This document shows, piece by piece, positions 1 to 25,174 of a stretch of 25,174 nucleotides of DNA. The translations under genes and the position numbers were made by a program. The notes below the pieces were generated by a model that was given only the letters and a program-made list of their open reading frames with translations, made no database searches and had not been told where the DNA came from. Source of the stretch: Campylobacterota bacterium (lineage in GTDB: Bacteria > Campylobacterota > Campylobacteria > Campylobacterales > Sulfurovaceae); the NCBI GenBank assembly GCA_034722955.1, contig JAYEOM010000008.1, positions 1 to 25,174 of the forward strand, read 5' to 3'. Each line of letters starts with the position of its first letter. Positions within the stretch are counted from its first letter, which is position 1.

Positions 1-107
1 CTAATATACTTATCACTAAAACTATTATCAACATAACGCCTAATCAATGATGTTTTCCCCACAGAGAAGTTACCCATTAAAACAATTTTTTTTTGTCTAT
101 TCCCCAT
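1..107 (-). CDS. Rab/Ras-like small GTPase, 5' part only (runs off the window edge; not in ORF track)
   Basis: Manual translation from ATG at 107 gives MGNRQKKIVLMGNFSVGKTSLIRRYVDNSFSDKYI. It has the KIV.MG lead-in, G1 P-loop GNFSVGKT and the F...Y switch-I lead-in typical of Rab-like GTPases. The start overlaps the stop of the upstream 653-aa gene. Confidence 0.88.
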   Translation of the reverse strand, partial: MGNRQKKIVLMGNFSVGKTSLIRRYVDNSFSDKYI

Positions 108-2058
108 CTTTAATCTCCCAATTAAACATCACACATCGTGAGAGAAACTCACTGTTTTTACCCTCTCTCTTCTCTAGCTCTTTGGGTGGTTTTGCTATAG
201 CTTTGATTATTATCATCTCCTCTTTCACTCCTCTATCTATCAGTGCCTGCTTGATACGCATGGCTCTGTTTGCGGATAACATTTTATTGAAAGTATCTGT
301 ACCTTTGACATCAGTATATCCACTTATCTTTACATAGTAGCACTCATTATCTATCATAACAGATGATAATCTGTCCAGTGCCATATTATACTCTTTAGGT
401 ATTTTAGAAGAACCTTGACTGAAGTAGATATTTTTATCCAATAGTGGCAAGACCTCTATTTCATTAATGACTCTTTGTGCATCAAGTACTGTTTCAATCT
501 TATGGATAAATGCTCTTCTAGCTTTTTCGTTGATGATTAGACCTGTAAATCTGATTTTATTTTCATCTTGATGGTATTTTATATTCGCTTGATACTCTCT
601 ATTGGTTAGTTCTACTATTTTCTGTATAGCTTCCGGAAAAACCTCTATATCAAAAAACAGTGTTTCACTATCTAAGATTGCTTTCATCTTTTCTATAAAT
701 ATCTCTCTAGCTTTTTTATCAATAAGTAGTCCTGTAAATCTTATCTTATCATAATAGTGTTTATATGCTATAGTGGCATTATAATCTCTATTGGTTGAAT
801 TTACTATCTGTTTCATCAGTACTATCTTATAGTTTTTATTAAAGTTCTTATCTATAGAGTTAACTTGATTGGAGTAGGTATATCCTCTAAGTACAACATC
901 TATCTTCTCCCTGTCGTCTCTGTAAAGAACCATACCATCAAGAATTACCTCCCCTTCTAATGTTGTATCAATATCTAAATCATAAATTTTAATTCTGTTT
1001 TCTTTAAGTATAGATTCTATCTTTTGTTCATTTTGTTCTATTTTATAGGATTGATAATAACTATAACTATACCAACCTAAAGGTATCATCAAAAAGAGCA
1101 CTAAGAACACCACCCCAAGCAGAGGAAACTTATCTTTGCTAGTATCCTTTGCATTATCAAAAAGTGTTGAGAGTATCTCTTTTATATTGGTGATATTGAG
1201 TTGACTTGTATCTCCATCAAACTCTGATAATGATCTAGAGTATTTTGAAACAATGCGTGAGAGAACTTTGGATAACTTATCTTTCATATCTGCATGATTA
1301 TTTGTAACAACAGCTAGATAGCAACTCCCAGCACTCTCTATACTGATAGATGAGTTACTATACTCTATCTCTCTAATCTCACTCATCTCTTGGTCGCTAC
1401 TAATCCAGTCATTTACAAAGCTTCTAATAGCACTAAGCATTGAAGCGACCATCTCTACCTCATCTATCTTTTGATTCTCCTCTTTGTGCAAATCTACGAT
1501 CAACAGACCCGACTCTTTATGGATCAAAAATATTGTCTCTATATCGACAAAATCTGTCTCCTGCAAGAGAAGTTGTGCTTCACTAACCCCATAAAACTTT
1601 GATTTAAATTTTCTTTTTATTCTTGCAAAAGAGAGAGAGGATTGCAGTGTACTATTGATTTGGTGCATCATATCACTAAAAGCAGTAGTAACATATTTGC
1701 TGATCATATTACCCATAATAGGGTAAAGTGCATCTACTATAGACTCTTTTTGCTCATGAACCTGTTCTTGTATCGCTGAAGTGATGATAGGAAAAAGTAT
1801 TTTTTGAAGATCTTTGGATCTATAGAGTTCATCTGCAACCCCTTTTGATATTATAGGTTGCAGTGAAGCATAAAGTTTTTGTTGATTCTCTTGTAAACTT
1901 TTTGATAGAATGTCAGTAATGATTTTGGATAATTTTTCTACCAATATACCTTTTTGTTGATTTTTCTCTAAATCTCTTATCTCTTGAGTTAGCCTATCTA
2001 TCTTATCTATCTCCTCTTGAAGGAGAAGACTTCTAAGCTTGGCATACTCAGCTGGCAT
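97..2058 (-). CDS. Membrane protein: N-terminal helical region, longin/roadblock-like domain, one TM helix, BON-like repeats, C-terminal OmpA-like peptidoglycan-binding domain
   Basis: 653-aa ORF. The C-terminal motifs IYFSQGSS, ISGYTDVKG, NKMLSANRA and SRCV are the OmpA/MotB signature. A single hydrophobic stretch FPLLGVVFLVLFLMIPLGWY is present. The segment IFLIHKESGLLI...MVASMLSAIRSF resembles longin/roadblock folds (pattern inference). Confidence 0.85.
   Translation of the reverse strand: MPAEYAKLRSLLLQEEIDKIDRLTQEIRDLEKNQQKGILVEKLSKIITDILSKSLQENQQKLYASLQPIISKGVADELYRSKDLQKILFPIITSAIQEQVHEQKESIVDALYPIMGNMISKYVTTAFSDMMHQINSTLQSSLSFARIKRKFKSKFYGVSEAQLLLQETDFVDIETIFLIHKESGLLIVDLHKEENQKIDEVEMVASMLSAIRSFVNDWISSDQEMSEIREIEYSNSSISIESAGSCYLAVVTNNHADMKDKLSKVLSRIVSKYSRSLSEFDGDTSQLNITNIKEILSTLFDNAKDTSKDKFPLLGVVFLVLFLMIPLGWYSYSYYQSYKIEQNEQKIESILKENRIKIYDLDIDTTLEGEVILDGMVLYRDDREKIDVVLRGYTYSNQVNSIDKNFNKNYKIVLMKQIVNSTNRDYNATIAYKHYYDKIRFTGLLIDKKAREIFIEKMKAILDSETLFFDIEVFPEAIQKIVELTNREYQANIKYHQDENKIRFTGLIINEKARRAFIHKIETVLDAQRVINEIEVLPLLDKNIYFSQGSSKIPKEYNMALDRLSSVMIDNECYYVKISGYTDVKGTDTFNKMLSANRAMRIKQALIDRGVKEEMIIIKAIAKPPKELEKREGKNSEFLSRCVMFNWEIKDGE
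445..810 (-). repeat. Tandem internal duplication (63-aa period) of a BON-like unit inside the OmpA-domain gene
   Basis: IVNSTNRDY..KIRFTGLLIDKKAREIFIEKMKAILD..DIEVFP versus IVELTNREY..KIRFTGLIINEKARRAFIHKIETVLD..EIEVLP. The DNA word cctgtaaatc occurs at 542 and 731, 189 nt apart. Confidence 0.85.
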
Positions 2059-2536
2059 CTACTTCTATCTTCTCTTTTATTTTATCTGCAAGTGTGGTAT
2101 CTTTAAGTTTAAGTGAATATTCCAAAAACATACTAGCGAGTGACTCTTTTGAGACATTTTTACGACTATTTGTCTCTTCCAAATCATTAAGCTTTGATTG
2201 CATTCTAGTTTTGAGAAGATTCAATGATTTTTTAGTCGATTCGTGTTGAGTGGCTAGTATATTTTCTATCGCAACAACTTCATTTTGCATAATACTATTT
2301 TGTTCATTGATGCGTTGTTCCAACAATAACTTGATGGATTCATATCTCTCATTGGAAACTTTATGTACTTTGTTGATTTTGGATTCAAGAGTTTTTTCTA
2401 TAGTATCTATATCTCTCTTATTATCTTCATGGAGTTGAGTGAGTCTCTTGTCAAGTAGTTTAAGTTGACTTTTTACCTCTTGAGAAAACTCTCCTATCAA
2501 TAATTCTCTTATCTGATTCATATCATTGCTTGTCAT
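2048..2536 (-). CDS. Hypothetical coiled-coil protein, first gene of the GTPase operon
   Basis: 162-aa ORF rich in E/K/L/Q heptads, with an AAGGA Shine-Dalgarno upstream. It overlaps the start of the next gene by 11 nt. Confidence 0.8.
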   Translation of the reverse strand: MTSNDMNQIRELLIGEFSQEVKSQLKLLDKRLTQLHEDNKRDIDTIEKTLESKINKVHKVSNERYESIKLLLEQRINEQNSIMQNEVVAIENILATQHESTKKSLNLLKTRMQSKLNDLEETNSRKNVSKESLASMFLEYSLKLKDTTLADKIKEKIEVDAS

Positions 2537-2569
2537 AGTAGCTAATCCTTGATAAAATTTTTATCCTTA

Positions 2570-2578
2570 ATTATACCA
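2570..2578 (-). promoter_or_regulatory. Extended -10 box (TGGTATAAT) for the coiled-coil/OmpA/GTPase operon
   Basis: Reverse complement of attatacca, about 34 nt upstream of the 2536 start codon. Confidence 0.6.
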
Positions 2579-2605
2579 TTATTCGGATGAAACTAAAACC
2601 AAACA

Positions 2606-2643
2606 TGAAGAGTGAGTTGTCTCTAAAAAAACTCAACTCTTCA
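2606..2643. terminator. Stem-loop downstream of tkt, probable terminator
   Basis: tgaagagtgagtt and aactcaactcttca pair with one bulge, about 30 nt past the tkt stop. Confidence 0.45.
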
Positions 2644-2672
2644 ATCGGTATCAATCTTCAAGACTATCTTCC

Positions 2673-4649
2673 CTATACTAAACACTTACCGATTTCAACT
2701 TTTTTGTACTTTACGCCCATCAAAGTGCAAGCACGCTTCATAATCCCCTCGATAGTAAATCCAAACTTCTCAAAGAGTAGATTGGCCGGTGCAGAGGCGC
2801 CGAAGCTCTCCATGCCTAGTACATCATCTGCATAACGGTAATACTCTGTTGCCGTAGCTGCCTCTACTGCCAAGACTTTGGTGTCCGAGCTTATCACTCT
2901 AGCTTTGTAGTCTGCATCTTGTTCATTAAATAGATCTAGACATGGCACAGAGACTACATTGGCTTTGATACCTAGCAGCTCTAGGTGACAAGCAGCTCTG
3001 AGACATGGCATCAGTTCAGATCCACTCGCCATCAATGTTAGATTGGCACTATCTCTCTCTTTGACTATATATGCACCATTGGCAACTTCACCGAAGTCTC
3101 TTTTGGGCTTGAGAGTTTTGAGTTTTTGACGGCTCAAGACGAAACCTTGCGGAGCATCGATCTCAAAAGCCCTCTTCCAAGCTGCTACATTTTCTGTGGC
3201 ATCAGCTGGTCTCCAGATATAGAAGTTTGGCAATGCTCTAAACTGACTCATCTGCTCTATAGGCTCATGGGTGGGACCATCTTCACCTACACCGATACTA
3301 TCATGTGTCCACACAAAGAAGTTTTGGATACCTGCCAATGATGCCATTCTCACAGCAGGCTTTTGGTAGTCGGAAAATACAAAGAATGTAGCATTGTATG
3401 GGATCATCGTACCATAGAGTGCCATAGCATTGCATATCGCTGCCATAGAGTGTTCACGGATACCAAAGTGAATATTTTTGCCTTTAGGGAAATCTCCCAT
3501 ATCTTTGAGTACTGTTTTGTTCGATGGTCCTAGATCTGCAGATCCGCCTATAAAGCCAGGGATGGCTGTAGCTATGGCATTGAGTATCTTGCCATTGCTA
3601 TCTCGTGTAGCAATATCACTGTCACTACTGAAGTCTGGGAAGTTAATAGAGGAGAAGTCTGGATTGAGTAGGCGATCCAATGCTCCGTTTTGCTCTATCA
3701 GGGGAGCCTCTTTTTGTCTATGAATCCACTCTTTTTCAGCCATATCGCCCTGCTCTATAGCACATCTAAATCTCAACAATACATCTTCGGATATATAAAA
3801 TGTCTCCTCTTCTGGGAAGCCTGCTTTTTTCTTGGAAGCTTTGATCGTATCTACTCCTAGTGGTGCACCATGTGTCTCATGACTGCCCTCTAGACCATCT
3901 GCACCCTTCCCTATGATAGTATTGGCGATGATGATAGTCGGCTTTGTTGCTTTTTTTGCTTCACTCAATGCCTCATCTATCTCATCATAGCAGTGACCAT
4001 TTATCTTGAGTACATTCCACTTTTGAGCATCAAAACGGTTGGCTACATCTTCACTCCATGCTATAGAGATGTCACCCTCTATGGTTATCTCATTGCTATC
4101 ATATATGAGGACCAAATCCTTGAGTGCCAAGTGACCTGCCAAAGCACATGCTTCATAGCTGATCCCCTCTTGGAGGTCACCATCACCACATAGACAATAT
4201 ACCTTGTGGTCGATGAGATCACAAGTCTCTGAGTTTACTTGGTTTGCTGTGTAGCTCTCTGCCATAGCAAAACCGACCGCATTTGCTATCCCCTGCCCTA
4301 GTGGTCCTGTTGTGATCTCTACTCCATCGGTATGTCCATACTCTGGATGCCCTGGTGTTTTGGAGTCAAACTGGCGAAAATTTCTCAGATCATCTAGTGA
4401 CACATCATATCCCCATAGATGCAGCAGTGAGTAGATCAATCCTGTGCCATGTCCTCCTGAAAAGACCAAACGGTCACGATTGAGCCATTTGGGATTTTTC
4501 GGATTATGACTCAAGTGTTCACTAAGGACGACAGCTATATCAGCTAGCCCCATAGGTGCACCTGGGTGTCCAGAGTTGGCTTTTTGTACCATATCGGCGG
4601 CTAAAAATCTAATCGTATTCGCCATCTTTTTACGCATTGTATTTGGCAT
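2673..4649 (-). CDS. tkt: Transketolase
   Basis: ANSGHPGAPMG, TTGPLGQG, TPP-binding GDGDLQEG, FGIREH, THDSIGVGEDGPTH and FGASAP motifs. Confidence 0.98.
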   Translation of the reverse strand: MPNTMRKKMANTIRFLAADMVQKANSGHPGAPMGLADIAVVLSEHLSHNPKNPKWLNRDRLVFSGGHGTGLIYSLLHLWGYDVSLDDLRNFRQFDSKTPGHPEYGHTDGVEITTGPLGQGIANAVGFAMAESYTANQVNSETCDLIDHKVYCLCGDGDLQEGISYEACALAGHLALKDLVLIYDSNEITIEGDISIAWSEDVANRFDAQKWNVLKINGHCYDEIDEALSEAKKATKPTIIIANTIIGKGADGLEGSHETHGAPLGVDTIKASKKKAGFPEEETFYISEDVLLRFRCAIEQGDMAEKEWIHRQKEAPLIEQNGALDRLLNPDFSSINFPDFSSDSDIATRDSNGKILNAIATAIPGFIGGSADLGPSNKTVLKDMGDFPKGKNIHFGIREHSMAAICNAMALYGTMIPYNATFFVFSDYQKPAVRMASLAGIQNFFVWTHDSIGVGEDGPTHEPIEQMSQFRALPNFYIWRPADATENVAAWKRAFEIDAPQGFVLSRQKLKTLKPKRDFGEVANGAYIVKERDSANLTLMASGSELMPCLRAACHLELLGIKANVVSVPCLDLFNEQDADYKARVISSDTKVLAVEAATATEYYRYADDVLGMESFGASAPANLLFEKFGFTIEGIMKRACTLMGVKYKKVEIGKCLV

Positions 4650-4654
4650 TTTCT

Positions 4655-5506
4655 TTATCCTTTGTGTCTATTGAGATATTTTGTCATCAGTGGTTGTAGA
4701 GCAGTCTGTAACTTCTCTTCGAAATTTTCAAATTGCCTTTGCAAATCTTTTGAGAGAGTGTCAGCCTGAGCTATACTCTCCTCTAAACCCAAAAGATTTA
4801 CAAAGCTATTTTTATCTTCATCATTGCCTGTCGTCTTGCCTGCCTCCTCATCACTATGAGTCTCATCGATGATATCATCTTGTATCTGAAATAGAAGCCC
4901 TAGATCAAGACCAAAGCGATAGAGCTCCTCCTCTCTCTGTTTTCCCAGTCCAACAATAACAGCACCCATCTGTAGGCTCACTGCTATCAGCTTGGCTGTT
5001 TTGTTGGTATGAAGTACTTTTATCTGATCCAATGATAGTGGAGTGTTTTCGAAATAACAGTCGATCGCTTGCCCAAGAACCATACCTCTGCTCCCACCAT
5101 CACGGGCGAGAAGCTCTACCAGCTTGATCTTTATATCTGCACGAAGCGGTGCTTTGGAGATGAGATAAAATGCATCCGTATTGAGAGCATCCCCAACCAA
5201 GACGGCAGTCACCTCATCATAACTCTCATGCAGTGTAGAGTGTCCACGCCGTAGAGGAGCATCATCCATAGCAGGCAGATCATCATGTATCAAGGAGTAT
5301 GTATGGAACATCTCCAGTGCCAGAGCAACAGGCAGTGCAGAGTCATATAGCAGAGGTTCATATATATCAACTATATTGAGCAGCAGCATCGGTCGAAATC
5401 GTTTGCCTCCAGCCTGAAGCATATCTCCTAGTGCTGACTCATAATGGGGGTGAAAGGTAGAGACTTTGGGTAGATGAGATTTCAGGTAGGCTTCAAATCG
5501 TTTCAT
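4655..5506 (-). CDS. ispA: Polyprenyl synthetase (geranyltranstransferase / FPP synthase)
   Basis: GGKRFRP, first Asp-rich motif SLIHDDLPAMDD..LRRG, KTA, second motif FQIQDDIID. Confidence 0.93.
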   Translation of the reverse strand: MKRFEAYLKSHLPKVSTFHPHYESALGDMLQAGGKRFRPMLLLNIVDIYEPLLYDSALPVALALEMFHTYSLIHDDLPAMDDAPLRRGHSTLHESYDEVTAVLVGDALNTDAFYLISKAPLRADIKIKLVELLARDGGSRGMVLGQAIDCYFENTPLSLDQIKVLHTNKTAKLIAVSLQMGAVIVGLGKQREEELYRFGLDLGLLFQIQDDIIDETHSDEEAGKTTGNDEDKNSFVNLLGLEESIAQADTLSKDLQRQFENFEEKLQTALQPLMTKYLNRHKG

Positions 5507-5574
5507 TTTGGATCTTTACATCCCTCTCTTTAAAATGGAGAAGATTATAGCCAAATTAGGATAAAGTTTTCTCC

Positions 5575-5757
5575 ATGAAATACAAAATAGAACAAAAAAC
5601 AAAAGAGAAGATCGTCTATTGGCGCAAAGGAGTGCCCACAACACTCTCTACTCTTCTTTGGATTGCCATCATTATCAAAATTTTACAAAGCAGACACCTA
5701 CTTTATCCCCAGCACTATGGTTATATTCGCTATCCTAACAGGTATACTCAAGGGTGA
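5575..5757 (+). pseudogene. Small membrane-protein gene, possibly frameshifted
   Basis: 60-aa ORF with one hydrophobic stretch. Skipping one A at about 5689 gives a second hydrophobic stretch (ADTYFIPSTMVIFAILTGILKG). No clear Shine-Dalgarno. Confidence 0.3.
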
Positions 5758-5770
5758 GATGGTACTTAGG

Positions 5771-6283
5771 CTAAATCTTAGCCTTTTGGGCTATCTCTTC
5801 AATGATCTCTTCTAAGCTTTTCTCTTCAACTGTGACGACAACATCCGCGACAGATCTATAGGCTTTTTCTCTCTCATTATAGAGTTTTTCAGCCTCTTTT
5901 GGTTTGGCAAAGAGTGGTCTCTTCTTTATCTTTCTCTCTGCATTTTCAGAAGTGACTATACGGTTGTATATCCACGAAAAAGAGGCTTCCAAGAGTACTA
6001 CAGTACCTATTTTTTTGAGGTTGTCTACCTTATAGAACCCGCCTCCGCAACTGATCAATGTCCCACTAACACTATCTTCTATCCAGTTGGCAGTCTCCTG
6101 TTCTAGTCTGCGAAAATATGGCTCACCCTCTTTTGCAAAAATCTTTTTGACTCTGCGGTTCTCTTTGGATTCGATCAAATCATCTGTATCTATATTGTAG
6201 ATATTATAAGCTTGGGAAAACGCTCTAGCAGTTGTCCCCTTGCCTATGCCCATAAACCCAATAAGAATTATATTTTTATTCAA
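5771..6283 (-). CDS. aroK: Shikimate kinase
   Basis: NIILIGFMGIGKGT Walker A, DTD, GEPYFR, SCGGG, RPL and R...Y motifs; TTG start. Confidence 0.95.
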   Translation of the reverse strand: MNKNIILIGFMGIGKGTTARAFSQAYNIYNIDTDDLIESKENRRVKKIFAKEGEPYFRRLEQETANWIEDSVSGTLISCGGGFYKVDNLKKIGTVVLLEASFSWIYNRIVTSENAERKIKKRPLFAKPKEAEKLYNEREKAYRSVADVVVTVEEKSLEEIIEEIAQKAKI

Positions 6284-6299
6284 CCCTCGTATCCTGTTG

Positions 6300-6551
6300 T
6301 CAAACCATATTGTATCGGTCGATGATCTTTTTGATACGCTTTCTCAAATTTTTCAATGCATCTGTAGCAGTCTCACCCTCAGCAACAAGATTATCAAATG
6401 CATCAAATTGAATCTTTGCAACCCATCCTATCCTGTTTTGAAGCTTGACCCCAACAAAGCGTACTTCACCAAAATGAGCCTTTGCCTCTCTTGTGATGCG
6501 TTCAATTCTCTGATCAAGTGTTTTTACCTCTTTGGTTTCTTTTGAAGTCAT
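6300..6551 (-). CDS. Small hypothetical protein with HicB-N/UPF0150-like motif
   Basis: 83-aa ORF with AAGGA SD. WVAKI...LVAEGETATDALKNL resembles the HicB N-terminal 'GET.EEA..N' motif. Confidence 0.7.
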   Translation of the reverse strand: MTSKETKEVKTLDQRIERITREAKAHFGEVRFVGVKLQNRIGWVAKIQFDAFDNLVAEGETATDALKNLRKRIKKIIDRYNMV

Positions 6552-6579
6552 AAATATCCTTTTTTTTCTTATTTAGGGT

Positions 6580-6588
6580 ATTATAGCA
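6580..6588 (-). promoter_or_regulatory. Extended -10 box (TGCTATAAT) for the hypothetical-aroK unit
   Basis: Reverse complement of attatagca, about 29 nt upstream of the 6551 start. Confidence 0.6.
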
Positions 6589-6675
6589 AATAAATATTTT
6601 ACAAAGATAACAGGAAGCTATTTATAAGAGAAATTTAAACTCTTATCTTGATACTTTCATAAGGAGGTGATGCCA

Positions 6676-8787
6676 ATGATAAAGAGAAAAAAATACAAAA
6701 CCAGAGAGATAGAGAGTGTCTGCACCTACTGTGGGGTAGGATGTGATATTACTGCTATAGTAGAGAATAATAAAATTATAAAGATTTTTGCACAACAAGA
6801 TGGGGTAGTTTCTCAAGGCAAACTCTGCATCAAAGGAAAATACGGATATGACTTTGTTGATGCAGAGGATCGCATCCGTGAACCTCGCATAAAGAGAGAG
6901 TTTTTAGAGAAAAATCCTCATATAGCAGCAGTGATCCAAGATAGACTCGAAGAGTTCGATAGTGAATATATGACTTGTGATCTAAAGAGTGCAACGACAG
7001 CTGCTGCTATGAAGCTCAGTGAGATAAAGCAGAGTTATGGAGGAGATAGCTTTTGTGCGATTGGTGGAGCTAGGACCTCTTGTGAAGGGGCTTATGCTTT
7101 CCAGAAATTTTGTCGTGAGACGATGGAGTCCCCACATGTAGACAGCTGTGCTAGAGTATGCCATTCACCCTCTCTCAGAGGGATGAAAGAGACCATAGGA
7201 GAGGGGGCAGCAACCAACCCATACAATGATATATATGAGGCAGAATTTATGGTTGTTATAGGCTCCAACACTATGGAGGCACACCCCATCATAGCCAATC
7301 GTATGGTAGATATGACAAAGACACACAACAATTTAGCTGTGATAGATGTACGGAAGACCAAATTGGCAAAATTGGCAAAATATAACTGTATCATCCCATA
7401 TGAAGCCAACCTTCTCATCCTAAATATGATGGCATATGTCATCATCGACGAAGAGCTTTATGATGAGAGCTTCATCAACAGCCGAACCAAAGGCTTCGAC
7501 AGCTTTAGGGATAAGATCTTAAATGACCCCTATGCCAACCCCAAGTTTTGTCAAGAGATAGAAGGGTATGAGTATCTAGGCAAGATGATCCCTAATATAG
7601 CCAGAGAGTATGCAGTAAAGAGATCAATGATATTTTGGGGTTTGGGGATCACTGAACACTTAGATGGCTCCCATGCAGTGATGGCGATCACACATTTGGG
7701 GATGATGACGGGCAATATAGGCAAAACCGGTGCAGGGTTGATGCCTCTACGAGGACAAAACAATGTACAGGGAGCTTGCGACATGGGTTGTTTGCCATAC
7801 TATGCTCCTGACTATCAAGAGCCCAAAGAGGTGGGGTTGATGACACCGCAACTTGTCGATGCCATGCTAGATGGCAAAATCAAAGCTCTACTCAATATGG
7901 GTGAAGATATCTCCCACATCCATCCCAATATCAATCGAACCAGCAGAGCATTGAAACAGTTGGACTTTTTGATGGTTCAAGAACTCTTTATGACAGATAT
8001 CGCACAGAGAGCAGATATCGTCATCGGTGTAAAGTCTGCTTATGAGAAGAGTGGTGTCTATGTCAATGCGATGCGCAGACTGCATCTCTCTCAGCCACTA
8101 GTGCATAGTGATCTACCTGATGACTGGGAAGTGTTGACGATGATGGATAGAGAGCTGGGCGGAAACTTTGACTTTCACAGTAGTGAGGATGTCTGGAATG
8201 AGGTGAGAGAGGTAGCACCGAGAAGATTTTCCGGTGCTGCCTACTATCGACTTGCCCGTCATCGAAATAGAGGAATGCAGTGGCCCATATATCATGAAGA
8301 TACACCTATTTTGCATCTCTTGGATTTTCGTACTGATGATGGACTAGGCAGGTATGTCTACAAGCAGTATAGACCGCGAGGAATGGTAGAGGAGATACGA
8401 AAAGGAGAATTTTATAATGACTCTCTGGAGGGGTACTATCTCACTACCGGTCGTACTCTAGCACACTACAACAATGCCGCCCAGACAAAACGAAGCAAAA
8501 AACTAGATACAAAGTATGATGCAGATCTGCTGCTGGCACCTCTGGAGGCTGAAGAGAAGTTTGGTGATAGAGTCATCCTCAAAACGATCTATGGAGAGAC
8601 CGCTCCGCTGCCTGTACACTACACAGATAAGATAAGAGAAAAGACCCTCTTTTGTACTTTTCATCATAGTGAGTCAAAGATCAATGCCATGTTTGGAGAT
8701 GAGTGTGATGAGTTGGTTATGACTGCACGATTTAAGTCTCTGCGCGTCACTGTCATCCCCGTGGATGGGCAGATTGCATGTGGATGA
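6676..8787 (+). CDS. Molybdopterin oxidoreductase, FdhF-like formate dehydrogenase catalytic subunit (Cys form)
   Basis: 4Fe-4S motif CTYCGVGC...LCIKG, active-site CARVCHSPS, LRGQNNVQG and C-terminal LTTGR..HYN. Start set at ATG 6676 by spacing from AAGGAGG (6661-6667); the ORF track starts at 6667. No Tat signal seen. Confidence 0.88.
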   Translation: MIKRKKYKTREIESVCTYCGVGCDITAIVENNKIIKIFAQQDGVVSQGKLCIKGKYGYDFVDAEDRIREPRIKREFLEKNPHIAAVIQDRLEEFDSEYMTCDLKSATTAAAMKLSEIKQSYGGDSFCAIGGARTSCEGAYAFQKFCRETMESPHVDSCARVCHSPSLRGMKETIGEGAATNPYNDIYEAEFMVVIGSNTMEAHPIIANRMVDMTKTHNNLAVIDVRKTKLAKLAKYNCIIPYEANLLILNMMAYVIIDEELYDESFINSRTKGFDSFRDKILNDPYANPKFCQEIEGYEYLGKMIPNIAREYAVKRSMIFWGLGITEHLDGSHAVMAITHLGMMTGNIGKTGAGLMPLRGQNNVQGACDMGCLPYYAPDYQEPKEVGLMTPQLVDAMLDGKIKALLNMGEDISHIHPNINRTSRALKQLDFLMVQELFMTDIAQRADIVIGVKSAYEKSGVYVNAMRRLHLSQPLVHSDLPDDWEVLTMMDRELGGNFDFHSSEDVWNEVREVAPRRFSGAAYYRLARHRNRGMQWPIYHEDTPILHLLDFRTDDGLGRYVYKQYRPRGMVEEIRKGEFYNDSLEGYYLTTGRTLAHYNNAAQTKRSKKLDTKYDADLLLAPLEAEEKFGDRVILKTIYGETAPLPVHYTDKIREKTLFCTFHHSESKINAMFGDECDELVMTARFKSLRVTVIPVDGQIACG

Positions 8788-8873
8788 GATGATTTTGTAT
8801 ATCAATATGAAATGATTTTAGCTCTATTGTGATTTTTATGTAACACTTATGATTATATACAGAAGGAGACAAG

Positions 8874-9224
8874 ATGAGCCATGAGAGAGCGTTGCTGAAA
8901 ACATTTGGCAATGAGAGCGAGAGACTCGCCACTAGATACCTCGAAGATGCAGGGTATGTGATCTTAGAGAGAAATTTTTATGCACGAAAGCTTGGAGAGA
9001 TCGATATCATCGCCCAATATGAAGGAGTGTTGCACTTCATAGAGGTCAAGAGCGGTAGAGCAGATTTTGATCCTGTTTACAACATGACAGCCACCAAGAT
9101 CAGACGCGTGATCAACTCTGCCTACTACTACCTAAAAGTCAAAGATCTTGATGTCGTATTCTCTATAGATGCTCTCATCATACGAAAAGGATCAGTTGAA
9201 TTGATCGAGAACATCACTTTATAG
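8874..9224 (+). CDS. YraN family protein (UPF0102, predicted PD-(D/E)xK nuclease)
   Basis: G..SE.LA..YL, GEIDIIA, LHFIEVK and FSIDAL motifs. Confidence 0.92.
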   Translation: MSHERALLKTFGNESERLATRYLEDAGYVILERNFYARKLGEIDIIAQYEGVLHFIEVKSGRADFDPVYNMTATKIRRVINSAYYYLKVKDLDVVFSIDALIIRKGSVELIENITL

Positions 9225-9233
9225 TATACTTTT

Positions 9234-9242
9234 TGCTACAAT
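9234..9242 (+). promoter_or_regulatory. Extended -10 box (TGCTACAAT) for the PhyH gene
   Basis: Motif about 30 nt upstream of ATG 9273. Confidence 0.5.
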
Positions 9243-9272
9243 AGCTCAATTTATGAGAAAATAGGGATTAAC

Positions 9273-10064
9273 ATGAAGTTGACAAAAGAGCAAGAGAGAC
9301 ATTTTGCACAGAAGGGTTATCTAGTACTGAGGAGATTTGTTGAGCCGGAGCAGTGTGGTACAATTTTGGATATAGCCAAAGCTCATCTCAAGCATAAGGT
9401 TCCTCCAATAGAGACAGAGTTGGAGTATGCAGGCAAGTCCAAAGAGGAGAGAGAGACTATTTCAGGCGGAGAGTTCAAACAACAAGAGGAGTCTGTCACT
9501 GTACGAAGACTCAGACAGGTCTATCATCGTGATATCATCTTCAAGCAGTGGATGGAGAGCAGAAAAATACGCCCTATTCTAGAGCAGGTACTAGGAGAGG
9601 AGCCTCGGCTTACCCTAGCCCATCACAACTCTATCATGACAAAAATGCCACTCTCTAGTACTGAAACCTCTTGGCATCAGGATATTCGCTATTGGCATTT
9701 TGACAATGACAACCTTGTCTCCATATGGCTAGCACTTGATGAAGAGAACGAAAAAAATGGTGTGTTGGAGTTCATACCGGGTAGTCACAAGATGGATTTT
9801 ACCCCAGATCAATTTGGGGAAAAAGAGTATTTTATCAGTGGTGTTGAGAAAAATCAAGCACTGATCAATAGTAGCGAACAGACAGAGCTAGGGCAAGGTG
9901 ATGTGGTTTTGTTTCATAGTAAACTACTTCACCGAGCCAACAAGAACAGTACAGAGTCCCCGAAAATATCATTTGTATATACCGTCAGAGGAGAGTCAAA
10001 TCACCCTACTCCCCAGACAAGATCGAGTGAATTTCCAGAGATAAAATGGAGATATACAGACTGA
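9273..10064 (+). CDS. Phytanoyl-CoA dioxygenase (PhyH) family Fe(II)/2-oxoglutarate oxygenase
   Basis: F..KGYLVL, WHQD (HxD), WLALD...NGVLEFIPGSH, GDVVLFH..LLH motifs. Confidence 0.92.
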   Translation: MKLTKEQERHFAQKGYLVLRRFVEPEQCGTILDIAKAHLKHKVPPIETELEYAGKSKEERETISGGEFKQQEESVTVRRLRQVYHRDIIFKQWMESRKIRPILEQVLGEEPRLTLAHHNSIMTKMPLSSTETSWHQDIRYWHFDNDNLVSIWLALDEENEKNGVLEFIPGSHKMDFTPDQFGEKEYFISGVEKNQALINSSEQTELGQGDVVLFHSKLLHRANKNSTESPKISFVYTVRGESNHPTPQTRSSEFPEIKWRYTD

Positions 10065-10231
10065 ATCAATTCTAAACTTTAGTATCTTTTTTTATCGCTT
10101 TTATGGTTAACTTTATTGACAAAATAAAAAATATTAGTTATAACTACAGGAGAAAATCTATTTTTGCAGATAAAACTCTTCTTAAAGAGAGAGTATGTAT
10201 AATAGATTATTCAAACAAAAAGGAATTTAAT

Positions 10232-10549
10232 ATGGGAAAATATGTTGAACTCAACAGTGGTAATTTTGATGCTACAGTTGCTGAGGGCGTAACAATGGTA
10301 GACTTCTGGGCACCTTGGTGTGGTCCTTGTAGAATGATCGCTCCAGTTGTTGAAGAGTTGGCAGAAGATTTTGAAGGCAAAGCAACTATCGCAAAAGTCA
10401 ATACAGATGAAGAGCAAGAGGTTGCCGTAAAATACGGTATCAGATCTATCCCTTCTATCCTCTTCTTTAAAGATGGTGAGATGGTAGATCAAATGGTTGG
10501 TGCTGCTAGCAAAGATGCATTTGCTGAAAAAATCAATGCACTTTTATAG
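10232..10549 (+). CDS. trxA: Thioredoxin
   Basis: VDFWAPWCGPC and IRSIP motifs. Start corrected to ATG 10232, which follows an AAGGA SD, giving 105 aa. Confidence 0.97.
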   Translation: MGKYVELNSGNFDATVAEGVTMVDFWAPWCGPCRMIAPVVEELAEDFEGKATIAKVNTDEEQEVAVKYGIRSIPSILFFKDGEMVDQMVGAASKDAFAEKINALL

Positions 10550-10568
10550 TTTATAAGAGACAACATAT

Positions 10569-10598
10569 CAAAACAGAGAGTTCTTCTTCTCTGTTTTG
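10569..10598 (+). terminator. Stem-loop after trxA
   Basis: 11-bp perfect stem caaaacagaga / tctctgttttg, followed by T-rich sequence. Confidence 0.6.
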
Positions 10599-10651
10599 CT
10601 TCATCTTTTATCCCTTTTGGATATAATCTGCTAAAACAATACTAATCAAAT

Positions 10652-10702
10652 AAATATTTAAAGAAATTTTCTCCAAAGAGATGATACTTTCTTTAAATAT
10701 TT
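10652..10702 (+). promoter_or_regulatory. 15-bp perfect inverted repeat in the trxB leader
   Basis: aaatatttaaagaaa (10652-10666) pairs with tttctttaaatattt (10688-10702). It lies between TATAAT (10622-10627) and the trxB SD. Confidence 0.55.
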
Positions 10703-10721
10703 TAACTAAAAAGGATAAACT

Positions 10722-11663
10722 ATGTTGGATTGTGCGATTATCGGTGGAGGACCTGGCGGTCTCACAGCTGGACTTTATGCAAGTCGAGGTGGTTTGAAAG
10801 AGGTAGTTCTATTTGAAAAAGGGATGCCAGGGGGGCAGATCACGCAGAGTAGCGAGATAGAAAACTATCCCGGATTTTATGAACATGGTAAAACTGGTAT
10901 GGATTTTATGGATACCTGGCAAGAGCAGTGTTTTGCTTTTGGTTTGGAGCATCGAATGGAAGAGGTAAGTTCTGTACGCAAAGAGGATGACCATTTTCTT
11001 CTTGAGATTGCCGGTGGTGAAACCATCCAAGCCAAGACAGCTGTCATCGCTACAGGCAGTACTCCCAAGCGAGCAGGGATCAAAGGCGAAGAGGATCTCT
11101 TCGGCAAAGGTGTAAGTACTTGTGCAACTTGTGATGGATTTTTCTATAAAAACAGAGAGGTAGCCGTACTAGGCGGTGGTGATACAGCTCTCGAAGAGGC
11201 TCACTATCTATCCAATATCTGCAGCAGAGTCTATGTGATTCACAGAAGAGATACCTTCCGTGCAGCACCATCTACTGTAGAGCGTATTGTGCGTACAGAA
11301 AATATTGAACTCATTACAGATACTATTGTAGAAGAGATAACTGGTGATGCTATGGGTGTTACAGGTGTAAATCTTAAAAACAAGAAGAGTGGAGAGGAGA
11401 GACACCTTGATGTTCCGGGGATTTTTGTCTTTGTAGGGCATGATGTCAACAATGGCATACTCAAAGATGAGTCAGGTAAATTTATCTGTGAAGTAAATGA
11501 GTATGGCCAAGTTATAGTTGATCTAAGCATGTCAACTTCTGTTGATGGACTCTATGCTGTAGGTGATCTCCGTATCGAAGCACCAAAGCAGGTCGTATGT
11601 GCCGCAGGTGATGGTGCCACTGCAGCACTGCAAGTTATCTCATATATTCAGGAGCAAGCATAA
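10722..11663 (+). CDS. trxB: Thioredoxin-disulfide reductase
   Basis: [23 protein letters not shown] redox motif, [18 protein letters not shown]. Confidence 0.97.
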
Positions 11664-11664
11664 G

Positions 11665-12432
11665 ATGGTCAGAGTAGGTATAGTAGGAAGTACAGGGAGA
11701 GTTGGAAGTCTCCTGATAGATAATCTCAAAGATGATAGTGCAGCAGAGCTGAGTGCCGTCCATGTCTTTGATGATCTGGAACGCGAACTTCCAGAGGATG
11801 TACTGATTACCAACAGTATGCAAGTGTTGTTGGAGAGTTGTGATATTGTTATAGATTTCTCTGCACCGGTTGCGACAGAAGAGCTTCTTGAAGCTGCACT
11901 GAAAAATCCAACACCTCTTGTGATCGCTACTACAGGATTCACAGCACATCAGCAAAATTTGCTGACTGAAGCATCCAGAGAGATGCCTCTCCTCTATGCC
12001 TCCAACATGTCTGTAGGGATCGCCCTGCTCAAACAGTTGGTCGAAAAGGTCTCTGCTACACTTGAAGATTTTGATATAGAGATTGTAGAGCAGCACCACC
12101 GACACAAGATAGATGCCCCTAGTGGCACAGCATTGACACTAGGTGAGTTCGCTGCAAAAGGACGGGGTCTCGATCTTGATGCTGTACGCGTCAGTGGCAG
12201 AGATGGTCAAATCGGGGCGAGAACTAAAGATGAGATAGCAGTCATGGCACTTCGTGGTGGTGATATAGTAGGTCGCCATACAGTTGGTTTTTACAATGAT
12301 GGGGAGTTTTTGGAACTCAACCACACTGCTACGAGCCGTGACACCTTTGCCAAAGGTGCTATCCGTGCTGCCAAATGGCTGATCGATCAAGATACAGGTC
12401 TCTACTCTATCAACGACTGTTTAGGGATATAA
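11665..12432 (+). CDS. dapB: 4-hydroxy-tetrahydrodipicolinate reductase
   Basis: GSTGRVG, IDFS, ATTG and EQHHRHKIDAPSGTA motifs. Start corrected to ATG 11665, immediately after the trxB stop. Confidence 0.97.
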   Translation: MVRVGIVGSTGRVGSLLIDNLKDDSAAELSAVHVFDDLERELPEDVLITNSMQVLLESCDIVIDFSAPVATEELLEAALKNPTPLVIATTGFTAHQQNLLTEASREMPLLYASNMSVGIALLKQLVEKVSATLEDFDIEIVEQHHRHKIDAPSGTALTLGEFAAKGRGLDLDAVRVSGRDGQIGARTKDEIAVMALRGGDIVGRHTVGFYNDGEFLELNHTATSRDTFAKGAIRAAKWLIDQDTGLYSINDCLGI

Positions 12433-12441
12433 AGGAATAAC

Positions 12442-13809
12442 ATGTGTGCAATAGTTGGTGTCCATGGTGCGAAGGGTGCTTCTAAAATAGCCTATTATGC
12501 TCTCTTCTCTATGCAGCACCGAGGACAGGAATCGACAGGGATTTCAGCTGCTGATGGCGAGAAGATCAAGTTGATTAAAGAGCGTGGATTAGTAACAGAG
12601 GTCTTTAACAAAGATAGTTTTGAGCTACTTAGCGGTAGCTGTGCTATCGGACACAACCGCTACTCGACTGCCGGAGATGACTCTATCTTGGATGCTCAAC
12701 CGGTTTTTGCACGATACAAATTAGGAGAGATCTCTGTCGCACACAATGGTAACCTCATCAACAAAGATAAAGTACGAGGCAGATTGATCGCTAAAGGTGC
12801 TATTTTTCAGACCGATATGGATACAGAAAATATTGTACACCTTATAGCCAAAAGCAAAAAAGATACGCTTGTAGATCGGATCAAAGATATGCTCAAGAAG
12901 ATAGAGGGTGCCTACTGTCTTGTTATTCAGAGTCGCTCAAAGATGTTCGTTATACGAGATAGATTTGGTATCCGCCCTTTAAGTTTGGGGAAACTCAAAG
13001 ATGGCGGATATATCGTATCTAGCGAAACATGTTCATTTGATCTTGTTGGTGCAGAGTTTGTGAGAGATGTAAAACCAGGAGAGATGATCATATTTTCTGA
13101 TGATGAGGAGCCTGTTTATGAGCAGATATTTGAGCCGGACTATCACCCATGTGCTTTTGAGTATATCTACTTCTCACGACCTGACTCGATCATCGATGGA
13201 AAAAATGTCTATCAGACTCGACTAGAGATGGGTAGAAGACTTGCACTAGAAGAGCCTGCCAAGATAGATCTCGTTTTGCCGGTACCCGATAGCGGAGTTG
13301 CTGCTGCGAAAGGTTATGCAGAGAAACTAAAAGTACCTTTTGAGATGGGAATCGTACGAAATCACTATGTAGGGCGTACCTTTATAGAGCCAACTCAAGA
13401 GATCAGGGATCTTAAAGTCAAGCTAAAACTCTCTCCCATCAAGCACTTGATAGAGGGCAAGCGTATAGCGATCATAGATGATTCTCTTGTGAGGGGGACT
13501 ACCTCAAGACAGATCGTCAAGATACTCAAAGATGCTGGAGCCAAAGAGGTACATATGCGTATCGCTTCTCCTGAGATCAAATACCCATGTCGATATGGTA
13601 TAGATACTCCCACAAGAGAAGAGCTTATATCAGCAAGCTTTACACCTGATGAGATAGCAGAAAAGATGGATGCAGACTCACTAGGTTTTCTCTCTATTGA
13701 TGGGTTGATAGATTCACTTGGCAGAGATAGAGAGTACTCTCTTGTTAGCTTTGACGGAAACTATTTTGCTGGGGGCAGTGCCGATAGCCCCAGCTGTTCA
13801 GATTGTTGA
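12442..13809 (+). CDS. purF: Amidophosphoribosyltransferase
   Basis: N-terminal nucleophile MCAIVG, QHRGQES, HNRYSTAG, HNGNL, PVPDSG and PRPP motif IIDDSLVRGTT. Confidence 0.97.
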   Translation: MCAIVGVHGAKGASKIAYYALFSMQHRGQESTGISAADGEKIKLIKERGLVTEVFNKDSFELLSGSCAIGHNRYSTAGDDSILDAQPVFARYKLGEISVAHNGNLINKDKVRGRLIAKGAIFQTDMDTENIVHLIAKSKKDTLVDRIKDMLKKIEGAYCLVIQSRSKMFVIRDRFGIRPLSLGKLKDGGYIVSSETCSFDLVGAEFVRDVKPGEMIIFSDDEEPVYEQIFEPDYHPCAFEYIYFSRPDSIIDGKNVYQTRLEMGRRLALEEPAKIDLVLPVPDSGVAAAKGYAEKLKVPFEMGIVRNHYVGRTFIEPTQEIRDLKVKLKLSPIKHLIEGKRIAIIDDSLVRGTTSRQIVKILKDAGAKEVHMRIASPEIKYPCRYGIDTPTREELISASFTPDEIAEKMDADSLGFLSIDGLIDSLGRDREYSLVSFDGNYFAGGSADSPSCSDC

Positions 13810-13825
13810 TCTATAGAGAGTATTA

Positions 13826-14782
13826 TTGAAGCAGTTGTACACATACGGTAGTTACCTGAGAAGTAAATTTCATACTAAAGTTAGCAAACTCCCTTTGGGA
13901 TTGAGTGGTTTTACATGCCCAAATATAGATGGGACAGTGGCAAAAGGCGGATGTACATTTTGTCTCAATGACTCTTTTAGCCCAAATTTAGCTAAAAATG
14001 CAGAAAAGACCTTTCTCAATCTTGAGAGTAGAGATAACCCTATACTAGAGAGACAGATTCAAGAGCTTGATGACCAGATATTGATGACGCGTGAAAAGAT
14101 GTATCGAGAGTGGAAAAGTGAAAAATTTCTCATCTATTTTCAGGCATTTACCAACACTTATGCCCCTTTTGATACGATCAAAACACTCTATGATAAGGCA
14201 CTCACTTATGAAGATGTTGTAGGTTTGAGTATCGGAACACGTAGCGATAGTGTGACAGATGAAGTGTTGGATTATCTAGTGGAGCTCAGCAGGGAGAAGG
14301 AGATATGTATAGAGTATGGCATACAGTCCATATATGATGAGACACTCAATCGTATCAACCGTGGGCATGATGCTCTCAATGTTGAAAAAGCGATCAAAAA
14401 AGCAAAAGCCCGAGGATTGAATGTTTGTGGACATTTGATCTTTGGTCTGCCCGGTGAAGACCAAGAGATGATGCTCAACTCTGCAAAAGCCGCTTATGAG
14501 TGGGGTATAGATTCGGTTAAATATCACCCACTCTATGTTGTCAAAAATACTCTACTAGCCAATGAGTACAAAGCTGGAGAGTTTGAACCTATCTCAAGAG
14601 AGGATTATATAGAGACTCTAGTCAAAGCTATTGCTCTAAAACCTGACCATATCTCTATTCAGCGTGTAACAGCTGGGATAGATGATGATACGCTACTTGC
14701 ACCTGCATGGTGTGGATTGCCCAAAAACAGAATGTTGCAATATATCAATAGTGCATTGATAAAAGAGGGGTTAATCTACTAA
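13826..14782 (+). CDS. TIGR01212/YhcC-type radical SAM protein
   Basis: GFTCPNIDG....GGCTFC with the family's expanded Cys spacing, YFQAFTNTY, HLIFGLPGE; TTG start. Confidence 0.9.
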   Translation: MKQLYTYGSYLRSKFHTKVSKLPLGLSGFTCPNIDGTVAKGGCTFCLNDSFSPNLAKNAEKTFLNLESRDNPILERQIQELDDQILMTREKMYREWKSEKFLIYFQAFTNTYAPFDTIKTLYDKALTYEDVVGLSIGTRSDSVTDEVLDYLVELSREKEICIEYGIQSIYDETLNRINRGHDALNVEKAIKKAKARGLNVCGHLIFGLPGEDQEMMLNSAKAAYEWGIDSVKYHPLYVVKNTLLANEYKAGEFEPISREDYIETLVKAIALKPDHISIQRVTAGIDDDTLLAPAWCGLPKNRMLQYINSALIKEGLIY

Positions 14783-14833
14783 GCTCTCTGCTTATCTCAT
14801 AATCTAAACTATTTTCCAAGGAGTTAAATATCA

Positions 14834-14842
14834 TGTTATAAT
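14834..14842 (+). promoter_or_regulatory. Extended -10 box (TGTTATAAT) upstream of nrdA
   Basis: Motif about 60 nt upstream of ATG 14904. Confidence 0.5.
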
Positions 14843-14903
14843 ATGGTACTTGGAACAGGGAAAAAATAAGCAGAATTGATACTTATAATTAGGATAATAT
14901 TAG

Positions 14904-17279
14904 ATGATAAGAGTTGTAAAACGAAACGGAAGAGTAGAGACACTTGATGTAACAAAAATCCAGAAATATACAGCTGCTGCTGTAGCGGGTTTGGATGGTG
15001 TGAGTCAGAGTGAACTAGAGGTAGATGCCAAACTTCAATTTCGTGATCTTATCAACTCTGAAGAGATTCAAGATACATTGATCAAGACGGCTGTAGACAA
15101 GATAGATATAGATAGACCCAATTGGACTTTTGTCGCCTCAAGACTATTCCTTTATGATATCTACCATAAAGTGACAGGCTTTACAGGATATAACCATCTG
15201 CATGACTATTTTGTACGGGGTGAAAAAGAGGGTCGTATCATATTGGGACTCAAAGATAAATATGATCTTGAAGATCTCAATGAGTATATCAAGCCGGAAC
15301 GCGATCTTCAATTTAACTATCTAGGTATTCGTACTCTATACGATCGTTATCTGATCAAAAATAAGAGGGGCGATCCTATAGAGCTCCCCCAGCAGCTCTT
15401 TATGTCAGTTGCTATGTTTTTGGCACAAAATGAGTTTGATTGTCAAACATGGGCAAAAAAATTCTATGATATTTTGAGTAGATTTGAAGTCATGGCTGCA
15501 ACACCGACACTCTCTAACGCTCGTACGCCTAGACATCAACTCAGCTCCTGCTATATAGGTTCTACCCCTGATAATATAGAAGGGATTTTTGATGCATATA
15601 AAGAGATGGCTCTACTCTCCAAGTTTGGCGGCGGTATAGGCTGGGACTGGTCTCTAGTCAGAGGGATGGGCTCTTTCATAGATGGACACAAACATGCAGC
15701 TGGAGGTATTATACCATTTCTCAAGATCGCCAATGATGTTGCTATCGCTGTAGATCAACTAGGTACACGGAAAGGGGCTATCGCTGTCTATATTGAGCCT
15801 TGGCACATCGATATTCGTGATTTTCTTGACCTCAAGAAAAATGCTGGAGAGGAGCGTCGAAGAGCTCATGATCTATTCCCTGCACTATGGCTAAATGATC
15901 TATTTATGCAGCGTATCGAAGAGGATGCAACATGGACTCTCTTTGACCCCTATGAGGTGAGTGAACTAGTAGAGCTTTATGGTGATGCTTTTACTGAGCG
16001 TTATCTGGAGTTGGAGCAGGATGAATCTTTGGCTAGAGAGGTTATCTCTGCGAAGGGACTCTGGAAAGAGATACTCAGAAGTTATTTTGAAACAGGCAAT
16101 CCTTTCCTCTCCTTTAAAGATGCTGCCAATCACTCTAACCCCAACAAACATGCAGGTATCATACGAAGCTCCAACCTCTGTACAGAGATCTTTCAAAATA
16201 CTGCACCTAACAGATATAAGATTAAAGTGATCTATGATGATGGAAGTTTTGATCTTTTTGATGAACATGCCTTGGTAACAGTCGATAGCGGAATAACAAA
16301 ACAGGGCAAAAAGATAACTGCCCTAGACTCCATAGAGGGTAAACAGATCTGGATAGTAGAGAAAGAGAGAGAGGATGGTGAAACTGCTGTCTGCAACTTG
16401 GCATCGATCAACCTCTCCAAAGTTAATACACTCGAAGATATAGCTCGCGTAGTTCCTACTGCTATACGGATGCTTGACAATGTCATAGATCTCAATTTTT
16501 ACCCACTCTCAAAAGTCAAAAAGACCAACTCCAAATCAAGATCTATAGGTTTGGGTGTAATGGGTGAAGCACAAATGCTAGCAGAACAGGCTATTGAGTG
16601 GGGGAGTAATGATCATCTTCACAAGATAGATGAGGTGATGGAGTCAGTCAGCTATCATGCGATAAGAGCATCTAGTGATCTATCGCTGGAGAAGGGTACA
16701 TACCAACTCTTTGAAGGTTCAGACTGGCAAAAAGGGATTTTTCCTATCGACAAAGCAAACCCCCAAGCATGTAAACTTGTCGATAGAGGTGGGCTATTTG
16801 GCTACAATTATGATTGGGAGACACTCAAAGAGAAGGTCAAGAGCGATGGGATGAGAAATGGCTATCTGATGGCTATAGCACCAACTAGCTCCATATCTAT
16901 ATTGACAGGAACGACACAAGCGATAGAGCCGATCTATAAACGCAAATGGTTTGAAGAGAACTTGTCAGGGATGATACCGGTCGTCGCTCCAAACCTCTCT
17001 GCCGAGACTTGGCAATACTATACTCCTAGCTATGACCTTGACCAGAGGCTGCTGATCCGTGCCGGTGCGATTAGACAGAAGTGGATCGATCAGGGGCAGA
17101 GTCTCAATATCTTTATCACACTAGATAAAGTAAGTGGCAGATATCTCAATGATATATATATGGATGCATGGAAGTTTGGGCTGAAGTCTACTTACTATCT
17201 AAGAAGCCAATCCCCAGAAGCAGCCCGAGAGGTTGAAGGGGTAGAGGATCGAAGTTTAGAGTGTATAGGGTGTCAGTAA
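14904..17279 (+). CDS. nrdA: Ribonucleoside-diphosphate reductase class Ia, alpha subunit
   Basis: ATP cone VVKRNG, ATPTLSN, LSSC, SNLCTEI, VCNLASIN, IAPTSS, STYYLR and C-terminal CIGC. Confidence 0.97.
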   Translation: MIRVVKRNGRVETLDVTKIQKYTAAAVAGLDGVSQSELEVDAKLQFRDLINSEEIQDTLIKTAVDKIDIDRPNWTFVASRLFLYDIYHKVTGFTGYNHLHDYFVRGEKEGRIILGLKDKYDLEDLNEYIKPERDLQFNYLGIRTLYDRYLIKNKRGDPIELPQQLFMSVAMFLAQNEFDCQTWAKKFYDILSRFEVMAATPTLSNARTPRHQLSSCYIGSTPDNIEGIFDAYKEMALLSKFGGGIGWDWSLVRGMGSFIDGHKHAAGGIIPFLKIANDVAIAVDQLGTRKGAIAVYIEPWHIDIRDFLDLKKNAGEERRRAHDLFPALWLNDLFMQRIEEDATWTLFDPYEVSELVELYGDAFTERYLELEQDESLAREVISAKGLWKEILRSYFETGNPFLSFKDAANHSNPNKHAGIIRSSNLCTEIFQNTAPNRYKIKVIYDDGSFDLFDEHALVTVDSGITKQGKKITALDSIEGKQIWIVEKEREDGETAVCNLASINLSKVNTLEDIARVVPTAIRMLDNVIDLNFYPLSKVKKTNSKSRSIGLGVMGEAQMLAEQAIEWGSNDHLHKIDEVMESVSYHAIRASSDLSLEKGTYQLFEGSDWQKGIFPIDKANPQACKLVDRGGLFGYNYDWETLKEKVKSDGMRNGYLMAIAPTSSISILTGTTQAIEPIYKRKWFEENLSGMIPVVAPNLSAETWQYYTPSYDLDQRLLIRAGAIRQKWIDQGQSLNIFITLDKVSGRYLNDIYMDAWKFGLKSTYYLRSQSPEAAREVEGVEDRSLECIGCQ

Positions 17280-17291
17280 TCAATCAATCAT

Positions 17292-17732
17292 CTATCCAAC
17301 CATCAATGTATTGCTTTTTGCAATAGCACTTAGCTTTTCACGCACATCTATATCGGGAGTCGATTTTTTTATCTTGCTGTAGATATCGATGAGCTGGTCA
17401 TAAGAGTTTAGCGTTACGCTCTGTTTATGCAGTGCTGCTAAGCTGAGATATTTGACTATATTCTCCTTGGCGATACTATTGCATCTATAGAGGAGGTTGT
17501 TTAACATGAGAGTAAATAGTTCTGCATTGCCCTCGACAAGCTCTTCTGCTCTCTCTTTTGCTGCTTTCTCCTCCAATCCCCTCTTGTAGAGCAGGGATGT
17601 TATCTCTTCTGTGATATTGAGATTGAGATTTGTTTGTATATTTGTACCTATACGATGCGTATCCGCAACCACAGGATTGAAGACTAAAACCGAGACAAAA
17701 AGTGTGATTTGTATAATATTCTGTTTATTCAT
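17292..17732 (-). CDS. Hypothetical exported protein
   Basis: 146-aa ORF with AAGGA SD and a signal-peptide-like N-terminus ending VVA. Confidence 0.75.
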   Translation of the reverse strand: MNKQNIIQITLFVSVLVFNPVVADTHRIGTNIQTNLNLNITEEITSLLYKRGLEEKAAKERAEELVEGNAELFTLMLNNLLYRCNSIAKENIVKYLSLAALHKQSVTLNSYDQLIDIYSKIKKSTPDIDVREKLSAIAKSNTLMVG

Positions 17733-17817
17733 TTTGAGTTCCTTTATAAGATTATAGATAAATGGAAATTACAGAGAAGTAAAAGATTGCCTTTAGTCTG
17801 AATCACTAAATAATTTG

Positions 17818-17826
17818 TGCTATAAT
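17818..17826 (+). promoter_or_regulatory. Extended -10 box (TGCTATAAT) for the C-N hydrolase gene
   Basis: Motif about 30 nt upstream of ATG 17857, supporting the corrected start. Confidence 0.6.
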
Positions 17827-17856
17827 CTATTACCCAAATCCTACAGGAGGAGTATC

Positions 17857-18918
17857 ATGAGAAGGTTTGTTCTCTATTTTTTTCTACTTTTCTCTATCTC
17901 AATAGTTGCCAATGATTTGGCTCATGATGAAGGTGATGGAACGCCTACTTACAACAAAACAGTTCGCGACAGTTATCATAAACTTCAGTTTAAAATGTCT
18001 ATTTATGAAGCTCTGCCCACAAAGGGCAAAGGTATCCGCCTAGGTATATACCAGTCAGAGGCCGCATATGGAGAGGGTGCAACAGAAAAAAATATGGCTC
18101 GCTTGGAGAGAGCAGTCAAGAGAGCTAAGACATATGATGTCCAGCTGCTTTCATTTCCGGAGCTCTATCTGCCTGGCTACACTCTGAGTCCAAAAGAGGT
18201 CAAAGAGGTGGCAGAATTCAAAGATGGAGTGAGTATCAGCAGAGGTCAAGAGATCGCCAAAAAATATACGATGGGTCTACTTCTTCCTTATGCTCAAAAA
18301 GTAAAAGCAGAAGATGAAACAGTGAAGTACTATGATAGCATTGCTGTCATCAGTGAAAAAGGAGAGCTTCTGGAGAGTTATCAAAAAACTCATCTTTATG
18401 GTCAGCAGGAGCGTGATAATTGGTCATTTGGCAATAATAGATATAGAGTTCATAAATTTTTTGGTTTTCCGGTTGGAGTTCTCAACTGTTACGAGTGTGA
18501 GTTTCCTGAGTTGTCAAGGATCTTGGCTCTGAAGGGAGCAAAACTGATCGTCGGCCCAACAGCTGCAGACAACTACTATACTTTGCCAAATGGCAAGAGA
18601 AGTGATGTTCCCTATCCTGATATATCTAAATTGCTAATACCTGCTTATGCCTATGCCAACAATCTTTTCTTTGCATACTCCAATCGTTCTGGATATGAGA
18701 GACGGGGAGAAGATGAGTGGCACTATCAGGGCAATAGCGTCGTAAGCGGTCCCCATGGAGATATCATAGTAGCGGCCAATCATGAGCAGGATACGATGCT
18801 GATCGTTGATTGTATTCCAGGATATTATGGGATGACGCATCCGGCACCGAAATATAACTACTTAAAAGATCGCCGTCCAGATATGTACAGAGAGCTTATA
18901 GCTCCTGAAGTTGACTAA
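17857..18918 (+). CDS. Carbon-nitrogen hydrolase (nitrilase superfamily amidase) with signal peptide
   Basis: FPEL..PGY, YQKTHL and LNCYECEFPE motifs (Lys and Cys of the triad visible). Start at ATG 17857 after AGGAGG; N-terminus MRRFVLYFFLLFSISIVA. Confidence 0.9.
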   Translation: MRRFVLYFFLLFSISIVANDLAHDEGDGTPTYNKTVRDSYHKLQFKMSIYEALPTKGKGIRLGIYQSEAAYGEGATEKNMARLERAVKRAKTYDVQLLSFPELYLPGYTLSPKEVKEVAEFKDGVSISRGQEIAKKYTMGLLLPYAQKVKAEDETVKYYDSIAVISEKGELLESYQKTHLYGQQERDNWSFGNNRYRVHKFFGFPVGVLNCYECEFPELSRILALKGAKLIVGPTAADNYYTLPNGKRSDVPYPDISKLLIPAYAYANNLFFAYSNRSGYERRGEDEWHYQGNSVVSGPHGDIIVAANHEQDTMLIVDCIPGYYGMTHPAPKYNYLKDRRPDMYRELIAPEVD

Positions 18919-18937
18919 TTACAACAGAGGGGTCAAT

Positions 18938-19429
18938 ATGGGTAAATTATCTATTCTATTGCTGATGAGCATAAGCCTGTTTGCAGGTGAGACGAGAGAG
19001 CAGGATTTTTATCTAAAAATTGATTTGACAAACAGAGAGAAGAGTAAAGACTCCAACTCCCAGAGATATATAGTAGAGGTAAAAAACAAAAATGTAGACT
19101 ATAGATATATCTATAGCGGCTACCCTGGCTACAAAAAAAGATCCAAACAATATAAACTAACTGACAGAGAGTTGAGCCAAATCATTCACTCTATAAAAGA
19201 TGAAAAAATAGATCTATCCAAAGAAGAGAAAAGATCAACAAAAGCCAATGGAGTAACCAGAAGCGTAGATCTTTCTCTATTTTTGAAACTAGAAGGCAAA
19301 ACTACGAAATCCAAAATATCGGGCAATGTCAGGATATTTAGAGCAAGCGGAAAGATAGAAGGTGAACTCATCAAAAATAAAGACTATATCAACAGTGTAG
19401 AGTCATTGATTGGGGATTTAGAGAGATAA
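18938..19429 (+). CDS. Hypothetical exported basic protein
   Basis: ATG 18938 after GAGG; signal-like MGKLSILLLMSISLFA; Lys-rich mature part. Confidence 0.75.
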   Translation: MGKLSILLLMSISLFAGETREQDFYLKIDLTNREKSKDSNSQRYIVEVKNKNVDYRYIYSGYPGYKKRSKQYKLTDRELSQIIHSIKDEKIDLSKEEKRSTKANGVTRSVDLSLFLKLEGKTTKSKISGNVRIFRASGKIEGELIKNKDYINSVESLIGDLER

Positions 19430-19463
19430 GCTTATAATAATACAGAGACAAAAAGGATTATAG

Positions 19464-20465
19464 ATGTATAGCCATAGACCACAACATATAGAGATCTTAG
19501 ATATGATGCCGTACAAGCTGATCTTGGTATTGACTCTTCTGATAAGCTTCTTTGTCAAATCAGTTGCAGCTGATTGCTATTTTATTCGATTGGATGGTTA
19601 TCATCTGACTCAAGGAGCAGATGTTTTTTCTTGGGGTGAGTTATCACCTCTGATAGGGCTTGAGGCTGGATACTATTTTCATCTATCTCCCCGTGGTCAG
19701 CATATCATCGATATCTCACGCGGGAGAGAGGGTAATCTGCAAGGGGAACTCTACTATATTCCACAAAACCTCATCGACAAAGACAATAACTTCTCTTTGA
19801 GAATAATGGTTCTTGATCGTGATAATGATACGGCAGATGATTTGGTACTCCCTCTAAATGAACGATCTATCTCTTTGGCGCCTGCATCATTTGTACTCGA
19901 TCGCCTGAGAGTAGATGCCTATTTTCAGCAATTTGGTGACTATACCACAACAAGACCCCGAAATGAGCAGTCATATCAATTTGAAATTTTAAGAGAGCCG
20001 GGAGATTGCAGCCTAGATACTGCCAGAGGACGAGCGAATGATCATCGTTTCCGTTTGGAAAATCATCTCAAGAGATTGCATCTTCATATCAAGGCTTATG
20101 AAGAGGATTTTATAAGCGGAGGTCAAGAGTATCAATCTTACAGAGTACCGGATATTAGAGGATACTCTCTTGCAGATGCATTGGATATCACGGAGATTAT
20201 CGCTGCTGTAAACTCAAGTGAACTGATCTCATTGGGAGTTGAACTTGAAAAACTACGAGATGTTAAAAATTTCCCAAATGTCTGGAGGGAGTACAAGCGT
20301 CTAGTGCGACGACTACTCAGACAAAAAATAACCATCCAATACAGAGAAGAGAAGATAGACAAAAAGATGGAAGTACCCTCTCTGGACTTTCACCCAGATT
20401 GGGAGAAGCTGACTGGAAATGCTGCTATATTACCACCTGAAAGCTGGAAGATCAAAACAAGATAG
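19464..20465 (+). CDS. Hypothetical exported protein with a C2-like acidic loop motif
   Basis: 333-aa ORF (start 19464 or 19503). Signal-like YKLILVLTLLISFFVKSVAA; motif LRIMVLDRDNDTADDLV. Confidence 0.75.
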   Translation: MYSHRPQHIEILDMMPYKLILVLTLLISFFVKSVAADCYFIRLDGYHLTQGADVFSWGELSPLIGLEAGYYFHLSPRGQHIIDISRGREGNLQGELYYIPQNLIDKDNNFSLRIMVLDRDNDTADDLVLPLNERSISLAPASFVLDRLRVDAYFQQFGDYTTTRPRNEQSYQFEILREPGDCSLDTARGRANDHRFRLENHLKRLHLHIKAYEEDFISGGQEYQSYRVPDIRGYSLADALDITEIIAAVNSSELISLGVELEKLRDVKNFPNVWREYKRLVRRLLRQKITIQYREEKIDKKMEVPSLDFHPDWEKLTGNAAILPPESWKIKTR

Positions 20466-20472
20466 GTCAAAA

Positions 20473-21522
20473 CTATTTATCTGTTTTTCTATAATTGTTA
20501 TCTAGTTTTTCACTAGTTTTTTTATCTATTTTGTAGGCACTCTCTTTGATAATCGCATATTGACTTTTGACTATGTTACAGTATTTTGATTTGCTATTTT
20601 GCTTGATGAAATTTTCGTATGATTTTCCAATATCTGAACTTGATATCGGAATATGTGCAAAATTTATGGAGCTATACATGTCAGATAGATAGAAGAGCAG
20701 ATAGCTAGAGAGAGACTCTTTGACTCTATCTATCTCTGAAAAACTGGGATAATCATTGAGGAAATTTTCCCAAAAAATAACTCTTTTTCTCAACTCTTCA
20801 AATGAGACTTGCAATACTCCATCTTCTGCAAAGTAGTTTTCAGCTTCATAGGCACTCTGTTTTAAATATCTCTTCCACTCACTAGGCAGGCTGTCGCCAA
20901 ATTCATCCAAAAACCATGCACTGTTGGCTTCTACATAGTACGCACCTTCACTTTGATAGATGACCAAACCCACTCTGGAGAGTTCTGCTCTATAATTTTT
21001 CTCTTTTTTTACAGAGATCGGATATTTTACATTTAATTTCTCTTCGGTAGATTCGATATAAGCTTGTGTTATTTGATCATAATATCGCCTAAAATCACTA
21101 AAGAGCAGGGAGCTGCACTCTTTTGATTGTCCCGAAATAGTTTTACTATAATACTCTTTTAGATTATCTATAGATTGGATTTTACTCTTGTCGAGTTTTT
21201 TAGCATATCTTTCAAACTCCTGTTGCGGACAACTCTCTGCATATGAAACACTCTTGGCTTCTTGGGTATCTGATGAATTTTTAGATCCCATAGCACTGCA
21301 TCCGCGAGTATCACCACCATCACACGCTTTGCGGAAAAGTTTTTTTGCTTTTGAGATATCCTGATTTGTGATGTGACCTTTGTGATATATCACTCCTAGA
21401 TCATAACACTTGGCAGCATAACCACCATCACAAGCTTGCCCAAGAAGCTCAATCTCACTCCCTGCACTCAAAACCATACTCGTTCCAGTCAACAACACTA
21501 CTATCAATAATATCTTTTTCAT
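20473..21522 (-). CDS. Exported Sel1-like (Hcp-type Cys-paired) repeat protein with an unknown helical C-terminal domain
   Basis: Signal peptide MKKILLIVVLLTG; ACDGGYAAKCYDLGVIY..G...QDISKAKKLFRKACDGGDTRGC. Confidence 0.85.
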   Translation of the reverse strand: MKKILLIVVLLTGTSMVLSAGSEIELLGQACDGGYAAKCYDLGVIYHKGHITNQDISKAKKLFRKACDGGDTRGCSAMGSKNSSDTQEAKSVSYAESCPQQEFERYAKKLDKSKIQSIDNLKEYYSKTISGQSKECSSLLFSDFRRYYDQITQAYIESTEEKLNVKYPISVKKEKNYRAELSRVGLVIYQSEGAYYVEANSAWFLDEFGDSLPSEWKRYLKQSAYEAENYFAEDGVLQVSFEELRKRVIFWENFLNDYPSFSEIDRVKESLSSYLLFYLSDMYSSINFAHIPISSSDIGKSYENFIKQNSKSKYCNIVKSQYAIIKESAYKIDKKTSEKLDNNYRKTDK

Positions 21523-21666
21523 CTTCTCTGCTTTTGTTTGATTTTTTCTATGATATAATTTAATTCATTAAATTTGGGTTAGGCAATAATTTGAAAAAGC
21601 TATTCTTGACATCTTCTAAAGAGCGAAAGACTCTGTTAATGAAAAAAATTATAAAATGGAAAAAAA

Positions 21667-22779
21667 ATGATTAAAAAATGCTTAAAGAGTATAAAGATAA
21701 CAGGTATTACTTTACTCTTAACCCTGTCAAATTTGGATGCATGTACAGGCATAAGACTTATTGCTGAAGATAAGAGTGTAGCGTATGGTCGTTCTATGGA
21801 ATGGGGAGCTTTTGATTTAAACTCTCGTGTAGTTATCATATCCAAGGGTCATGACTTTGTAGGATTGACACCTGATGGATATAATGGTAAAAAATGGAGA
21901 TCCAAATATGGTGTTGTGGCTCTTGATATGGTCAATAAAATGGCTCTTGCTGATGGTATGAATGAAGAGGGTTTAACAGCTGGTCTGTTTTATCATCCAG
22001 GTTTTGCCAAGTATACTAAATATGACTCAGCCAAAGCAGGCAATGCTATTACTGCGATAGATGTTGTTACTTATATTCTCACTCAATACAAGAGTATCAA
22101 TGAAGTAAGAGAGGGGATGAGTAGGGTTACTGTTGTTCCTGTTATAGATGATAGTATTGGTATGGTAGTTGATGCACATTTCATCGTAACAGATAGTACA
22201 GGTCAATCTATCGTCATAGAATTTACAGAGGGCAAGATGAAGATTCATAATGCTCCATTAGGAGTTGTTACCAATGCACCAAACTTTGACTGGCACATGA
22301 CCAATCTTAGAAATTATGTAAATCTATCTCAAGTTTCTATTCCTGATAAGAAGATTCAAGAGCTTGATTTTAAACCTTTAGGTGCAGGGAGTGGTATGAT
22401 TGGACTTCCTGGAGATACGACCCCACCCTCCCGTTTTATCCGTGCGGTAGCTTTTTCCCAAACAGCAAGAAAAACACCAACATCAAGTGAAACCATTTAT
22501 GAGTTGTTTAGGATATTAGACAGCTTCAATCTAGGTCTTGGTAGTGCAGAGGGATCTTTACACGCTCAAGAAGAAGATAACGCATTAAGAAGTTCAACAC
22601 TATGGACAACGGCACATGATATAAAAAACAAAGTTTTATATTATCATACCCAACACAACCGCCGTGTACGAATGATTGATTTAAAAGCTATTGACTTTTC
22701 TAAAAAGGTAGACTCCATTATTCATCTCCCTTTAGATAAAAGTAAAGAGCAAGATATAGAGAATATTACACCCAAATAG
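21667..22779 (+). CDS. Linear amide C-N hydrolase (choloylglycine hydrolase / penicillin V acylase family), exported
   Basis: Signal peptide followed by the Ntn nucleophile CTG; GRSMEW, DGMNEEGL, VVTNAPNF and GLPGD.TPPSRF motifs. Confidence 0.93.
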   Translation: MIKKCLKSIKITGITLLLTLSNLDACTGIRLIAEDKSVAYGRSMEWGAFDLNSRVVIISKGHDFVGLTPDGYNGKKWRSKYGVVALDMVNKMALADGMNEEGLTAGLFYHPGFAKYTKYDSAKAGNAITAIDVVTYILTQYKSINEVREGMSRVTVVPVIDDSIGMVVDAHFIVTDSTGQSIVIEFTEGKMKIHNAPLGVVTNAPNFDWHMTNLRNYVNLSQVSIPDKKIQELDFKPLGAGSGMIGLPGDTTPPSRFIRAVAFSQTARKTPTSSETIYELFRILDSFNLGLGSAEGSLHAQEEDNALRSSTLWTTAHDIKNKVLYYHTQHNRRVRMIDLKAIDFSKKVDSIIHLPLDKSKEQDIENITPK

Positions 22780-22975
22780 AAAGGTTTTTAGTAGTTTTAA
22801 TCTAGTCGAGAATAATTCCCGGACTCTCGGGTCGATTCATATCGCCCTAAAACAATAATTTATCGTGAATTATTAGGTAAATCCAACGAAAATTAAAACA
22901 AACCTTAATCAACCAAATACAGGCTGTAAATAACTCAAAAAATGAATACAAAATCATCCATAGAAGAGGTGTAAG

Positions 22976-23004
22976 AGTTATCTCTATGCGTGGTTTCTTG
23001 GCAT
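22976..23004 (-). pseudogene. Probable 5' remnant of a REP-associated tyrosine (Y1 HUH, IS200-like) transposase
   Basis: ATG 23004 has an AAGGAG SD (23011-23016) and a TGTTACAAT box (23026-23034). It reads MPRNHA*, but restoring one A gives MPRKPRIEIT, which resembles the N-terminus I recognise for this family. The match is very short. Confidence 0.5.
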
Positions 23005-23047
23005 TCACTACTCCTTTTTATCAAAATTGTAACAGATGAATACTTGA

Positions 23048-23069
23048 TTGTAGTTGTTACCTGACCCCT
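23048..23069 (+). repeat. 22-bp direct repeat, copy 1 (TTGTAGTTGTTACCTGACCCCT)
   Basis: 21/22 identical to 24753-24774. Confidence 0.85.
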
Positions 23070-23111
23070 TAATTATAGCCTTTAAAATCTATTTACTTTT
23101 ATCCTAAAACA

Positions 23112-23120
23112 TGATATAAT
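23112..23120 (+). promoter_or_regulatory. Extended -10 box (TGATATAAT) for the small protein/GNAT pair
   Basis: Motif upstream of AAGGAG (23138-23143) and ATG 23145/23154. Confidence 0.6.
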
Positions 23121-23153
23121 AATTCATATTAAAAGCTAAGGAGAATGGTTATT

Positions 23154-23321
23154 ATGATTAAAAGTATATTTGAAAAAATTGTCTTAGATACAAATGCAAA
23201 TATAGCACTTGACTATGCTCATAGTGATAAATATGTAAAAAAAAGAGAAGTATCAAAAAAGAAAAAAATAACACCTAGTATCAGAAAGAACAAAGTAGTA
23301 CTTAAAAACCTACTAGGATAA
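23154..23321 (+). CDS. Small basic protein (55 aa), putative antitoxin (not in ORF track)
   Basis: Translation MIKSIFEKIVLDTNANIALDYAHSDKYVKKREVSKKKKITPSIRKNKVVLKNLLG. It has its own promoter box and SD, and ends 4 nt before the GNAT frame. Confidence 0.7.
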   Translation: MIKSIFEKIVLDTNANIALDYAHSDKYVKKREVSKKKKITPSIRKNKVVLKNLLG

Positions 23322-23325
23322 ATTC

Positions 23326-23895
23326 ATTACTAACGAAGCATATTATCATTCCCTCACATTTGTAGCACTTTCATCACTTCTTGGTGAATACGATAAAGAT
23401 TTTGTAAGTGACTTATGTCAAACTTTTAAATGCTCTAAAAATAGTGATTTAGAGAGTTTTTTAAATGATACAAATAAAGCTATATCTTTTGAAGAAAGAA
23501 ATATTACAAAGACATATTTATATATATCCACAGATAAAGAAGTAGTAGCATATTTTACTATTTCTCTTAATGTTTTAGAGACAAGCAACATCTCTAAAAG
23601 TACCATAAAAAAGATAGATGGCATAGATAAAAATCGTCAAGAGATAGCGTGTTTTCTCATAGCACAATTAGGAAAATCTGACAATAACATATATCTCATA
23701 GGTAAAAATATTTTGTATGATGCTATTGAAACAATTAAAGATGCTTCCCATATCATAGGAGGCAGAGCTATAGTACTTGATGCTATAAACAATCATAAAG
23801 TCATACAGTTTTATAAAAACAATAACTTTGTTATGCTTGACAAATCTTCTACAATTGCAAAGAATGTAAAAATGTATTACCCTTTATATCTATAA
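23326..23895 (+). CDS. GNAT-family acetyltransferase, putative toxin, 189 aa with non-canonical ATT start
   Basis: The frame of track ORF 23713-23895 is open back to 23317. Motifs FKCSKNSDLESFL, AISFE, TKTYL, AYFTI, LIAQLGK, IGGRAIVLDA and FYKNNNF. AGGA at 23315-23318 lies 7 nt before ATT 23326. Confidence 0.8.
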   Translation: MTNEAYYHSLTFVALSSLLGEYDKDFVSDLCQTFKCSKNSDLESFLNDTNKAISFEERNITKTYLYISTDKEVVAYFTISLNVLETSNISKSTIKKIDGIDKNRQEIACFLIAQLGKSDNNIYLIGKNILYDAIETIKDASHIIGGRAIVLDAINNHKVIQFYKNNNFVMLDKSSTIAKNVKMYYPLYL

Positions 23896-23985
23896 AATTA
23901 TTTGCTTTTAGGTGAGGTATTATACTTTTTGGTAAAAAGGAGCCTGCAAAATCTTATTATTGTCTCTTTGTTGGAGAGCCTAGCA

Positions 23986-24694
23986 TCAAAAAGGAGTATA
24001 AGCCCAAACCCTATCACCTATTTTAATATATTCTATAGGTATTAGTCCATTCTCTGTTGCTACAAGCTTTTTGTAGTTTTGGACTAAACCTAAGTAGTAG
24101 TCTAAGCCCTACAGCAGTACCAGCAATAGCAGGTATCCCACTCAAGTCACCAGCACCTTGTGGGTTGGTCATCATACTACCTATGTTCATATAGGTCTCT
24201 ATTTGCATATTCTGCAAAGTATTTCGTATCCCCATAGCCCCTGACATACTCATCATACTAAAGTACCCAGTTGGGTCTATGTATGAGACGGGGTTACCAT
24301 TGGCATAGAGATACTTATGTAGAGTTACAGGGTCTGCTTGGTTTCCTTGGTAGCTATCTTGCTGTGTAAATCTACCTGTAGTAGGTGCGTAGTATCTAGC
24401 TCTTAGGTAGTCCCTACGGGCTTTATGAGGTTTCCCATATACTTCGTTAATCGTTTTTGTACCCCAAGGGCATTTCTTACGGGCAATTAGCTAAGGCTAG
24501 TACTTCAAACGATTGCCTTGTCTATGAAAAACCTCATAAAGCTATTTGTGTATTTATCTCCTTGGGGTAGCCTTACCATCTGTGTTGAGGAGTTTTCCAA
24601 AGGCTTGGTAGTTATTTTGTGTTAGTGGTGGGATGTTGGCTGTTAGGTTTAGGGTGAGGAGCAGGAGAAGCAAAAGAGGTTTTAGGTGGGGCAT
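23986..24694 (-). pseudogene. Fragmented RHS-core / pretoxin-Hint polymorphic toxin gene
   Basis: Three pieces: 24694-24554 (signal peptide + NYQAFGKLLNTDG); about 24412-24060 (DYLRARYYAPTTGRFTQQDSYQG...LHKYLYANGNPVSYIDPTG + linker); and 24066-23986 in another frame (LVATENGLIPIEYIKIGDRVWAY, Hint N-terminal motif). Confidence 0.85.
24420..24542. mobile_element. ~123-bp imperfect palindromic element (MITE/REP-like) inside the RHS remnant
   Basis: Perfect 14-bp terminal inverted repeats gctttatgaggttt / aaacctcataaagc, with inner complementary blocks cata/tatg and aatcgttt/aaacgatt. Confidence 0.6.
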
Positions 24695-24752
24695 TTTGCT
24701 CTCTCCTTTTTGGGTTATTATTTTAGCGTAAGTTTATTGTGAGGGGGAAGAG

Positions 24753-24774
24753 TTGTAGTTGTTACCCGACCCCT
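24753..24774 (+). repeat. 22-bp direct repeat, copy 2 (TTGTAGTTGTTACCCGACCCCT)
   Basis: 21/22 identical to 23048-23069. Confidence 0.85.
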
Positions 24775-24791
24775 ATACCCCGATATAGACT

Positions 24792-25121
24792 TCATAACGG
24801 CTTACCTGCTCTTCTTGGACGTTTTCGTCTCATAGTAAGCCGTTCAATCTCATCTGGACTATAGTATTCCCTTGCCTTTTCCAGTAGTGCTTTGAGTTCA
24901 GACAAGAAAGCATAGCGTGGGCTAAACACAAACACTCTTGTTCTCCCTACACTCTTACTTACAAGTACACCTCCTAGCTCCAACTTCTCCAACTGTTTCT
25001 GAATAGGGTCTACACTTGTACTATAAAAATCTGCTATCTCTTTCCCATACCCATCACCATTTGCAAGAATGAATTGCAGCACACGCTCTCTGTTCTTTGA
25101 TCCGAAGATAGCTTCTAGCAT
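24792..25121 (-). CDS. Winged helix-turn-helix (ArsR-like) DNA-binding protein
   Basis: LEAIFGSKNRERVL, YGKEIA, IQKQLEKLE.GGVL.S..VGRTRVF pattern; GGAG SD and TATAAT upstream. Confidence 0.85.
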   Translation of the reverse strand: MLEAIFGSKNRERVLQFILANGDGYGKEIADFYSTSVDPIQKQLEKLELGGVLVSKSVGRTRVFVFSPRYAFLSELKALLEKAREYYSPDEIERLTMRRKRPRRAGKPL

Positions 25122-25174
25122 TTTTGCTCCATTACCTACTTAGTAGTTTTCTTTACCTATATTATAGGTTATAT

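What the first reader, a model, noticed from the sequence alone, without database searches (positions are those of the whole stretch)
1..2578. Trans-envelope operon linking a Rab-like GTPase to a longin/roadblock-like, peptidoglycan-anchored membrane protein
Seen: three overlapping minus-strand genes under one extended -10 box, namely a coiled-coil protein, a 653-aa single-TM protein with BON-like repeats and an OmpA domain, and an unannotated gene starting MGNRQKKIVLMGNFSVGKTSLIRRYVDNSFSDKYI. Established: bacterial Ras-superfamily GTPases include MglA, regulated by the roadblock protein MglB, and the poorly understood Rup family; eukaryotic longin domains act in Rab GEF complexes such as TRAPP and Mon1-Ccz1. 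Inference: the membrane protein may tether a GTPase regulator to the cell wall, forming a Rab-like envelope-sensing or polarity switch with the coiled-coil protein as scaffold. I know of no functional description of this arrangement in Campylobacterota.
Basis: partly seen in the sequence, partly recalled or inferred. Interest (0 to 1): 0.85.

Follow-up and report, generated by a model that had tools for sequence, protein, structure and literature searches.

The report
Rup1 small-GTPase envelope signalling operon
This is a copy, cut off by the end of the contig, of a gene cluster described by comparative genomics in 2014 but never tested, in which a Rab-like GTPase sits beside a cell-wall-anchored membrane protein whose inner domain is predicted to have the longin/roadblock fold.

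Summary
Three minus-strand genes overlap by 11 nt at each junction: a 162-aa helical protein, a 653-aa single-pass membrane protein (BON-like repeats plus OmpA), and a Ras/Roc-type GTPase of which only 35 aa (the G1 motif) remain before the contig ends.

Relatives have a complete 158-188-aa GTPase with G1-G5, followed by a fourth gene. That gene encodes a signalling enzyme with a conserved PAS-like N-terminal domain. In this genome the fourth gene is probably the 5'-cut histidine kinase at the start of contig C68.

The arrangement is not new. It fits the neighbourhood, the G3 trait and the lack of MglB coupling that describe the 'Group 1 Rup' (Rup1) cluster of Wuichet and Sogaard-Andersen (PMC4316618); placement in their tree was not tested. 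No experiment on it turned up.

Two things go beyond that paper:
- Its 'domain of unknown function' is predicted to have a longin/roadblock fold (Z 11-14 to Fuzzy, TRAPP, Mon1-Ccz1 and MglB).
- The cluster occurs in Campylobacterota, and the output enzymes are more varied than reported.

A predicted GTPase-longin complex gave only weak support. Verdict: new member of a known but uncharacterised kind, of moderate interest.

The parts
2570..2578 (-). Candidate extended -10 box (TGgTATAAT), 34 nt upstream of the first ATG of the operon
   Evidence: Read directly. Not listed by the consensus scan, which requires a -35 hexamer. Function not shown.
2048..2536 (-). Gene 1: 162-aa cytoplasmic, long-helical (coiled-coil-like) protein, the first gene of the Rup1 cluster
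   Evidence: ORF. No Pfam or NCBIfam family. No Pro and one Gly. The ESM Atlas model (pLDDT 0.82) resembles long-helix proteins. A homologue lies directly upstream of the membrane protein in 50 of 55 related loci.
97..2058 (-). Gene 2: 653-aa membrane protein. Helical N-region (aa 1-160), longin/roadblock-fold domain (about aa 170-300), one TM helix (about aa 309-333), then periplasmic BON-like repeats and an OmpA-like peptidoglycan-binding domain (545-623)
   Evidence: OmpA and BON. AF2 model. Foldseek E 2.7e-5 to TRAPP and MglB. VIA-align Z 13.9-10.4 to longin and roadblock chains. 2907 cluster representatives share the cytoplasmic domain.
1159..1551 (-). Part of gene 2 that encodes the predicted longin/roadblock-fold domain (about aa 170-300)
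   Evidence: Secondary-structure order b-b-a-b-b-b-a-a in the model. Model range 170-304 in the alignments.
3..107 (-). Gene 3: first 35 aa of a Rup1 (Rab-like) small GTPase, G1 motif only, cut by the contig end
   Evidence: It is 87% identical to the N-termini of complete 165-167-aa orthologues, which carry G1-G5.

Best explanation
The locus is a Group 1 Rup (Rup1) G-protein signalling cassette with four genes: a long-helical protein, a membrane protein, a Rab-like small GTPase and a signalling output enzyme. In this assembly it is split. Contig C8 carries genes 1 and 2 and the first 35 codons of gene 3. After an unassembled stretch of roughly 0.7 kb, the 5'-cut histidine kinase at the start of contig C68 is most likely gene 4.

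Proposed mechanism (inferred): the membrane protein is fixed to peptidoglycan through its OmpA domain and carries BON repeats in the periplasm. Its cytoplasmic longin/roadblock-fold domain is the platform that binds the GTPase and sets its nucleotide state, as GEF or GAP. The GTPase in turn engages the dedicated PAS-like N-terminal domain of the output enzyme. That enzyme is a histidine kinase here and a diguanylate cyclase, HD-type phosphodiesterase-like protein, nucleotide cyclase or sigma-54 activator elsewhere. Envelope state is thereby converted into phosphorelay or second-messenger output.

Shown here: gene order, domain content, conservation of the four-gene order, and the predicted folds. 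Inferred: all binding steps, the direction of signalling and the stimulus.
For: (1) Conserved order. The genome scan kept its best 80 loci. 25 of them hold a 1201-1204-aa cyanobacterial paralogue with none of the partner genes. Of the other 55 loci, 50 have the helical protein upstream, 48 have the GTPase directly downstream and 45 have an output protein with the shared N-domain. Three of the seven without a GTPase are cut by contig ends. By their record titles the loci come from Campylobacterota, Cyanobacteria, Chitinophagales and Ignavibacteriota.

(2) The orthologous GTPases are complete. Pfam Ras gives E 5.5e-25 to 3e-29. A WDxEG motif was found in 50 of 53, the pattern landing elsewhere in the other 3, and NKxD in 52 of 53. 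The residue after the G3 glycine is Gln in only 5 of 53. This is the trait the paper reports for Group 1 Rup.

(3) The paper describes the same neighbourhood: a coiled-coil protein, an unknown domain followed by TM and OmpA, rup, and an output with a conserved N-terminal Gln.

(4) Longin/roadblock fold of the unknown domain.

(5) The output N-domain is PAS-like followed by a long helix (pLDDT 92.9; Foldseek E 2e-5 to PAS and LOV chains). It sits in front of six kinds of output module.

(6) In the own genome, the only ORF that matches the output N-domain profile is the C68 fragment (E 0.0015). It is 57% identical to the kinase of the closest relative, against 44% or less for paralogues.

(7) The complex prediction of two longin-region copies with the GTPase gave weak support. 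The median score was 0.51 and the best of 3 controls 0.00. The mark was reached by 116 of 157 solved complexes and 2 of 215 mismatched pairs, but scores of 0.60 or under by only 18 of those 157 and by both mismatches that passed. The runs agree in at least 68% of contacts and the partner pLDDT is at least 75. Similar complexes (MglA-MglB, Rab-TRAPP) are solved, so the pass may reflect likeness only.
Against: - The window itself shows only the G1 motif. The rest of the gene and the join to C68 are inferred, not seen.
- The cytoplasmic model has modest confidence (mean pLDDT 65.5, with aa 107-142 below 50).
- No sequence-level link to Roadblock or longin families was found. Pfam gave none at E <= 1, and none appeared among the 60 listed of 81 PDB profile matches.
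- Four loci with room downstream (L044, L058, L060, L087) and two relatives (G001, G011) have genes 1 and 2 without a GTPase next to them. The membrane pair can therefore exist without the switch nearby.
- The conserved Gln of the output protein lies in the helix that follows a DxT motif at the end of the PAS core. It may be a linker-helix residue and not a catalytic residue supplied in trans.
- The complex score is in the weak band.
Confidence: 0.7

Rival explanations
1. Inside-out signalling. The PAS-like output enzyme or another cytoplasmic cue sets the GTPase state. The GTPase then acts through the longin domain on the membrane protein, changing how it holds peptidoglycan or the membrane (envelope remodelling). 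The components are the same but the flow of information is reversed.
For: The output proteins often carry further PAS and GAF sensor domains, which suggests cytoplasmic inputs. In the closest relative the next gene downstream is an L,D-transpeptidase. No periplasmic ligand-binding domain was found, only BON and OmpA.
Against: The fourth gene always ends in a classical transmitter or effector module (HK, GGDEF, cyclase, sigma-54 activator), and these usually sit at the output end. The L,D-transpeptidase neighbour was seen in one locus only.
Confidence: 0.15
2. An MglA/MglB-type polarity switch. The GTPase marks a cell pole, and the longin/roadblock domain acts as its GAP, as in Myxococcus.
For: MglB chains are among the fold matches (Z 11.0-11.6). 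A roadblock dimer binding one GTPase is the solved precedent.
Against: The GTPase profile matches Rab proteins best, in all 60 listed matches, and no MglA chain is among them. The published scheme places GTPases with this neighbourhood in the Rup family, defined as the clade not coupled to MglB homologues. A canonical Robl_LC7 gene was found in 2 of 121 genomes of the phylum and not in this one. The conserved fourth gene is a signalling enzyme.
Confidence: 0.08
3. The membrane protein is only a structural envelope tether or a stator-like protein (Pal, MotB or ZorB type). Its adjacency to the GTPase has no functional meaning.
For: The C-terminal domain matches Pal, YiaD, MotB and ZorB models, all below their cut-offs. 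Some sources name relatives 'flagellar motor protein MotB'. Some loci lack the GTPase.
Against: These matches cover only the OmpA domain. The 310-aa cytoplasmic region is the best conserved part and has a GTPase-platform fold. The GTPase follows directly in 48 of 55 loci across phyla. Overlapping stop and start codons suggest coupled translation.
Confidence: 0.05

Closest known systems
Group 1 Rup (Rup1) gene neighbourhood, Wuichet and Sogaard-Andersen, Genome Biol Evol 2015 (PMC4316618)
   Same: The same four components: a coiled-coil protein; a protein with an unassigned domain, an inner-membrane helix and OmpA; a small Ras-like GTPase without the G3 glutamine; and an output enzyme with a conserved N-terminal Gln.
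   Different: The paper names Bacteroidetes, Chloroflexi, Cyanobacteria and gamma-Proteobacteria for Group 1, plus single Sorangium and Mesorhizobium members. Epsilon-Proteobacteria are listed only for the Rup family as a whole, and its supplementary table could not be read. It leaves the membrane protein's domain unassigned and lists only DGC/PDE or kinase outputs. Here that domain is predicted to be longin/roadblock, the output N-domain PAS-like, and the outputs also include an HD-type domain (HD_5), an adenylate/guanylate cyclase and a sigma-54 activator.
Actinobacterial conservon (CvnA kinase, CvnB roadblock, CvnC, CvnD GTPase) and the mycobacterial Mfp cluster
   Same: A four-gene cassette that joins a small GTPase, a roadblock-superfamily partner and a histidine kinase. 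The paper itself draws the analogy. A Streptomyces roadblock/LC7 structure (3kye) is among the fold matches.
   Different: In the conservon the GTPase belongs to the MglA family, the roadblock protein is a separate soluble protein that Pfam detects, and there is no peptidoglycan anchor (and the abstracts listed).
MglA-MglB of Myxococcus and Thermus
   Same: A small GTPase with a roadblock-fold regulator. Fold match Z 11.0-11.6 over about 102-107 residues.
   Different: A different GTPase family and no Pfam Robl_LC7 match. Here the regulator domain is fused to a transmembrane, cell-wall-bound protein, and the output is enzymatic and not polar localisation.
Eukaryotic longin-domain Rab GEFs (TRAPP Bet5/Trs23, Mon1-Ccz1, Fuzzy-Inturned)
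   Same: These give the highest-scoring and longest fold alignments (Z 13.9-11.8, 119-130 residues, rmsd 2.4-3.5). The partner GTPase is Rab-like by sequence.
   Different: Sequence identity is 11-19%, so no sequence-level homology is shown. GEF activity is untested. The eukaryotic complexes are soluble multi-subunit assemblies that work on lipidated Rabs at organelle membranes (the last point is recalled, not from a call).
BON + OmpA-like periplasmic modules (M. tuberculosis Rv0899/ArfA) and YfiB of the YfiBNR c-di-GMP system
   Same: The family profile matches Rv0899 across BON and OmpA (E 4.3e-12), OsmY (E 4.3e-7) and YfiB (E about 3e-9). That YfiB is an OmpA-type protein relaying envelope state to a diguanylate cyclase is recalled, not from a call.
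   Different: Those proteins have no cytoplasmic longin domain and no GTPase partner.

Membership tests
Group 1 Rup (Rup1) system | Single-domain Ras-superfamily GTPase with G1-G5 motifs like those of eukaryotic Ras | tested here: inconclusive
   In the window only G1 (GNFSVGKT) is present before the contig ends. Orthologues in 48 loci and 5 relatives are complete, with Pfam Ras E down to 3e-29, WDxEG found in 50 of 53 and NKxD in 52 of 53.
Group 1 Rup (Rup1) system | No conserved catalytic Gln after the G3 glycine | tested here: met
   Met in orthologues, where this position is Gln in 5 of 53 and otherwise H, A, S, R, K or E. It cannot be read in the window's own truncated gene.
Group 1 Rup (Rup1) system | Neighbourhood of a coiled-coil protein and a protein with an unassigned domain, TM helix and OmpA | tested here: met
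   Both lie in the window, directly upstream and overlapping.
Group 1 Rup (Rup1) system | Fourth gene: a signalling output whose N-terminal region carries a conserved Gln | tested here: inconclusive
   Not on the window's contig. The 5'-cut kinase at C68:3-806 is the only match to the N-domain profile in the genome and keeps the LQDRN motif. The join is inferred. In relatives the gene is present in 45 of 55 loci, and the Gln is 92% conserved.
Group 1 Rup (Rup1) system | Placement in the Group 1 clade of the published tree | not tested
   The reference sequences are in a supplementary table that could not be read. The only indirect evidence is 37-47% identity and 22 invariant columns shared with cyanobacterial GTPases that have the same neighbourhood.
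Group 1 Rup (Rup1) system | Not encoded near a sequence-detectable MglB / Robl_LC7 homologue | tested here: met
   No Robl_LC7 match in the three window proteins at E <= 1 and none in the whole genome at E <= 1e-5.
Roadblock/LC7 - longin fold superfamily (membrane protein, aa about 170-300) | Alpha/beta sandwich with strand order b-b-a-b-b-b and flanking helices | tested here: met
   Secondary-structure order in the AF2 model. Foldseek E 2.7e-5 to 4.5e-4, probability 1.00. VIA-align Z 13.9-10.4, rmsd 2.2-4.4, 96-130 residues aligned. This rests on a predicted model of moderate confidence.
Roadblock/LC7 - longin fold superfamily (membrane protein, aa about 170-300) | Sequence-profile membership (Pfam Robl_LC7 or a longin family) | tested here: not met
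   No such Pfam family at E <= 1. No roadblock or longin chain among the 60 listed of 81 PDB profile matches.
Roadblock/LC7 - longin fold superfamily (membrane protein, aa about 170-300) | Binds and regulates a small GTPase | tested here: inconclusive
   The complex prediction gave weak support only (median 0.51, best control 0.00). GEF or GAP activity cannot be tested with these tools.
MglA family | Coupled to an MglB homologue and placed in the MglA subclade | tested here: not met
   No MglB gene. All 60 listed PDB matches are Rab/Ypt/Sec4.
OmpA-like peptidoglycan-binding domain | Pfam OmpA above its cut-off, with the conserved D/G/N/R positions | tested here: met
   E 3e-12, 47.2 bits against a cut-off of 27.2. 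D583, G586, N591, R598 and R641 are nearly invariant in 60 relatives. That these residues bind peptidoglycan is recalled, not tested.

The most novel reading that the evidence does not exclude
The 'unknown' cytoplasmic domain of the Rup1 membrane protein is a true longin-type regulator (GEF or GAP) of its Rab-like GTPase. The Rab-longin partnership that organises eukaryotic membrane traffic would then already exist in bacteria as a cell-wall-anchored signalling module, and it could have entered eukaryotes together with the GTPase. The Rup family, defined by having no MglB partner, would in fact have a hidden one.
Probability: 0.15. Interest if true: 0.85.

Novelty: new member of a known kind. 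Interest (0 to 1): 0.5.

Why it matters
Rup1 GTPases are reported as the bacterial proteins most similar to eukaryotic Rab/Ras/Rho/Ran (PMC4316618, passages; bioRxiv 10.1101/2024.02.28.582541, passages). In the paper library searched, no member has been studied experimentally.

A longin/roadblock-fold domain next to these GTPases gives a concrete, testable candidate for their missing regulator. It also ties the system to the GTPase-platform theme shared by MglB, Ragulator, TRAPP and Mon1-Ccz1.

For bacterial physiology, the cluster is a candidate route from the peptidoglycan layer to histidine-kinase, c-di-GMP, cyclic-nucleotide or sigma-54 outputs. It occurs in at least four phyla.

This particular copy adds little on its own. 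It is incomplete in the assembly and comes from an uncultured brine-metagenome organism whose closest relative found is a Sulfurovum MAG.

Tried and rejected
- **Recovering the missing part of the GTPase gene.** tblastn with five orthologues found only the C8 fragment, plus a weak match inside an 885-aa frame on C118. Pfam Ras and Roc scans of the genome gave no other small GTPase. Public contigs of three of four runs reach only 31 letters beyond window position 1, and none bridges to another contig. The fourth run laid nothing.
- **Sequence-level link of the cytoplasmic domain to roadblock or longin.** None in Pfam or NCBIfam. None among the 60 listed of 81 PDB profile matches.
- **Relationship between the helical protein and the N-terminus of the membrane protein.** BLASTP gave no alignment.
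- **Anti-phage defence reading.** PADLOC gave only weak matches: ZorB over the OmpA part (E 2.4e-4) and LeoA over the N-terminal part of the GTPase domain (E 1.2e-4). Rejected.
- **Functional link to neighbouring genes.** The rest of the window holds housekeeping genes such as tkt, polyprenyl synthase, shikimate kinase, dapB, purF-like and nrdA-like. No link was seen.
- **Supplementary table S2 of PMC4316618.** It could not be searched. Whether Campylobacterota members were already placed in Group 1 stays open.
- **Consensus promoter scan.** No better than chance.
Full report
**1. What is in the sequence**

The window is the first 25174 bases of contig C8 of a 140-contig genome of 2.51 Mb, 99.97% complete. 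Three ORFs lie on the minus strand:
- 2048-2536 (162 aa)
- 97-2058 (653 aa)

Both junctions overlap by 11 nt. A TGgTATAAT extended -10 lies at 2578-2570, 34 nt before the first ATG. The generic promoter scan did not list it and found no excess of promoter-like sites (13 against 12.3 +/- 3.5).

Pfam finds OmpA at aa 545-623 (E 3e-12) and a sub-threshold BON match at 342-392. The 35-aa fragment passes the Roc and Ras cut-offs. NCBIfam matches cover only the OmpA part, all below their cut-offs.

The membrane protein has one hydrophobic span at about aa 309-333. It also has a genuine tandem BON-like repeat, about 429-475 against 492-538 (score 113 against shuffles at 25 +/- 4.8). The 162-aa protein has no family, no proline and one glycine. 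Its ESM Atlas model resembles long-helix proteins.

The caveat is that only the G1 motif of the GTPase is visible.

**2. The missing part of the operon**

The rest of the GTPase gene is not in the assembly. Public contigs of three runs stop 31 letters past window position 1.

Ten of 41 related genomes, counting the window's own, have the conserved cytoplasmic part of the membrane protein. In five of them the gene is followed by a complete GTPase of 158-171 aa. In four of these a GGDEF diguanylate cyclase with an unassigned N-terminal region comes next, and in three of the four that region is followed by a PAS domain. The fifth contig ends after the GTPase.

The closest relative found is a Sulfurovum MAG (locus L043), 84% identical in the cytoplasmic domain and with the same 653-aa length. 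It has a 163-aa GTPase followed by a 375-aa histidine kinase.

In the window's genome, contig C68 begins at base 3 with the last 267 aa of a kinase. This kinase is 57% identical to the Sulfurovum one, while paralogues reach 44% or less. It is the only ORF in the genome that matches the profile of the output N-domain (E 0.0015). I infer the layout C8 | about 0.7 kb missing | C68. This join has not been seen.

**3. Conservation**

The cytoplasmic region (aa 90-310) has 2907 cluster representatives at E <= 0.001 in 1.84 billion proteins, of which 1770 are at E <= 1e-10. A word-indexed search gave 362 proteins. Where sources name them, they are called OmpA family protein or, in two JGI rows, flagellar motor protein MotB.

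Of these 80:
- 25 hold a 1201-1204-aa cyanobacterial paralogue with none of the partner genes.
- Of the remaining 55, 50 have the helical protein upstream, 48 have the GTPase directly downstream and 45 have an output protein with the shared N-domain.
- Three of the seven loci without a GTPase are cut by contig ends. Four (L044, L058, L060, L087) truly lack it at that position.

By their record titles the loci come from Campylobacterota, Cyanobacteria, Chitinophagales and Ignavibacteriota.

Output modules seen behind the shared N-domain are GGDEF, HisKA/HATPase, a hybrid kinase, HD_5, a sigma-54 activator and an adenylate/guanylate cyclase.

**4. The GTPase**

Orthologues carry all the motifs. 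22 columns are invariant across 44 sequences. A WDxEG motif was found in 50 of 53 (in the other 3 the search pattern landed elsewhere), and NKxD in 52 of 53. The position after the G3 glycine is Gln in only 5 of 53. The family profile finds Rab, Ypt and Sec4 proteins as all 60 listed PDB matches (E 1.5e-36 to 1.8e-32). 'Rab-like' is a fair description.

**5. What is already in print**

Wuichet and Sogaard-Andersen (PMC4316618; sections 12 and 16-18 read, plus passages) define the Rup family as the small-GTPase clade not coupled to MglB homologues. They describe Group 1 Rup as lacking the G3 glutamine and as sitting in a four-gene neighbourhood:
- a coiled-coil protein;
- the rup gene;
- a diguanylate cyclase/phosphodiesterase or a histidine kinase whose N-terminal region has an invariant glutamine.

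They propose a conservon-like signalling system and state that no Rup system has been characterised. The word 'longin' does not occur in that paper.

A 2024 preprint uses the name Rup1 and places it with eukaryotic Rab/Ras/Rho/Ran and Asgard RasL (passages). Five further full-text searches found no experimental study and no fold assignment for the membrane protein. One of their hits, PMC3791482, was checked by passages and is unrelated. The library lacks most subscription journals, and the paper's supplementary table could not be read.

(a) An AlphaFold2 model of aa 1-310 was built from 51 sequences (mean pLDDT 65.5; blocks of 82-89 in parts of the domain; aa 107-142 poor). It gives a b-b-a-b-b-b-a-a unit at aa 173-297.
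- Foldseek's best matches are TRAPP longin subunits, MglB, a Streptomyces roadblock, Ragulator, AP sigma subunits and Mon1-Ccz1 (E 2.7e-5 to 4.5e-4).
- VIA-align gives Z 13.9-13.4 to Fuzzy and Trs23 (122-126 residues) and Z 12.4-10.8 to the Sec22b, VAMP7 and Ykt6 longin domains, TRAPP subunits and Mon1-Ccz1.
- It gives Z 11.9-10.4 to roadblock proteins, including MglB and Asgard roadblocks.
- The longin matches also cover the two C-terminal helices, so the topology is closer to longin.
- No sequence-level link was found.

(b) The shared N-domain of the output enzymes is predicted with high confidence (pLDDT 92.9) as a PAS-like core followed by a 40-residue helix. Its matches are PAS, LOV and FixL structures. 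The conserved Gln and Asn lie in that helix, just after a DxT motif. They may be linker-helix positions, not a catalytic residue supplied in trans as the paper speculated.

(c) BON domains are clear in relatives (E 2e-10 to 2.6e-11). The family profile matches Rv0899 across BON and OmpA, and also OsmY, YfiB, Pal and MotB.

(d) A complex prediction of two copies of the cytoplasmic region (aa 95-300) with the GTPase, both from L043, gave weak support. The median score was 0.51 and the best of 3 controls 0.00. The mark was reached by 116 of 157 solved complexes and 2 of 215 mismatches, but scores of 0.60 or under by only 18 of the 157 and by both mismatches that passed. At least 68% of contacts were shared between runs, and the partner pLDDT was at least 75. 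Because MglA-MglB and Rab-longin complexes are solved, the pass may reflect likeness.

**7. Most likely mechanism**

The cluster is a membrane-bound G-protein signalling cassette. The shown parts are the architecture, the conservation and the predicted folds.

The inferred steps are these. The OmpA/BON part ties the protein to the cell wall and reports envelope state. The longin-fold domain binds the Rup1 GTPase and controls its nucleotide state. The GTPase acts on the PAS-like N-domain of the output enzyme, which is a histidine kinase in this organism.

The direction of flow could be reversed, which is the inside-out rival. A polarity role like that of MglA is less likely given the GTPase family and the enzymatic fourth gene. 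A purely structural tether is unlikely given the conservation of the cytoplasmic region and of the gene order. A defence role found no support.

**8. Verdict**

Its claim of an undescribed arrangement is not, and it missed the output gene. This is a new, incomplete member of a known but experimentally untouched kind. The fold assignment of the membrane protein's cytoplasmic domain is the most useful new lead.

Noticed in passing
L062 3889-7500 and 24 similar loci (L064, L066-L068, L077-L079, L081, L086, L089, L090, L093, L094, L098, L099, L104, L107, L108, L110, L111, L114, L116, L117, L121): A cyanobacterial paralogue of 1201-1204 aa, mostly from Microcoleus. It carries the same cytoplasmic domain plus BON and OmpA, behind an N-terminal extension of about 700 aa. 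None of the 25 loci has the helical protein, the GTPase or an output gene next to it.
   Followed up: partly
L044, L058, L060, L087; also G001 (L038) and G011 (L042): These loci have the helical protein and the membrane protein but no GTPase or output gene downstream, although the contig continues. They may be a two-gene variant, or the partners may be encoded elsewhere.
   Followed up: no
L123 (G000:C68) 881-2473, minus strand: A 530-aa protein with an N-terminal helix-turn-helix region fused to HipA N- and C-terminal domains (HipA_C E 1.9e-30) lies next to the 5'-cut kinase on the 2.9-kb contig. It looks like a HipA-type toxin-antitoxin kinase.
   Followed up: no
L043 9383-11119: In the closest relative, the gene after the Rup1 cluster encodes an L,D-transpeptidase (YkuD with a peptidoglycan-binding domain). 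The gene before the cluster, on the opposite strand, encodes a NIT-PAS hybrid histidine kinase. The cell-wall enzyme next to a cell-wall-anchored sensor may be a coincidence.
   Followed up: no
window 1639-1749 (aa 104-140 of the membrane protein): The most conserved stretch of the whole family is the DALYPIMGNMISKYV motif, with D109, L111, P113 and G116 invariant in 60 sequences. It lies in a helix that AlphaFold2 models with pLDDT below 50. Its role is unexplained; it could be a partner-binding or membrane-associated helix.
   Followed up: no
window 1 (contig start): Public contigs from three runs of one study all end 31 letters beyond window position 1. The assembly graph seems to branch at the same point inside the GTPase gene in several samples. 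This could reflect strain variation or a repeat.
   Followed up: partly
L065, L085, L101, L118, L122; L049: Some loci carry two output genes with the shared PAS-like N-domain after one GTPase, for example a diguanylate cyclase followed by an adenylate/guanylate cyclase in L065. L049 has an extra one upstream. One GTPase may serve several outputs.
   Followed up: no
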